Shown: piece by piece, positions 1 to 64,000 of the stretch
Position numbering within the stretch: the first letter of the stretch is position 1
How the letters are laid out: each line of letters opens with the position of its first letter
Source: a bacterium
GTDB taxonomy: Bacteria; Omnitrophota; Gorgyraeia; Zapsychrales; Zapsychraceae
Assembly: GCA_030429765.1 (NCBI GenBank)
Contig: JAUIER010000001.1
Coordinates: 129,302 to 193,301, forward strand
Direction of reading: 5' to 3'
Length of the DNA stretch: 64,000 nucleotides
Position numbers and translations under genes: made by a program
Notes under the pieces: model-generated
The model's database searches: none
The model's input: the letters and a program-made list of their open reading frames with translations, nothing else
What the model was told of the DNA's origin: nothing

Positions 1-73
1 ACGGGAATCGGAGGATGCTGAGCGAGAACCTGATCGGCAATGGATCACGCGGGCCCGGGTTGAAGGGGTAGAT

Positions 74-301
74 GTGAGAACCGGTCGGCGATTCAACGAG
101 ACGGTTAAGGTAGTGCGAACTTGTTATTCAGTTTGGTGTGGCACCCTGGACAATTTGAGTGATGTTATGATTATTCTGACGAAATCGGAAGGCGAACTAG
201 TTCTGTCTTTGAATCCCTGCGGTGGCCGCATTTTTGGATCTTACTACGAGGATGACTATAAAAGTGTCGAGCAGTGCCTCAGAGAAGGGCAGTGTGAGTA
301 A
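74..301 (+). CDS. hypothetical small protein (75 aa)
   Basis: ORF only; Cys-containing, no recognisable motif; at window edge. Confidence 0.2.
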   Translation: MRTGRRFNETVKVVRTCYSVWCGTLDNLSDVMIILTKSEGELVLSLNPCGGRIFGSYYEDDYKSVEQCLREGQCE

Positions 302-505
302 AATTATCAAACGGAAGTGTGTTGGAAGAGCCCTCCGGTAAGATTTAGCCTAGTGGTTGGTCCAAATCTTGTTCTTGAGTACCAAGAATATTCATATTTA
401 TGTTGTGAAAGTAGGACTTTACTGGATAGAATGGTGTTGTGGGACATTCGTCAATTTGATGGTAATCCGCACTTTTTTCAAAACGGATCATTCTAGGAGA
501 CTTTT

Positions 506-1702
506 ATGCACAAGATCATGAAATTTCAATTCGCTCTGTGGTTCGCTTTAGCAGTTCTACCGGTGGCGAATGCCGCGGCACAAATTTCATTCACCATTCA
601 GGATTTGGGTATATTGGGAGGTGATAAAAGTTTGAGTAAAGGAATCAATGACGACGGGTTCGTGGTAGCTATTTCGGAGATGGACGGACAAGGTAATTTA
701 CTTTTTCCTGTCTATTGGGAGAATTCGACGGATGGATTTCAAGCGATAGGTAGCACACCCGGAGATCCGAAAGATATTAATAATAGCAGGATCACCGTGG
801 GAGATCGGACCGTACAGGATGGCAGCAGTACGTATGGCGCACCGTTTCGTTATGATATCAACACCGATACACAGACTATTTTGCGATTGGGAGATGGTAC
901 CGCTCAGGAAGGCGGAGCACTCGGGATCAATGAAAGCGGCACGATCGTCGGGTTTGCGCGGAATGTTGGTCTGGGGGGATCCAGTAATCAGGGATTCTAT
1001 TGGCAAAATCCCACCGAAGGTATCGTGAGGATTGGCACCCAGGCTGGTTCCGGCTTTAGCAGTCTGGAGGATATTAATGAAAGCGGCTTAGCGGTGGGGC
1101 AGTCGACGGTGTCCGTCAACGGCGGAACCGCACCGCATGCGATCATTCATGATCGTGCCGCAGCCGATCCATTTACGGATTTGGGAACGCTTAACGCTGA
1201 CAACTCGGGATTTAGCCTCGCCCGCGCGATTAATGATTCAAATCGGATTGTCGGCCTTTCTGATTTTGGATTCACCCAAACAGCTTTTGTTTATGCCGGA
1301 GGAATGATGAACCCGTTAGCCGGTATTGCCGGAGGCTTAACTGACGCATTGGACATCAATAACAATAATTGGATCGTCGGTAACGCAGTTGATGGTAACG
1401 ATGAATCATTCGCGGCCTTGTGGGTGGAAGAAGGCGGCGTGTATGAATTCAAGAATCTGAACTCACTCTTTAGCATGGATCAGCAATCTCTGTATGAGCT
1501 TGATTTGGCCGTCGCCATCAATAGTCAGAATCAAATCGTGGCCAACGGATACCTGCTGGAAAACGGTAACCGAACCGGTGCTCGCCGGGTATTTCTGTTG
1601 ACCCCGGAGATGACCAATTCAACGGTGCCGGAGCCGGTATCGGTGCTCTTACTCGGCTCAGGTCTGGCCGGGATGATGCTTCGACGACGGAAAAAGTCGT
1701 AG
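506..1702 (+). CDS. HAF-family extracellular repeat protein with C-terminal PEP-CTERM sorting signal
   Basis: N-terminal signal peptide; repeated ~40-aa units ending in N-x-x-G-x-I/V-V-G (INESGTIVGF, INESGLAVGQ, INDSNRIVGL, INNNNWIVGN); C-terminus PEPVSVLLLGSGLAGMMLRRRKKS = PEP motif + TM helix + Arg/Lys cluster. Confidence 0.7.
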   Translation: MHKIMKFQFALWFALAVLPVANAAAQISFTIQDLGILGGDKSLSKGINDDGFVVAISEMDGQGNLLFPVYWENSTDGFQAIGSTPGDPKDINNSRITVGDRTVQDGSSTYGAPFRYDINTDTQTILRLGDGTAQEGGALGINESGTIVGFARNVGLGGSSNQGFYWQNPTEGIVRIGTQAGSGFSSLEDINESGLAVGQSTVSVNGGTAPHAIIHDRAAADPFTDLGTLNADNSGFSLARAINDSNRIVGLSDFGFTQTAFVYAGGMMNPLAGIAGGLTDALDINNNNWIVGNAVDGNDESFAALWVEEGGVYEFKNLNSLFSMDQQSLYELDLAVAINSQNQIVANGYLLENGNRTGARRVFLLTPEMTNSTVPEPVSVLLLGSGLAGMMLRRRKKS

Positions 1703-1721
1703 CGTGAGTCAAAATCTTAAA

Positions 1722-1756
1722 AAGGCGCTTCACGATGGTGAGGCGCCTTTTTTTAT
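1722..1756 (+). terminator. Rho-independent terminator hairpin downstream of the HAF/PEP-CTERM gene
   Basis: GGCGCTTCAC-GATG-GTGAGGCGCC followed by TTTTTTT. Confidence 0.5.
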
Positions 1757-1789
1757 GACCATTTCGATCTCAGCATGTATAATCGATGA

Positions 1790-3304
1790 ATGAGGTTCAT
1801 CAACATCGCCATCGTCATTTGCATTTTCCTTCTGCTTCGGCCCTACCAGTTACAGAATACCGGATTGAGTTACCGCGGCGATGATTTGTCGTATTTCGCC
1901 CATGCCACCGCGATCGCCTATGGCGAATTTCCCGCGTACGATAAGGAGTATTTCGAACATGGCACCGATCAACCGATGCACAGTATCGGGCCGGGACTGA
2001 TGGCGGCGCCGTTTGTCTTAGTTTTTTCTTTTATTGACCGCCTGACAGACGCCGATATCGTGGAGCGACGGACGGAGTCCAATATTGTTCATAGCTGGTC
2101 GATGTTCGGATTTGTCGTCGCCAGCAGTGTCTACTTTTGGGCAGGCTGTTGGATGCTCTATGTGGTGACCCGTCGCTATTTTAGTGAACGTCATACCGTC
2201 TGGGCGATACTGCTGATGGTCCTGGTCCAGGGGATCCCGATCTATGTATTTCGACGCCCGATCTTTTCTCACGCCTACGAGTTTTTTCTGCAGGCGGCCA
2301 TGATTTATCTTTATTTCAAACCCATCGTCGATCAAAAATTTGGTCTTGGTTATTGGATCCGGGTCGGAACGGTTCTGGGACTGATGCCGTTGGTTCGCTA
2401 CAATAATCTGGTGGCCGCCGTATTCTGGTGGATGATCATGTACATGCGGCATTGCCGGGGGCTACGGCCGGTCTCTCGACGGAATGTATGGGGCGCGTTG
2501 GCCGTTTGCCTGACGCTGATCGGCGGTTTTTATGTCTGGCCGCATCTGCATCAATTGTCGGGGGGCTATCAGGGAAAGCTTGCCTATTTTTTTAAACCGT
2601 GGTGGTTGCTGGAGTACCCGTATCGATTTGTGTATGTTTTGGTCAATCAAGGCTGGGGATTGATTTTCACCGCGCCATTTATTTTGGTAGGACTGTGGCG
2701 CTGGTGTTTTAGTCCGCAGTTGGAAAAGTCGACATTATGGTGGGCGATGATCCCGATGGCGGTTAATTTTCATCTGATCGTGACGTCGGACGGGCAGGGA
2801 GGTTATTATGGTTATCGTTATTTTATTTGTTCGATGATTCCGTTGCTGGTGCTGCCGCTGGCCGGATGGCTGCGGGACATGGAACAACGCTTCGGACGAA
2901 AATTCTATGCCGGTATTATCACGCTCGCGATATGGCCGCTGTTGAGCATGATCAGTTTTCAGGGGAATAATTCGTCGCTGACGCTGGATGTCGTTCAGCT
3001 GCATAAAGGATGGGGATTTTCCAATCCGACGTATCAGTGGGAGATCTGGAAACTCCTGTTAACTAAACCGGTAGATTGGTTGGTTGCCGTGTTGAAAGGC
3101 GGGCTTTTATATCTGGTGTATTTGACGGCGCATCTAACCCAGTTGCAGCAGCTGTTGCCGGATATCGTTACTCGGAAATACCCGGTATTTCGATGGGATG
3201 TTTTGATCAAAGTCGTGGTACTGTGGATGATACCAGTTTGTCTTAATTTGATGTTCACCCCAGAACAGGAAGGTAAAAGTTCAAGGCAAAAACACAAGCC
3301 ATAA
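1790..3304 (+). CDS. polytopic membrane protein, possible GT39/ArnT-like glycosyltransferase
   Basis: 504 aa, roughly 12 predicted hydrophobic helices, Trp/Tyr-rich loops; family assignment by overall architecture only. Confidence 0.4.
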   Translation: MRFINIAIVICIFLLLRPYQLQNTGLSYRGDDLSYFAHATAIAYGEFPAYDKEYFEHGTDQPMHSIGPGLMAAPFVLVFSFIDRLTDADIVERRTESNIVHSWSMFGFVVASSVYFWAGCWMLYVVTRRYFSERHTVWAILLMVLVQGIPIYVFRRPIFSHAYEFFLQAAMIYLYFKPIVDQKFGLGYWIRVGTVLGLMPLVRYNNLVAAVFWWMIMYMRHCRGLRPVSRRNVWGALAVCLTLIGGFYVWPHLHQLSGGYQGKLAYFFKPWWLLEYPYRFVYVLVNQGWGLIFTAPFILVGLWRWCFSPQLEKSTLWWAMIPMAVNFHLIVTSDGQGGYYGYRYFICSMIPLLVLPLAGWLRDMEQRFGRKFYAGIITLAIWPLLSMISFQGNNSSLTLDVVQLHKGWGFSNPTYQWEIWKLLLTKPVDWLVAVLKGGLLYLVYLTAHLTQLQQLLPDIVTRKYPVFRWDVLIKVVVLWMIPVCLNLMFTPEQEGKSSRQKHKP

Positions 3305-3351
3305 ATAATTCTAATGCTTTAGCCAACATATCTGGAAATTTAGTGGCCGAT

Positions 3352-3738
3352 CTATTTTGGGAGGTGATTAATTGAGAGGACAGCAAAGGTTTCGTAATCT
3401 GTTTCACTGATCGTGGTTTGGTAGCCGAACACCTGAACCAATCCCATTCCTTTCTGCGTTTTATCCCCCAGCCGATGTTCGAGTAAAATACCTACCCCCG
3501 ACCAAACACACATAACTCCCTCTGGGCAGGGTTCATTGAAAAAATCCAGGATGCGTATGGAATAGCGGGTGTTTTCAAGCTTCACGCATTCTTCTTTCCC
3601 CAAAGAGACGGGTTCATTCAGGTGGACTTCAATACATGCGACGTCCGATCGGATTTCTGTGGCCAGTCCCGTAGTTGTGAATAGCCATCCAAAGATTAGC
3701 GTTGTGGATACGACTTTTTTGATAGTAGCGAATGTCAT
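3352..3738 (-). CDS. secreted hypothetical protein (128 aa, several Cys)
   Basis: N-terminal signal-like hydrophobic segment (TLIFGWLFTTTGLA); ORF fills the gap between flanking genes. Confidence 0.4.
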   Translation of the reverse strand: MTFATIKKVVSTTLIFGWLFTTTGLATEIRSDVACIEVHLNEPVSLGKEECVKLENTRYSIRILDFFNEPCPEGVMCVWSGVGILLEHRLGDKTQKGMGLVQVFGYQTTISETDYETFAVLSINHLPK

Positions 3739-3827
3739 TTCTTCTTCCTATTAATGGTTCTGCACCTTTATCATACCACACATGATGTGAGGACTTCAAA
3801 AAAGGATATGATCTGTCAAATAGTGAC

Positions 3828-4769
3828 TTAGAATTCGGATAGAATTTCAAGAAATTTCTGTCTGTGTAGTAGTTTCATACCATCAAGAAACATCAACTTT
3901 CTTGATCCGTCATTCACATAGTGATGCATGGCGGTTTGGGGACGGACTTTGCGGTTGGAGATCTGATAGTCGGGGCTTAAGCGCGCGCCGTGAAGCCGGG
4001 ACACGATCATCATATTTAATGTCTGCTCATGGCGATTGGGATCGCCATTGTGATTAAGCCGCTGACACTCCCGAAAATATTCCTCGATAAACCGCATATG
4101 TTCGAAGTGGTCTTTCACCCTCATGTAAAATAAACCAGCGTTGGCATGCTCGTTCATCGTCGGACAAAATTTATCACGCAGAAATTTCAGGTCGTAGCTG
4201 TAGGCGTTTTGATAGTCAGACATAAAAAAAGGCTTGCCGGATTCCATGTATCGTATCATTTCTTCCGGATGCTGAAAAAACAGCATGTCGGTATCCAGGT
4301 GAAGGATATATTCACTTTCACAAAAATGAAAACTGTCGAACAATTTGAGGCTGCAGTAAAACCGTGGATTGCGGCGCATCAATTGGCATTCCGGAAAATG
4401 TTTGAGCTGCCCGATGATGTCGGGATCGGCCTGGGCGCGTTCAACGATTTCACATCCAGTAAAATGACGCCGATAGATATCCTTACTCTCCGCGCTCAGG
4501 CTGCCGTCATCATGAACGACCAGTTTCGGAGTTGTCCGGCTGTAATGATAGAACGTCTTTAGGGCCCACAGCGACATATCGAAATCTTCTTCACACGAGA
4601 TGATATGCAGGCCGAAGAGGCCGGGACCGCCGGCCTGGACCGGAGCGGATTGCAGGATCGCCTGATGCGACTCGGTCTTGATCCGGGCAACCTTGCGATC
4701 CTCGATATCCTGATAGGCCCGACGAAGGGGACGGTAAACGCGTTTGAGTGTATTGATCACGGGTTTCAT
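3828..4769 (-). CDS. putative nucleotide-sugar glycosyltransferase (DxD-type)
   Basis: 313 aa, cytoplasmic; HLDTDMLFF resembles the DxD motif of GT-A fold transferases; no precise family recognised. Confidence 0.35.
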   Translation of the reverse strand: MKPVINTLKRVYRPLRRAYQDIEDRKVARIKTESHQAILQSAPVQAGGPGLFGLHIISCEEDFDMSLWALKTFYHYSRTTPKLVVHDDGSLSAESKDIYRRHFTGCEIVERAQADPDIIGQLKHFPECQLMRRNPRFYCSLKLFDSFHFCESEYILHLDTDMLFFQHPEEMIRYMESGKPFFMSDYQNAYSYDLKFLRDKFCPTMNEHANAGLFYMRVKDHFEHMRFIEEYFRECQRLNHNGDPNRHEQTLNMMIVSRLHGARLSPDYQISNRKVRPQTAMHHYVNDGSRKLMFLDGMKLLHRQKFLEILSEF

Positions 4770-4982
4770 GTGCTAATTCCAGATATTGTTCGTATCATGT
4801 CAGATGCGCGGTTGACTGTCAATGTCCAAGCGTGAATTAGGAGTTCAGAATAGTCAGACAGTGAGGGACTTACTGGGACAGGCCCGGACATAGAATTATT
4901 ACGGATGTTCCCGAGAAGCTATTGACGGATTTCGGGGCAGCCCTTATACTTACTATTATAAATCTTACGATTTATAAATCAC

Positions 4983-5020
4983 ATTCCCCAATCACATCAT
5001 TTCAATTCATAACTTTAGTT
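4983..5020 (+). promoter_or_regulatory. conserved upstream element ATTCCCCAATC-N19-CTTTAGTT, 58 nt before the paralog A start
   Basis: same bipartite motif with near-identical spacing and distance to the start codon as upstream of paralog B at 17813-17849. Confidence 0.4.
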
Positions 5021-5077
5021 CAGTTGAAATCTATCTCAACAGGCTGTAAAGTAGTCTGTTTTAATTTGGCTGAAGTT

Positions 5078-8000
5078 ATGACAATAACTCCTTATAACAA
5101 AACTATTCAATTGATTCGCCAAACAATCGCGGGATTAACGGCGTTGTGTTTGATCAGTGTATCATTGTATCCGGGCGTGGCGTATGCCGGGGATCCTGAC
5201 CGTTTCACATTACCCGGTCCCGGTCAAATGGTCCGCACAACATCTGCGTTCGCGCCGGCGATGATCCGCGGGGTGAGTATTCATGCCGATAATCCGTTAA
5301 GATTTGATTTTATTATCGACCGCGGTGACAAACCTCTATCGGGTCAGCTTCAACAATCTGAATATCAAAAACTTGTAAAATATTTCCTGACATCGCTGAC
5401 AGTTCCGGAAAAAGACCTGTGGGTCAATCTTTCCCCGAATGAAAAAGACCGAATCATTCCGGAGAAATTTGGTTTAACCGAAATGGGACGCGATCTTCTG
5501 GGCCAGGACTATCTGCTTAAACAACTCACGGCGTCACTCATGTATCCCGAAGAAGAATTGGGTGAACAATTCTGGCAGCGTGTCCGTCAGCAAACGTTTG
5601 AGAGGTATGGTCATACGGATATTCCGTTAAACGCGTTTCGCAAGGTTTGGATTGTTCCGGAACGCGCGGTGGTGTTTGAGGACAACAACACAGCCTACGT
5701 GGCGGATTCGTTTTTAAAGGTGATGCTCGAGGAAGATTATGCTGAACTGCCTCATTCATCAATCACCGACGATTCAGATGAACAATTTTCAATGTCAGAT
5801 GTTGTCCGTGAGATTATTGTTCCTGAGTTGGAACATGAGGTGAATTTTGGAGAACATTTCGCTCAATTGAGGCAAATTTACAGCGCTTTGATCCTGGCGA
5901 CCTGGTACAAACAAACACTTCGTGAGAGTTTGTTGGGACAGGTTTATGTGAACAAGAATAGAGTACGAGGGGTAGATGTTCAGGACAGTTCAGCGAAGGA
6001 AAAGATTTACGCGCAGTATCTCAAGGCGTTTGAGATCGGTGTTTATAACTACATCAAGGAAGAGTACGATCCGGAGTCTCAATCCGTGATTCCACGTCAG
6101 TATGTTTCGGGCGGAGCGGGTTTGCAGTTGTCCGGAGTGCTGAGTCGGTATCAGCGACTGACAAGTTTACCACGGCGGGCTTACAGCAATATGCGCGCGT
6201 TAGCGCGAAAAGCATTAGGTTCGACTGGGCTGGACCGGATCGTGGTGGATTTGAGGGAGGTTCCCGCGTCGGAACAATTGATCGTTGACGCGGCCATGTT
6301 GACTGACCCTGCGGCGTTTGTTTTTGCGGATGAGTCGGAACAGATCCTGGATTTGACGCGTCAGTTGCGTCATCTGCCATCGCTGAATGATTTGGCCGGC
6401 ATCGTTGAGACCAATCAGAAATATTACGAACAGACCATTGCATGGCTGGTCCATCAGTTTATGCTGGGCGCATTTGACCGTCCGCTCATGGCCGATCTGG
6501 CCGAAAGCATTCGCTCATTACGTGTATCCAAGGCCCGGGTGTTTGATCGGATCCTGAAAGGTCGAGTTCAGCTGGATGGGATCGACATGGTGAAATATTT
6601 TCTTAAGGGAGATCTCGAGACCATGGTTGATGATGTTCAGCGGTCGCTGGCAGCTCGGCGGACCATTTTGGCAACGGAGATCGAATCAGCCCAACAATTA
6701 GCCGCTTCCGTTCAATCAATTACCATAAATGAAACCAGTCCGCTGGTGCTATGGCATACCGTGCGGGCGATGGGAGAGATCGCGAACAATCCTGCAGCTC
6801 GACCGGAACTGCGACGGTACGTGCTCGGACAGATCATCGGTTTTTATCTGACATTTAACCGGATAGGTTTTGCGGCGCCGATTCGAACACAAGCCGTTCA
6901 AATTTTGCGGCAAACTGGGATTGTTCAAATCAGCCGATTTCTATTGCCTCGTTTGGATCCGTTTTCGCGGACATCCACGACCGATACGTCCAATTTCGAG
7001 AAAAATTCCACAATCCGCGCGCGGATTGTCGACACATTGTTCGAGATGATCGACGCACCGAATCTCGATGATGAAATTCGGCAGTCGATTTTGCTCAGGA
7101 TGTTGGCCGTCAGTCATTACGATCCGGACCGCAACATTCGTCGACAGGCCAAACGCGAATTACGCCGTCGTAACATTTCGGAAGCGTCACTTCAGACCGT
7201 CGTCTCAAAAGAGGCGGATTCAGCTGTTCTGTCTGAACAACCGGATTTACTATCGGCCGAATGGCGCTATGGCCGGATCGCAGAGGATTTGTTAATCTTG
7301 TTAGAGGCAAACGGATGGGACGGTTACGGGATTGATTTTGAAACGGCATACAACGAAGGCGCATCGGTTTGGTCGTCGGTATCATGGGGGAAAGAAGGAT
7401 TGTGGATCCATGTGCATTTACATCATCCGGATAAACTACGTGCCAATCAGCCATTTTTGAATAACGGTTTGATGTTCCGGATAGAGAGCTACAACGATGA
7501 CCGTATCAAATTGACGGATCCATGGATTGAAGCAAATCCCGACGGAGTTCAGGCCTTTCAGCATGGCTTTGTCTCATTGCAAAGTATCGTCGATCGTGAG
7601 TCAAGTTTGGGTCAGGATGTGATTGAGCGAATGATCACATTGGCCGAAGAATCGGCAAACCGGGAAAGAGATGATATCCTGGCGGGAATTCGTCGAGGAA
7701 AGAAAATCCAGATGCTGATCGCGGATGCGGTTGAGCCGGACCAGGCCGTAGGTGTGCGGGATATGCTGGCCTATGTTGAATTCGGCCGTGCGATTCGCAG
7801 CGAGGCGCAGCAGGCCTATGGATTTAAATTTGCCCCAATGAATTTCAGTTCAGACGGTTTAACGGTCCTGGAAGATGGATCCATCCAAACCGATGCCGCC
7901 GTTTTGTCGTCGCCCGGCGGGATTACGATTATTCAGGATGCGATTACCCGTCTGGATGGAACAACTCTACGAGAGCGTCTGTATGCTTTATTGGAAGAGC

Positions 8001-8686
8001 GGGCGATTGATCTTGAAGAGTTCCCACCGCAGATCGGCAAGACCGAATCAAACTTTAAACAGATGATGGCCGGCGGCGGATTCCGCATTACACCGGAAGT
8101 TCTAGTCAGGAGCGCCCAGATTCTCGACGTGAATGTCGTTGAATTGTATACCGGTCTGCCGTTGGAATCTGCGCTTCAGCAGATTGATACGCCCGGCGGT
8201 CGATTGATGCTGCTTCGTATGACGCGAGGATTGACGCGAGTCGATGTTAAAAATAAAGTCGAGGCCCGCACGGCCCGCAAATTTAACGCCAATCAACTGA
8301 CCAAGTGGGAGACCTCCGAGACGATTGAGGACGATACTGATCTTGATGTCGTGGCGGATGTCATCGGCACGGATGTCAGCACAATTATGGATGGCGTAGC
8401 GTCAGTGTCGACGGATGATCAAGCTATGTCATCAATGGAAAAAACCGATGCCGTCGGGGGGATCGATTTGAACCCCGTTAACATGAACCTTCAAATCAAG
8501 CGCGATTCCCAAGGGGTTCCGCTGCCACTAAATGTTCAGCCGATTGATTCCATGCAGATTGATGGCTTTAGTCCCGTGATCATTCAAATCCTTCCCATTC
8601 ATCAATTGCCGCTGTTATCTGATTTGCTCGACGATACCGAGCAACCTGTCATCGGTTCTCTTCAAATTGATCCCAACAAAGGGTAA
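5078..8686 (+). CDS. large secreted protein of unrecognised family, paralog A (about 1200 aa)
   Basis: Start chosen at the internal ATG giving signal peptide MTITPYNKTIQLIRQTIAGLTALCLISVSLYPGVAYA. N-terminal ~400 aa collinear with the 17904 protein (NPL+F.F..D.G, WVNLSP, GQDYLLKQLT, VWIVPE, ILATWYK..L..SLLGQ.Y...NRV). Conserved C-terminal GGID-N block. Confidence 0.65.
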   Translation: MTITPYNKTIQLIRQTIAGLTALCLISVSLYPGVAYAGDPDRFTLPGPGQMVRTTSAFAPAMIRGVSIHADNPLRFDFIIDRGDKPLSGQLQQSEYQKLVKYFLTSLTVPEKDLWVNLSPNEKDRIIPEKFGLTEMGRDLLGQDYLLKQLTASLMYPEEELGEQFWQRVRQQTFERYGHTDIPLNAFRKVWIVPERAVVFEDNNTAYVADSFLKVMLEEDYAELPHSSITDDSDEQFSMSDVVREIIVPELEHEVNFGEHFAQLRQIYSALILATWYKQTLRESLLGQVYVNKNRVRGVDVQDSSAKEKIYAQYLKAFEIGVYNYIKEEYDPESQSVIPRQYVSGGAGLQLSGVLSRYQRLTSLPRRAYSNMRALARKALGSTGLDRIVVDLREVPASEQLIVDAAMLTDPAAFVFADESEQILDLTRQLRHLPSLNDLAGIVETNQKYYEQTIAWLVHQFMLGAFDRPLMADLAESIRSLRVSKARVFDRILKGRVQLDGIDMVKYFLKGDLETMVDDVQRSLAARRTILATEIESAQQLAASVQSITINETSPLVLWHTVRAMGEIANNPAARPELRRYVLGQIIGFYLTFNRIGFAAPIRTQAVQILRQTGIVQISRFLLPRLDPFSRTSTTDTSNFEKNSTIRARIVDTLFEMIDAPNLDDEIRQSILLRMLAVSHYDPDRNIRRQAKRELRRRNISEASLQTVVSKEADSAVLSEQPDLLSAEWRYGRIAEDLLILLEANGWDGYGIDFETAYNEGASVWSSVSWGKEGLWIHVHLHHPDKLRANQPFLNNGLMFRIESYNDDRIKLTDPWIEANPDGVQAFQHGFVSLQSIVDRESSLGQDVIERMITLAEESANRERDDILAGIRRGKKIQMLIADAVEPDQAVGVRDMLAYVEFGRAIRSEAQQAYGFKFAPMNFSSDGLTVLEDGSIQTDAAVLSSPGGITIIQDAITRLDGTTLRERLYALLEERAIDLEEFPPQIGKTESNFKQMMAGGGFRITPEVLVRSAQILDVNVVELYTGLPLESALQQIDTPGGRLMLLRMTRGLTRVDVKNKVEARTARKFNANQLTKWETSETIEDDTDLDVVADVIGTDVSTIMDGVASVSTDDQAMSSMEKTDAVGGIDLNPVNMNLQIKRDSQGVPLPLNVQPIDSMQIDGFSPVIIQILPIHQLPLLSDLLDDTEQPVIGSLQIDPNKG

Positions 8687-8799
8687 GATGTCTTGATTTG
8701 AGACATTTTAGGTCCGAATATTTATCATGTATTCCTTTATCCGGGTTCACGATGTTGTTAGACTACACTAGTGTTTAACTCGTCTAACCGGAGGTCGGA

Positions 8800-9414
8800 A
8801 TGAAAAAATTGATGCTGACACTGTTGTTTGCCGTTTGGATTGCCGGTATACCGGCGAACGCCCAGGCGCTATTGCTGTACAAGGATACATTCCTCAACGC
8901 GACACGCGAGCAAATCGATCCGGTCGTCGGGGTGCAGGGATTTTATGTGAATGATTTTGCGACGGAATTCTTTAACGGCTATACGATTGATTTATCTGAT
9001 CCGCTAACTGTGGGATCGATCTTCACGTCTTCCGCCGGTGATGTGGGCTTCGGGACATTTGCCGCTTATCTGACTGATGGTATCGAGCAAAGCTGGCAGG
9101 CGCGGTTTGTATTGAGCAACGGCATTCAGGCGTTGCAGCGGTCCGAGCCGTTGAGTTTCGGAACGAGTCTCTTTAGTGCCAACAATATCGATCTGGCCGG
9201 CTACCGTATAGATCAACTACAATTTTCGGTCGATTCGGTGGAGGCCCTGGCTGCGGCTTCCGGCTTTAGATGGACAACCAGTATCTCGGTCTTCGGCGAT
9301 TTGGATTCAACGCCCAATGCCATTCCTGAACCGTCAACACTCCTGCTCCTGGGCATGGGGATGACTGGAATGATTATACGTCGACGTCGTGACAGCGATC
9401 GTGCTGCGGTGTAA
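8800..9414 (+). CDS. PEP-CTERM sorting domain protein (204 aa)
   Basis: signal peptide; C-terminus IPEPSTLLLLGMGMTGMIIRRRRD = PEP + TM + Arg cluster. Confidence 0.65.
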   Translation: MKKLMLTLLFAVWIAGIPANAQALLLYKDTFLNATREQIDPVVGVQGFYVNDFATEFFNGYTIDLSDPLTVGSIFTSSAGDVGFGTFAAYLTDGIEQSWQARFVLSNGIQALQRSEPLSFGTSLFSANNIDLAGYRIDQLQFSVDSVEALAAASGFRWTTSISVFGDLDSTPNAIPEPSTLLLLGMGMTGMIIRRRRDSDRAAV

Positions 9415-9450
9415 GATTGACCCCGCGGGAGTTCTCCCTATAATAGAAGA

Positions 9451-10878
9451 ATGTTATCCAACCGGTATCAATATACCATCCGGCGTCTGATTTATTCATG
9501 CGCCATCGTGTTTCTATCCCTATTTTCAAATGTGATCTATGCGCCGGCGATGGATCGGTCACCCCAGTCCGAGTCACATGACCGTGAGTGGGTCGTGATT
9601 TGGCATGACGAATTTGACGGTGATCGTGTCAATCCTGCCAAATGGCGCATTGAAGACGCCGCGCTGATCAAAAACAACGAACAGCAATACTACACGCCGG
9701 AAGATGTGTATCTGGAAGACGGACATCTGGTACTCCGCAGTCAGCAGCGTCCGATGGGCGGACGTGATTACACATCCGGATTGGTCGAGACCAAGGGGTT
9801 GTTTACATTCACCTACGGGCGGGTGGAGGTGCGCGCGCGATTACCCAAGGGTAAAGGCATTTGGCCGGCGCACTGGATGATGAACGCCGTCGGAACCTGG
9901 CCGCCCGAGATCGACATCATGGAGATGTTGGGGCATCGGCCAACCAAGATTCATATGACCAATCACTTTGGTGTTCATCCACGCAACTCCCGGCACGGCG
10001 GGTATTATGAAGGGCCGGACTATTCAGCAGACTTTCACACCTATGCGATTGAGTGGACACCGGACGAAATAAAATGGTTTATCGACGGTGTTGAACGGTT
10101 TAGCACGCGAAAGTATGTTCATGATGTCCCGTTTTACATTATTCTCAACACGGCGGTCGGCGGCAATTGGCCGGGCTACCCGGATGAGACTACGGAGTTT
10201 CCGCAGTATCACCACATTGACTACGTTCGCGTTTACAAAAAGAATGTGCCGGGGACGGGATTTGTGTATCTGACAGCTGAACATGGACAGGTGAGCCAGC
10301 AGCCGAACGAACACCGTTATGCCTTGGGTACGACGATTCAGTTGGCGGCCAAGCCCGATATCGGATATAAATTTTCGCATTGGACAGGTGATTTGGAAGG
10401 GACCCAGAATCCGTTGGATCTGACCATCGCCGGCAATGTTCGGGCGGCAGCAGTTTTTGCTGAAGATCCGGACGCCCCCGGATTAATTTCGTCCCGGGCG
10501 GCGGTGCTGTCATCCTCGCAGGAAAGCGATCAATTGGGGCCGGCCAACGTGGTGGATGGAAATCTGGGAACGCGTTGGTCCTCAGAGTTTTCAGATCCGC
10601 AATGGATCCAGATTGATTTGGGGGAAGCTCGTTTGATTGAGGCGATGCGGCTGAATTGGGAGAATGCGTTTGCCCGGAGTTATGCGATCGCGGTATCCGA
10701 TGATGCCCTCACATGGAGTACGGTCTATGCCAAGGCCGATTCTAACGGAGGGGTTCATAACATACGGCTGGTCCAATCCGTCTCGGCCCGCTACATCCGG
10801 CTTACGGGAACGGAGCGGGGCACTCAATGGGGCTATTCACTCTGGGAATTTGAGGTATTCGGTCAATCGCAGGAGTAG
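9451..10878 (+). CDS. glycoside hydrolase family 16 (beta-glucanase/laminarinase-like) with C-terminal F5/8 type C (discoidin) domain
   Basis: GH16 catalytic motif EIDIMEM; WHDEFDG; C-terminal RWSSEFSDPQWIQIDLG typical of discoidin domains; N-terminal signal/TM. Confidence 0.75.
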   Translation: MLSNRYQYTIRRLIYSCAIVFLSLFSNVIYAPAMDRSPQSESHDREWVVIWHDEFDGDRVNPAKWRIEDAALIKNNEQQYYTPEDVYLEDGHLVLRSQQRPMGGRDYTSGLVETKGLFTFTYGRVEVRARLPKGKGIWPAHWMMNAVGTWPPEIDIMEMLGHRPTKIHMTNHFGVHPRNSRHGGYYEGPDYSADFHTYAIEWTPDEIKWFIDGVERFSTRKYVHDVPFYIILNTAVGGNWPGYPDETTEFPQYHHIDYVRVYKKNVPGTGFVYLTAEHGQVSQQPNEHRYALGTTIQLAAKPDIGYKFSHWTGDLEGTQNPLDLTIAGNVRAAAVFAEDPDAPGLISSRAAVLSSSQESDQLGPANVVDGNLGTRWSSEFSDPQWIQIDLGEARLIEAMRLNWENAFARSYAIAVSDDALTWSTVYAKADSNGGVHNIRLVQSVSARYIRLTGTERGTQWGYSLWEFEVFGQSQE

Positions 10879-10933
10879 CAAAGACAGTCGATATTTGCTT
10901 TGTCAGGGCCTTGGATTAACGGTACAATTAATT

Positions 10934-11338
10934 ATGCAAAAAGGTTTCACGCTTCTTGAACTGATCATTGTGATCATCATCGTCGGTGTGTTGGCGTCGC
11001 TGGCCTTGCCACGGTTCTTCAGTATGGTGGAATTCGCCCGATCAGCCGAGGCCATGTCATCATTGATGACCGTACGGCAGTCGATACTTCGCTGCGGTCA
11101 ATATAACAATAACTATATGGGCTGCGATACCTTCGCCGATATCGATATTGATGATCCGGGCTCTGAGCCGGGCGCGCATTTTTCCTATGCCTGGACGGTT
11201 ACCAGCGCCGACGCCTTCACCGTAACCGCTACTCGTAATACCATCAACGGCGGCTCCGCGGGAGACACCGTTGTCGTGTCTGTCGCCCCGGCCGGCATCA
11301 GCCGCTCGGGCACTTCCGCCTTTGCCGGAATCAAGTAA
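10934..11338 (+). CDS. type IV pilin-like / pseudopilin protein with prepilin N-terminal methylation motif
   Basis: MQKGFTLLELIIVIIIVGVLASLALP = class III signal (G|FTLLE) ; ORF-track start at 10664 overlaps upstream gene, internal ATG used. Confidence 0.7.
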   Translation: MQKGFTLLELIIVIIIVGVLASLALPRFFSMVEFARSAEAMSSLMTVRQSILRCGQYNNNYMGCDTFADIDIDDPGSEPGAHFSYAWTVTSADAFTVTATRNTINGGSAGDTVVVSVAPAGISRSGTSAFAGIK

Positions 11339-11433
11339 AATTCCCTCACGAACCTACCCAGCCGTCCTCGCATTTATCTTTATCGACCGGGATGATATAA
11401 TACTTTATATTTAATCTACGGAGAATTGAACAT

Positions 11434-11766
11434 ATGGACGACAAACGACTGAAACTATTGTCTCAGGTGCGGATGAAGATCGCGCTGTGCAGCGCGCTGT
11501 TTTTGTTTATTTCGATCTCCATTTGTACCCGAAAGCTGCTGGGATGGTCGGTATTCGGGGAGGCCTTTGAATTTATTTTTTTCTGTCTGGGATTTGTGAC
11601 ATGTATGGCGGCCTATCAAAAATGTGAAGATGTGATGGACAGCGAATACAAGCAGATACGGACCGGGATTATGCAATGGTATTTTATCGTATCGATGACC
11701 ATGTTTGCGGCCTTCGCGGCGCTGGAGTTATTGTTATTATTGAAATCTCTAAAAGAGCCGTTTTAG
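11434..11766 (+). CDS. small membrane protein (110 aa)
   Basis: three hydrophobic helices; no motif. Confidence 0.3.
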   Translation: MDDKRLKLLSQVRMKIALCSALFLFISISICTRKLLGWSVFGEAFEFIFFCLGFVTCMAAYQKCEDVMDSEYKQIRTGIMQWYFIVSMTMFAAFAALELLLLLKSLKEPF

Positions 11767-11772
11767 TCAAAA

Positions 11773-12102
11773 ATGAAGATGCATAAATGTCCCAGTTGTG
11801 GAGAGGATGGAATTACAGCGGATGGATTTCTGAATTCTTCTCGAGAACATGAAGCCCAGTGTACTAGCTGCGGAATTTATTACTTCTCAGAAGTTCAAGT
11901 GACTTGGGCCGAAGGCACTTTTCTGATTTTTGATTTCATATTCATAGGCGGCGGGCTCATTACCTTGATTTTGGCTTTTGTATATCCTATATTCGGGATT
12001 CTACTTGTTACATTAATTATAGTTCGACTAGTTTATGCGTATTTGATAGAGCGTAGGGGGAAGATTCGTAGAATCCTTATTCGAGGAAAGGATTATATGT
12101 GA
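11773..12102 (+). CDS. zinc-ribbon membrane protein (109 aa)
   Basis: CPSCG...CTSCG double CxxC followed by two TM helices. Confidence 0.4.
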   Translation: MKMHKCPSCGEDGITADGFLNSSREHEAQCTSCGIYYFSEVQVTWAEGTFLIFDFIFIGGGLITLILAFVYPIFGILLVTLIIVRLVYAYLIERRGKIRRILIRGKDYM

Positions 12103-12127
12103 TGGATACGTTAGAGAGTAAGACGGA

Positions 12128-12328
12128 CTATCGATACTTACTCTTATAATAATAATACCCCGACATCACGAGGCAGTGGGCGGCATATAGGTAGAGCATG
12201 ATCTTCCAATGGCGTCCTCTGGAGATCAGGGCCACGAGAATGGCCACACAAATAAATCCAATAAGCACATTGCGTTCACGCTGAAGGATTTTGTTGAATT
12301 TGAGTTTCATACATAAACATTCTAGCAC
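12128..12328 (-). CDS. small membrane protein (66 aa)
   Basis: single hydrophobic helix; only clear minus-strand ORF in this block. Confidence 0.25.
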   Translation of the reverse strand: MLECLCMKLKFNKILQRERNVLIGFICVAILVALISRGRHWKIMLYLYAAHCLVMSGYYYYKSKYR

Positions 12329-12337
12329 ACAGAGAAT

Positions 12338-12721
12338 ATGAATCGAATCGTTAAAAGATGGGCCGGAATTTATTTTCTGTTTCAGGGGATATCCGGTCTA
12401 GTTTGGTGGAGTGTACTGTTGATCGTGCCGGAAAGTCGGTCTGTATTTTTTCCGGTTATCCCCGAGATTGCATTATTGGGGTTTTGGCTGGCCGACTTTG
12501 TGTTTTTTATTTTGGGATCATTGTTGTTGGGTTTTACTCTGATAGCAGGATTTTCGATGAATCGGCTTTTGTTTGGTGCTGTCGCAGGCGGGATTGTTTA
12601 TGCCGGACTTTATTGTTTGGGGTTGAGTATTCTGTCAATGTCCGGGTGGATGTGGACTATACTAATGATCGGTGCATCTGCTATAACGATTTATTTGGTT
12701 TGGGTGTGCGTAAATGAATAG
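12338..12721 (+). CDS. membrane protein (127 aa, 4 TM)
   Basis: hydrophobic profile; its stop overlaps the next gene start (translational coupling). Confidence 0.4.
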   Translation: MNRIVKRWAGIYFLFQGISGLVWWSVLLIVPESRSVFFPVIPEIALLGFWLADFVFFILGSLLLGFTLIAGFSMNRLLFGAVAGGIVYAGLYCLGLSILSMSGWMWTILMIGASAITIYLVWVCVNE

Positions 12722-13262
12722 ATTTTTGAATCAATTCAAAGTTTCACGCTCTGATCGCACCAGTTGGAATGTCATGAAGACCATGCTGCAAACTTCAGTG
12801 TTTTGGAGCATTTTTTTGTGGATTCTACCCGTCGGGATTCAACATATAGAATCTGGGATGGGGCTTAATCCGTTTGAGTTTGCAGGGCAGAAGCACGTGG
12901 CTGTTGTGATTTTTGTTTGCGCCAGCGTTTTAGGTCTCGCGAGTGGGCTGACCATGTCGGCCAGAGGCGTCGGGACACCTTTGCCGTTAGATTGTCCTCA
13001 AAAATTAGTCGTGACTGGACCCTACCGATATGTACGCAATCCAATGGCCATTGCCGGCCTGTCTCAGGGATTTGCTGTTGGTCTGGGCTTGGGATCAATA
13101 GGTGTGATCCTTTATGTCGTGATTGGCATGTTTGTTTGGAATCAGTGGGTCCGACCGATTGAGGAATTGGACCTGTTAAACAGGTTTCAGCAGGCTTACA
13201 CCGAATATTGCGGACAGGTCCGATGCTGGATTCCAAATTTCGATGGATATCAGCCAAAATAG
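12714..13262 (+). CDS. isoprenylcysteine carboxyl methyltransferase (ICMT)/phospholipid methyltransferase family membrane protein
   Basis: LVVTGPYRYVRNPMAIAGL matches the ICMT/PEMT family signature (G.Y...RNP.Y.G); multiple TM. Confidence 0.6.
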   Translation: MNRFLNQFKVSRSDRTSWNVMKTMLQTSVFWSIFLWILPVGIQHIESGMGLNPFEFAGQKHVAVVIFVCASVLGLASGLTMSARGVGTPLPLDCPQKLVVTGPYRYVRNPMAIAGLSQGFAVGLGLGSIGVILYVVIGMFVWNQWVRPIEELDLLNRFQQAYTEYCGQVRCWIPNFDGYQPK

Positions 13263-13357
13263 TCACGGCTCAGGTTGTCGGTTTCCATCTTGAGGTCTGT
13301 CGGCTCAAGGGGTAAAATGAAGCCAATAGTTGAGATTGATCCGTAAATAAACGAAAG

Positions 13358-16096
13358 GTGGGGATGGAATTTTATCCGTTAATTTGGATGGCCAGTTTGA
13401 TCGGGTCAGCCGTGATCTGCAGTCAAAAGGGTGTCAGTCGATGGTATATCTTCTGGACGCTGTTTTTGGGGCCACTGGGATTGTTGATCACCTGGCTGGC
13501 CACGCCAAGTACCGGGCCCCGGGAGTCGCAGCAGATCATTGATCTCAAGGAAGAGATTACACATCTCAAGCTGAATGTGGCCGATCTACAACGTCGGATG
13601 CGTGAGGTGGAGTCCTCTAAAGCTCCGGTGCAGCCGGCCCCACCAATAGAGGCGGATGTCCCCTCCGAACCGGTCACCGAAGCGAAGGGATCAGAACCCG
13701 AGGCGCGGCCGGTTGAGATTGATGAAACTCCCTCGGAACCTGAAGTGGTTCTTCCGCCATCAGATTTTGACAGTCTAGTTGAATCCTCACCACTGCGTTC
13801 CAAACCTCAATGTTCGCCAAGCGCCATGCAGGCCGCTACTCAAAAGGTTACGCAATCACGCGAGCCGTCCAAGGCGGAAATCAATTTCGGTCAGTTTTGG
13901 CTGAACAAGATCGGGATTGTCATCTTCACGCTGGGGATCGGATTTTTTATCAGCTATTCATTTAAATATTTTCCGCCGATCGTTAAAAACGCGTTTGGTT
14001 ACGCGATTGCCGGCGGCTTGTTTTATCTCGGTCGTCGTTTTGAAAAAGACCGGCAGATGCGCCATTACGGGTTGGCCTTGATGGGCGCCGGCTGGGCGCT
14101 GACCTATTTTGTCACGTACGCCCTGCATCACTTTGACGCGTCGCGTGTGATTGACAATCAAATCGTCGACATGTGTCTGCTGTTCGTGGTGGCGGCGGGG
14201 ATGATGTGGCATTCGATGAAGGTCAAGTCCGAGACGATGATGATGGTCAGTCTGGGTACGGCCTATGTCACATCGCTGGTCGGGACGGTGACGGCTTTTA
14301 CCTTTGTCAGCTCGATGATTTTGGGATGTGTCGCGGTGTTTTTACTCTATCGGTTTCAGTGGGTCAAGACGTTGTTCCTGGGCATCGGTATGACATACGG
14401 GATCCATCAGTTTTTTATTGCGCCGTCGTGGGGGATTTTTGATGCTTTGATAGATCACGGTTCACGGCCGGAACCCCGATTAAACCTGATGTTTCTGTCG
14501 GCCTATTGGGCGCTGTTTTTTATAGGAACGCATGTGGTGCGCGGGACGGATGATTGGCAAAAAAATTGTGTATCGGCCGCAAACTTTATGAACTTCACAT
14601 TATTCTTTGTGATGAGCGGTGGGCTGTTTCAGACGTATTATCCGGACTATCGTGTGATCACGTTGGTCCTGATGGCCGTCGTCTATGCCGCGGCCGGAGT
14701 ATACGGACGGGTTCGCGGGCAGCGGATTTTGTACGCCGGTGACTGCGTCGTGGCCGTGTTCGCGTTGACCCTGGCGACGTCCATTCAATACTTGCCGCAG
14801 ACCAGTCTGATGATCGCTTTGATTCAAACGCCGTTCCTGTATTTTATGGGAACGCGGTTTAAGGACCGTGTCCTCAAATATCTCAGTTTCGGATTGAGCG
14901 GATACGCGTTGATCCGATTTGTGATCGCGCTCACGGATGTCCTGCGGCCGTACCATGCCTATGGAGCGGAGCCAGTTTATGAGTGGACGGCGTTGGTGGG
15001 CACACTGGCGATGGGGGCCTGTTTTTGGTTGGCTCGACCCGCATCGACCGAGCGGACCGACACACTCCTGGACATCAAAGATGCCTTTGTTGTCCTGACA
15101 TCATTTTATCTCAACGCGTTTCTTTGGCTGAAATTTGACGGACCATGGCTGCCTTTGGTTGTTTTCCTAGAGGTCCCGTTGATGATATGGGCGGCCCGCC
15201 GAATCCGTGAGGATATGTTACACATCGTCGCGCAGGTCTTGACCTGGTTGGCCGTGTGTTTGCTGTTCATTGATTTTCCGACGAGTAACAAGACGGTTGG
15301 AGTTGGATTTTTGGGGCTATCCTGGACGAACGTGGAGTGGACATTCCTTTTAGGGAGCGTTTGTTTGTGGATCAGTTGGGCGTTGAGTCGGTATACGCGT
15401 GTGTCGGATCAAGAGGACGTGATCGGCGGATTGACGGAGCAGGCGTACTCCGCGTTGGCCGCCTTTTTAATGACGTGTTGGGTTTTGTCAGTATTCGAGC
15501 GACACTGGATGACCGTTGCTTTGACGGTGGAAGCCCTGGCCCTGTTTGGATTATCCCGCGGGTTCAATCTCAAACGGTTACGGATTTACGCGTATATTGT
15601 TTTGGGAATTGTGCTTGCTCGGTTTATTGGTGTGGATCGGTACGCATCGCTGGGCGGCGGACAATGGCTGATGATCGCTTTCGAATTAGTGAGTGTTTTT
15701 GGGCTGTACGTTGTCTCCACTCTCGAACGGGAAGACAGCGCGAATGATGAGACCATTGAAGTTGAATCCGGCGGAATATTTTTCGGGTTTATCCTCATGA
15801 CGCTGTGGAGTATTTTCAAATATGCCGCATGGGGGTGGCGGTCGCTGTGTCTCGGGGTGGGAGGGGTATTGCTGATCCTCTTTGGACTGGTCCGGCAGGA
15901 CAAGGTGTCGCGAATCGGCGGTTTTGGACTGTTGGCGTTGTCATTAGTCAGGATCATTCTCGTCGATCTGGCCCGCCTGCCGACGATTTTTAAGATCATC
16001 AGTTTTATTATCATCGGAGGTCTTTTGCTGGGCTTGTCTTTCATGTATAATAAAAGCTTTTCCGGAGACAAATCTGATTCTCCATCCGATTCCTGA
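13358..16096 (+). CDS. large polytopic membrane protein (912 aa), DUF2339-like architecture
   Basis: N-terminal TM pair, coiled-coil (IIDLKEEITHLKLNVADLQRRMREVE), Pro/Glu-rich linker, then more than 20 hydrophobic helices. Confidence 0.5.
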   Translation: MGMEFYPLIWMASLIGSAVICSQKGVSRWYIFWTLFLGPLGLLITWLATPSTGPRESQQIIDLKEEITHLKLNVADLQRRMREVESSKAPVQPAPPIEADVPSEPVTEAKGSEPEARPVEIDETPSEPEVVLPPSDFDSLVESSPLRSKPQCSPSAMQAATQKVTQSREPSKAEINFGQFWLNKIGIVIFTLGIGFFISYSFKYFPPIVKNAFGYAIAGGLFYLGRRFEKDRQMRHYGLALMGAGWALTYFVTYALHHFDASRVIDNQIVDMCLLFVVAAGMMWHSMKVKSETMMMVSLGTAYVTSLVGTVTAFTFVSSMILGCVAVFLLYRFQWVKTLFLGIGMTYGIHQFFIAPSWGIFDALIDHGSRPEPRLNLMFLSAYWALFFIGTHVVRGTDDWQKNCVSAANFMNFTLFFVMSGGLFQTYYPDYRVITLVLMAVVYAAAGVYGRVRGQRILYAGDCVVAVFALTLATSIQYLPQTSLMIALIQTPFLYFMGTRFKDRVLKYLSFGLSGYALIRFVIALTDVLRPYHAYGAEPVYEWTALVGTLAMGACFWLARPASTERTDTLLDIKDAFVVLTSFYLNAFLWLKFDGPWLPLVVFLEVPLMIWAARRIREDMLHIVAQVLTWLAVCLLFIDFPTSNKTVGVGFLGLSWTNVEWTFLLGSVCLWISWALSRYTRVSDQEDVIGGLTEQAYSALAAFLMTCWVLSVFERHWMTVALTVEALALFGLSRGFNLKRLRIYAYIVLGIVLARFIGVDRYASLGGGQWLMIAFELVSVFGLYVVSTLEREDSANDETIEVESGGIFFGFILMTLWSIFKYAAWGWRSLCLGVGGVLLILFGLVRQDKVSRIGGFGLLALSLVRIILVDLARLPTIFKIISFIIIGGLLLGLSFMYNKSFSGDKSDSPSDS

Positions 16097-16843
16097 TTGT
16101 TTATGCCGATTTATATCATTACAATTTGCCTTCAAGTGGCCTGCGCCGTGCACTGTATCAAGACACAGCGGAATTTCATGTGGTTGTGGCTGATCCTGCT
16201 GTTTCCCATCGTCGGCGTGCTGGTGTATTTGATTGTCGAGGTTGTCCCCGAGGTGCAGGGAGAGGCGGCCCGTATTCCCAAGAAAAAAATCCCGCGAAAT
16301 CCCGAGAAGCACATTCAAATGCTCAAGGATCAGATTGAGTTCAGTGATAGTATCGAGAACCGAGTTAATCTGGCCGAGGCGTACATGTCGCTCAAACGCT
16401 ATCCCGAAGCGATCGGTGTGTATCAGGAATGTCTAAAAGGTATGTACAGCGATGATTTCTATCTGCTGTTGGGATTGGCCTACGCCTATTTTAAAAACAA
16501 GGACTATGAACAGACGATTATGACGCTGGAAACCATTGAGGCGCAGGATACGTCCGAGAAGCTCAGGGAACGAAAGCTCCTCGAAGCGCAGAGCTATGAA
16601 CAATTGCAGAAGTATGATCAGGCCTTGAGCCTGTATCAGAGCATTATCAATTCTATTGGTGAGGAAGCGCGCTGTCGCTGCGCGTTGCTGCTATGGAAAA
16701 TGGAGCGCAAAGAAGAGGCGGCCAAACTGTTTAAGGAAATTCAGGTCAATGCCAAACACTCGGACGCTAAATACCGACGGGAACAGAAGGCCTGGATCGA
16801 TGCCGCCCGAAAAATGCTCGATCAAATGAATAAAACATCGTGA
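16097..16843 (+). CDS. membrane-anchored TPR-repeat protein
   Basis: two N-terminal TM helices followed by TPR-like Ala/Tyr/Leu helical repeats (AEAYMSLKRYPEAIGVYQECL, LGLAYAYFKNKDYEQT). Confidence 0.55.
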   Translation: MFMPIYIITICLQVACAVHCIKTQRNFMWLWLILLFPIVGVLVYLIVEVVPEVQGEAARIPKKKIPRNPEKHIQMLKDQIEFSDSIENRVNLAEAYMSLKRYPEAIGVYQECLKGMYSDDFYLLLGLAYAYFKNKDYEQTIMTLETIEAQDTSEKLRERKLLEAQSYEQLQKYDQALSLYQSIINSIGEEARCRCALLLWKMERKEEAAKLFKEIQVNAKHSDAKYRREQKAWIDAARKMLDQMNKTS

Positions 16844-16876
16844 TCGATTTTAAAGAACTACAAAGGAGTCAGGATT

Positions 16877-17716
16877 ATGGATTTAGAAGCAACCCTTAAG
16901 TCATTGGATATTAACACGATTATCGCCGTGGGCGGACCGATCTTGTTCAATCTGGTTTATGCGATCGTTATATTCGTCGTCGGAAAATGGTTGGCCAAGA
17001 GTCTGGCTAATGTCACGCATAAATTGATGAACCGCGCCAAGGTGGATGTGGCGTTGATTGGTTTTGTGACGGCGATTGTCCGCACGGGGATTACGGTTTT
17101 CGCGATTGTCGCGGCGATTGAAAAATTGGGAATTAAAACAACGGGATTTTTGGCGATCCTGGGGGCGGCCGGTTTGGCGATCGGAATGGCGTTACAGGGA
17201 ACCCTCTCTAATTTTGCGGCCGGTGTGATGTTGATTCTCTTTAAACCGTTTAGTGTCGGTGATTTTATTGAAGGTGGCGGCGTAACCGGGACTGTCAAGG
17301 AGATCCAGATCTTCAATACCGTGTTGAACACGGGAGATAACCGCAAGATCATCGTTCCCAATTCAAAAATTGGAGGTGATACCATTACCAATTATTCGGC
17401 GATCAGCCGACGCCGAGTGGATCTGGTTATCGGGGTCAGCTACGATGACGATCTCAAGCAGGCCAAATCCATCCTGATGAATATCCTGACCTCGGATGAA
17501 CGTGTTCTCAAAGATCCGGCCCCGGTGGTGGCCATCTCTGAGCTGGGTGACAGCAGTGTCAACATCATCGTCCGTCCTTGGGTGAAGCCTTCGGATTACT
17601 GGGCGGTCTACTGGGATACCTTGGAGAAGTCCAAATTTGAGCTCGAGGCGGCCGGATTATCGATTCCATATCCGCAACGGGATATCCATATGATTCCAGC
17701 GGAATCAAATGCCTAA
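16877..17716 (+). CDS. small-conductance mechanosensitive channel, MscS family
   Basis: 3 TM + conserved pore helix/beta-domain LAILGAAGLAIGMALQGTLSNFAAGVMLILFKPFSVGDFIE...TGTVKEIQIFNTVLNTGDNRKIIVPNSKI. Confidence 0.8.
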   Translation: MDLEATLKSLDINTIIAVGGPILFNLVYAIVIFVVGKWLAKSLANVTHKLMNRAKVDVALIGFVTAIVRTGITVFAIVAAIEKLGIKTTGFLAILGAAGLAIGMALQGTLSNFAAGVMLILFKPFSVGDFIEGGGVTGTVKEIQIFNTVLNTGDNRKIIVPNSKIGGDTITNYSAISRRRVDLVIGVSYDDDLKQAKSILMNILTSDERVLKDPAPVVAISELGDSSVNIIVRPWVKPSDYWAVYWDTLEKSKFELEAAGLSIPYPQRDIHMIPAESNA

Positions 17717-17812
17717 AAACGCGGATTCCGGGGGTGAAAGAATTTGTGCTTGGCGGGTGCGAATCTGTATGGTATCCTTATATATACGTTAAAAACGTGT
17801 TTTTCACACCAT

Positions 17813-17849
17813 ATTCCCCAATCCCGCAGTGAAACGTCTGTCTTTAGTT
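17813..17849 (+). promoter_or_regulatory. conserved upstream element ATTCCCCAATC-N18-CTTTAGTT, 55 nt before the paralog B start
   Basis: matches the element at 4983-5020. Confidence 0.4.
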
Positions 17850-17903
17850 TCTCAAACATAGAATTGTATCTTAAGTATAAAGCTTACAGGTGAGGGATTA
17901 TCT

Positions 17904-20900
17904 ATGGACAGGAAACAAGGATTTATTTCGGGGCTGGAACGGCTGATCGGCATCACATTGTCGGTGATATTTTTGATGACATCTGTCGCTGTTCCGGTAA
18001 CGTCTGGTCATGATCATGAACTTCCCAAACTGGGAACACTTGTCAATCCAACGCCCGCGCATCGTCCGATGCTGTTTCAGGGAATTGAGATCCATCCCAA
18101 CAATCCACTCAAAATAAGTTTTCTATTCGATCCCGGTGAAGAACGGGATTCATCTAATTTTAAAGATCAGGCTGACCGGTTGATCCGGTACTTCCTTGCG
18201 GCGTTGACCGTTCCCAAGTCTGAAATGTGGGTCAATCTTTCGCCATTTGAACAGAACCGGATCATGAGCGAGAATCTCGGTGCCACGGCCATGGGACAGG
18301 ACCTGCTGGCGCAGGATTACCTGCTCAAACAACTCACGTCATCATTACTCCATCCGGATTCTGAATATGGACGTAAGTTTTGGTCCAAAGTTCACGCATT
18401 GGTCTATGAAAAATATGGATCCGTGGACATGCCCGTCGACACCTACAACAAGGTATGGATTGTCCCGGAATCGGCCGACGTGGTCGAACACGAGACCGGG
18501 GCCCGTATCCGCGACGGACAACTGAACGTGATGTTGGAGCGGGATTACATTGCGATGACACGCGGACAAACGACTGTTTCAAATGTGACCGAGGAGCAGC
18601 TGGAGTCGGGACATAACATTCAGCAGGAAGCCCTGCGTGAGATCATCATTCCGGCTATTAAACGCGAGGTCAATGAAGGGCAGACCTTCGCGCCGCTGCG
18701 GCAAATGTTTCATGCGATGATCCTGGCGACGTGGTACAAACGATCATTGTCCCGGAGTTTGTTGGGACAGCAATACGCGGACCAAAACAGAGTGGCTGAT
18801 TTGTCCAGCGGTACGTCCAATCAAACCCGGCAGATCTACGAGCAATATGTCGCGTCCTACCGTCGCGGGGTGTACAACTTTGTGCGTGAGGACTATCACA
18901 CGTCAACCGATTCGACCGTCACACGTCAGTACTTTTCCGGCGGCATTTCCACGGATAAACTTGAGCTAAAGGTCGCCGCGGATCGGCAGCGTTATGTCGA
19001 GACCGATCTGGCGATGGTGAGTGTATATCTGAACGATGGATCACCGTTCAGTCAGGCCATGCTGTCCCGTGAAGATCGACTGGCTGAGTCATTACGGCTC
19101 CGGCACGAATCGATGGGTGAGCTCAAAGAGGCCTTTGGTCGTTTTTTCCCGCATATTGACTTTGGTTCAATGGGAATTTTTCAGGGATTTGTGGAATCAT
19201 TTTTTATCCCTTGGTCGGAAGGATATCGTCAGGCTGAACGTCAGATTCGGGACAGCCTGGTCGCGCCCTATCTCTCCCAGATCGAGGCAATGGGAGAGGT
19301 CAGTTCGGCCATGGCCTTTATGAACCCGATGTGGGGGATGCAGCAACAGATCTGGCGGCCGATCACCGAGCAGGCCCGCAAGATGCGTAAGACGATTGAC
19401 TACGTCAAGTCCATCGAAAACGAGACGCCGGAGTCATTCTCGCCGGGGACAACGATCTTGAGGGTGCCGGGACTTTTCTATCTAACAAAGATCGAATCCC
19501 TGGAAGGGCAGACGGTTAATCCCGATTTACCGCCCGCGCTGATCATCACACCGCATTCCGGTCATGACGGTCGGTCATTGGCCGATTACACCAATAAGGA
19601 CCGGACCGGTTCCAACAGTCTGGCCCAGACATTCAAAAATAGAGGGTATGAAACGTATATTCTGGTGTGGGAAAGTTCACGTGAGCTGCTCGACATTGGA
19701 GACTTACAGGAAGCTGTGCATCTGAGCGTCCGGACGATCGGTCAGAAGGTTGTGATTGGCGGATTATGCCACGGAGGGGCCGTCGGCGCCCATTATATGG
19801 GTGTGATGCCGGACAATGTGGCGGGATTGATCCTCGCCGGGGCGCCGGTCAATACGCATGTCGGGGACAACGATGTCACACAGGCCGCGCAGATGGATAT
19901 GTCGATATACAACTGGTTGCAGTTTGGTCATGGCGTGCCGGATGTGTATCCCGGCCTGGCGCAATTGCATGCCTTTAAGCATCTGGGCTTCAACGGCGGA
20001 TATGATAAACGCGTGACGGCGTGGAAGCGCTTGGTGGAAAATATCGATGACATTGATTATGTGGAGCGTGACCGGATTTTCCGCATCTGGTTTGAAAATG
20101 TCAACAATATCGGTTATTTCGTTGACTGGATTGACCAGGTCTTTAAACGCAATCGATTTGTCTTTGGAGATTTAACATTCCGTTTGGGGCAGAAAAAGTT
20201 TCGTTCGAGTCCGGCTAATTTCCGGCCGGATGTCCCGATCGCCACGATCGAAGGGGCCGCGGATGATATCACGCCGCCGCCGACGATCACCATTGACGAA
20301 ATGGCTGAAGTGTCCGATGATCCGCAAGGTCTTTGGGCGTTTCTGACGCATGGTATTGTCAGCCGCGAACGTCTGGGGGATCAGGAACTCGATGGACAAC
20401 CGCTATTTGATTATCTGTCCGACAATGGATATATCGATATCCGCCAGACCGGTGATGTTAATTACGGCTATGTGAACCAGTCCCGGCTGGTGCCGGCGCT
20501 CAATGAGTACGCGAAAAAGCTCAATGCCTTTCGGTTTGCCGTCGGTGATTTTCAAGACCGGGATGATACGGCCGAGTCAGTTCTGCCGAAGATTCAGCTT
20601 TTAATTGACGCGGTCGCGGCACAATCCGGCCTTCCGGAATTCAGCGCCACACACTATGCCGAGGCACTGCGTTGGCTCAACGCGGATATTTCCTTGTATG
20701 GAGTGCTGGATCGAGATGAGCTGCGGAATTTGGACGGGCAACTGGTTGAGGCTATCGAGTCTGAATTATCCGCGCCGTTGGACCAATTGGATAACGAGCA
20801 GTTGACGGCGTTGAATCAGACTTTCGAGGGTATCAAACTCAAACGGCTGATCGCGATGCAGGTGTTTCCCGAGGCGGCTCCGGATACCGTTCGCCGCGCG

Positions 20901-21626
20901 GATGCGGAGTATGTCCTGGATATTGGCTACAAGAATTTGAAAATGTTAGAGCGGGCCTGGCATCATCGCCTGTTCTCGGATTCGGATGAAAAGAGCGTCA
21001 ACAGCACACCGGGACAGCTGGCGGTGATGCGGCAACCGTTTGCCGACATGGCCTTTGAGCGTGATTTTGAGCGTTTCCGGTCGATCGACGCTCCGTTTAT
21101 TCGTTATGCAGATCCGGACAAATTGCGTGACTCGTTTGAAAAATTATCGGCGTTGCGCGGACAGAGCTCGGATGTGTTTTCGATTGTTCCCACGGATAAG
21201 GATCTGCAGCAATTGAAATTGGTTCATGGCGGCCACATCGGGATCTACAACGGAAGCCGTTCCCAGCGGGCCTGGCGGGATATCCTCGCGATCTTTGAGC
21301 GGCAATGGAAGGATCAGGGGCGCAGCGGATTTAAGCTGCCGGAAGACGACGATCTGATTTTGGCCGTCGAGGACAAGGTGGTCTATTTTGACGAGGCCAT
21401 GCTAACAGAGCGGGATAGGCCGGCGGAGGTTTCCTCGGAAAAGGTAGGGGGGATCGACTTCAATTCAGATTTTATGCAGATGAATATCAGTCGCGAAGAC
21501 TCCGGTGTCATCATCCCGCGCTTCAACGGTCCCACACCGGCCATCGACTTCGATCATTTGTCACCTGTCATCCTCAATTTGACCGCTGCCGAAATGCCGC
21601 TCTCAAATCCGACAAATCGTCCATAG
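17904..21626 (+). CDS. large secreted protein of unrecognised family, paralog B (1240 aa), with internal alpha/beta-hydrolase-like segment
   Basis: Signal/TM at N-terminus; N-terminal 400 aa collinear with paralog A; central segment YILVWESS...VIGGLCHGGAVGAHYMG...AGAPVNTH resembles an alpha/beta-hydrolase nucleophile elbow (G-x-C-x-G); C-terminal GGIDFN block shared with paralog A. Confidence 0.65.
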   Translation: MDRKQGFISGLERLIGITLSVIFLMTSVAVPVTSGHDHELPKLGTLVNPTPAHRPMLFQGIEIHPNNPLKISFLFDPGEERDSSNFKDQADRLIRYFLAALTVPKSEMWVNLSPFEQNRIMSENLGATAMGQDLLAQDYLLKQLTSSLLHPDSEYGRKFWSKVHALVYEKYGSVDMPVDTYNKVWIVPESADVVEHETGARIRDGQLNVMLERDYIAMTRGQTTVSNVTEEQLESGHNIQQEALREIIIPAIKREVNEGQTFAPLRQMFHAMILATWYKRSLSRSLLGQQYADQNRVADLSSGTSNQTRQIYEQYVASYRRGVYNFVREDYHTSTDSTVTRQYFSGGISTDKLELKVAADRQRYVETDLAMVSVYLNDGSPFSQAMLSREDRLAESLRLRHESMGELKEAFGRFFPHIDFGSMGIFQGFVESFFIPWSEGYRQAERQIRDSLVAPYLSQIEAMGEVSSAMAFMNPMWGMQQQIWRPITEQARKMRKTIDYVKSIENETPESFSPGTTILRVPGLFYLTKIESLEGQTVNPDLPPALIITPHSGHDGRSLADYTNKDRTGSNSLAQTFKNRGYETYILVWESSRELLDIGDLQEAVHLSVRTIGQKVVIGGLCHGGAVGAHYMGVMPDNVAGLILAGAPVNTHVGDNDVTQAAQMDMSIYNWLQFGHGVPDVYPGLAQLHAFKHLGFNGGYDKRVTAWKRLVENIDDIDYVERDRIFRIWFENVNNIGYFVDWIDQVFKRNRFVFGDLTFRLGQKKFRSSPANFRPDVPIATIEGAADDITPPPTITIDEMAEVSDDPQGLWAFLTHGIVSRERLGDQELDGQPLFDYLSDNGYIDIRQTGDVNYGYVNQSRLVPALNEYAKKLNAFRFAVGDFQDRDDTAESVLPKIQLLIDAVAAQSGLPEFSATHYAEALRWLNADISLYGVLDRDELRNLDGQLVEAIESELSAPLDQLDNEQLTALNQTFEGIKLKRLIAMQVFPEAAPDTVRRADAEYVLDIGYKNLKMLERAWHHRLFSDSDEKSVNSTPGQLAVMRQPFADMAFERDFERFRSIDAPFIRYADPDKLRDSFEKLSALRGQSSDVFSIVPTDKDLQQLKLVHGGHIGIYNGSRSQRAWRDILAIFERQWKDQGRSGFKLPEDDDLILAVEDKVVYFDEAMLTERDRPAEVSSEKVGGIDFNSDFMQMNISREDSGVIIPRFNGPTPAIDFDHLSPVILNLTAAEMPLSNPTNRP

Positions 21627-21692
21627 CGTCGGGCTCAATTCGACAATCCTCATTTTATAGTTTATACTAGAAGTACGTTTAAAAATTCTAAA

Positions 21693-22295
21693 ATGAGGTT
21701 GCGTATGGAGCTGAGATCACAAATAGCGTTTGTCGTCATGATCGTTTGTGGTAGCTCTTTATCTCCGGCCGAAGCCAACCCGATTTCCAGACATTTTAAA
21801 TTTCCCTCCACCGCGGTAGTTCACAAACAATTCAATTTTCATGTCGTTGCGCCGGGCGTGTGGCGTTCGGGGGCCACGAACAAACGGACCATCAAACGCA
21901 TGCAGCAGCATGGTCTGAAGACGATTGTCAATTTTAAGCGCAATGAGTTTTATCACCGCAAAGAGCGCCGCACGGCGCAGAAATTGGGGATTCAGTACTA
22001 CCATTATCCGATGGATCCCAAAGCTGAGCCGAATGAACAAGTGCTTAACGAAATCCTAGATGTGATCAGCAATCCCGCCAACCAACCGGTGCTCATCCAC
22101 TGTCAATCCGGGAAAGACCGGACAGGATTGATCGCGGCGCTGTACAAACTCAAATATACCGATGTGGCATTTGAGGCCGCTTATCAGGAAATGCTGATGT
22201 ACGGCTACAATGAAAAGCGGTATCCGCAAATCGTTCGGACATTACGCTCCTGGGCTGAAAGTCGTATTGTTGAAACAGCCATGATTTTTGAGTAG
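21693..22295 (+). CDS. secreted protein-tyrosine/dual-specificity phosphatase-like protein
   Basis: signal peptide; P-loop HCQSGKDRTG (CX5R) with upstream general-acid region. Confidence 0.7.
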   Translation: MRLRMELRSQIAFVVMIVCGSSLSPAEANPISRHFKFPSTAVVHKQFNFHVVAPGVWRSGATNKRTIKRMQQHGLKTIVNFKRNEFYHRKERRTAQKLGIQYYHYPMDPKAEPNEQVLNEILDVISNPANQPVLIHCQSGKDRTGLIAALYKLKYTDVAFEAAYQEMLMYGYNEKRYPQIVRTLRSWAESRIVETAMIFE

Positions 22296-22466
22296 ATTGC
22301 CCTCCAAATTCCGTATTTAAGGTCCAAAATTATCTCTCAACAGCGACGATCTCCCTATTCTATCCCAGTCCTGGACAGTCCAATTGTGTCATGTTGACGA
22401 AAAATGTATCTGATCCATAATGGATGTACTGACATCAATGCATAATACATCTACAGGAGAAGAACA

Positions 22467-22769
22467 TTGCGTACACAAGACAAACTATTCCGGATAAGGC
22501 TCAGAAACTTTGTATTTACGATGATTTTGTTCAGCAGTATTTTTTTATTTCCCGTGTATATGACCTACGCGCGTATGGTGTGCACGACATACAACGGCAC
22601 CCGAACATGCGAATCACAGGACAACCGAACATTGAAGTTTAAAATGCTCAAGTGTATGGACGAGGGCTATTCCCGTTCTGAATGTATTGAACGGGCCAAG
22701 TCGGAGGCCTTTGAGTTGTCCAAAAAACTTGAAGAGGTTGTCACGATTACCTTCGTTGAAGAAGAATAA
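22467..22769 (+). CDS. small hypothetical secreted/membrane protein (TTG start)
   Basis: GGAGAAG Shine-Dalgarno 6 nt upstream of TTG; hydrophobic N-terminus, 6 Cys. Confidence 0.3.
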   Translation: MRTQDKLFRIRLRNFVFTMILFSSIFLFPVYMTYARMVCTTYNGTRTCESQDNRTLKFKMLKCMDEGYSRSECIERAKSEAFELSKKLEEVVTITFVEEE

Positions 22770-22796
22770 TCACGGGATTAGATCATACACAAAATT

Positions 22797-22831
22797 CAAA
22801 AGGCGTTTCACTTTGGTGAAGCGCCTTTTTT
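22797..22831 (+). terminator. Rho-independent terminator, near-identical to the one at 1722-1756
   Basis: AAAAGGCGTTTCAC-TTTG-GTGAAGCGCC + TTTTTTT. Confidence 0.5.
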
Positions 22832-22846
22832 TGATTTAATTGTCCA

Positions 22847-23674
22847 ATGCGGACCGATGGGGATATAATAGGGATCATGAGAAGATTAGGATTTTTTTTA
22901 TTTTGTTTGTGTGTCGCGATGCCGGTCACGGCCGAGACTACCACCGAGCGCGAAGCATTTCTCAAGCATGATCACGTGCTATGGTTTGATGGGTTGGACG
23001 ACGTCGTCACCGTTGGTAAATTTAAACCTATTTATGAGAACTCGGTTGAGTTATGGGTCCGGCCGGAGATCGAAAAATCCGGATCTTTATTTGCAAATGG
23101 CGGGGGGCCAAGAGCGGTTTGTGGGTCCGGGGTTCATTTTGCCGTCGGAGGGAAAAAAAGTTGTTATGATGTAAATCCGGATAAGTGCGGTACGGATAAC
23201 AAGGTCTGCTATTTTGGTAATTTAGCGGGCGAATGGGTGCATATTGCGGGAACCTACAACGGGTACACGTCCAGTATTTATGTGAACGGCGAATTCGTAA
23301 ATGCTGTCGAGGGAGTTAAGTTTGACACCCGCGATTGGTTAACGATAGGAAATTTGCGCTTCTACAACGGACACAATCATCCCTTTGGCGGTCAAATACT
23401 GGAAATTCGTGTATGGGATTTCGCATTACCGGCGGAACGTCTGAAAAAAGATATGTACAAACGACCCGATCCGAAAAGTGATGGGCTGGTGGCCTATTGG
23501 CGATTTGATCAAGGGGAAGGTCAGACGATTCTGAATCAAGTGAATAACAAGTACGCCGCTGTTTTGGGTATGACCGCCGATCAGGAATTTATCGATCCGA
23601 CCTGGATCAAGGTCACAGATCCTGCTGTCGAGCAATCCCAATTTAATGCCGATAGCCAATACCTGGAGTATTGA
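22847..23674 (+). CDS. secreted LamG / concanavalin A-like lectin domain protein
   Basis: signal peptide; LamG-3-like pattern (WVHIAGTYNG...SIYVNGEFV...LTIGN, W-rich beta-sandwich). Confidence 0.55.
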   Translation: MRTDGDIIGIMRRLGFFLFCLCVAMPVTAETTTEREAFLKHDHVLWFDGLDDVVTVGKFKPIYENSVELWVRPEIEKSGSLFANGGGPRAVCGSGVHFAVGGKKSCYDVNPDKCGTDNKVCYFGNLAGEWVHIAGTYNGYTSSIYVNGEFVNAVEGVKFDTRDWLTIGNLRFYNGHNHPFGGQILEIRVWDFALPAERLKKDMYKRPDPKSDGLVAYWRFDQGEGQTILNQVNNKYAAVLGMTADQEFIDPTWIKVTDPAVEQSQFNADSQYLEY

Positions 23675-23724
23675 GAACAGACTCCCAAAATAAAACACGT
23701 ATTACTTGGAATTAAAATTGATTT

Positions 23725-24666
23725 ATGGCAAAACGGGTTATTCAGGTCAAAAAACAAATACAGCGTGAGTCGTCGAACCAGACGCTCAGAATCCTGCGGC
23801 TGGCCTTTCGGGTGATTCCCCGCTGGATAATCTACCCGATCATGCATGTCCTATTTTTTATTGCCTCACACACCACTGAGAAGTTGCAGAGAATTTGCCG
23901 CAATAATCTGCGATTTGTGTATGGTTCGGCCAAGTCTGACGGGGAGTACAAACAGATGGGGAGGACCTGTCTGAAGAATATCGGCTACAGTATGCTCGAC
24001 CTGCTGTATTACGTTGAGCGTCCCCGGAAACTGGAAAAAAAAGTGGTGATGCATGGAGAAACTCATCTGCAGGATGTACTGGAGAACGGACGCGGGGCGC
24101 TCTGTATATCCGGACATCTCGGTAATTTTCCACTTTTATTCGTGGCGCTGATCTTACGGGGGTACAAGGTTAATGTGATTATCCGGCCGATGCGTAATCG
24201 AGGGTTCAGCCGCTTTATGTTCTCGCTTTGCGACGTGTGGGGGATCAATATGATTCAGACACAACCACGTAAAAATTTTCTGCGTGAAACCCTTCGCAGT
24301 CTTAAGCGCAATGAGTTGCTGTTCATTCTCTTTGACGAGATTCCAAATGATGAGGGTGTTGATGTCGAGTTTTTCGGCCAGACTGTTCAACGGGCGCGGG
24401 GACCGGTGATGTTTCACGAAAGGACCGGAGCGGCTATGGTGAATGTCTTTACGCACAAAGATACCCAGGGTATGTTTCACATCAATATCGAGCCGGCCAT
24501 CAAATCCGCTCTGGCTCCCGGCACAGCTGAATTTGAATCTGACATTATTCGTCAATTGACCCGATCGATTGAAGATCAGATCCGCCGTCATCCCGAACAA
24601 TGGGGCGGATGGTTCAACAAACGCTGGCAGACCCGCCAGGCAGATCCCGCCCAAGCTTCCCGATAA
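23725..24666 (+). CDS. lipid A biosynthesis (Kdo)-lipid IVA acyltransferase family (LpxL/HtrB-like lysophospholipid acyltransferase)
   Basis: 313 aa; acyltransferase H(X)4-type motif ISGHLGNFPL; overall size and order match LPLAT/LpxL family. Confidence 0.6.
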   Translation: MAKRVIQVKKQIQRESSNQTLRILRLAFRVIPRWIIYPIMHVLFFIASHTTEKLQRICRNNLRFVYGSAKSDGEYKQMGRTCLKNIGYSMLDLLYYVERPRKLEKKVVMHGETHLQDVLENGRGALCISGHLGNFPLLFVALILRGYKVNVIIRPMRNRGFSRFMFSLCDVWGINMIQTQPRKNFLRETLRSLKRNELLFILFDEIPNDEGVDVEFFGQTVQRARGPVMFHERTGAAMVNVFTHKDTQGMFHINIEPAIKSALAPGTAEFESDIIRQLTRSIEDQIRRHPEQWGGWFNKRWQTRQADPAQASR

Positions 24667-24841
24667 GAGTCCATTCAAAAATCTTGAGTCTTTATTGTAT
24701 TGCCCTGTAATCAATGCTAAGCTGTCATCAACTGCATTAAATTTCAGGCGCGTTTATCAATACTTGTGCACATCCGTGTTCCGACTGACTTGCGATAAGT
24801 CCTAGATCCAATCGAATTCTCTACCGAAATGGGAGGAAGTT

Positions 24842-27280
24842 ATGAAGAAATTATTGATGGCCATGTTGATTGTCGCCGTGAGTTCGACGACTGTCCTGGC
24901 TTCCAGTCACCGGGAGGCTCCGGAAATAACCAAGAGACCTCAGATTGACGGAACAGATTTTTATATGTTTCGCAGCTATGAGCCCGGTCGCGACAACTAC
25001 ATCACATTAATCGCGAACTATAATCCGCTGCAGGATCCCTACGGCGGTCCAAACTATTTTCCGCTGGATGAAGAGGCCGTATATGACATTCACATCAGCA
25101 ATGATGGCGATGCCAAGGAGGACATCACCTTCAGGTTTCGCTTTGATCAGGAATTCAAGAACATCGGATTGGATGTCGGTGACGGATCCGGCGCAATCAA
25201 CGTTCCAATTCCGCTGATGAACGCGGGAATCATCGGTCCGGATAATGAAAGCGCGCTGAATGTGGTTCGACAATACCAAGTCCAATATATCGAAGGCGAT
25301 TCGACGCGCGGCATTCACTACGAAGTCCGCCGAAGCAGTCAATTGCTGAAGAACGCGTTTGATCACGATACCGTGTTCAAGATGCCGTTCGATAATATCG
25401 GGAATAAATCAATTCCAGATTATGAAACTTACGCCAATTCTTTCATTCATGACGTGGAGATTCCGGAGTGCGGTATGCCCGGGCGCGTATTTGTTGGGCA
25501 ACGCAAGGAATCCTTCGCTGTCAATCTAGGCGAAATCTTTGATTTGGTTAATGTGTCCAATCCGTTAGGCGCAACGGATGCTGAAGAATCAGATACGGCG
25601 GACAAGAACATTACAACCATCGCGCTGGAAGTTCCCATCGCCTGTTTAACGCAGGACAGCGGTGAAGTCATCGCGGGATGGACCACGGCGAGCAAGCAGA
25701 AGATCCGGACGTTCCGGACATTGCCCCGCGATCTCGGGCTAGACCATGAATTGGGACCGTTGGTTCAGGTGTCCCGTTTGGGAAATCCGCTGGTCAATGA
25801 AGTCGTGATCGGGTTGCCGGATAAAGACAAGTTTAACGCCAGTCATCCGACGGAGGATGATCAGTTTGCCTACTATGTCACGCACCCGACGTTGCCGGAA
25901 CTGCTGGAAATTTTATTCGGGGATGCCGGTGTGCAGGCGCCTAATTTTTTCCCACGGGCTGATTTGGTTCAGATCTTTCTAACCGGAGTCTCCGGATTAA
26001 ATCAGGACGGCTCTTACGCCGAGATTATGCGATTGAATACAACCATTCCGCCGGTAGCGAAATCACAGCAGAATAGCCTGGGCGTGCTTGGCGGTGATAA
26101 TGCGGGATATCCCAATGGTCGACGACCTGGAGATGATGTTGTAGATATTTCGCTCCGGGCTGTGATGGGGGTGCTGTTGGATCCGATGGTGGCCCCGTCA
26201 AGCCAATTACCGTTTACGGACGGGACGGCTCAGTCGGCGGAGATGTTTGACGATACATTTCCGTACCTGCTGGCACCGATACCGGGATCGCCCAATGACA
26301 CGCCGCAGGCTGGAGGGCAGCAGGCGCAAAGTCCGGTTCAAGAGGAGGGCAATCAATCCGACGCCCCGTCGGCTCCAATCGTTGATGACGTCGAGGACGA
26401 TCTGATTGAGGATGAACAATCCGACGATGAATTAGTCGAAGAAGATTCCGCGATCGAGGAAGAAGATGCGGAAGACAATTCGGCTGACGATACATCGGAA
26501 GCCACCGAGGAAGAGTCTGAAGGTTCTGAGCAAAATTCAGAGGAAGACGAGGAATCAGAGGGTACATCCGATGAAGATGTCCTGCTGAGCGATGATGCAG
26601 AGGAATCGGTGGACGAGGAAGACGTGACGGAGGAGTCATCGGAAGATCAAGCGGAGGAAACGGATTCTGAAGACGTCACGGACGAATCGGATGGGATGAC
26701 TGCCCCGACGCAAGAGGATGAGCCTGTTGAGGGTGGCGACGATCAACCCGATTCTATCCTGGTTTCAGATGATTCGGAAGAATTAGAGGAATCTGAAGAG
26801 GAAATTAACCCGGTTCAAGGAGAGGAAGATGCTTCAAATGATGATGACGGTTCATTCGATTCTGGAGCGGCGGATCAGCCTGATTTGGAGTTGGATGACG
26901 AAGAAGTCACCGAAGAATCAAATGAAGAAGGTCTAATCGATGAACAGTCCGATGAAGAGCAGGCCGAATCCGGTGAAGAATCCTCAGATGACGAAAATCA
27001 AGCAGGATCGGATGATGAATCCATCGAGTTAGAGTCGGAAAGCGAAGAAGATCTGTCTGAAGGCGAGGAACTCGAGCCGACAGATGAAGTCCTGGATAGC
27101 GGAAACACCGAGCCGGTGCAGCCATCGTCGGGTTCCGTATTGGTCTCCGACGATAACAGTGAATCTGAGGAAGAGCAAATGGAATCAGATGAGCCGCTGG
27201 ATACGGGTTCTCCTGAAGGCGAGGACGATGTCTCGGTGCCTGGATCGATTCTTGTTCCAGATGCTCCATTCGATGAATAA
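24842..27280 (+). CDS. DUF4331-family secreted protein fused to a roughly 330-aa poly-acidic C-terminal tail
   Basis: signal peptide then SSHREAPEITKRPQIDGTDFYMF, the characteristic DUF4331 N-terminus; C-terminal third is almost only D/E/S/G/T. Confidence 0.6.
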   Translation: MKKLLMAMLIVAVSSTTVLASSHREAPEITKRPQIDGTDFYMFRSYEPGRDNYITLIANYNPLQDPYGGPNYFPLDEEAVYDIHISNDGDAKEDITFRFRFDQEFKNIGLDVGDGSGAINVPIPLMNAGIIGPDNESALNVVRQYQVQYIEGDSTRGIHYEVRRSSQLLKNAFDHDTVFKMPFDNIGNKSIPDYETYANSFIHDVEIPECGMPGRVFVGQRKESFAVNLGEIFDLVNVSNPLGATDAEESDTADKNITTIALEVPIACLTQDSGEVIAGWTTASKQKIRTFRTLPRDLGLDHELGPLVQVSRLGNPLVNEVVIGLPDKDKFNASHPTEDDQFAYYVTHPTLPELLEILFGDAGVQAPNFFPRADLVQIFLTGVSGLNQDGSYAEIMRLNTTIPPVAKSQQNSLGVLGGDNAGYPNGRRPGDDVVDISLRAVMGVLLDPMVAPSSQLPFTDGTAQSAEMFDDTFPYLLAPIPGSPNDTPQAGGQQAQSPVQEEGNQSDAPSAPIVDDVEDDLIEDEQSDDELVEEDSAIEEEDAEDNSADDTSEATEEESEGSEQNSEEDEESEGTSDEDVLLSDDAEESVDEEDVTEESSEDQAEETDSEDVTDESDGMTAPTQEDEPVEGGDDQPDSILVSDDSEELEESEEEINPVQGEEDASNDDDGSFDSGAADQPDLELDDEEVTEESNEEGLIDEQSDEEQAESGEESSDDENQAGSDDESIELESESEEDLSEGEELEPTDEVLDSGNTEPVQPSSGSVLVSDDNSESEEEQMESDEPLDTGSPEGEDDVSVPGSILVPDAPFDE
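26294..27277 (+). repeat. low-complexity coding region: degenerate GAA/GAT/GAC/GAG-rich tract encoding the D/E/S-rich tail
   Basis: continuous runs such as EESEGSEQNSEEDEESEGTSDEDVLLSDDAEESVDEEDVTEESSEDQAEETDSEDVTDESDG. Confidence 0.7.
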
Positions 27281-27306
27281 TCAGTCTTAAGCTGTACAAT
27301 TTGAAC

Positions 27307-27341
27307 GGCAGACGGATACGCGTATCTGTCTGCCGTTTTTT
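27307..27341 (+). terminator. Rho-independent terminator after the DUF4331 gene
   Basis: GGCAGACGGATACG/CGTATCTGTCTGCC stem followed by GTTTTTT. Confidence 0.5.
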
Positions 27342-27346
27342 CGTTG

Positions 27347-28150
27347 ATGGCCATGTATAAGTTTTTATCTCAATTTCCGATTTTATGTCTGGTCTTGACC
27401 TGGACGACCGCGGCGCAGGCACATGATTTTTGGGTTCAACCCGAGTCTTATCATCCGGCCCAGACGTCACGTCTCAAGGTTACAGCGTATGTGGGAGAAT
27501 CTTTTCGGGGAGAAGCCCTGGCCCGGGATCCATCCCATATTGATGCATTCCGTCTGCATTGTGCTGATCATACGTCCGATATCGTCGGCTTGGACGGACA
27601 GGTTCCCACCGGATACGTCGCATTATCGCAGCCAGGGCTGTGCGCTCTTCAATATGTAAGCCGTCCGGTCTATCATGAGATGTCCTACTCACAGTTCGTG
27701 CGCTATCTCGACGAAGTTAATCAATTGGATCTGCTCGATACAGACAGTTTTGTCGTCGAGGATCAAACCGTCAGTGAAATTTTTATTCGTTGCGCCAAGT
27801 CTATCATCCATGTGGGTGAGGTAAGCGGCCCACAGGACCGGCCTGTTGAGGTCGGGATGCCTCTGGAATTGACGTGGGTGGCTCCGCCGGAAACGACGCA
27901 ATCCATGTCCGGTTATCGGGTTCAATTAAAGTATCAAAACACGCCCCTGGCGGGGATAATGGTCAAAGCGAGGGGGCGGTCGAACCCTGAGGAAGTCTTG
28001 CAGAGTCAAACGGACAAGGATGGTTTGGCTGTGTTTGAATTGGGCTCTTCGGATGAATGGATTTTTACAGCGGTGTACATCACACCGTCGAGCGATTATC
28101 AAATCAGCGATTGGATTAGCTATTGGGCGTCGCTCACGCTAAAAAATTGA
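27347..28150 (+). CDS. periplasmic DUF4198-like protein
   Basis: signal peptide ending AAQA followed by HDFWVQP, which I recall as the typical DUF4198 N-terminus; first ORF-track codon is TTG, ATG at 27347 used. Confidence 0.45.
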   Translation: MAMYKFLSQFPILCLVLTWTTAAQAHDFWVQPESYHPAQTSRLKVTAYVGESFRGEALARDPSHIDAFRLHCADHTSDIVGLDGQVPTGYVALSQPGLCALQYVSRPVYHEMSYSQFVRYLDEVNQLDLLDTDSFVVEDQTVSEIFIRCAKSIIHVGEVSGPQDRPVEVGMPLELTWVAPPETTQSMSGYRVQLKYQNTPLAGIMVKARGRSNPEEVLQSQTDKDGLAVFELGSSDEWIFTAVYITPSSDYQISDWISYWASLTLKN

Positions 28151-28329
28151 CCGGTGCATATAGAAGTAGGCTTACGTGTAAATGACAATTTGTTCGGCGA
28201 ACGGTTCAAAATATTTCTTGTTTTTCGCCGGCAATGTTGTACACTTTACCTAGATGTTTCGGGAGTAAAGGTAAACCATTCGTAAGGGTGGGGCCCCTGA
28301 TATTCAGGGATTTGCGGTTTTCTCACACA

Positions 28330-28347
28330 GTTCACATCCATGTGAAC
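28330..28347. promoter_or_regulatory. perfect 18-bp palindrome GTTCACAT-CC-ATGTGAAC in the 500-nt leader of the 28652 gene
   Basis: exact inverted repeat seen directly; operator-like. Confidence 0.4.
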
Positions 28348-28651
28348 GCTGAACCGTAGATACAAAACTAAAGGGTCCAGCAGCGAGCTGGATAGCCAGT
28401 TGCCTCTTGAGCAGCATCAGCAGATGCCTGTTCCACTTATTGATGGGGCAGGTTTTTTTGTGCCTGCCGATTCAATTCAATATCTTTTCTGGAGTGATTC
28501 AACTCAAAATTCAAGGGGAAAACAGCACGTGACGTGTTGTTGCAGGGTGTTCAGGGAGTTTTTTCAATTTTGCGATCAAGGGGAACCCGTCGTTGTGCAG
28601 GACTGTCGGGGAGTGAAAATTTAGCGTACTACGACCAAATAGGAGAGTCAG

Positions 28652-31600
28652 ATGAAAAAGCTTATTCTTGGATTATGCCTCATGTTCTGTGCAATCCCTA
28701 TCAATGTCAGCGCCGCTGAAGTTCGGGTGAACTTTGGTCCGGCCAATTCAACAAGTCCCCAGGATTATATCCTCGATGACGGAACCGCCTACACGGTCGA
28801 ACGCGGATATGGATGGGATGGAGAGGTGTTTGTCGAAGAATGGGTCGTCAATGCGGATCCCCGTCTCAACACGATGGCGTGGGAATGGTCATGGGAAAGT
28901 TCGACGTGGATGTATGATCTTCCCAATGGAAACTACAAGGTTTCGCTTGAAGCGGGTAATTCAAATTTTACACACGGTCCCCACACCATCGAAGTCGAGG
29001 GGGTAAAAGTCATCGATGGGCAGGGCGGTCCGCCGAATCAGTTTTTCAAAGTGACGGAACATCCGGTCACAATTACCGACGGACAGCTCAACATAAAGAT
29101 TGGACCGTCAGGAGGGCACTCGGCGATCAACTACGTGATCATCGAAGATGCGGTGGGTGGAGATCCGGTAAATCAGGCGCCTTCGGTTGAAGCGGGCGCG
29201 GATCAAACTATCACCTTACCGGGGATGGTCGTCTTGACGGCAGAGGTTAGTGATGATGGATTGCCTTCGAATCAACTGATATCTGAATGGAAGCAGATCA
29301 GCGGTCCGGCGGGAGCTACCATCAATAACGCCCAGCAAACTCGGACCAGCGTCGATTTTGTCCAGGCGGGAACATATGTTTTTGAGATTGTGGTCAGTGA
29401 TGGTGAATTGAGCGCAGCGGACAGAGTATCGGTTGTGGTGAATGAGCTGGGGTCGTTTTCGGATGTATACATAAATTTTCAACCGGCCAATGATGACGTT
29501 CCATCCGGCTATGTCAAAGATGATGGTTCCGCCTATTCAGTATCGAGAGGATATGGATGGATGGGAGAGGTGCATGTGGAAACCTGGCCGAACAATGCTG
29601 ATTCGCGTTTGAATTCTATGGCATGGGAATGGTCCTGGGAGTCGTCTACCTGGAATTATGATCTTCCCAATGGTAATTATTTAATCGCCTTACAGTCGGG
29701 AAATTCAAACTTTACCCATGGTCCACACAAAATTGCTGTGGAGGGTGAGCTGGTGATTAATGGGCAAGGTGGCGCGCCGAATACGTTCGTTCTGGTTGAA
29801 AATCATCCCGTCACCGTCGCCGATGGACAATTGAATATCAAGCTAGGTCCTTCGGGCGGTAACAGCACGATTAACTACGTCATTATCAAAGCGGCTAATG
29901 GTTCCGGACAGGTGAATCAAATGCCGGTTGTTGACGCCGGGGCGGATCAGCAGATCATGATGGATACCGCTGCACAGCTGGATGGGGCGGTGAGTGATGA
30001 CGGATTACCGTTGGTTCCGGGTAATGTCGAAATTTCATGGAATCAAATGAGCGGTCCGGGAACGGCCATGTTCGAGGACGTGCGCGTGGAAGATCCCCGT
30101 GTGACTTTTACCAAGGCCGGTGAATATCATTTACAGCTGGTGGCCAGTGATGGTGAACTATCGGCCAGCGATGAGGTTATGGTGAAGGTGACAGATGGTG
30201 TGCCGGATCCTGTCGATGATATACGTGTCAATTTTCAACCGGCTACAAGTCACGTTCCCGTGGGTTATCTGGTCGATGATGGAAGTGCATATGATAACGC
30301 CCGTGGTTATGGCTGGCTGGGAGATGTCCGGGCCGAAGAGTGGCCCAATAACACAGATCAGCGTCTGAATACCATGGTGTGGGAGTGGTCATGGGAAACG
30401 TCAACGTGGGTCATGGATCTGCCCAACGGGGAGTACATGATTAGTCTCGAGGCGGGTAATACGAACTTTTCACACGGTCCGCACGTGATCGAAGTTGAAG
30501 GTCAGAAGGTGGTGGACGGATTTGCCTCATCGGCCAACAATTTTGCAAAGGTGGTTAATCATCCGGTAACGGTCACCGATGGAAAGTTGCATGTCAAGTT
30601 GGGGCCGTCCGGTGGAAATAGTACGATCAACTACATTATCATCAGCCAATCAGGTATCACGCCGACAAATGAGCCGCCAGTCGTATCGGCCGGTACAGAT
30701 CAGAATATTGTGTTGCCCGATTCGGCGACATTAACAGCGCAGGTGTCGGATGATGGATTGCCGTCCCCGAGTCAATTGAGTACGATGTGGTCATTCCAAA
30801 GTGGACCTGCCCCGGTGACCATTGAAAGCGAGCAAAGTCTTCAAACGCAGGTGAATTTCACAGCAGGCGGGACATACATATTCAGGATGACGGCTAGCGA
30901 CGGCGTCTTGTCGATGACCGACGATGTCACCGTGATGGTTGGTGATGATCCGGTGAACAATTCAGTGGGATTAGTTGCACATTGGCCGATGGATGAATCC
31001 GGCGGGAATATAATCGTTGACCGAATGGGAAGCGGATCCGACGGGATGTTGATCAATATGGAAGACGGTGATTTCATGCCCGGACAATTACGTAATGGTC
31101 TTGAGTTTGACGGCGTCGATGAATATGCCAATATCGGTGCCACGCCCGGGATTGTCATCAGCAATGAAATCACAGTATCGGCCTGGGTTCGAAGTTACTC
31201 GGATGGCTATGGCGTGATTATCAGTCGTCACATGTCGGGTGATCACGGATGGATGCTGTCGCGAACACCGAACAATGACAGCTTTGAGTGGAGAATATCA
31301 ACGGATGGTAATAATTGGTTCGGCGGAACCACTTCAGACAATAGTTTCGAAACCAATCAATGGTATCACGTGTCAGCCTCTTACGATGGCGATGTGATGC
31401 GGGTTTTTATCGACGGTGTTGAAGACACCGGTGGGATGTTTCCATTCAATGTTTCCGGTGTGATGCACAAATCAGACGCGCCCCTGCAGATTGCGCGTGA
31501 TGAATTCAATGGAGATAACTTCAGCTTCCACGGGATGCTGGATGATATTCGGATGTACGATATCGCCTTGTCGGCAACGGAAGCGCAGAATCTCTATAAT

Positions 31601-33397
31601 AGTGTTCGTCCCGTCGTCGATGATGGCAGCGATCAGGAAGTGACGTTTGATCTCAACGGTATCCCCAACATATGGGATCAGAATCTCTTGCATGATGATG
31701 CGTTCGCGGCGGTGCGGATGGAACCATCGCAGGTCGGCAACACCTGTTTTGTCGACGGGACGTTGGGTATTAATCCCGACGACCGTCTGGCCAGTGGAAA
31801 TATTCGGCAAATCGAGGAGATGAAGTACACACTCAATGAAGTGCCGCGTCTGGCCAATGGCGAATATGATATTGCGCAGATTAAGTTCTACAAGACCTTA
31901 AAAGCGGCTACAAACCGCTACAGCGGTTGTAACGCGATGGGGGACCGCGTGCTGGTCCGCAAGGGTGTTTATCATGAGCATTTGTTTCTCGTTGAGTTTC
32001 AAAACTACGGCGGGGGTGATGTGGCGGATGGATACGGCATCGGTCCTATGGATGAACCGTTTGTGATTGACGCCAGTGATACCACTAAGATGGAAGGTCC
32101 ATGGGAGGCGTATGATCAGGAGATATATCGTGCCAAATGGGGGCTGAATGTCTTTCCTAGTTGGGTCGTAATGGATGGCAATTTCCGATCATCGCGTCCG
32201 GAGTATACGCTCAATGCCATTGTTGGTAAAGACGGTAGGTTCTTTTATGATACATCGACGGACTATCTGTACGTGAATACCAGCGGTGTGCATCCGGATG
32301 ACAGGAGTCTAATCGTATCCCGTCATGATGACTCCAATGGATTAATGGCGATCATTAGTCCGGTCGAAAATATCGAGTTGACGGGATTTATCCTGCGGGG
32401 GGCTCCAAGTACCGGGTTGTGGCAAACCGGAGATGGAGCGCATGTGCATCATGTCAAGTTTGAATTCTGTGGACGATCATGCGCCAATTTGACGGATGCC
32501 CAAAATTCCTTGATTGAAAAAAACATCATTACCGCGCCAGTAATGCAGTGGTGGCCGCGCGGTCGAACCAGTGTGCGCGGATTATGGCCATCGGGAACAC
32601 AGGTTGGTAATGGCAGCACGTTCCGATATAATCTCGTTTCCAATAGTGGAGGTGAGGGTGTTGGAACGAATGGGCATGATATTTTGGTATTCCAGAACGT
32701 CATTCGTGATTCTTGGTCGGTAAACCTGTATCCGTCAGGTAGTCGAAATGTTACAATCGAAGAGAATCTAATCTACAACACCAAAGTTGACTATGCCGAT
32801 GGGACGGATGCTGATCGTGTGCCGGAGGGGGCTGATGAGCCTTACATGCGTCGACGGATGCGTCCTATTGGTATTCTTATGGGATCAGAGGAAGATACCG
32901 ATCCACTCTCCATTAACTACGTCCTGCGAAAAAACGTGTTAGTCAATAACAGGTACGCCATAAGTTTATACGCCCTGGCCCAAGGCAGCGGCTGGAAGCA
33001 GATTACGATGGAGAACAATGTGATCATCCTGCCGGCGTATGATCCGGCTGAAATATTCGACACGTTCTATGGCCTGCACGCGCATGGCACGGTCTACGAC
33101 TTCGAAAATTACTTTACTGACAATATTGTGATCAATCCTGCGGAGACCGGACGGATTATCGGTCGAATTTGGGATTCGGTCATCACTAATGAAGCCTTCA
33201 CGATCTCGGGCAATATGTGGTACACGTCGGCCGGGACGCGGCAGTTCGAATACCGTCAAACCCTGTATGATTATCAGCAATGGTTATCCGTTACGCCATA
33301 CGGAGCGGGAAGTTCTCACGGAACCATTCCGGCGGAAACTCCGTGGGAGATCAACGGGCAGAAGATTCCGGTGCCTGATTATATCCCGGTAAAATAA
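28652..33397 (+). CDS. giant secreted multidomain carbohydrate-active protein: 3x candidate carbohydrate-binding module (malectin-like), Ig-like (PKD/Big-type) spacers, LamG domain, C-terminal right-handed beta-helix
   Basis: signal peptide; three ~145-aa repeats (VNFQPA..P.GY..DDG.AY...RGYGW.GEV..E.W.NAD.RLN.M.WEWSWE.STW.YDLPNG.Y...LE.GN.NF.HGPH.I.VEG...DG); SDDGLP Ig-like spacers; LamG pattern WYHVSASYDG...VFIDG; C-terminal repetitive N/G/V-rich beta-helix region. Confidence 0.7.
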   Translation: MKKLILGLCLMFCAIPINVSAAEVRVNFGPANSTSPQDYILDDGTAYTVERGYGWDGEVFVEEWVVNADPRLNTMAWEWSWESSTWMYDLPNGNYKVSLEAGNSNFTHGPHTIEVEGVKVIDGQGGPPNQFFKVTEHPVTITDGQLNIKIGPSGGHSAINYVIIEDAVGGDPVNQAPSVEAGADQTITLPGMVVLTAEVSDDGLPSNQLISEWKQISGPAGATINNAQQTRTSVDFVQAGTYVFEIVVSDGELSAADRVSVVVNELGSFSDVYINFQPANDDVPSGYVKDDGSAYSVSRGYGWMGEVHVETWPNNADSRLNSMAWEWSWESSTWNYDLPNGNYLIALQSGNSNFTHGPHKIAVEGELVINGQGGAPNTFVLVENHPVTVADGQLNIKLGPSGGNSTINYVIIKAANGSGQVNQMPVVDAGADQQIMMDTAAQLDGAVSDDGLPLVPGNVEISWNQMSGPGTAMFEDVRVEDPRVTFTKAGEYHLQLVASDGELSASDEVMVKVTDGVPDPVDDIRVNFQPATSHVPVGYLVDDGSAYDNARGYGWLGDVRAEEWPNNTDQRLNTMVWEWSWETSTWVMDLPNGEYMISLEAGNTNFSHGPHVIEVEGQKVVDGFASSANNFAKVVNHPVTVTDGKLHVKLGPSGGNSTINYIIISQSGITPTNEPPVVSAGTDQNIVLPDSATLTAQVSDDGLPSPSQLSTMWSFQSGPAPVTIESEQSLQTQVNFTAGGTYIFRMTASDGVLSMTDDVTVMVGDDPVNNSVGLVAHWPMDESGGNIIVDRMGSGSDGMLINMEDGDFMPGQLRNGLEFDGVDEYANIGATPGIVISNEITVSAWVRSYSDGYGVIISRHMSGDHGWMLSRTPNNDSFEWRISTDGNNWFGGTTSDNSFETNQWYHVSASYDGDVMRVFIDGVEDTGGMFPFNVSGVMHKSDAPLQIARDEFNGDNFSFHGMLDDIRMYDIALSATEAQNLYNSVRPVVDDGSDQEVTFDLNGIPNIWDQNLLHDDAFAAVRMEPSQVGNTCFVDGTLGINPDDRLASGNIRQIEEMKYTLNEVPRLANGEYDIAQIKFYKTLKAATNRYSGCNAMGDRVLVRKGVYHEHLFLVEFQNYGGGDVADGYGIGPMDEPFVIDASDTTKMEGPWEAYDQEIYRAKWGLNVFPSWVVMDGNFRSSRPEYTLNAIVGKDGRFFYDTSTDYLYVNTSGVHPDDRSLIVSRHDDSNGLMAIISPVENIELTGFILRGAPSTGLWQTGDGAHVHHVKFEFCGRSCANLTDAQNSLIEKNIITAPVMQWWPRGRTSVRGLWPSGTQVGNGSTFRYNLVSNSGGEGVGTNGHDILVFQNVIRDSWSVNLYPSGSRNVTIEENLIYNTKVDYADGTDADRVPEGADEPYMRRRMRPIGILMGSEEDTDPLSINYVLRKNVLVNNRYAISLYALAQGSGWKQITMENNVIILPAYDPAEIFDTFYGLHAHGTVYDFENYFTDNIVINPAETGRIIGRIWDSVITNEAFTISGNMWYTSAGTRQFEYRQTLYDYQQWLSVTPYGAGSSHGTIPAETPWEINGQKIPVPDYIPVK
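28718..30650 (+). repeat. three tandem diverged copies (about 60% aa identity) of the ~430-nt malectin-like domain module (approx. 28718-29153, 29467-29890, 30222-30650)
   Basis: protein-level repeat read directly from the translation. Confidence 0.7.
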
Positions 33398-33466
33398 GCC
33401 GGACAGTCAACGGCGGCTATGTTAAAATATTGGATCATATTGATTTTATGACCCACGGAAGCCCTA

Positions 33467-34420
33467 ATGTTGACTGCGCACAAACGGCCCCGCCGTTCGA
33501 TATATTTTATTTGTTTCATGTTGACCCTGAGCCTGGGCTGCAGCACGGTCCAAAGTCGAGAGGACCTTCTGCAACAGGCTCAGGCCATTCGACAATCCAG
33601 AATGCCGGCCGAAGCGCCGGTGCTCATCGATTCATCTACCCCCATCAAAACTCCGTTGTCCTCCGAAACAATTATCACGACATCTGTTGAAGTTCAGGGT
33701 TCACCAAAACCCGTACTAAATCTGCCGTTCGCCGGTGAAAGGCTGGTCTATCAAGTCAAGTTTCTGGGGATGATGATCGGTCAAATGGAAAATTCATTCA
33801 TCGGGCATCAACGGTATCGCGGAAAGGATGTGTTGGTCTTTGAGTCCACCGCGCGAACGGCCTCTTTTTTTGCCAAGGTGTTTCCGATTGAGAATCGGCT
33901 GGTTTCCTACATGGAATTAGATCCGCCGCGGGTGGTGTATTTTGAAGAGTCCCGCAAAGAAGGAAAATATCGCAAAGAAGCGGTGGTCGAATTTGATTAC
34001 GATAAGGGCGAGGCCTATTTTTATAATGACGTGGATAAAAGCCGAAAGACCATTGTGATTCCGCACCAAGTTCATGATATTCTGACAGCCAATTATTATG
34101 CGCGGATGATACCCTGGCGTGTGGGGGATACGCACGAGTTTAAGATCTACAATTCAGAAAAGATCTATGATTATATCGGACTCATTGAAAAGCAAAAGAC
34201 GATCAATGCCCGAAAATATGGACAAAGATCGAGTTTTGTACTGCAGCCGTATGCATTTGTCGACGGAGAAAAGGTCAAGAAAGGCAAGATCACGGCCTAT
34301 TTTGACTCCGGTATGACAAGGATTCCGCTTCAAGGTTTAGTGAAGACGCCGATATTTGGGAAGGCGGCGTTTTTCTTGGATGAGGTCAATAATGAAAAGT
34401 TTGACGGTCAACTCAACTAG
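33467..34420 (+). CDS. hypothetical lipoprotein (317 aa)
   Basis: signal + lipobox-like LSLGCST; beta-rich; no firm family. Confidence 0.45.
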   Translation: MLTAHKRPRRSIYFICFMLTLSLGCSTVQSREDLLQQAQAIRQSRMPAEAPVLIDSSTPIKTPLSSETIITTSVEVQGSPKPVLNLPFAGERLVYQVKFLGMMIGQMENSFIGHQRYRGKDVLVFESTARTASFFAKVFPIENRLVSYMELDPPRVVYFEESRKEGKYRKEAVVEFDYDKGEAYFYNDVDKSRKTIVIPHQVHDILTANYYARMIPWRVGDTHEFKIYNSEKIYDYIGLIEKQKTINARKYGQRSSFVLQPYAFVDGEKVKKGKITAYFDSGMTRIPLQGLVKTPIFGKAAFFLDEVNNEKFDGQLN

Positions 34421-34920
34421 TCGGAAGCGGAAGGGTCCAGATCGCGTCGTAATTCAAACATGCGCGGATGTAATCGGTCGGGATGGGCGTGGTCGAGAAA
34501 CGCATTGACCACCCGTTTAATGTGACCGGTGGTTTTCTGAATATTCCAGGGTTTGTTTTCAGCGGCCACGTCGAGCCGGCTGTAGGTTAAATGCACAACT
34601 TCCCTGGAGCGGCGGCGGTTGAATTTTCGAAAATAGCGGTCGTAGGAGGGGATGTTCTTTTTCCATAGGCCGATGTCTTTCACGAAGTGAATGGCCTTGG
34701 CGTCATCGGCTTTCATCTGAGGGATGTAAAAAAAGTCCAAAATAATTTGAGTGTGGATCACAAATGATTCGATAAGGGCGTCGATGATGATATCGGTTTC
34801 GAACTTGGGTTTGGTTTTTAGCAAATCAACCACGCCGTAGAGCATGTAGATTTCGTAGTACAGATGTTCGCCCGAAAATTGCCTGAGTTGTTCATCCGTG
34901 ATGTTTTTGTATTGTCCCAT
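34417..34920 (-). CDS. hypothetical cytoplasmic protein (167 aa)
   Basis: clean minus-strand ORF convergent with the upstream gene; no motif. Confidence 0.4.
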   Translation of the reverse strand: MGQYKNITDEQLRQFSGEHLYYEIYMLYGVVDLLKTKPKFETDIIIDALIESFVIHTQIILDFFYIPQMKADDAKAIHFVKDIGLWKKNIPSYDRYFRKFNRRRSREVVHLTYSRLDVAAENKPWNIQKTTGHIKRVVNAFLDHAHPDRLHPRMFELRRDLDPSASD

Positions 34921-34991
34921 AGAGATATTCTACGAATGAAACACAGGTTCGCCAACGATTATTTTGAGTCTATGAACGGGAGTGACAGGAA

Positions 34992-35726
34992 ATGCGAATG
35001 AAAGCATTAATAGGGACCCTGTGTCTGAGCGGTTTCATGATCGCGGCAGCTCAAGCAGAGCAGACGGTATCCGTGGAATATCTTCCAAGCACGGAAAAAC
35101 GCTACCCAGCGAAGAAAAAATTCTTTCGGCTGCTGGAAGATCATGATCTTCAGGAGCATCAGCGGCCTTACGAGATAATCGGTCGCATCAAGGCGGAAGG
35201 GACCCAGAGCGCGGAGCTGGATTGGCGGAAGCTCGAGGATGTGGCTGGGGCGGAAATCAAGTCGTGGGGGGCTGATGCGGTGATCAACCTCAAGATGACC
35301 CAGATAAATCCTGAGACCGGGGAGCCCTGGGCTGAGGAGCCGGACGCCGAGGCGGACACCCTTTTGCGTCTGGAATGCGATCTTATTGTCTATCAGGACA
35401 AGGATACATACGGTCATATGGGTTTTTGGTACAACAACCGGCTGCAGGGGATAGGCGGGATCCGTATTGAGCAGATTATCCGTGGATCTCCGGCTCATAA
35501 GGCCGGTATTCAGCAAGGGGATATCCTGATGGGTATGGCCGGGGAGAATATCGGGCGGGTTAATATTGAGGAAAAACTGGATTACCGCCGGGTTCAATAC
35601 AAATTGCGGCCCGGTGAAGAGTATCAGCTGTTGATCGATCGGAAATCCCGGCCCAAGGTCATCACGGTCATACCGCGGACGGAAGAAGAGGTGTTTGACT
35701 GGTCCAAGAATCTCGGGGGGATTTAG
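34992..35726 (+). CDS. PDZ-domain lipoprotein
   Basis: signal peptide; PDZ core GIGGIRIEQIIRGSPAHKAGIQQGDILMGMAGENIG. Confidence 0.6.
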   Translation: MRMKALIGTLCLSGFMIAAAQAEQTVSVEYLPSTEKRYPAKKKFFRLLEDHDLQEHQRPYEIIGRIKAEGTQSAELDWRKLEDVAGAEIKSWGADAVINLKMTQINPETGEPWAEEPDAEADTLLRLECDLIVYQDKDTYGHMGFWYNNRLQGIGGIRIEQIIRGSPAHKAGIQQGDILMGMAGENIGRVNIEEKLDYRRVQYKLRPGEEYQLLIDRKSRPKVITVIPRTEEEVFDWSKNLGGI

Positions 35727-35811
35727 GCGGCCAGGTTTGAGGAGATTCAGAAGAAATCGGTTGGGTTTTGGGCGAAACCTTGTTATAGTGATCAATAAAT
35801 AAAGGAGAAAA

Positions 35812-36045
35812 ATGTCAGAAAATTCATCAAATTCTTCTATACGTACGATCGTCCTCTTTGTGGTCTTTGTGCCGGTAATTGTGTACCTGTTGTATTTTGC
35901 CTACAAGAAGAAAACAGAGTCCGAAGATCGTGCCAATCAATGTGCGGCCGAATGTACCGCTCAGGGATATCAGGGGCATGAATTTCAGTGGGCCATTTTC
36001 ACAGGGCCGCAATGTTCATGCATCGGTGATATTGTTCTAGAGTAG
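35812..36045 (+). CDS. small membrane protein (77 aa) with CAAEC...C...CSC cysteine pattern
   Basis: SD-like AAGGAGAAAAA before ATG; one TM. Confidence 0.3.
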   Translation: MSENSSNSSIRTIVLFVVFVPVIVYLLYFAYKKKTESEDRANQCAAECTAQGYQGHEFQWAIFTGPQCSCIGDIVLE

Positions 36046-36181
36046 CACGTCGAACTCGCGAGGCTTACAGTCTTGCCATACGGTTGTAAGAAGTGAATCC
36101 GTATGAAGCTCGGTAATAGTTTTTGCATTCATAAGTATCGGTCTGATCAGTCAAAGACTAATTTGCGATAGATAGGGTGTA

Positions 36182-38095
36182 ATGGGGAAAAAATTCATTG
36201 TCAGAGTGCAAAATCAGTTTATAGTTTGTCTATGCCTTTCGCTGTTTTTTGTCAGCCGTCCCGCAGATGTTCTCGCCGAAAGTAATCCCGCCTCGGCCAA
36301 TTCAATAAAAAAAATACAACTGGATCCAATCATCGTCACAGCCCGACGTGTTTTCTCGGAAAGCGACAGCATTGCCGAAGATGTGGTGATCTATACAGCG
36401 GACGATCTTCACAAGATCGGGGCCCGCGATCTCGGCCAGGCGCTGCAGCATATTCCCGGCGTGGATGTCAGCGTGCGAACACAATTCGGTCAGGCCACCT
36501 CCGTATCGATCCAGGGTTCCGCCTCGCGTCAGGTGTTGGTCATGGTCGACGGAGTTCCTTTCAATACGCAGCTATCCGGTCAGGCCAATCCGACTCGCAT
36601 TCCCGTCGAGCACATCAAACAAATCGAGGTAATCAAAGGCGCGTCCTCCAGTGTCTGGGGATCCAGCCTCGGCGGAGTGATTAATGTCATCACCAAAAAT
36701 ACCGGTGAGACGGAAATTCCTCAGGGGACATTCACTACAAGTTTTGCCGAGTATCGAACGTTCAAGAACAGTTTAAGTCTGAGCGGAAAGATCGGTCAGC
36801 TCGGATATTTTGTATCCGGCAGCTATCTGGATACCGACGGGCCGATGTCTCATACAGATGTCGAAGAGCTCAAGACATACGCCAAGGTTTCCTATCCGCT
36901 GGGGGATTTAGCGGAGGTGATTGCGTCTTTTGGGTACAGCGGGGCGGATGTCCGTTTCGGTGTCAATCCCAACAACCGGATCATCGGACAGCCATACATT
37001 TCGCGTTACGGACAGATGACATTTCAAAGTGAAGATGAGTATGTGCGTTTTAGGATGTCGTTTAAATACAACGATCAGGACGTCATTACAGACATTTACA
37101 ACGCGTCGACCGGCGCGAATGTATCTTCAACCGTTAGCCGAAATCTGTATAAGGGGTTGAGTTTGAGTTCTGAGTTTGATCTGTTCGATGACGACTTACT
37201 TGTCGTCGGCGCGGATTTTGAATGGCAGCGACTCAAGTCCAATAATTTTCTATCTGAGTCCAAGAGTGTTCATGCTCAGGCGCCGTATATCAATTACCGG
37301 TTGCGTTGGGGGCGCTGGGATTTTATTCCGGGCGTACGGTATGATCACAATCAGCAGTTCGGCGAGCAGACAAGTCCGAGTATCGGGATTGTTCACCGGT
37401 TTAATGACCGTCGGAATACCCGGATCCGGCTGAAGGCGTCGCGCGGGTTTAACGCGCCGCCGCTTTTATGGATCTACAATAATGATCCGGGATTATTTGT
37501 CGGTCCCAATCCGGATTTGAAGCCTGAGCGTTCCGACTCTTATCAGATCGGCGTGACATCCGAGCTGACCGAAAATTTGGATTTGGAATTTAATGTCTTT
37601 CGTGCCGATATCCGGGACGCGATTGATCTGATATTTGATTCAACTAATTTTGTATTTGTTCAGCAAAATTTTGAAAAATTTCGTCGTCAAGGCGCGGAAC
37701 TGCTGGTGGATTATTCTATCAGTCCTGAACTATCCGTATATGCCAGCGGGGCATTTACAGACGTGGAAAACCGCGTGACAGGCAAGACGGTTCGCAGTTC
37801 ATCCGCGGCCCGTCAGCGGTACACGTTCGGTATCCGCTACCTGAACCGACGTCATCTGGGAGTCTATTTGTCCGGTTACTACAAACGATGGAGCTCCTCA
37901 GCAAGTTCACAGCCGAATGATCGTAAACCAATATTTGATCTAAAGCTCACCAAGGAATTCAAAGAGATCAAGGATAAAGTCGATCTAGAAGCGTTTCTCA
38001 TCATTCACAATCTCACCAACAGCAAGTATTGGTCTGTCGTGGATTTTCCATTGCCCAGACGCTATTTTGAGGGGGGAATCTCTCTTAGTTTCTAG
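36182..38095 (+). CDS. TonB-dependent outer-membrane receptor
   Basis: plug-domain signatures (IVTARR, TAxDLxKIGARDLGQAL, IEVIKGASSSVWGSSLGGVINVITK), beta-barrel, C-terminal F. Confidence 0.75.
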   Translation: MGKKFIVRVQNQFIVCLCLSLFFVSRPADVLAESNPASANSIKKIQLDPIIVTARRVFSESDSIAEDVVIYTADDLHKIGARDLGQALQHIPGVDVSVRTQFGQATSVSIQGSASRQVLVMVDGVPFNTQLSGQANPTRIPVEHIKQIEVIKGASSSVWGSSLGGVINVITKNTGETEIPQGTFTTSFAEYRTFKNSLSLSGKIGQLGYFVSGSYLDTDGPMSHTDVEELKTYAKVSYPLGDLAEVIASFGYSGADVRFGVNPNNRIIGQPYISRYGQMTFQSEDEYVRFRMSFKYNDQDVITDIYNASTGANVSSTVSRNLYKGLSLSSEFDLFDDDLLVVGADFEWQRLKSNNFLSESKSVHAQAPYINYRLRWGRWDFIPGVRYDHNQQFGEQTSPSIGIVHRFNDRRNTRIRLKASRGFNAPPLLWIYNNDPGLFVGPNPDLKPERSDSYQIGVTSELTENLDLEFNVFRADIRDAIDLIFDSTNFVFVQQNFEKFRRQGAELLVDYSISPELSVYASGAFTDVENRVTGKTVRSSSAARQRYTFGIRYLNRRHLGVYLSGYYKRWSSSASSQPNDRKPIFDLKLTKEFKEIKDKVDLEAFLIIHNLTNSKYWSVVDFPLPRRYFEGGISLSF

Positions 38096-38267
38096 ATACT
38101 CAGATTTTTAATTTGAGTATTTTGAATGACTTTGAACGCTTTTACATTAGTAGGTAGAAAAAAGTCAGTTATTGACCCATTGAAACCATTACAAAAAGAA
38201 ACAAACAAGGCTAGAGTATGATTAAGCTAGTCAGATCAGCCGGTTAACACACCGAAAATATAAATCG

Positions 38268-39920
38268 ATGTCAAAAGCAGGAATCAGAGTAATGATTATT
38301 TGCAGCCTCCTAGTCATGACAGGTTTGGATCCGGAACACGTCGAGGCCACGGATCGAAGACACTTGGCGACGGCAGAATCCTACCATAAGTCAGGGATGG
38401 GCCAGCCTGTGCCCGGTGGGACTTTAGCATGGGGGACGGTGAATGCCCCATCGATTATCAATCCTGTATTGACTGTCACCAGCGTGTCTTCCTCCTTGCT
38501 GGAGTTGCTTTTTGATTCACTGATAAGACTGGATTATCAGGGAAAGTTGGTTCCGGGCTTGGCCAAGTCGTGGACGGTCTCACCGGACAAGTTGGAGTAT
38601 ACCTTTTATTTGCACGAAAATATCTTTTTTCATGACGGACATCCTCTGACCGCGGAGGATGTCAAATTCACCTTTGAGTTAGTGGAAGATCCGGCGGTGA
38701 GATCTCCGAAGAAGTCCAAGCAGGATGATATCGTTTCCTGGACGATTATAGATCCCTACACATTCAAAATCCGGCTGAGTAAGCCGGCGGAAACAGTTCT
38801 CTATAAATTTACCATCGAAATTTTGCCGAAACATATTTTTGAAACGGAGGATATTCGGCTGTCTCGCTACAACTACGCGCCAATAGGTTCGGGGCCTTAC
38901 AAGTTTAACTCCTGGGATCACGACACCAATCAGATCGAACTGGATGCAAATGAACAATATTTTGAAGGACGGCCTAATATCGACAAAATCATTGTCAAAA
39001 CCTATCAGGACAACACTCAGCTATGGACGGCCTTGATGCGAAATGATGTCGATTTGGTGCTATATCTTAATCCGAATGATTTTGAAATTCTGCGTAAGGA
39101 TGGGGCCTTTAAAACCTATGAAATTGCGTGGGAAATGTATCTCGGAATTGCTTATAACCTGAATGATCCCATCTTAAGTGATCAAAGGATCCGCCGGGCT
39201 ATTGCCAAGAGTGTGGATCGGCGTGCGATTTTAGACCAGGTGGGGATGCCGGGACGAATTGCCAATGGTCCGTTCCATCCGTTGTCCATTGGTTTTAATC
39301 GGGATGTCAAGCCGATAGAATATGATCCAGTTGAGGCGATAAGAAGTCTGGAAGAATTGGGCTGGTCGTCCATGGATTATGACGGGATCAGAATGCGGGG
39401 CGATGAAAAGTTTGTCTTACGTTTGCTTGTTGACGCCAGTGATCGAAATTATATGCGGGTAGCTCAAGTCCTTCGTCAACAGTTGTCAGCGGTGGGCATT
39501 CGTCTGGAGGTTGTCCTCTATGAAGATGAGTCTGAGCTGACGGAAGATTTTCTCTCGATGCATCGACCGCAGGCCTGGCTGCGATTCTTTGACGGAACGG
39601 GCCACGACTACAGCGGTAATGGTCCATTGATGAACTGGTTCGTCGATGAGGGGTCCCTGAATCGTTTGTGGGCCTATTCAGATGACCGAGTGCAGGAAAT
39701 TTATGACCAGGGACGGAACACGACGGACATGATCGTCCGTGACAGATTATACAAGCAAGTACATCAGATTATCTATGACGGTCAGCCGGTGCTCTTTATG
39801 TATTTCCCGACGAGTTATCACGCGGTGTCGAGCCGCATCCACAATACGGACTATTTATTCAATATAAATATGCCTGTAAATGTTATAAAAGATTGGCATA
39901 TTCCGGTAAATTCAAATTAA
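38268..39920 (+). CDS. extracellular solute-binding protein, family 5 (Opp/Dpp/Nik-type peptide/nickel binding)
   Basis: 550 aa, signal peptide, family-5 SBP pattern (GTLAWGTVNAPSIINPVL...LIRLDYQGKLVPGLAKSW); no cognate permease/ATPase genes adjacent. Confidence 0.7.
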   Translation: MSKAGIRVMIICSLLVMTGLDPEHVEATDRRHLATAESYHKSGMGQPVPGGTLAWGTVNAPSIINPVLTVTSVSSSLLELLFDSLIRLDYQGKLVPGLAKSWTVSPDKLEYTFYLHENIFFHDGHPLTAEDVKFTFELVEDPAVRSPKKSKQDDIVSWTIIDPYTFKIRLSKPAETVLYKFTIEILPKHIFETEDIRLSRYNYAPIGSGPYKFNSWDHDTNQIELDANEQYFEGRPNIDKIIVKTYQDNTQLWTALMRNDVDLVLYLNPNDFEILRKDGAFKTYEIAWEMYLGIAYNLNDPILSDQRIRRAIAKSVDRRAILDQVGMPGRIANGPFHPLSIGFNRDVKPIEYDPVEAIRSLEELGWSSMDYDGIRMRGDEKFVLRLLVDASDRNYMRVAQVLRQQLSAVGIRLEVVLYEDESELTEDFLSMHRPQAWLRFFDGTGHDYSGNGPLMNWFVDEGSLNRLWAYSDDRVQEIYDQGRNTTDMIVRDRLYKQVHQIIYDGQPVLFMYFPTSYHAVSSRIHNTDYLFNINMPVNVIKDWHIPVNSN

Positions 39921-39944
39921 TTGGCGAAGGGGGTGAATAAATCA

Positions 39945-40067
39945 ATGGGAGAAATCAAAATTATCAATAAAGGCACCGATGATGTTAATCAAATGGCCGC
40001 CTTAGGCTGCTGTTGGCCGCCGGGCACCGAAACGATGGTGCGACCGAACGAAGAGGAAGCCAAGTAG
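39945..40067 (+). CDS. candidate RiPP precursor peptide (40 aa) MGEIKIINKGTDDVNQMAALGCCWPPGTETMVRPNEEEAK
   Basis: Not in the ORF track (below length cutoff). Strong RBS AAGGGGGTG 9 nt upstream of ATG. Sits 34 nt upstream of the radical-SAM/SPASM gene. Charged leader-like N-half and a Cys-Cys-Trp-Pro-Pro core. Confidence 0.45.
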   Translation: MGEIKIINKGTDDVNQMAALGCCWPPGTETMVRPNEEEAK

Positions 40068-40101
40068 TATTCCATAGATATGCTGGGGCACGATTCTTTT
40101 A

Positions 40102-41550
40102 GTGATCCCGCATAGGCCGACCTCAAAAGAATTTTGCTCCAGCATGTTTACAAATTCTTTATCAAGGAAAGATATGCAATTTTCCAGTCATACTATTATT
40201 GTTGAACAGTATCCTCAGCCCGACGAGCACCTGCTGTACAACACACGGACCCAGGCCCTGGTCAAGATACCGGCCGCTGTTAAGACGGCGATTGAGACAT
40301 ATGACTCGTCGGAAGTCAGCGCGGTATCGCGCTATCAAGAAGATCTGGATGTTCTTTACCGGATGGGTCTGATCGTAAACAACTTGGAGGAAGATCTACA
40401 GAGAATCAAAGATCACATGCGGCAACTGAAATCTTCCGTGGATCGCAAATCATTTCCGGTGACACTGCTGACAACATACGCCTGCAACTTAAAGTGCAGT
40501 TATTGCTTTGAAGAGTCATCGAGGACCAACGAAAAAATGCCGCCGGATACTCAGCAGCAGGCCATGACATGGCTCAAGAGCAAGCTCATCGAACAGCGTT
40601 ATCAGAAACTATATTTGACGTTTTATGGTGGTGAACCATTGGCTAACAAGCCGGCGATTAAAACAATAGCCACTCATATGCAGCAATGGTGCCGCGACAG
40701 GGGAATCGAGTTTAATTTCATGCTGCAGACCAACGGATATCTGATGACGCCTGATTTGATCCGTCAATATCTCAAGCTGGGACTTAATCAAGTCCGAATT
40801 TCCGTTGATGGAGTGGGGCAGGAGCATGATAAGTACCGACCGCTTCGAAAAGGTGGTGGATCATTTGATGTCATCATGAAGAATATCCTTGATTGCTGCG
40901 ACCTGGTCCTCATTGGGATTTCCGTCAGCTATGAAAAAGGCCAGGTTGAAAAGATAGATCGCCTGTTCGATTATCTTGATGATCTAGGTATATTACACAA
41001 GCTCGGGCGGTTTTTATTTTCGCCGATCCACGCGACACTTGGTCCGGAAGGCCATCCGGAGTACATTCAGAATTCCAGCTGTATGTGCAATTATGACGAT
41101 CAGATGCTGGTCGAATCGCAGCGGAAAATAAATCGTTATATGCAGCAACGCGGTTTGCCGATGCGAAGCGGTATGTCCACATCTGTTTGCCCGGTAACGC
41201 GTGATGAAGCAGGAATAACCATCGACCAGAAGGGATATCTTTATAAGTGTAATTCCATGCTTGGTCACAAAGAATTTTCGACAGGACACGTATCGGAAGC
41301 CGAGTACAACGAGCGTCATCAGGAATTCTTGGGGCTGGATGTCTGGAAGCAGTGTCCGGTCGATTGCACGTACATGCCGATGTGCAGCGGCGGCTGCCGG
41401 CTGTCTTCATTTTTGAATAATCAGCATTTTAATCGGCCCACATGCCATAAGCCTTATTTAAATCGTATGGCGAGGGAATTTATCATTAAAGACTATGAAA
41501 GGATTATGACTCAACAAAAGGAGATTCAGCAGGAGCAGATAGTCAGATAA
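40102..41550 (+). CDS. radical SAM / SPASM-domain peptide-modifying enzyme with N-terminal RRE-like extension
   Basis: CNLKCSYCFEE (CX3CX2C); C-terminal auxiliary-cluster cysteines CPVDCTYMPMCSGGCR (SPASM); about 115-aa N-terminal region before the rSAM core. Confidence 0.8.
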   Translation: MIPHRPTSKEFCSSMFTNSLSRKDMQFSSHTIIVEQYPQPDEHLLYNTRTQALVKIPAAVKTAIETYDSSEVSAVSRYQEDLDVLYRMGLIVNNLEEDLQRIKDHMRQLKSSVDRKSFPVTLLTTYACNLKCSYCFEESSRTNEKMPPDTQQQAMTWLKSKLIEQRYQKLYLTFYGGEPLANKPAIKTIATHMQQWCRDRGIEFNFMLQTNGYLMTPDLIRQYLKLGLNQVRISVDGVGQEHDKYRPLRKGGGSFDVIMKNILDCCDLVLIGISVSYEKGQVEKIDRLFDYLDDLGILHKLGRFLFSPIHATLGPEGHPEYIQNSSCMCNYDDQMLVESQRKINRYMQQRGLPMRSGMSTSVCPVTRDEAGITIDQKGYLYKCNSMLGHKEFSTGHVSEAEYNERHQEFLGLDVWKQCPVDCTYMPMCSGGCRLSSFLNNQHFNRPTCHKPYLNRMAREFIIKDYERIMTQQKEIQQEQIVR

Positions 41551-41565
41551 TCGTCAGGTTGACGT

Positions 41566-43296
41566 ATGTCCTTTACCCGGATCCTGAGGCCCTTTAGCGC
41601 CCGGATACAATGCATTATATTGTGCATTTTTTTCTCAAACGCGATGGTCATGGTGATGCCCTGGGGTATCAAAATGATCGTCGACGGTCTGCAGGCGCGC
41701 GGAGGGATTGAGGTTATCAATTGGGTCGTTGGGGTCATACTCGCGGCTACTATTATCAGGGGTATTCTGAACTATCTGAAAAATGTTTTCAGCCATAGCG
41801 TAGGGGAGCAATTGATATGTCGTATGCGTGAAGAGATTTATGATCACGTCCATCAATTGCCGCTGGCGGAGCTGCAACGGATCACACCGTCGAGGATCCT
41901 GACCCGTCTGACGGGGGACCTGGACAATCTGCGACGATTTTTGTTCTGTGATATTGTCGAGTTTATTTACGGGGCGTTGAGTATCCTCTTGATATTTTCA
42001 ATCCTGATGATTATCAACGCACGTCTGACGTTGGCGGCCTTGCTGTTCTATCCGGTTTTTCTGGTCATGTATTTCCGAAGGATGCCGCTATTAAAACAGC
42101 ATTATCGTGGAATCAGAGAGCATTGGGGAGAAATTTCGTCCCGGATTAACGAAGTCATTCAGGGGATGCCGACCGTCAGAAGTTGCGGGGCCTATCGGCA
42201 CGAAATGGCACGCTTATCGGAACGGCACGGTAATCTCATCGAAGATTCGATGCAGGCGCATCGTCTGAACATTCGGCTGGGCGGACTGGCCGAATTTGCG
42301 TCCACCTTGGGAATTCTGACGGTGCTTTGGCTAGGCTCACGGGATGTACTGGCCCAACGGATGACGGTGGGAGAATTGATTGCGTTCTATTCGTATATCG
42401 GGATGCTGTTCGCGCCGTTGATTCGCATGGTGATGATTAACACGTCATATCAGGAAGCATCGGCGGCGTTGGATCGAATCAATCACATTTTGGAATGTGA
42501 TCGACTGGCTGACGCGGCCAAGCCTCTGGAAGATGATTACCGGTCGGGGGGACGTGTTGTCTTTGACAGTGTCTCATTCGGGTATGATCCGCCGGTGAAT
42601 GTGGTTGAGAATCTGAATTTTTGTATTCAGCCGGGGGAAAATGTGGGTATCGTCGGCGTCAGCGGTGCGGGAAAGAGTACGCTGATCAATTTGCTGCTCG
42701 GGTTTTACCGGCCGCAATCAGGAAAAATCCTGCTGGATGGTCGTACCATCGAAGACATGGGAGCGGCGACGTATCGTCAGCAAATGGCTGTGGTTTTGCA
42801 GGACTCGTATATGTTCAGCGGAACCATCCGTGAGAATATCGCGTACGGACGTCCTGAGGCTGATTTTTTGGAAATCCAGATGGTGGCCGAGATCGCGCAA
42901 ATCGATGACTACATTCGGTCGTTACCTCAGGGGTACGAAACGAAAGTCGGTGAACGCGGCCTGAATCTGTCAGGAGGACAGCGGCAGCGGATGGCTATCG
43001 CGCGGGCATTGCTGCGTAACCCAACGGTGTTGATTCTCGATGAGGCCACGTCCGCGTTGGATGCCATGACCGAAAATCGGGTGCAGCAGGCTCTCAGCCG
43101 CTATATGCGCGGCAAGACCATGATCACGGTGGCGCACCGTTATTCGACGATCATAGAGACGGATCGGATTATGGTGATTGATCGGGGACAAATCGTAGAG
43201 AATGGTACACACGATCAGTTGTTCGGTCTCAAGGGAATATATTACAAGATATACTCGGAACAGTTTAAGGATAACGATATACCAGTACCTTCATAA
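41566..43296 (+). CDS. ABC transporter, fused permease/ATP-binding exporter (no peptidase domain)
   Basis: 6 TM + Walker A GVSGAGKST, signature LSGGQRQR, Walker B LILDEATS. Confidence 0.85.
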   Translation: MSFTRILRPFSARIQCIILCIFFSNAMVMVMPWGIKMIVDGLQARGGIEVINWVVGVILAATIIRGILNYLKNVFSHSVGEQLICRMREEIYDHVHQLPLAELQRITPSRILTRLTGDLDNLRRFLFCDIVEFIYGALSILLIFSILMIINARLTLAALLFYPVFLVMYFRRMPLLKQHYRGIREHWGEISSRINEVIQGMPTVRSCGAYRHEMARLSERHGNLIEDSMQAHRLNIRLGGLAEFASTLGILTVLWLGSRDVLAQRMTVGELIAFYSYIGMLFAPLIRMVMINTSYQEASAALDRINHILECDRLADAAKPLEDDYRSGGRVVFDSVSFGYDPPVNVVENLNFCIQPGENVGIVGVSGAGKSTLINLLLGFYRPQSGKILLDGRTIEDMGAATYRQQMAVVLQDSYMFSGTIRENIAYGRPEADFLEIQMVAEIAQIDDYIRSLPQGYETKVGERGLNLSGGQRQRMAIARALLRNPTVLILDEATSALDAMTENRVQQALSRYMRGKTMITVAHRYSTIIETDRIMVIDRGQIVENGTHDQLFGLKGIYYKIYSEQFKDNDIPVPS

Positions 43297-43298
43297 AA

Positions 43299-45041
43299 AT
43301 GAAAAAGATACAGAACGTAATCAATAAATTATTTCCACGTGAAATTTCACTGCAGATTTTCGTGGTGCTGGCCCTACTGGTTGTTGTTCCATTGGTGCTC
43401 CTGGGTTTACTGTTGATTAACACGAGTCAGAACGCAATTCAGACAACCGTGTTGCGGGATCACCAGGAAGTGGCCACGCACGCGACAGGCGCGGTCAAGG
43501 AGCATGTGCGTGCCGCCCAGGGCACGATGAAATTGACGGCCTCCATACTTGGTGCATTGCATGCGGATCCTTGGCGGCAGGAGACCGTCCTCGTCGAACT
43601 CGCCATGCGAAATTCGTCATTTGAGCGGGTGTCCACCATCGATTTAAACGGGAGAGAGCTGGCGACGTCTTTCCTGGGCTCGCCATTAAGGGATATCTCG
43701 GACAGAGAGGGATTCAAAGCGGCGGCACGGGGTGAAGCGTATATCGCTAAGGTGCGTATTTCGCCTGAACATGAGCCGTTCGTCGAACTTTACGAACCCA
43801 TTCTTCAGTTTGGACGCGTTTCAGGGGTTCTCTCAGCAAGGTTTAATCTGCGAAGTGTCTGGAATATTGTCGACGGGATACATTTTGGTGAAACCGGACA
43901 TGCCTACTTGATCGACGGGGAACGCCGGATTATCGCCCATCCGGACAAGAAGCGGGTACTTCAAACCGTCGGAATGGACTTTTCGGAGCCCACCAGGGGA
44001 GAGTCGCAGCATGAAAACCTGTTTAATCCCAATGACTGGCTGTTGTCCCGGGCATCGATTCCCGAACTAAACTGGACCCTGGTGATCCTTCAGCCTAAAC
44101 GGGAAGCATACACATTTATATCAACGATGCGCGATCAATCATTGATTCTGATCTTATTGGCGATTGTCGCGACGATTGTTATCAGCCGGTTACTCTCCAA
44201 ATTCATGAGCCGTCCACTTCGGACATTAATCGAAGCGACCGAACATGTTGCTAACGAAGATTTTGATTATCGATTGCGAATTCCCCGTCGGGATGAGTTT
44301 GGTAAATTATTTTACGCCTTTAACAAGATGATCGCTCGTATTGATGAAGGGCGGCGGATGCAAAAGCTGTCTACCATCGGTAGTGCCGCGACCGCCATTG
44401 CCTATGAGCTGAAAAATTCATTAGTCGCCGTGGATACGTACATCCAGTTACTGCCCGAAAGGCATAAAGATAGACAGTTTATCGAAGATTTTTCGCGGAC
44501 AGTCCCGCAGGAATTAAATTCCTGGAAGAATATGCTTGTGAATATTACCGACTACGCGAAGTTTTTGCAGTTTAGCAAACACGATGTGGATATCAATGCG
44601 TTGGTCCGGGATGTGGCCACTTTGGCGAAACAGCGGGCCAAACAAAAAGGGGTTGATTTTGAGATGCATATGGATCAGTCATTGCCGTGCATCAACGGAA
44701 ATGAGGCCAAGCTTAAGCAGGTGTTTTTGAACCTGATCAATAACGCCTTGGCCGCCACGCCGGAGGGAGGCAAAATTTGCTTTTCCACAGACCTGGTGGG
44801 AGCGTCGGATGATCCCAATTGTTCGCACGTCCGCGTGACGGTTAAGGATACGGGTGAGGGGCTGTCATCGGATGAGTTAAAGAAAGTTTTTGAACCATTT
44901 TATACCACTAAACATGATGGATTAGGATTAGGACTCTCCATTAGCAATGAGATCGTGATGGCCCATGGAGGCCGCATGGATGTGGAGAGCCAAAAACAAA
45001 AAGGGGCGGCATTTACCGTACAAATACCAACAGCAGTTTAA
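43299..45041 (+). CDS. membrane sensor kinase of NtrB-like type with periplasmic sensor domain and HAMP; phospho-acceptor His replaced by Tyr
   Basis: 2 TM flanking a ~230-aa periplasmic domain; HAMP; DHp box reads AIAYELKNSL instead of AHEIRNPL; intact N box (NLINNALAAT), G1 (DTGEGL), F (FEPFYTTK), G2 (GLGLGLSIS). Confidence 0.7.
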   Translation: MKKIQNVINKLFPREISLQIFVVLALLVVVPLVLLGLLLINTSQNAIQTTVLRDHQEVATHATGAVKEHVRAAQGTMKLTASILGALHADPWRQETVLVELAMRNSSFERVSTIDLNGRELATSFLGSPLRDISDREGFKAAARGEAYIAKVRISPEHEPFVELYEPILQFGRVSGVLSARFNLRSVWNIVDGIHFGETGHAYLIDGERRIIAHPDKKRVLQTVGMDFSEPTRGESQHENLFNPNDWLLSRASIPELNWTLVILQPKREAYTFISTMRDQSLILILLAIVATIVISRLLSKFMSRPLRTLIEATEHVANEDFDYRLRIPRRDEFGKLFYAFNKMIARIDEGRRMQKLSTIGSAATAIAYELKNSLVAVDTYIQLLPERHKDRQFIEDFSRTVPQELNSWKNMLVNITDYAKFLQFSKHDVDINALVRDVATLAKQRAKQKGVDFEMHMDQSLPCINGNEAKLKQVFLNLINNALAATPEGGKICFSTDLVGASDDPNCSHVRVTVKDTGEGLSSDELKKVFEPFYTTKHDGLGLGLSISNEIVMAHGGRMDVESQKQKGAAFTVQIPTAV

Positions 45042-45059
45042 TCCAGACGGGGAAATAAT

Positions 45060-45785
45060 ATGTTATGTGACAAGATCATGGTGGTCGACGACGACCCGCG
45101 AATTATCGCCGGTATCAAACTGGTCCTTAACGAGTACGAGATTGTCGGGTTTCGGGATGGCCGAAGCGCGCTTGAATATTTATCCAAGCCCAACGAAATC
45201 CGCTTTGTATGCCTGGACGTGTATCTCAACAATGAAAATGGTTTGGACATCCTCAAAGAGATGAAGCGCATCAATCCGAATCTGATTGTCCTGGTGATGA
45301 CGGCCTTCGGATCGATGGATGTGGCGGTTCAGGCCTTGCGGTATCACGCCGATGACTTTATAGAAAAACCGTTCGATGTCGAGGATCTCAGACAGAAAGT
45401 TAAAAATCACATCAAGAACACATCGTTTCTGGACACCATGGCCAATGACCAGGATCATCGTATTGAGCGGATCCGGACGTTTGTGGAACGAAACTACACG
45501 AATGTGTCGTTAGAAACAATTGCCAACGAAATGTGTTTGAGTGAAAAATATGTCAGCCGGATGTTCAAAAAGAAAAATAAGACCAGTTTCCGTACATACA
45601 AACTGGACTTGAAGATTGAACGGGCCAAAAAGTTGCTGGAAGAGACATCCTATAACGTGACCCAAATATCCGAACAATTGGGATATCAGAATCCGGAATC
45701 ATTTATGCGCATCTTCCGCAAACTAGCAGGGATGACACCGACGCAGTACCGTAAGTCCGTCAAGAATCAAAAGGCGGGGTCCTGA
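45060..45785 (+). CDS. response regulator with CheY-like receiver and C-terminal AraC-family HTH
   Basis: VVDDD, FVCLDVYL (phospho-Asp), VMTAFG, FIEKPF; AraC HTH region (LSEKYVSRMFKK...GYQNPESFMRIFRKLAGMTPTQYRK). Confidence 0.8.
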   Translation: MLCDKIMVVDDDPRIIAGIKLVLNEYEIVGFRDGRSALEYLSKPNEIRFVCLDVYLNNENGLDILKEMKRINPNLIVLVMTAFGSMDVAVQALRYHADDFIEKPFDVEDLRQKVKNHIKNTSFLDTMANDQDHRIERIRTFVERNYTNVSLETIANEMCLSEKYVSRMFKKKNKTSFRTYKLDLKIERAKKLLEETSYNVTQISEQLGYQNPESFMRIFRKLAGMTPTQYRKSVKNQKAGS

Positions 45786-45786
45786 T

Positions 45787-46170
45787 ATGGAAGACAAGAT
45801 TTTGGTGATCGACGCTCATCCGGTATACATCCAAAAGTTGGACGCCTTCGTGCGCGGTTTGACATTTCAACATATCCGTTTGGCGGCTTCGGCCCATGAA
45901 GGGTTGAGCCTGGCCGAATCCTTTCAGCCCGATATTGTCCTGATGAGCGGGATTTATCCGGACCGGGACAGCCGCGAGACGCTGCGTGAACTCAAGCGGA
46001 TCTGTCCGCAGGCGCGGGTCATCGTGCAGGTAGGGTTGCTCACCGAGCACGACGCCATCGAAGCGTTCAAAGACGCAGGCGCCATGGCCGTCTTAATCCG
46101 CCTGGAAAAAAATCTAGCACCTCTCCAGGATGCCCTGGAGCAGGCCCGCCTGCAGAATTCTCCTAAATAA
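45787..46170 (+). CDS. receiver-like single-domain protein with degenerate phosphorylation site
   Basis: CheY-like fold by spacing (KILVIDAHP, DIVLMSGIYP) but the Asp57-equivalent aligns with Ser and the second acidic-pocket Asp is Ala. Confidence 0.5.
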   Translation: MEDKILVIDAHPVYIQKLDAFVRGLTFQHIRLAASAHEGLSLAESFQPDIVLMSGIYPDRDSRETLRELKRICPQARVIVQVGLLTEHDAIEAFKDAGAMAVLIRLEKNLAPLQDALEQARLQNSPK

Positions 46171-46410
46171 CGATATCCGAAACACTTGCCAAAAACTGGC
46201 TGCATGGGCTGTTGGCAGCCGGAATGACCGTATTGGTCCCTCTGTGTCCCGGACAACTCACCTGTGTCGTCTTGACGATCGCGAAATATATTGCATACTT
46301 TATCTAACGATGCGGTGCAAGGCAGCAGCGAGAACCGCACAACGAATATAGACTTATTCAGGCATACCGTATTCTCAGCTTATGTCGACTCAGCTTGCCT
46401 GAATATTTGA

Positions 46411-46458
46411 GGGATCGTTCCTGATTTTGCACAAAAAAAGGAACGGTCCCTTTTTTTA
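46411..46458 (+). terminator. strong Rho-independent terminator in intergenic region, not adjacent to any annotated CDS end
   Basis: GGGATCGTTCC-N18-GGAACGGTCCC followed by TTTTTTTATTT. Confidence 0.5.
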
Positions 46459-46555
46459 TTTGCTATACTATACCCCGTCAGGAAGCGTTTTATTTGAGAG
46501 AAGGGATACAGGATAGTATCCGCTATATTTAATCGACTAGTCAGAAAGATGTAAT

Positions 46556-47062
46556 ATGCCAAAGAAAGATAAGACTATTTGGGTTACGGTTGAAATTCCT
46601 AAAGGAAGCCGTAACAAGTATGAATTTGATAAGCTCCGCAAGGTCATTAAGTTTGACCGCATGTTGTTTTCAGCGGTTCATTACCCGAGTGATTACGGAT
46701 TTATCCCCGACACGCTCGCGTTGGACGGAGATCCGCTGGACGTTCTCGTTTTGGTCACGGAACCCACGTTTCCCGGGTGTATTATCGAAGCCCGGCCGAT
46801 CGGGTTATTTAAAATGACGGATGAAAAAGGGCCAGATGAAAAAATATTGTGTGTCCCCGTGAGCGATCCGCTCTGGAATCACATTCGCGAGCTGGACAAA
46901 GTTCCGCCGCATTTACTACGCGAGATTGAACATTTCTTCAATGTTTATAAGGATCTGGAAGACAAGAAAGTCAGCGTCGAAGGTTGGGCTGACCGAAGTG
47001 CCGCGTACACCATTATAGATGAGGCGCTTGAGCGTTATCAGGATTCGTTGAGCTCCCATTAG
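46556..47062 (+). CDS. ppa: inorganic pyrophosphatase (family I)
   Basis: 168 aa; family I PPase signature region DGDPLDVLVL and overall collinearity with soluble PPases. Confidence 0.9.
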   Translation: MPKKDKTIWVTVEIPKGSRNKYEFDKLRKVIKFDRMLFSAVHYPSDYGFIPDTLALDGDPLDVLVLVTEPTFPGCIIEARPIGLFKMTDEKGPDEKILCVPVSDPLWNHIRELDKVPPHLLREIEHFFNVYKDLEDKKVSVEGWADRSAAYTIIDEALERYQDSLSSH

Positions 47063-47073
47063 TTTTAAATTTT

Positions 47074-49155
47074 ATGCCGCAAAAATTTCTCATTCCAAGC
47101 TTGATAGCCGTTCTGTTGCTGAGCGGCTGTTCAACCTTACCGACATTCTCTCCCCGAGTTCAAAAGCGAACAGCCGCTTTTTGGCTGCAGCAATCCGTGA
47201 ACACTGAAATTGTCGACGCCCGCGTGGCAGACGAGAAAGTCTGGTTGACTTATCACGTTTTTACGGCTGATAGTGATACGGCACAGTTGTTTTATGCACG
47301 CAGTGATCGGATTCAGGCGAATGATGATCCCAATCACGGGCTTGTCATTAGGGATCGTCCTATGAAGTTTCTCTCACCGCAGGATTGGACTGCGGGTAGC
47401 GAAGACGGCGTGCCGGTGGCGATATGGTCGTCGTCGCGCTGGGCTGAATTTATCGGTGAATTTGCCGATGCGATGGCTCCAAGCGATATCAATCATGGCG
47501 TCGTCGTCCGTGACGGGTTACATGAACTGATTTTCTTTCGCGATGTGGACGGACAGACTTCAATTACGGATATCAAAAACAAGCCTGGCCATGTCGCAAT
47601 TGATCAGGTGCTCAGTCAGTCGCAGTATGCTGAAAAGATATCGGCTTCCCTACAGCAGTTTGTGAGTGCCAGATCCATTGCCGATCGTCGATTTATCGTC
47701 GTGGCCGATGACCGGCGTTCGGACGGCCGGATGTTTACCTATATTGATATGGATCGCGGTGCGGGACTGGGGTTGACCGTCCCGGCAGCCAAACAATCCA
47801 AGGGTATCGGCGGCTCGGTCGCCGGAGGGGTCAAGACCGCGGATCAGCTGATTCTCGACGGACAGATGGTTGGAATTGCGACCCGGCCGGTCTCATCAAT
47901 GTTCCGTCTGTATTCGTGGGCGAAGGACACCACGCTGCATACCATTAAACCGCGTCGGATGGTCCAGCAAATCGTGCCGAGCGGACCCCCGCCGCCGATC
48001 GCTCAGCGTGAGGGAATGGATCTCGATGAATTTGACCGCGAACTGGATCGTCTGATCGGGCGTCCGGCAACGAAGGGAACGGTGAAATTTTATATCGGTG
48101 GCGATCAGTATTTTCCCCGCCAGATCGAGGCATTTCAAAATGCCCGCGAATCCATCGATGTACGGATCTTTATTTTCGACAATGATGATTACGCGGTGAA
48201 GATCGCGGACGTCCTCAAACAACGCTCGCGCGATGGCGTTCGGGTCCGGGTGTTGATCGACGGCATCGGGCGGATTATGGGCGAGGGTTCAGTTCCCGAG
48301 GGAATGCCGGCCGGATTTAAACCGCCGGCGTCGATGGTCAAATACCTGAAGAAAGGATCCAATATCGAGGTCCGTGTCCGTCCCAACGCGTGGTTCAAGG
48401 CCGATCATACCAAGGCCATTACGATTGACGGCAAGCTCGCTTATACCGGCGGGATGAATATCGGCCGGGAATACCGTTATGACTGGCATGATCTGATGAT
48501 GCGGGTGGAGGGCTCGATTGTCGACGAGATTCAGCATGAATTTAATATCGCCTGGGCACATGCCGGGCATCTAGGGGATATCGCGTATCTGGCACAGAAA
48601 GTTAACGGCGTCAAGCGGCATGACAGCGTGAATGAAGGGATCAGGATCCGTCCGTTGTACACGCGGGCGGATAATCCGCAAATCTTTAACGCGCAAATGG
48701 CCGCGATTCGCAAGGCCAGGAACTATATCTACGCGGCCAATGCCTATTTCTCCGATCCGAATATCATCAGCGAGCTCATCAAGGCGCGCCGGCGCGGTGT
48801 CGATGTCAGGGTTATCCTGCCGGTCAACGGGAATCATGAGATCATGAACAAGAATAATATCGTGATTGCGAACCGGCTTTTTGCGAACGGCGTGAAGGTT
48901 TATTTTTATCCCGGCATGAGCCATGTTAAGGCGGCGGTTTACGACGGATGGTTATGCACCGGTTCAGCCAATTTTGACAAGCTCAGTTTTATTGACAATC
49001 TGGAATTCAATCTCGCCATATCCGATCCCGCCACTGTTGATCAAATCGTCGAGGATTTATTCGAAGCCGACTTTAAAAAATCCGCGTTGATGACGGCGCC
49101 TTTAAAGAGCAATATCCGAAATCTGCTGGCCACGGTGCTGGCCGGTCAGCTCTAG
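47074..49155 (+). CDS. phospholipase D / cardiolipin synthase-family lipoprotein with ~330-aa N-terminal extension
   Basis: lipobox LLSGCS; two HKD motifs HTKAITIDGKLAYTGGMNIG and HVKAAVYDGWLCTGSANFD. Confidence 0.75.
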   Translation: MPQKFLIPSLIAVLLLSGCSTLPTFSPRVQKRTAAFWLQQSVNTEIVDARVADEKVWLTYHVFTADSDTAQLFYARSDRIQANDDPNHGLVIRDRPMKFLSPQDWTAGSEDGVPVAIWSSSRWAEFIGEFADAMAPSDINHGVVVRDGLHELIFFRDVDGQTSITDIKNKPGHVAIDQVLSQSQYAEKISASLQQFVSARSIADRRFIVVADDRRSDGRMFTYIDMDRGAGLGLTVPAAKQSKGIGGSVAGGVKTADQLILDGQMVGIATRPVSSMFRLYSWAKDTTLHTIKPRRMVQQIVPSGPPPPIAQREGMDLDEFDRELDRLIGRPATKGTVKFYIGGDQYFPRQIEAFQNARESIDVRIFIFDNDDYAVKIADVLKQRSRDGVRVRVLIDGIGRIMGEGSVPEGMPAGFKPPASMVKYLKKGSNIEVRVRPNAWFKADHTKAITIDGKLAYTGGMNIGREYRYDWHDLMMRVEGSIVDEIQHEFNIAWAHAGHLGDIAYLAQKVNGVKRHDSVNEGIRIRPLYTRADNPQIFNAQMAAIRKARNYIYAANAYFSDPNIISELIKARRRGVDVRVILPVNGNHEIMNKNNIVIANRLFANGVKVYFYPGMSHVKAAVYDGWLCTGSANFDKLSFIDNLEFNLAISDPATVDQIVEDLFEADFKKSALMTAPLKSNIRNLLATVLAGQL

Positions 49156-49222
49156 CCCGAAATCCGCCAATCCACGCCTGATTGCCGTTGAAATCACTCA
49201 TCACTTTTGATAATATTGAGGT

Positions 49223-50518
49223 ATGAAATTCTGCGCAGATGTTCATGTCCATTCCTATTATTCCCGCGCGACCAGCAAAAATCTCAATCTTGAATATCTG
49301 AATTTATGGGGACAGATCAAAGGGGTCGATGTCATCGGAACCGGAGATTTTACCCATCCGGCATGGTTTGCCGAGATCCGGGACAAACTCGAACCCGCCG
49401 AGGAAGGGCTGTTCCGTCTGAAGCCGGAATTTGCCGCGGTGACCCGTGATCAAGTTCCCCGTGCCTGCCAGCGTGATATACGGTTTATGCTCACCGTTGA
49501 GATTTCCAACATTTACAAACGTCTGGATCGTGTTCGAAAAGTTCACAACTGTGTATTCGCCCCAAGTTTTGACGCCGCCGGTCGTATTCGTCAGTCCCTG
49601 GATAAGATCGGTAATCTTAAATCCGATGGTCGTCCGATTTTGGGATTGGATTCGAGAGATCTATTGGAGATTGTTTTGGAATCTGATCCATTGAGCTATT
49701 TGATCCCGGCGCATATCTGGACGCCATGGTTTTCTGCGATGGGATCCAAGAGTGGTTTTGATCGGATGACGGACTGTTTTGGCGATCTATCCGATCATAT
49801 TTTTGCGGTGGAAACTGGTCTGTCTTCGGACCCGCCGATGAATTGGCGGCTCTCGCAACTCGATCCATATGTGCTTGTCTCGAATGGCGACGCGCATTCT
49901 CCCGGTAAACTGGGACGTGAAGCGACGCTGTATGATACCGAACTGTCTTACCCGGCAATCTATGACGCTCTGAAAAATCATAACACCAATCCCGGTCTGA
50001 TCGGCACGATCGAGTTTTTCCCCGAGGAAGGCAAATATCATTATGACGGACATCGGGCGTGCCAAACGCGCATGCATCCGCGCGATACAAACAAGCACGA
50101 CGGCAAGTGTCCGGTCTGTCAGAAGCCGGTCACCGTCGGTGTGATGGCGCGGGTCGAAGAGTTGGCGGATCAGCCGGAGGGACGTAAGTCGCCGAACTGG
50201 CGGCCGTTTTTCAGTTTGATCCCTTTACCGGAGATCATCTCCGAGGTCGTCGGGGTCGGTCCGAACAGCAAGCGTGTTCAAAAGATCTATTTTGAAATGC
50301 TCAACGCCTTGGGCAGTGAGATGTTTATCCTGATGGACTGTCCGATTGATCAGATTCGGCGTCATTCCGAAGGGCTGATTGCGGAGGCGATTCAGCGCAT
50401 GCGAACCGGTGATGTTAATATCGCCTCAGGATACGATGGAGAGTTTGGAACGATTCATATATTTTCAGACCAAGATCGGGAGGCGCATGCCGCGGCCGAA
50501 CAGCTTACCTTGTTTTAA
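49223..50518 (+). CDS. PHP-domain protein, endonuclease Q-like
   Basis: N-terminal ADVHVHSYYSRATS (PHP metal-binding His motif), later H/D ligands, and a CPVCQKP zinc-finger-like element, as in EndoQ/TIGR00375-type proteins (from memory). Confidence 0.5.
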   Translation: MKFCADVHVHSYYSRATSKNLNLEYLNLWGQIKGVDVIGTGDFTHPAWFAEIRDKLEPAEEGLFRLKPEFAAVTRDQVPRACQRDIRFMLTVEISNIYKRLDRVRKVHNCVFAPSFDAAGRIRQSLDKIGNLKSDGRPILGLDSRDLLEIVLESDPLSYLIPAHIWTPWFSAMGSKSGFDRMTDCFGDLSDHIFAVETGLSSDPPMNWRLSQLDPYVLVSNGDAHSPGKLGREATLYDTELSYPAIYDALKNHNTNPGLIGTIEFFPEEGKYHYDGHRACQTRMHPRDTNKHDGKCPVCQKPVTVGVMARVEELADQPEGRKSPNWRPFFSLIPLPEIISEVVGVGPNSKRVQKIYFEMLNALGSEMFILMDCPIDQIRRHSEGLIAEAIQRMRTGDVNIASGYDGEFGTIHIFSDQDREAHAAAEQLTLF

Positions 50519-51029
50519 TAAACTTTTCGGATGCGGACTTGTTTTGATGCTGATAAGTTTGACGGGATGTGGGCGGACGGTCTTGAAGTCACATGAATGG
50601 CACACGTCGCCGGAGCACTGGCCTCAATCCAGGATTTATCACACACCTTTTCAATCGGAATTTGCATCACGCATTAAATTGGATCAGGCTCCGTGGCCCG
50701 GTAATCAGGCCGGCATTCGTTCGCCTAATCAGGCCTACCGGTTTTGGACAGGGCCGGTCCATCAATCAGTGAATGGATGGTGGTCGACGACGATCTATGT
50801 TGATCATGAGCGCGATCACGCATTGACAATACAAATCATCGACCACAATCAATGGAATGTTCAGGCCGCATGGATCAATGAAAAATTATTGTATGTGTCG
50901 GTCTGGTGGGGAAGGATTGTCGGCAGTTATTTTATCGTCGATGTTGAACGTGAAAAGATCATATTCAAGGAAATGATGCATGACGGACACATTGCCTATC
51001 AACAATTCCGTAACGCCGCAGCTCAATGA
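50487..51029 (+). CDS. hypothetical lipoprotein (start uncertain)
   Basis: ORF overlaps ends of both neighbours; lipobox-like LISLTGCG; Trp/His-rich. Confidence 0.35.
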   Translation: MPRPNSLPCFNKLFGCGLVLMLISLTGCGRTVLKSHEWHTSPEHWPQSRIYHTPFQSEFASRIKLDQAPWPGNQAGIRSPNQAYRFWTGPVHQSVNGWWSTTIYVDHERDHALTIQIIDHNQWNVQAAWINEKLLYVSVWWGRIVGSYFIVDVEREKIIFKEMMHDGHIAYQQFRNAAAQ

Positions 51030-52515
51030 GGCACAGCGGACTGCCGTTGATTATGACGGTGGTCATTTGCTGATCGTCGCGGGGCCCGGCACGGGGAAAA
51101 CGCATACGCTGACACACCGCATCCGTCGCTGTCTCGATGATATGGATCCGGGGCAGCATATCCTTGCCATTACCTTTACCAAAAAAGCGGCGCAGGAAAT
51201 GCGCGACCGCCTGCAGGAGGCCGATGCCGGAGAACGATTGAACGTCGGGACATTCCATCAGTTTGGCTTGGAGGTGCTCAAACAGTATTCTGTTGAACTG
51301 GCGGATATCGACGTGGCGGATCCTGAACAGATTGATCTGCGGCTCGCTCAAGAATGTCCGGACCTATCGGCGCGTGATCGTAAACATTGGATCCAGCGCG
51401 TCACTCGGTTTAAGTCGGATTTTGAAATTTCAGACATCCCGACGGAAATTTTGCAGTATAATAAGATCCTGCGGGAAGCGGGATGGATGGACTTTGACGA
51501 TGTCCTGATCGAAACGGTCAGGCTTCTGCGGGAAGATCAATCCGTACGGCAGGCCCTACAGGCTCGCTACCGGGCGGTTTTTGTCGATGAATATCAGGAT
51601 GTCAATGCCGTTCAGCGGGAATTGCTGCGGTTATTGATCGGGCCTGATAACCGTTTGACCGCGATCGGCGATCCCAATCAGGCCATTTATGGATTTCGTG
51701 GATCGAGTGTGACATATTTCTATGCGTTCAGCAAAGATTTTCCCGGTGCGGTGACGATGAACTTATCGGAGAACTACCGCAGCGCCGCCAATATCCTTTC
51801 AGCGTCGACGCAGGTCATCGCGTCGCGCTCGGATCCGGCTATTCAGGGATTAACGGCCCACATCCTCAAGCACGGCCGGCTTTTTATCGAACAATCGGCC
51901 ACGCCGAAGGCTGAGGCTGAATATGTGGTCCATCAGATTGAAAAACTCATCGGCGGGACGTCGATGTATTCATCCGACACCGGACGCGTCGGATATGACG
52001 ACGACGCCCTGATCAGTTTTGGAGATATTGCCGTTTTGTTCCGGCTGAACTATCAGCGTCACGCGCTGATCCAGGCTTTTGATCGAATGGGGATTCCGTA
52101 CCATGTTCCGATGAAGATCGGCGCAGCGGACGACGATCTCCCGGGGCCGCTGGGCGATGTTGAAAAAGAGTATCAACACGAACGGGTGACCTTGATGTCG
52201 CTGCACGCGTCCAAGGGGTTGGAATTCCCGGCGGTATTCATCGTGGGATGCGAGCAGAGGTTGATCCCGCTGGATATCGAGGGCTTGTCGAGTGATCCGG
52301 ACGATGAACGGCGGTTGTTTTATGTCGGGATGACGCGGGCCAAGCAATGGCTGTACTTGTCACACTGCGCGCGGCGCAGTTTGTTCGGCCGTTCGTATGA
52401 TCCTCTGCCGTCACCGTATTTATCCGATATCGAGGACCGGCTTAAGGAGTATCACGAACGTCGGCAGGCTCACAGCCGGCGAAAGAAGAACGAAAAACAA
52501 ATCGAACTGTTTTAA
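50980..52515 (+). CDS. UvrD/PcrA-family superfamily-1 DNA helicase, short form (511 aa)
   Basis: Walker A AGPGTGKTHTL, motif II FVDEYQD, motif V/VI region (TLMSLHASKGLEFPAVFIVG, YVGMTRAK). Confidence 0.8.
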   Translation: MTDTLPINNSVTPQLNEAQRTAVDYDGGHLLIVAGPGTGKTHTLTHRIRRCLDDMDPGQHILAITFTKKAAQEMRDRLQEADAGERLNVGTFHQFGLEVLKQYSVELADIDVADPEQIDLRLAQECPDLSARDRKHWIQRVTRFKSDFEISDIPTEILQYNKILREAGWMDFDDVLIETVRLLREDQSVRQALQARYRAVFVDEYQDVNAVQRELLRLLIGPDNRLTAIGDPNQAIYGFRGSSVTYFYAFSKDFPGAVTMNLSENYRSAANILSASTQVIASRSDPAIQGLTAHILKHGRLFIEQSATPKAEAEYVVHQIEKLIGGTSMYSSDTGRVGYDDDALISFGDIAVLFRLNYQRHALIQAFDRMGIPYHVPMKIGAADDDLPGPLGDVEKEYQHERVTLMSLHASKGLEFPAVFIVGCEQRLIPLDIEGLSSDPDDERRLFYVGMTRAKQWLYLSHCARRSLFGRSYDPLPSPYLSDIEDRLKEYHERRQAHSRRKKNEKQIELF

Positions 52516-52529
52516 ATAAGGAGTTTATT

Positions 52530-53027
52530 ATGCGGACATTTTCATTCACCACGGTTATCATCACCGCTGTCGTTTTATGTGGCGTGAGTTTGGACCAGGC
52601 GTATGCACAGAGTAATTACCGGGGCCGGGCTTCACGAAGTTCATCAAGCCTGCTCAAAGAAAAGTTTTCCAGCAAGCAGCGGATGCTGATCAAGAACAAG
52701 GAGAAGTTGGGACTGTCGGATGATCAAGTGGCGCGACTGGAGCAGCTCAAGGCCAACCTGGAAAAGGGTAATGTCATGAAAGAGGCCCAGATTCAGGTGA
52801 TCGATATTGATCTGCGGTCGATGCTGGCAGCGGACGTCGTGGATCTGAACAAGGTCAATCAACTGATCGACGCCAAGTTTGAATTTGAAAAAGCGCGTGT
52901 CAAGGAAGAGGCTCAGGCCTATGCCGAACTCAAGTCTATTCTGGACCCGCAGCAGCGTCGGGCAATGAAGAATCATCGCGAGATCTACCGCGGGCCGTAC
53001 AATCGCGGTGCTGAGGACGACGAGTAG
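52530..53027 (+). CDS. periplasmic Spy/CpxP-like (LTxxQ-motif) stress protein
   Basis: signal peptide; helical, repeated L..(D/E)Q motifs (LSDDQVARLEQL, LDPQQRRAMK). Confidence 0.5.
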   Translation: MRTFSFTTVIITAVVLCGVSLDQAYAQSNYRGRASRSSSSLLKEKFSSKQRMLIKNKEKLGLSDDQVARLEQLKANLEKGNVMKEAQIQVIDIDLRSMLAADVVDLNKVNQLIDAKFEFEKARVKEEAQAYAELKSILDPQQRRAMKNHREIYRGPYNRGAEDDE

Positions 53028-53037
53028 GGCCGGCTAA

Positions 53038-53601
53038 ATGCGGATCGTCCGGCAGGTATTTATGGAACCCGCGCGCCGCTGGGCGCGGGGACGGATCCCC
53101 TGGATTCGGTTACCATTATTGCTGTGGTTCGCGTGGGTGTTGTTTCAGCATTTGATCAATCCTGACTACCAGAGTATTCTGGACCCATTGAATCTGGGGA
53201 TACATGAATTCGGTCATCTGGTGTTTTCCATCGGCGGCGAATTTTTGGGGTTTCTCGGCGGGACGCTGATGCAGTTGATCGCGCCGGCGTACGGGATCTA
53301 CAACTTTTTCCGTCAGGAAGATTATTTCTCGATCACGCTGTGCTTCGGGTGGCTGTCCACCAACCTGTTTGACATCGCGGTTTATGTCGCGGACGCCCGC
53401 GCGCAGGCCCTGCAGTTGGTCACGCCGTTTGGCGGTCATCCTATTCACGATTGGCATTATATTCTCGGCCGGTTGAACTGGCTCGAATACGATCAGACGT
53501 TGGCGATGATGTTGCGGGGGCTGGCCGTTGTGTCGATGATCATCGGTTTATGGTCCGGCGGATGGGTGTTGTGGCAGATGGTTCGGCAAAAATCGGCCTG
53601 A
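53038..53601 (+). CDS. membrane protein (187 aa)
   Basis: 4-5 hydrophobic helices; HEFGH motif (possible metal site) but no family call. Confidence 0.4.
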   Translation: MRIVRQVFMEPARRWARGRIPWIRLPLLLWFAWVLFQHLINPDYQSILDPLNLGIHEFGHLVFSIGGEFLGFLGGTLMQLIAPAYGIYNFFRQEDYFSITLCFGWLSTNLFDIAVYVADARAQALQLVTPFGGHPIHDWHYILGRLNWLEYDQTLAMMLRGLAVVSMIIGLWSGGWVLWQMVRQKSA

Positions 53602-53628
53602 GTGTTATAAAGCTAAAACGGAGGATAT

Positions 53629-53991
53629 ATGGCGACACACATTAAACAACCGACACAGGTTGAAGCAGCCGGCAATAAGCCTAAAATCATTAAGGAATTT
53701 ATAGGACGGGTCAATTCAGACACCGAGCGGGCCAGTGTGGCGCATATGAATAGTCCAGCCGGGTGGGTGGAACCGGGACAGACGCCGGATTTTGATGAAT
53801 ACACGGTGGTTCTCAATGGTCGACTGCATGTCAAAACGGCCAAAGAAGAATTTGATGTCGCGGCAGGCGAAGCCGTTATCGCGCATAAAGGTGAATGGAT
53901 TCAATACAGCACACCCACCGAGGGGGCGGAATATATCGCGGTGTGTGTGCCGGCGTTTTCGATGGATACCGTCCATCGGGATGAAGAATAA
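53629..53991 (+). CDS. cupin-domain protein (120 aa)
   Basis: small beta-barrel pattern with AGEAVIAHKGEWIQYS; GGAG-type RBS. Confidence 0.5.
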   Translation: MATHIKQPTQVEAAGNKPKIIKEFIGRVNSDTERASVAHMNSPAGWVEPGQTPDFDEYTVVLNGRLHVKTAKEEFDVAAGEAVIAHKGEWIQYSTPTEGAEYIAVCVPAFSMDTVHRDEE

Positions 53992-53993
53992 AT

Positions 53994-54314
53994 ATGAAGG
54001 CCCTGACAAAAAAACAAATTGTATTTTTACTAGGGTATCCGTTTGTGCATTGCGTGCTGGGGGTGGTGGCCGTGCTGATGGCGCTGCAGGCCGGATTTGA
54101 TCAGATCGAACAGCCGGCGACGCAATGGGAGACATTGATCGCGGCGTTTGGGACGGGATTATTTCATATCCTGATCGCGCCGATTTTGCTGCTCAAATGG
54201 ATGGGGTTGACGTTGCCCTCGGAAGGATATATCGACTATTTTTGGCTGTATCTGACCGGGGTCCTGTATTCGTTTGCGATCGTCTATTATCATAAATGGA
54301 GGACCGGGCGCTAG
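53994..54314 (+). CDS. small membrane protein (106 aa)
   Basis: 3 TM helices. Confidence 0.4.
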   Translation: MKALTKKQIVFLLGYPFVHCVLGVVAVLMALQAGFDQIEQPATQWETLIAAFGTGLFHILIAPILLLKWMGLTLPSEGYIDYFWLYLTGVLYSFAIVYYHKWRTGR

Positions 54315-54371
54315 ATTTGAAGGGGGATCTCGACGGTGAGGCGGGCCTGCAGCACGGGATAAATATTTCTG

Positions 54372-54400
54372 TTGACAAAGCGGAGGAGTTCGGGCATACT
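54372..54400 (+). promoter_or_regulatory. sigma70-type promoter (TTGACA-N17-CATACT) with a long 5' UTR upstream of the cold-shock gene
   Basis: consensus -35 and near-consensus -10 at 17-nt spacing, ~130 nt before ATG. Confidence 0.4.
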
Positions 54401-54530
54401 TGTGCATGAGTAAATCAGTAGAGAAGAACACCGTTATCCGTGAGTTCGAAGTTCCTGATCTCGCGGATTTTTTTGTAGTTCCATCTGTCATTGTTTACTC
54501 GAAGTTTTTGTTGAAAGGAGGTAGTAAATT

Positions 54531-54731
54531 ATGGCAACAGGAACAGTAAAATGGTTTAACGACCAAAAAGGTTTTGGTTTTATCACATCGGAATCAGGTG
54601 GTGACGTTTTCGTTCATCATTCAGAAATCCAAGGTGAAGGTTACAAAACTCTGAAGGAAGGTCAAGCGGTTGAATTTGATATCGTTGACGGACCTAAAGG
54701 GGACCAAGCCAAGAACGTTGTGAAATCATAA
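54531..54731 (+). CDS. cspA: cold-shock protein, CspA family
   Basis: 66 aa; [18 protein letters not shown] (RNP1) and VFVHHS (RNP2). Confidence 0.9.
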
Positions 54732-54750
54732 CGTAATTTGAATCAAAATC

Positions 54751-54786
54751 GGCCCGGTTTACATATGTAAGCCGGGCCTTTTTTGT
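54751..54786 (+). terminator. Rho-independent terminator of the csp gene
   Basis: GGCCCGG-loop-CCGGGCC followed by TTTTTTGTG. Confidence 0.6.
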
Positions 54787-54850
54787 GTCTGCTATCCTCA
54801 TGTTGAAGTCTGGCGCCACTTGCACTATAATAGGTAGAAAAGGGGGGAGC

Positions 54851-55279
54851 ATGCGAAACTTTATTATGTTGTGTTTGATGTCCGGGTTGTGCCTGAGCGC
54901 CGGACCCGCCAATGCCGCGCTCATACGGACTACCGAACTCGAAGCATCCGCACCGGAGGCCCGTGATATTATCCGGATCGCCAAATTCAAGAAAGACAAG
55001 AAACGGACATCATCGTTTTCCAAATCCAAAAACCGCAAAAAACTCAAGAAACGAAATCAAGCAAGCCACAAGAAAAAAGCCAAGACCCGGGCGAGGGACA
55101 AGAGAAATACAGCCACAGGTCTGCTTGACGATTCGTCCCATCGCGATCGAAGATTAAAGCGGAAGCCCAGATCGTTCAGCCGAAAGGACAAGCTTGATTT
55201 GATTGACGGACGCCGATATTACCAGTTGGACGGTTATCATCGAAAGAAAAGGTCCCAAGAATCTTTTAAAAAGAACTAA
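54851..55279 (+). CDS. secreted poly-basic (Lys/Arg-rich) protein 1
   Basis: SD AAAGGGGGGAG; signal peptide MRNFIMLCLMSGLCLSAGPANA; remainder about 40% K/R. Confidence 0.45.
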   Translation: MRNFIMLCLMSGLCLSAGPANAALIRTTELEASAPEARDIIRIAKFKKDKKRTSSFSKSKNRKKLKKRNQASHKKKAKTRARDKRNTATGLLDDSSHRDRRLKRKPRSFSRKDKLDLIDGRRYYQLDGYHRKKRSQESFKKN

Positions 55280-55344
55280 TTCGGGGCTATTTTCCCGAGA
55301 GATGTTTAGCTGCCATGAAGAACCAGTGTAGGGAGGGAATACGA

Positions 55345-55812
55345 ATGTCCATGAATCGGATCGGGCATATTCCGATAACAATCGGGGTATGTCTATTACT
55401 AACGCTGCTGGCTGACACTGTCGGTGCGGCGATGATTAAGTTTACCTCTGGAAAGACAGAGAATTGTAAGATAGTCAAACGGGGTCAAGACCGCTTGTTA
55501 CTGCTCACACCGCAGGGACATAAAATCATACCTTATGATGATATACGCAGTATTCAAAAAGGCTTGGACGAGCAAAGTAGCGTCATTGGTCCGATAATAG
55601 CCGATTTCAAAAGATACAAGCGGGCGCAAAGAAAGGCAGGTACATCGCCCGAAGCCATACGTCGACAAAAGAAAAAACAATTGGCCGAAAACAAGCGACG
55701 GCGACGAGGTCGGTTTACCGGAAGATACGGAGAGGATGCCAGAAAACATATGAGGTATCAAAGACAGAATCGAAAATATGAGGATGCCAAGAAGAATGGA
55801 AAGTTGTACTAG
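55345..55812 (+). CDS. secreted poly-basic protein 2 (paralog)
   Basis: SD GGAGGGAA; signal peptide; globular ~45-aa segment (KFTSGKTENCKIVKRGQDRLLLLTPQGHKIIPYDDIRSIQKGL) then K/R-rich tail. Confidence 0.45.
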   Translation: MSMNRIGHIPITIGVCLLLTLLADTVGAAMIKFTSGKTENCKIVKRGQDRLLLLTPQGHKIIPYDDIRSIQKGLDEQSSVIGPIIADFKRYKRAQRKAGTSPEAIRRQKKKQLAENKRRRRGRFTGRYGEDARKHMRYQRQNRKYEDAKKNGKLY

Positions 55813-56281
55813 TAAACAGGTGTCTGCAATTTCGGTGCTCAAGTTGACGGTTGCTTTTATGGTTGTCGTGTGTATGGTTGTATCGAGAGCCGAAGCCGTA
55901 ACGGTAAGATTAACGTCCGGCAAGGTCGTTCGAGGACCGGTTGTGGGTATCGACACCGGTTTGGGAAATTTCACACTTCGGACCGATCAAGGACTTTTCC
56001 ACATTAAGTATGAACATGTCGGTTCGATTAGCAAAGGCCTTGGCGAAAATGATAAGATCACCAACAGACTTATCAAAAGCGTTGAAGAACGGCAGAGGTC
56101 CATAAAGAACTTCAGACGGAATCCGCGGAAGGAGTCCCGACGCCGGGCCCGGAAGATCGATAATGCAATTCGAGAGTCCCAACGAAGATCTGGTGTCGGT
56201 CTAAGAAATTCAAGGAATCAAAACTCACCTATCTCCAAGCAGCTGCAGAAACGGCTTAAGGAGAGGGATCGGCTTCGATAG
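55796..56281 (+). CDS. secreted poly-basic protein 3 (paralog)
   Basis: signal peptide; segment VRLTSGKVVRGPVVGIDTGLGNFTLRTDQGLFHIKYEHVGSISKGL homologous to protein 2; R-rich tail. Confidence 0.45.
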   Translation: MESCTSKQVSAISVLKLTVAFMVVVCMVVSRAEAVTVRLTSGKVVRGPVVGIDTGLGNFTLRTDQGLFHIKYEHVGSISKGLGENDKITNRLIKSVEERQRSIKNFRRNPRKESRRRARKIDNAIRESQRRSGVGLRNSRNQNSPISKQLQKRLKERDRLR

Positions 56282-56476
56282 GCCGATGTTGCTACGTATC
56301 TGACAATTTCACGAGTTGGCAACAAGACGCCAAGGCTTTTTTCTGCTCTCATCAATATCCCAAAACCGCAAGCGCTACAACATGAGCGGCTATCACCAAA
56401 AGAAACGGTCGGGGGATTCGTATATTAAAGATTAAGATACAGTGGATTAGTTACAGTCAATAGGAGTTGTAATCAC

Positions 56477-56872
56477 GTGAATCAGGCGCTGAAGTGTATA
56501 TTAGCACTTATTCCACTTATTATTCTTTCATTTATGTTGCCCATGGTAACAAATATCCCTGGCGACGATACGGTTATTCATAATCACAATTATTTCTTGA
56601 GCGCTATAAATTTGATATTTTATTCGGGTGTATTTAGCTATCCGGCATACCTATACGTTCTATTGCTCGATACGGACAAACCATTGAAAAAATCACTTAT
56701 TAGAGATTTCTGGGTACGGTTAAGTTTTTTGATGGCAGGGTTGGATTGCATTCTTGGAATCTATTTTAGTGCATATATGATGGTTATATTTGCAATGTTC
56801 GGACTAATAGCCTTAATCGTAATTATTCGTTTACTATTCAAGTACGAAAAATTGTCGACTCAAGGAGTTTAA
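56477..56872 (+). CDS. AT-rich membrane protein (131 aa, GTG start)
   Basis: 4 TM; local GC clearly lower than flanks. Confidence 0.35.
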   Translation: MNQALKCILALIPLIILSFMLPMVTNIPGDDTVIHNHNYFLSAINLIFYSGVFSYPAYLYVLLLDTDKPLKKSLIRDFWVRLSFLMAGLDCILGIYFSAYMMVIFAMFGLIALIVIIRLLFKYEKLSTQGV

Positions 56873-56935
56873 TCTTTACGATGTGTAGTGCAGAGGAGAT
56901 TACTTTTTGATAGATTTTAAGAGGGTATAACCCGT

Positions 56936-57313
56936 ATGTCGAACATGAGCAGGTCTGAATTAAAAAACAAAATAAACAGACAACAAAAAATTTTAAAAGT
57001 CGTTATTTTGGTTTTCATCATGATAACTTTTTTGGCGGGAGTATTTATTTACAATAGTCTCAACGAGGTGCAGAGATATTTTGAAACGAGTCAGGTGAGT
57101 TTTATTCAGAATATAGAGGCAAAGACAGACACTGAGATTTTGTTAAAAAATCGAGGTTTAATAATGGCCAACCATATCGTCCAAACATCGAAATCTCTTG
57201 GGATAATTTTGTCTGGATTGGTTGTTTTTGTGGGAATGCACAGCGCATTGATGTTATATCTGCTGCGAAAGAATAACAGTAAATTATTGGAGTTACTTGA
57301 ATCAAAGGAATAA
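56936..57313 (+). CDS. AT-rich membrane protein (125 aa)
   Basis: 2 TM; low GC. Confidence 0.35.
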   Translation: MSNMSRSELKNKINRQQKILKVVILVFIMITFLAGVFIYNSLNEVQRYFETSQVSFIQNIEAKTDTEILLKNRGLIMANHIVQTSKSLGIILSGLVVFVGMHSALMLYLLRKNNSKLLELLESKE

Positions 57314-57569
57314 TTCACTATAAAATCCAACAGATCGCCAAAGACAGATGTCCTCAGTAATGAAGTATCACTCCGTTTATTTTACACAATCGTCACATAA
57401 TCTTCACTTAAAAGCGACATGGAATGGATAGTCTACTCACAGACAGTCAGGTCAGATGGGGGGCACGGTCCATTCATTTTTCTCCTCCAATGAAAAATGG
57501 CCCCCCATTTATTACAATCGGCATGCCTTTACACCCCGGGATTCCAGTAATAGAATAGTTGAGATCATT

Positions 57570-58265
57570 ATGTCAGGCGAAAGTATACTATTAGTTGAAG
57601 ACGACAAGCATATCTCCAAACTCGTCAAATACAATCTCGAGAAGGCGGGTTACCGTTGTTTGGCCGTGGTAACCGGGGAGGATGGATTTGAGTATTTGGG
57701 CCGCGAACGGGTGGATCTGATCATCCTGGATGTGATGCTGCCCAAGATGGACGGGTTTGAGGTCTGCCGGGCGATCAAGCAGGACGGCCGGTTTGCGTCG
57801 ATTCCGATCATTATGCTGACGGCAAGGGCCGAGGAGGTGGATCGTATTGTCGGGCTGGAACTTGGGGCAGACGATTATATGGCCAAACCATTCAGTCCCC
57901 GGGAATTGATCCTTCGCGTCAAGGCCATCCTCAAACGAAGCGCTCCCCAAGCCGAGAAAAAGGTCGAGGAGATCCTGAGCTTTGACAAGCTCAAGGTCGA
58001 CATGCCGCGTCATCGGGTCACGGTCAGCGGCAAGGAGGTCAAGCTGACGGCGATGGAATTTGATCTACTAGCCACATTGCTTAAACGCAAAGGTCGCGTC
58101 CAGAGCCGCGACCGATTGCTGACCGACGTGTGGAGCATCGAAGCGGATGTCACCACCCGCACCGTGGACACCCATGTCAAACGTCTGCGGCAGAAGCTCG
58201 GGCCTTACGGCAAGTATATCGAGACCGTCCGCGGGTACGGCTACCGGTTTTTTGAACAGGAGTAA
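57570..58265 (+). CDS. phoB: OmpR/PhoB-family response regulator
   Basis: receiver (LLVEDD, ILDVMLP, IIMLTA, MAKPF) + winged-helix (TVDTHVKRLRQKL, GYGYRF); context with phoR and pst genes. Confidence 0.8.
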   Translation: MSGESILLVEDDKHISKLVKYNLEKAGYRCLAVVTGEDGFEYLGRERVDLIILDVMLPKMDGFEVCRAIKQDGRFASIPIIMLTARAEEVDRIVGLELGADDYMAKPFSPRELILRVKAILKRSAPQAEKKVEEILSFDKLKVDMPRHRVTVSGKEVKLTAMEFDLLATLLKRKGRVQSRDRLLTDVWSIEADVTTRTVDTHVKRLRQKLGPYGKYIETVRGYGYRFFEQE

Positions 58266-58270
58266 TACGT

Positions 58271-60064
58271 TTGCGTATCAGCATTCAATACAAAATCACC
58301 TTCATCTTCGCTGTCGTCGTCGCCGCCATTCTCGCCAGCGTTTTTATTTATCTGCATAACAATATAAAGGATCAGGCCTTTCAGAGCATCAAGCGTGAGC
58401 TCAACAAAGAGACGCGGCTGTCGATGCGTTATCTTCAGACGAACATGCCGGCACGTTCGGACATCCGTTCGATTGACGCGATTGCCGATACAATCGGCGA
58501 GTCGTTGGGGGTGCGGGTGACGGTCATCGCCCTGGACGGCAAGGTGTTGGGCGATTCAGAGTTGTCGGTCCAACAGGTCCGCACCATCGACAATCATCTC
58601 TACCGTCCGGAGATTCAGCGCGCGCTGCAGTCCGGAATGGGTGAGGTCCGGCGTTTTAGCCGGACCGTTAATCAGGAACTGCTCTATCACGCCCGGATAT
58701 TTACCGGGTCGGACAATCAGCCCCAGGGATTTATCCGTCTGGCGGTTCCGCTGTCCGATATTCGGAGCTTTACCGACGGTCTCAAGCGGCTGATCCTGTT
58801 TTCATTGGGATTCGCGTTTGTGTTGGCGCTGGTGTTCGGATGGCTGGCGACCAATCTGATTTCGCGGCCGATTAAATCGGTGTCGTCGGTGGCCAAGGGG
58901 ATTTCCAGAGGCGATTTTTCGGAACGCGCGGGTGTTTATTCCAATGATGAGCTGGGTGACCTGTCCACGTCGATCAATCACATGTCCAAGCAGATCAAGG
59001 AGCGTATTGATGAGGTGACCACCAGCCGGCTTCGGCTTGAGGCGGTGCTGCTGAGTATGTTTGACGGGGTGATCGTTGTGGGCGCGGACGGGAAGATTGT
59101 ATTGATGAACCAAACCCTGCGGGAATTGCTTCAGGTGACCGAGGAGGTGGTCGGGAAAAAGCCGATCGAGGTGATCCGGAATGTTGAGGTGCAGGAGATC
59201 ATCAGTCAGGTGATGAAAAAACAAAAGTCGGTGTCCTCGCGGGAAATCTCGGTGCTGTTTCCCAAGAAACGTGAGCTGATCATTCACGCCGCGCCGGTGG
59301 TCATGAAGGACACGATCGACGGGGTAGTGATGGTGTTTCACGATATCTCCGATCTCAAACGCCTGGAGGCCGTCCGTAAGGACTTTGTCGCCAATGTCTC
59401 ACACGAATTGCGCACGCCGATTACCAATATCAAAGGTTATGCCGAGACCCTGCTTGAGGGCGCTTTGACCGACAAGGCCAACGCGGAAGACTTCACGCGG
59501 ATTATTTATAACGAGTCCGAACGCCTGGCCAAATTGGTGGAGGACGTCCTGGATCTGTCCAAGATTGAATCCGGGAAGATCAAATATGATTTTCAACCGC
59601 AGGACATCGGCTTGCTGGTTGACCGCGTGGAAAAAGGTCTACGTAAGCAGATGCAAAAAAAACGCATCACCTTCCGCCGGGACATTCCCGCTGATTTTCC
59701 GCCTGTCCAATGTGACGGGCCAAGCATCGCCCAGGTGCTCCTGAACCTGATGGAGAATGCCCTCAAATACAATAACGAAGGCGGATACATTGCCGTGTCC
59801 GCCCGGGTGGACGCCGACAAGGCCGTGATCGCCGTGTCCGATAACGGCCTCGGTATTCCCGAGGAAGATATCCCCCGGATTTTTGAGCGGTTTTTCCGGG
59901 TGGATAAGGCCCATTCCCGCGAGATCGGGGGAACCGGTCTGGGGCTGTCCATCGTCAAACACCTGATCCAGTCCCATCAGGGTGAAGTTCAGGTGACGAG
60001 CCAGCTAGGGTTGGGCTCTACCTTCAGTTTCAGCCTGCCGATTGCCTCCAAAAATGTCACATAA
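58271..60064 (+). CDS. phoR: phosphate-regulon sensor histidine kinase (PhoR-like)
   Basis: 2 TM + periplasmic domain, HAMP, PAS, H box SHELRTPITNIKGYAETL, N/G boxes; adjacent to phoB and pstSCA. Confidence 0.75.
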   Translation: MRISIQYKITFIFAVVVAAILASVFIYLHNNIKDQAFQSIKRELNKETRLSMRYLQTNMPARSDIRSIDAIADTIGESLGVRVTVIALDGKVLGDSELSVQQVRTIDNHLYRPEIQRALQSGMGEVRRFSRTVNQELLYHARIFTGSDNQPQGFIRLAVPLSDIRSFTDGLKRLILFSLGFAFVLALVFGWLATNLISRPIKSVSSVAKGISRGDFSERAGVYSNDELGDLSTSINHMSKQIKERIDEVTTSRLRLEAVLLSMFDGVIVVGADGKIVLMNQTLRELLQVTEEVVGKKPIEVIRNVEVQEIISQVMKKQKSVSSREISVLFPKKRELIIHAAPVVMKDTIDGVVMVFHDISDLKRLEAVRKDFVANVSHELRTPITNIKGYAETLLEGALTDKANAEDFTRIIYNESERLAKLVEDVLDLSKIESGKIKYDFQPQDIGLLVDRVEKGLRKQMQKKRITFRRDIPADFPPVQCDGPSIAQVLLNLMENALKYNNEGGYIAVSARVDADKAVIAVSDNGLGIPEEDIPRIFERFFRVDKAHSREIGGTGLGLSIVKHLIQSHQGEVQVTSQLGLGSTFSFSLPIASKNVT

Positions 60065-60153
60065 AGTTCACATTCATGCCAAATAGAGTTCACCCGCGAT
60101 TTATACAATAAAGAAAAAAATGCGATAAATATTGTTAATGAGGAGATGAACAA

Positions 60154-60348
60154 GTGAACCGATTTGAACAGGCGAACAGTCCACATATCGACCAGGTCGC
60201 GAGTAACCTTAGAACACAGATCATCAGTCTGCACAATGTGCTGGAAACCATCGAACGCACTCACCGATACGAGGATAGTTTTATCACGGAATCTCTCAGG
60301 GATTCGGAGCTTGAGCTGCGACGTTTAAGAAAATTTATAAACAGCTAG
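60154..60348 (+). CDS. small hypothetical protein (64 aa, GTG start)
   Basis: AGGAG 8 nt upstream of GTG; helical, charged. Confidence 0.3.
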   Translation: MNRFEQANSPHIDQVASNLRTQIISLHNVLETIERTHRYEDSFITESLRDSELELRRLRKFINS

Positions 60349-60403
60349 GCCGCAACCGGGTTTGGCGTCATTTAATCAGCAAGTTAATCAGGAGGAATCA
60401 TCA

Positions 60404-61672
60404 ATGAAGCGAGCTTTACTAGTCTTCGGCATCTTACTCTGCTCGGTATTGGTTGCAAAAGTACCAGCCGTTCACGCCGGCGAATTGGACATCTTATTAG
60501 AGAAGTTGGTCGACAAGGGAGTGCTGACTCCGATCGAAGCCACCATCATCAAGGATGAAACCAAGCAAGCCGTGGCCGGAGAAGTTTCACAGGGAAAATC
60601 TTACGCCGTCCCCAGCTGGGCGCAGAAACTGAAAATCAAACAAGACCTGCGTCTGAGATACCAGAATGAAGTCAGGGACAGCGATGTCAAACACCGCAAC
60701 CGGATGCGCGTGCGCTACCGTTTAGGTGTCATATCAAACCCATTCAAGGATATTGAGATCGGAGCGGGGTTAGCGACGGGATCCAGTGATCCACGGTCAA
60801 CCAATCAGACCCTCGGCGACAATTTCTCTTCCAAGGGAATAAATCTCGACTATGCCTACGCCCAATGGAAGGCGACAAAAAACCTTAAAGTGATCGCCGG
60901 TAAGTTTAAGCGTAAGGCGTATCTTTGGCAACCCACGGACCTTTTGTGGGACGGAGATATCAACCCGGAAGGGGTCTCGGTTAATTACGAAAAAAGTCTG
61001 ACCAAGAACTCAAAGGTGTATGTCAACACCGGTTGGTGGAACATTGACGAACGTGACCAGCGGCAAGGGGATCTGGGTAACGCGTTTATGTACTATGGTC
61101 AGGTCGGAAATAAATGGAAGAAGGGTGATGTTGACGCCCAGGTGGCCGCCATGGTCTACAAGTTTTCCGGCGTAAAAGGCAACGAGCTGGGGGACAATAA
61201 AGTGGTTGGAGATGACGGCGGGTCCGATACAAATACGGAAATCGGAAACCTGTTGGCCTTCGACTATGACTCAAAGGGATTGGCCGGGGAGATCGGGATC
61301 AAGAATCCGTTCGGATTTGAAAGTATCGAACGATTTGCGGTTTTTGGTCAGTATGTCCGCAACTTCACCATCAGCAAGGACAATCAAGGCTGGTCAAGCG
61401 GGTTTAAATTCGGGCACAAGAAAGTCGCCAAGCCGGGAAACTGGCAGTTTAAATACATCTATGCCGAACTTCAACGTGACGCGTGGCTGGATATATTCCC
61501 GGATTCAGACCGTTATGGCGGTAAGACCGATATCAAGGCTCACGAGCTTGTGTTCCAATACGCGCTTCGAAAGGACCTCGTTTTGGGCATCGATCTGTAC
61601 AAGGCCCAGCGGTTGGACCAGGGAAAGAACAAGGAAATTCTGGGCCAATTTGACCTGGTTTTCAAGTTCTAG
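60404..61672 (+). CDS. outer-membrane porin, likely phosphate-selective (OprO/OprP-like)
   Basis: GGAGGAA SD; signal peptide; beta-strand-rich, ends in F (LVFKF); sits between phoR and pstS. Confidence 0.5.
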   Translation: MKRALLVFGILLCSVLVAKVPAVHAGELDILLEKLVDKGVLTPIEATIIKDETKQAVAGEVSQGKSYAVPSWAQKLKIKQDLRLRYQNEVRDSDVKHRNRMRVRYRLGVISNPFKDIEIGAGLATGSSDPRSTNQTLGDNFSSKGINLDYAYAQWKATKNLKVIAGKFKRKAYLWQPTDLLWDGDINPEGVSVNYEKSLTKNSKVYVNTGWWNIDERDQRQGDLGNAFMYYGQVGNKWKKGDVDAQVAAMVYKFSGVKGNELGDNKVVGDDGGSDTNTEIGNLLAFDYDSKGLAGEIGIKNPFGFESIERFAVFGQYVRNFTISKDNQGWSSGFKFGHKKVAKPGNWQFKYIYAELQRDAWLDIFPDSDRYGGKTDIKAHELVFQYALRKDLVLGIDLYKAQRLDQGKNKEILGQFDLVFKF

Positions 61673-61740
61673 GTTGAACGACACAATTCGTTGACACTAC
61701 ATAAATTAGCATTATAATTAGGACATCCATACAAGCAAAA

Positions 61741-62628
61741 ATGGAGGAACACATGAAAAAAATTCTAGCCTTCGCAGCCATCGGAATCTGTTTCGCGCTG
61801 CAGACCGCCACGGCGGATGCGGCTAAGATGCTGCAGATCAAAGGTTCAGATACGCTGATCAATCTCGTCCAGCGGCTGGCCGAAGTATACATGGAAGAAA
61901 ATCCGGGCAAATACATCGCCGTCACCGGTGGTGGATCCGGTACCGGTGTCGCAGCCATGATCAACAACAAATGCGACATCGCCAACTCATCACGATTAAT
62001 GAAACCCAAAGAGCTGAAATTGGCCGCTGACAACGGAGTCACCGCCCACCGCGTGGTTATTGCCATGGACGGATTAAGTGTGATCACCAATCCTTCTCTG
62101 GGAGTTGATAAGTTGACCGTTGATCAAATCGGCGCTTTGTTCCGTGGCGAGATCACTAATTGGAAAGACATCGGCGGACCGGATCGTAAAGTGACACTTT
62201 ACGGGCGTCAATCCAATTCCGGAACATACGTATACTTTCAGGATTACATCCTGAAGGGAGATTATTCTCAGAAAATGAACCGGATGAATGGAAACGCCCA
62301 GATTGTTGAAGGGGTGAAGGCGGATCCAGGCGGTATCGGATATGTCGGTGTGGGTTATGTGAAAGAGGCCAACGGTTTGACCGTTGTTTCTGTCGCGGCC
62401 AAGGCCGGGGCGGAATATGCCAGTCCATTAAACTCAGCGGACGTAAAGAGCGGAAAATATCCCATCGCGCGACCGTTAAATCAATACATCAACGGAAATC
62501 CGACGGGTGCCGTTCGAGAATTTCTGGAATACGAATTGAGCCCGGCCGGACAGCGGGTTGTTGAGGAAGAAGGATTTTTTCCAATCCCTCAGGAATATAA
62601 AGAGTACAATAAGAAGGCTGGACTTTAA
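61741..62628 (+). CDS. pstS: phosphate ABC transporter substrate-binding protein
   Basis: signal peptide; GSDTLINL...TGGGSGTG PstS-family pattern. Confidence 0.85.
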   Translation: MEEHMKKILAFAAIGICFALQTATADAAKMLQIKGSDTLINLVQRLAEVYMEENPGKYIAVTGGGSGTGVAAMINNKCDIANSSRLMKPKELKLAADNGVTAHRVVIAMDGLSVITNPSLGVDKLTVDQIGALFRGEITNWKDIGGPDRKVTLYGRQSNSGTYVYFQDYILKGDYSQKMNRMNGNAQIVEGVKADPGGIGYVGVGYVKEANGLTVVSVAAKAGAEYASPLNSADVKSGKYPIARPLNQYINGNPTGAVREFLEYELSPAGQRVVEEEGFFPIPQEYKEYNKKAGL

Positions 62629-62692
62629 TCCAGGCATGACGCTAAGGGCGGCAGTCACGAGCTGTCGTCCTTAGCCTACTTTCGGGGAAGAT

Positions 62693-63625
62693 ATGAGCCA
62701 AACGGCAACAATAAACAGAGAATTTACTCGACCCAAAAAGATTTTATCCACAGCCATGACCGATAAGTTGGTGCATGGCTTTTTCTTTGTCAACGGCATG
62801 ATTTCCGTGGTGGTGCTCCTTGGAATTTTCGCGCTGTTGGTCTACACGTCATTTCCCGCCTTTCAGGAAGTGAACATTTGGGAATTCTTGACCGGCAAGA
62901 CCTGGAACCCGACGTCATATTACAAGGCGGTCTACGGGATTGTTCCGATGTTGGTCAGTACATTTATGGTGACCATCGGGGCCTTGGTGATTGCCATTCC
63001 CTTGGGGATAGGCACGGCGGCCTACTTATCAGATGTCGCGTCACCGCGTAAACGTGAGATCATCAAGCCCATCGTCGAGATTCTCGCCGGGATTCCATCG
63101 GTTGTTGTTGGATTTTTGGGTATTGTGGTCGTGGGGCCGGTCATTGCCAAGGTGTTCGGATTGCCCAATGGACTGAATGCCTTAAATGGTTCGGTGCTTT
63201 TAGCGGTGATGGCCCTGCCGACGATTATCAGCATTTCTGAAGATGCCTTAAACAATGTCCCGAAATCTTATGATCACGCGTCACTAGCATTGGGTGCATC
63301 CAAATGGCAGACGGTGGTCAAGGTCAAACTGCCGGCGGCGATGTCGGGGATTATCGCGGCCTGTATGTTGGGAATGGGACGGGCGATTGGTGAAACCATG
63401 ACGGTTTTGATGGCCACAGGTTGCGCGCCGGCCATGCCGGACAGCATTATGGGGTCGGTCCGCACGTTGACCTCCTCGATCGCGATTGAGCTGGGAGAGG
63501 TCGCTTACAATACGACGCATTACTACGCGTTGTTCGCGCTGGGTCTGGTGTTGTTTATTTTGACGTTTGTTATCAATCTGATTTCTGATTTAGTGCTCCA
63601 TAAGTATGAAAAGGTGAATCGCTGA
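62693..63625 (+). CDS. pstC: phosphate ABC transporter permease
   Basis: 6 TM; EAA-like loop region (ASLALGASKWQTVVKVKLPAA); follows pstS. Confidence 0.85.
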   Translation: MSQTATINREFTRPKKILSTAMTDKLVHGFFFVNGMISVVVLLGIFALLVYTSFPAFQEVNIWEFLTGKTWNPTSYYKAVYGIVPMLVSTFMVTIGALVIAIPLGIGTAAYLSDVASPRKREIIKPIVEILAGIPSVVVGFLGIVVVGPVIAKVFGLPNGLNALNGSVLLAVMALPTIISISEDALNNVPKSYDHASLALGASKWQTVVKVKLPAAMSGIIAACMLGMGRAIGETMTVLMATGCAPAMPDSIMGSVRTLTSSIAIELGEVAYNTTHYYALFALGLVLFILTFVINLISDLVLHKYEKVNR

Positions 63626-63626
63626 T

Positions 63627-64000
63627 ATGAACATCAAAAAAGTTCACGAGTTTATCGGTTTTGGAATCCTTCGGATGTGTCTGTTTTTTGTGCTGCTGGC
63701 CTTATCGGTGATCCTGTGGGACATCATTTCCAAAGGTCATTCAGTGATCAGCTGGGAGTTTTTGACGTCGATGCCCCGTAAAGGGATGACCGAAGGTGGG
63801 ATCTGGCCGGCCATTGTCGGGACGTTTTTTGTGACGATCATCACTGCGATATTTTCGATTCCGCTGGGTATGGGCTGCGCGATTTACCTAAATGAATATG
63901 CCAAGGGCGGAAAAATCACCCGATTGATCCGGATGTCGATCCGGAATTTGTCGGGAGTACCGTCGATCGTATACGGACTGTTTGGAGTGGTTCTCTTTGT
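63627..64000 (+). CDS. pstA: phosphate ABC transporter permease (5' partial, runs off window)
   Basis: starts 2 nt after the pstC stop; TM-rich N-terminus. Confidence 0.75.
   Translation, partial: MNIKKVHEFIGFGILRMCLFFVLLALSVILWDIISKGHSVISWEFLTSMPRKGMTEGGIWPAIVGTFFVTIITAIFSIPLGMGCAIYLNEYAKGGKITRLIRMSIRNLSGVPSIVYGLFGVVLF

Follow-up and report, generated by a model that had tools for sequence, protein, structure and literature searches.

Known small basic proteins and small beta-barrels

Sbp of Staphylococcus epidermidis is secreted into the biofilm matrix, where it serves as a scaffold, binding dsDNA and forming condensates (PMC4370877; PMC12828985). The three adjacent genes described here (g1, g2, and g3) encode putative proteins that resemble it in being small (about 16 kDa), secreted by prediction, high in positive charge density, and partly disordered in some regions. 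Their possible mode of action, the binding of extracellular DNA in microbial aggregates through multivalent electrostatic contacts, would match that of Sbp, which appears to offer the best functional analogy for the trio. However, an exhaustive profile search, run with the g2/g3 profile, found no sequence relationship between the two. Sbp also belongs to a monoderm, is predicted to form a continuous antiparallel sheet, and has evenly spread charge, whereas the trio comes from a diderm, concentrates its charge in C-terminal tails, and forms a three-gene putative operon.

The barrel modeled for g2 and g3 has the Sm fold, a five-stranded bent barrel, and in this respect is akin to Hfq/Sm proteins. 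It differs from them in giving no Hfq/LSM match in Pfam or NCBIfam (E up to 1-5), in lacking the Sm1/Sm2 motifs, and in that the "N-terminal helix" of g2/g3 aligned by Foldseek is the hydrophobic signal peptide, not the amphipathic Sm helix. The location predicted for the trio is extracytoplasmic, as the predicted signal peptides argue against a cytoplasmic location like that of Hfq/Sm. Two SH3-like barrels were also compared, the C-terminal domain of BirA (BPL_C) and a putative lipoprotein barrel (PDB 3bdu). The isolated barrel of g3, and only that of g3, scored 16.5-18.9 bits against Pfam BPL_C, under the 21-bit cut-off; the trio has neither a lipobox Cys nor an attached enzyme domain, and the polybasic tail of g2/g3 has no counterpart in BPL_C or 3bdu.

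Diderms use Sec to export Skp/OmpH (HlpA) and the Spy/CpxP-type LTXXQ proteins, which are small, basic, and periplasmic. The host, too, is a diderm: its genes include those for a TonB-dependent receptor, a porin, and a lipid A acyltransferase. Nevertheless, g1-g3 had no sequence match to these families in Pfam, their charge density is far higher, and g2/g3 combine a beta-barrel with a tail in place of the coiled-coil "jellyfish" of Skp or the helical cradle of Spy/CpxP. A phage spanin identity (Rz/Rz1-like) was rejected as well, given no PHROG match, no lipoprotein ORF, no nearby lysis genes, and no tblastn phage match with g3.

Gene layout and transcription signals

All three genes lie on the plus strand of the window, that is, the whole 64-kb stretch of DNA analyzed. 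g1 (54851..55279) encodes a 142-aa precursor, counted from the ATG behind the SD AAGGGGGGAG, g2 (55345..55812) a 155-aa precursor, and g3 (55796..56281) a 161-aa precursor. The preliminary description of three consecutive co-oriented genes with a slight overlap of the last two was borne out, the g2/g3 overlap being 17 nt, or 35 nt if the alternative g3 ATG at 55778 (167 aa) is used; the public-data gene call for g3 is the 161-aa form (P0001).

Directly upstream of the trio is a cold-shock gene, csp (54531-54731), whose intrinsic terminator (54751..54778, plus strand; a 12-bp stem with 8 GC pairs, then a T-run) sets the 5' limit of the transcription unit to which the trio belongs. A sigma-70-like promoter, TTGAAG-17-TATAAT (54803..54831, plus strand), matches the consensus at 10 of 12 positions about 20 nt 5' of the g1 start, and at the orthologous locus of a second organism (contig L022) the same SD and ATG are preceded, at a comparable distance, by a -10-like hexamer, TAGAAT. 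The trio is probably transcribed from this predicted, constitutive-looking promoter of its own. On the 3' side of g3, a weak terminator-like hairpin with a T-run (56316..56341, plus strand; a 5-bp stem then GGCTTTTTTC) may mark where the operon ends. Folding of 56279-56345 was no better than that of its shuffles (z = -0.67), which allows for read-through into the AT-rich ORFs that follow.

These ORFs encode two small multi-span membrane proteins without family match (56477-56872 and 56936-57313) and form a 1.1-kb AT-rich islet between the trio and phoB, beyond which the order is phoB/phoR/porin/pstSCA. The trio thus lies just upstream of an AT-rich islet and the phosphate regulon, as had been noted previously, at 1.3 kb from phoB. 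Islet G+C content is 0.33-0.35 versus 0.45-0.49 in the trio, itself below its flanks, and this difference makes the islet probably a separate acquisition. A 15-nt imperfect direct repeat is present on both sides of the trio plus islet.

Orthologs and coding status

The family was observed in only two uncultured bacteria, which makes co-occurrence statistics impossible. Contig L022 of the second organism carries orthologs of g1 (217-642; 47% identity) and g2 (P0004; 49% identity, E=1e-35) in the same order, with an ORF opening with a hydrophobic segment after the latter. Orthologs showed pN of 0.38-0.41 versus pS of 0.70-0.77, with saturated synonymous sites, which identifies coding genes and not chance ORFs. 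For g1 the values were 0.38 versus 0.77. By region, the g2 barrel and the g1 C-terminal motif both had a pN of 0.25, and the tails 0.35-0.48, with 0.48 in that of g2. Net charge was kept (g1, +29/+32; tails, +18/+19/+18) despite about 50% residue turnover. The orthologs thus show purifying selection and conserved net charge. In each gene, codon usage ranked the annotated frame first among the six, if weakly, with scores near zero because of the odd composition.

Searches of Pfam, NCBIfam, PHROGs, and PADLOC gave nothing above threshold for the three proteins, their orthologs, or the isolated barrels. A word-index protein search with g1, g2, and g3 returned only the queries themselves; it missed P0004 and P0006, which are present in its collection, so that its negatives are weak. 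The exhaustive g2/g3 profile search of 1.84 billion representatives recovered the two window proteins themselves, P0004, and P0005; the last, a 793-aa protein with Cys/Gly-rich repeats whose E of 1e-4 is spread across 10 stretches, was discarded as spurious. Nothing was found by tblastn of g3 against 50,697 phage records or of g2 against plasmids, nor with g1+g2 and g2 alignments against metagenomes. A PhoR scan of genome contigs for syntenic loci gave a best match of 31% identity and no usable relatives. A ribosomal-protein-like, cytoplasmic scenario, raised in the preliminary description, gained no support, since the sole ribosomal similarity, to bS18 in the PDB sequence search (E about 0.1-0.2), was rejected as chance; the same search with g1 found nothing. 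A contig identical to the source was found in a biofloc (microbial aggregate) metagenome.

Protein architecture and charge

In g2, a predicted signal peptide (residues 1-28, 55345-55428; end ...DTVGA|A) is followed by a five-stranded small beta-barrel (residues 29-77, 55429-55575) and a basic helical tail (residues 78-155, 55576-55809), and the gene has the SD GGGAGGG 7 nt upstream of its start. The AF2 barrel model, built on a two-sequence alignment, places strands at residues 29-33, 38-46, 50-55, 58-63, and 67-71 (block pLDDT 79-88) and tail helices at 81-98, 102-123, and 128-150. g3 has the same order of parts, with a predicted signal peptide (residues 1-34, 55796-55897; end ...SRAEA|V), a beta-barrel (residues 35-85, 55898-56050), and an Arg-rich tail (residues 86-161, 56051-56278). 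The two genes are paralogs (BLASTP E=7e-8, 25% identity), in agreement with the conserved globular segment previously reported ahead of their tails. The models thus predict that g2 and g3 carry a small Sm/SH3-like beta-barrel. Its best structural matches were cytoplasmic RNA-binding Sm/Hfq proteins, at 8-21% identity, and a viral fold library gave only generic small-barrel matches. A homology and structure search had been proposed for this segment; its structural side yielded the modeled barrel, but a curated-profile match was not obtained.

The conserved g2/g3 segment was sought in g1 and not found. Here, a predicted signal peptide (residues 1-22, 54851-54916; end ...GPANA|A) and a neutral/acidic spacer (residues 23-44) precede a polybasic core (residues 45-88, 54983-55114), of which residues 47-86 are the run quoted in the preliminary description, KKDKKRTSSFSKSKNRKKLKKRNQASHKKKAKTRARDKRN. 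A conserved C-terminal motif, RDRxLKRKPRSFxRKDKxDLIxGRRxYxxxGYHxxKRS, spans residues 98-135 (55142-55255), and the SD AAGGGGGGA is kept in the ortholog. The single-sequence AF2 model consists of long helices, with no globular domain. In profile comparison, g1 and g2/g3 aligned only within their signal peptides, which makes g1 a separate family. Sub-threshold Pfam matches of the g1 ortholog were to V_ATPase_I, BatA, and Peptidase_S49_N.

The predicted mature proteins contain 26-36% K+R (33-43 Lys/Arg in about 120 residues) and have pIs of 10.7-11.8 and net charges of +29 (g1), +23 (g2), and +21 (g3). The three most positive 60-residue stretches of the 64-kb window, among six-frame ORFs of at least 100 codons, all belong to the trio; the tails are indeed as extremely Lys/Arg-rich as first described.

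Export signals and topology

All three N termini have a basic n-region and a hydrophobic core of 13-18 residues and end in ANA|A, VGA|A, or AEA|V. By inspection, the n-h-c layout with a polar/helix-breaking c-region is present in five of five sequences (g1, g2, g3, and the orthologs P0004 and P0006), with AMA|M and ADA|V ends in the orthologs. The residues at -1 and -3 are thus small and uncharged throughout, as in the AxA rule (PMC9360617). Leaders of the host's own porin, PstS, PEP-CTERM, and DUF4331 proteins served for comparison, and several end comparably (PEP-CTERM, ...IPANA|Q; PstS, ...TADA|A; porin, ...AVHA|G). The lipobox [LVI][ASTVI][GAS]C, with Cys at +1, is absent from all five sequences, and a lipoprotein reading was rejected on this basis. 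Leader Cys residues occur only in g1 (LC/LC) and g2 (GVC), with no allowed -1 residue, and are not kept in the orthologs. A Tat substrate was likewise rejected, as the twin-arginine motif S/T-R-R-x-F-L-K is absent from the n-regions; translation of g3 from its longer, alternative start yields "PRRMES", which is off the motif.

From these features, export of the trio proteins by Sec-type leaders is plausible and signal-peptide cleavage is predicted. Of the signal peptides previously proposed, then, the Sec-type n-h-c layout and the small -1/-3 residues hold, and secretion stands as a prediction. Translocating 33-43 Lys/Arg per chain over an energized membrane would be costly. Over the 20 residues that follow the predicted cleavage site, g1 has a net charge of -1 and its ortholog -2, ahead of the polybasic core; g2 has +4, P0004 +6, and g3 +2. 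Early mature charges such as those of g2 and P0004 are atypical of Sec substrates. Under the positive-inside rule, positive charge after a hydrophobic segment favors a cytoplasmic C-terminal part (PMC9360617), and with the g2-type early charge a topology with a membrane anchor and cytoplasmic tail is therefore conceivable.

Proposed role and significance

The reading that we favor, with somewhat less than even confidence, is that g1-g2-g3 constitute a lineage-restricted operon for exported polycations that bind or condense polyanions outside the cytoplasm. The Sec pathway of the diderm host would export the three small pre-proteins, with signal peptidase I cutting them at ANA|A, VGA|A, and AEA|V. 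Mature products of about 120-127 aa and net +21 to +29 would act as multivalent polycations in the periplasm, at the cell surface, or in the extracellular matrix, where they could bind, cross-link, or condense extracellular DNA, acidic exopolysaccharide, LPS, or polyphosphate. To this the g2/g3 barrel could add oligomerization or a specific contact, g1 being essentially all tail plus one conserved C-terminal motif. Their charge makes it reasonable to expect that the products may bind nucleic acid, polyphosphate, or acidic polysaccharide, and the biofloc occurrence of the contig fits a matrix role. A narrower version, in which the exported Sm/Hfq-like barrel of g2/g3 oligomerizes outside the cytoplasm and, with g1, condenses extracellular nucleic acid or acidic exopolysaccharide into the floc matrix, we consider unlikely. 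If true, it would amount to an extracellular chromatin-like scaffold of previously undescribed protein architecture, and to a natural Sec substrate well past the usual tolerance for positive charge.

If exported, the trio would rank with the most positively charged of the Sec substrates described so far, at 33-43 Lys/Arg per ~120 residues, and would offer a natural case in which to test the limit on the positive charge that the translocon can pass against the membrane potential. The idea of a "small basic matrix protein", characterized so far in staphylococci, would then reach a diderm floc-dweller, with a fold that differs from Sbp, an Sm/SH3-like barrel plus tail. Practical value is modest at present, for a family of two uncultured organisms with a predicted role.

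Alternative explanations

The same N termini could instead be uncleaved N-out/C-in anchors that hold barrel and tails in the cytoplasm at the inner membrane, binding RNA, DNA, ribosomes, or anionic phospholipid, which we regard as doubtful yet worth serious weight. The charges after the core (+4 in g2, +6 in P0004, and +2 in g3) compare with about +1 before it, in keeping with the positive-inside rule (PMC9360617), and the tails contribute +18 or more. The nearest barrel folds are RNA-binding, the sub-threshold Pfam matches of the g1 ortholog fall on regions of "TM helix plus basic cytoplasmic loop", and a cold-shock RNA chaperone gene lies directly upstream. On the other hand, the cores of g3 and P0004 run for just 13-14 residues from one charged residue to the next, which is short for spanning a membrane; the polar c-regions and small -1/-3 residues in five of five sequences are as in the host's genuine signal peptides; and the net -1/-2 after the core in g1 and its ortholog favors C-out. 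Moreover, the n-regions are basic, whereas typical N-out tails are acidic, no Hfq/LSM sequence signature was found, and csp is set apart by its own strong terminator and the trio's predicted promoter. Membrane-tethered Sm-like proteins with cytoplasmic tails would likewise be unusual.

Sec-type leaders and strong positive charge would also suit secreted cationic antimicrobial or bacteriocin-like proteins, for which the two orphan membrane proteins of the islet (56477-56872 and 56936-57313) would provide immunity. The G+C content below the flanks suggests acquired DNA, and the L022 g2 ortholog likewise precedes an ORF with an initial hydrophobic segment. This seems quite improbable, as the products are very hydrophilic at 120+ aa. 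Their tails contain 13-19% ILMFVW, and the most amphipathic 18-mers have mean hydrophobicities of -0.65 to -1.06, too hydrophilic for membrane-lytic peptides; unlike pore-forming cationic peptides, they have no hydrophobic amphipathic helix. No double-glycine leader, dedicated transporter/exporter, or modification enzyme occurs nearby, PADLOC and PHROG gave no match, the islet is probably a separate acquisition, and the 19-residue L022 fragment has no establishable homology to ORF131 or g3. The earlier suggestion of a phosphate-regulon link, developed here into a phosphate-starvation response in which the trio would capture phosphate-rich polyanions (eDNA or polyphosphate) for PhoBR/Pst, draws on its 1.3-kb distance from phoB-phoR-porin-pstSCA. 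Polycations in general bind polyphosphate and DNA. However, phased Pho boxes (direct 7-bp repeats, 11-bp period) stand 5' of phoB (57380-57420) and the porin-pst genes (60055-60095), while a window-wide scan placed none 5' of g1 (54780-54850) and inspection showed none 5' of the L022 ortholog. With a constitutive-looking promoter of its own, an AT-rich islet of unrelated ORFs before phoB, and no nuclease or phosphatase in the operon, a Pho-regulated role for the trio is very unlikely and the suggested link gained no support. Least probable of all, we judge, is that the ORFs arose by chance in purine-rich DNA or belong to decaying mobile cargo such as phage spanin-like genes. Near-zero codon-usage scores, low G+C content, the flanking 15-nt repeat, and the absence of homologs in curated libraries would be expected of these, but the orthologs combine saturated synonymous with constrained non-synonymous change and conserved SD/start sites, g2 and g3 are paralogous at the protein level (E=7e-8), and codon usage favors the annotated frame over the other five in each gene. 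A PHROG match, a holin, an endolysin, and the lipoprotein partner needed by spanins are all absent.

Wider neighborhood

Rfam gave no match over the whole 64-kb window, and no polyanion-synthesis, nuclease, or secretion genes adjoin the trio. From 45060 to the trio, Pfam-annotated neighbors include an AraC-type response regulator, a receiver-domain protein, a pyrophosphatase, a PLD-like protein, a UvrD-like helicase, a cupin, and small membrane/periplasmic proteins. A weak LTXXQ-like ORF is located at 52530-53027, 2 kb upstream of the trio.

Coding status and layout of the trio

Three consecutive ORFs on the + strand (window 54851-56281), here g1, g2 and g3, encode small basic proteins. g1 (54851-55279, +) encodes 142 aa from an ATG 5 nt behind a G-rich Shine-Dalgarno (SD) sequence, AAGGGGGGAG; g2 (55345-55812, +) encodes 155 aa with GGGAGGG as SD; and g3 (55796-56281, +) encodes 161 aa, as in the public call P0001. 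The g2/g3 overlap is 17 nt, or 35 nt if g3 starts at an alternative in-frame ATG (55778), which would give 167 aa. The public g1 call P0003 (159 aa) instead starts at ATG 54800, inside the predicted promoter TTGAAG-17-TATAAT. Because the SD (AAGGGGGGA) and ATG 54851 are both kept at the orthologous locus on L022, a contig from a second organism, ATG 54851 is the better start, and the 142-aa product is more likely than the 159-aa form on this comparison. A strong terminator (54751-54778) closing the upstream cold-shock gene (54531-54731) and the promoter-like site (54803-54831) between that terminator and g1 define the start of the unit well. The 3' end is poorly defined, being marked by a weak hairpin with a T-run (56316-56341); shuffled versions of this stretch fold equally well. 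An imperfect 15-nt direct repeat (54733-54747, GTAATTTGAATCAAA; 57292-57306, GTTACTTGAATCAAA; 13/15 identical) flanks the trio plus an AT-rich islet 3' of g3, and could be an insertion relic or mere chance.

The predicted mature proteins contain 26-36% Lys+Arg, with a pI of 10.7-11.8 and net charges of +29/+23/+21 for g1/g2/g3. When every ORF of 100 codons or more is taken in all six frames of the window, the top three 60-residue stretches by positive charge fall in the trio. Codon usage scores best in the annotated frame of each gene, though the strongly skewed composition leaves only a small margin. Decisive evidence against the last-weighted of four rival explanations, that the ORFs are non-functional, is provided by the relatives. 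L022 (1,310 bp, from a separate sequencing run) carries orthologues of g1 (P0006; 141 aa, 47% identity) and then g2 (P0004; 160 aa, 49% identity, E=1e-35), in the same order and on the same strand as in the window. Synonymous sites are saturated (pS 0.70-0.77), whereas non-synonymous differences amount to 0.25 in both the barrel segment of g2 and the C-terminal motif of g1, against 0.35-0.48 in the tails. Net charge is kept, at +29 vs +32 for g1 and its orthologue and at +18, +19 and +18 for the tails of g2, P0004 and g3. This pattern indicates that the trio are protein-coding genes with purifying selection on sequence motifs and on charge; the genes, their coordinates and their overlap are as first noted in the preliminary description. 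Downstream of the g2 orthologue, L022 1253-1310 holds an SD (GGTGGGGGTGA), an ATG and an AT-rich ORF starting MIQLLIRSFIIAVLSTIIL that ends at the contig edge; it could encode a g3-like leader or a membrane protein like that of the islet ORF131.

Two orphan families and their predicted folds

g2 is a paralogue of g3 (25% identity, E=7e-8). Besides the leader and the basic tail, the two have in common a ~47-residue segment (TSGK...G...L.T.QG..I.Y....SI.KG), so the short conserved segment previously proposed ahead of the tail is borne out. g1 has the leader alone in common with them and, judged by sequence, is a separate family, marked by a conserved KFKKD box, a core rich in K, R and S, and RDRxLKRKPRSFxRKDKxDLIxGRRxYxxxGYHxxKRS as C-terminal motif.

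An exhaustive HMMER search, restricted to the g2/g3 family (profile of alignment A1) and covering 1.84 billion cluster representatives, yielded four proteins: the two window proteins, P0004 (E=2e-21) and a spurious repeat protein, which was dismissed. P0004 and P0006 escaped a word-index protein search, although both were in its collection and have 8-9-residue exact words in common with g2 and g1; a lack of homologues in that search alone is therefore weak evidence. Curated profile libraries recognized none of the three proteins, and neither two metagenome scans nor tblastn (g3 vs phages, g2 vs plasmids) found homologues. The sole PDB sequence-search match, to bS18 (E about 0.1-0.2), was taken as chance. 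Every cluster is a singleton. The trio comprises two orphan families of common design, a leader plus a polybasic tail, with only two known carrier organisms.

An AlphaFold2 model of g2, built on a two-sequence alignment (mean pLDDT 73.6), has a low-confidence leader helix, five strands (residues 29-71; block pLDDT 79-88) and a tail of three helices (mostly 78-83, with a dip to 59). The best 50 Foldseek matches to this model in the PDB were all Hfq (E about 1e-3), and the g3 barrel alone gave a sub-threshold BPL_C match (18.9 bits; cut-off 21 bits). The models suggest that g2 and g3 carry an Sm/SH3-like barrel. Because the fold is a generic small beta-barrel, the Hfq matches are no evidence for a particular ligand, and the part of g2 that Foldseek pairs with the Hfq N-terminal helix is its hydrophobic leader helix. 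The g1 model consists of long helices without a globular part, which, being highly charged, are likely disordered until bound.

Genomic neighborhood and the Pho regulon

As initially described, the trio lies near the phosphate regulon and an AT-rich islet (56400-57400, 1.1 kb), which separates g3 from phoB. The islet has a GC content of 0.33-0.35 (flanks about 0.52, trio 0.45-0.49) and from its composition looks horizontally acquired. It encodes two orphan membrane proteins, ORF131 (56477-56872; 131 aa, about 4 TM) and ORF125 (56936-57313; 125 aa, 2 TM), neither with a Pfam, PHROG or PADLOC match.

Two Pho-box arrays with 11-bp phasing were found, one upstream of the phoB-like regulator (57380-57420; TTTACAC-n4-GTCACAT-n4-TTCACTT-n4-GCGACAT) and one overlapping the phoR stop (60055-60095; TGTCACA-n4-GTTCACA-n4-TGCCAAA-n4-GTTCACC), the latter followed by a 64-aa orphan ORF (60154-60348), a Porin_5 gene and pstSCA. 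Both appear to resemble the E. coli Pho-box consensus. Scanning the whole window for dimers recovered both arrays (three dimers on the + strand) and two isolated minus-strand dimers (30941, 59981) but none upstream of g1, and inspection found no Pho boxes upstream of the L022 g1 orthologue. The suggested link of the trio to the Pho regulon is therefore not supported.

No polyanion-synthesis, nuclease or dedicated secretion genes occur among the annotated neighbors of the trio. A 165-aa secreted protein with a weak LTXXQ (Spy/CpxP-like) match (52530-53027) adjoins a 187-aa membrane protein (53038-53601) with an HEFGH motif (HExxH zinc-protease-like) and no Pfam match.

Probable export and proposed role

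In the three proteins and both orthologues, the n-region is basic, the core hydrophobic and the c-region polar, and small residues occupy -1/-3, with predicted cleavage at ANA|A, VGA|A and AEA|V in the trio and AMA|M and ADA|V in the orthologues; neither a lipobox nor a Tat motif was found in these leaders. The host, whose genes include those for a TonB-dependent receptor, a porin and a lipid A acyltransferase, is a diderm, and the leaders of its bona fide exported proteins look much the same (PEP-CTERM ...IPANA|Q, PstS ...TADA|A, porin ...AVHA|G).

On the best-supported reading, the operon products would be Sec-exported and processed by SPase I, and the resulting polycations would remain in the envelope or matrix as multivalent binders of polyanions, with export probable and binding inferred. 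The weightiest rival, uncleaved membrane anchors with cytoplasmic basic tails, draws on the +4 to +6 net charge over the first 20 predicted mature residues of g2-type proteins, which under the positive-inside rule (PMC9360617) favors a C-terminal part kept in the cytoplasm. Against this stand the short hydrophobic cores of g3 and P0004 (13-14 residues, bounded by charged ones), the host-like leaders, and a 22-residue net-negative spacer ahead of the polybasic core in g1 and its orthologue. Export is therefore probably the true topology, and the earlier term "secreted" stands as a prediction. Next in weight, the proteins could be cationic antimicrobials with the downstream ORFs as immunity proteins, but the tails (13-19% large hydrophobic residues; most amphipathic 18-mers with a mean hydrophobicity of -0.65 to -1.06) are too hydrophilic for membrane lysis. 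A Pho-linked scavenging role ranks third; with no Pho-box dimer before g1 and the islet in between, its link to the regulon is positional only.

For the envelope or matrix polyanion binders proposed here, the closest functional analogue, though not a homologue, is staphylococcal Sbp, a secreted 16-kDa basic protein that is required for biofilm formation, binds dsDNA and forms condensates (PMC4370877, PMC12828985). The proteins are new in their architecture and, as putative Sec substrates, in their extreme charge. Two sequencing runs, one of them a biofloc aquaculture metagenome, contain contigs 100% identical to the window; occurrence in microbial flocs fits a matrix role and proves nothing. 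Elsewhere in the window are a protein with a PEP-CTERM sorting signal (8800-9414) and a type IV minor pilin (10664-11338) whose ComP_DUS domain is like that of a DNA-uptake-sequence receptor. Proteins of the PEP-CTERM type are characteristic of diderms that form EPS and flocs, and the pair would suit life in aggregates with DNA handled at the surface.
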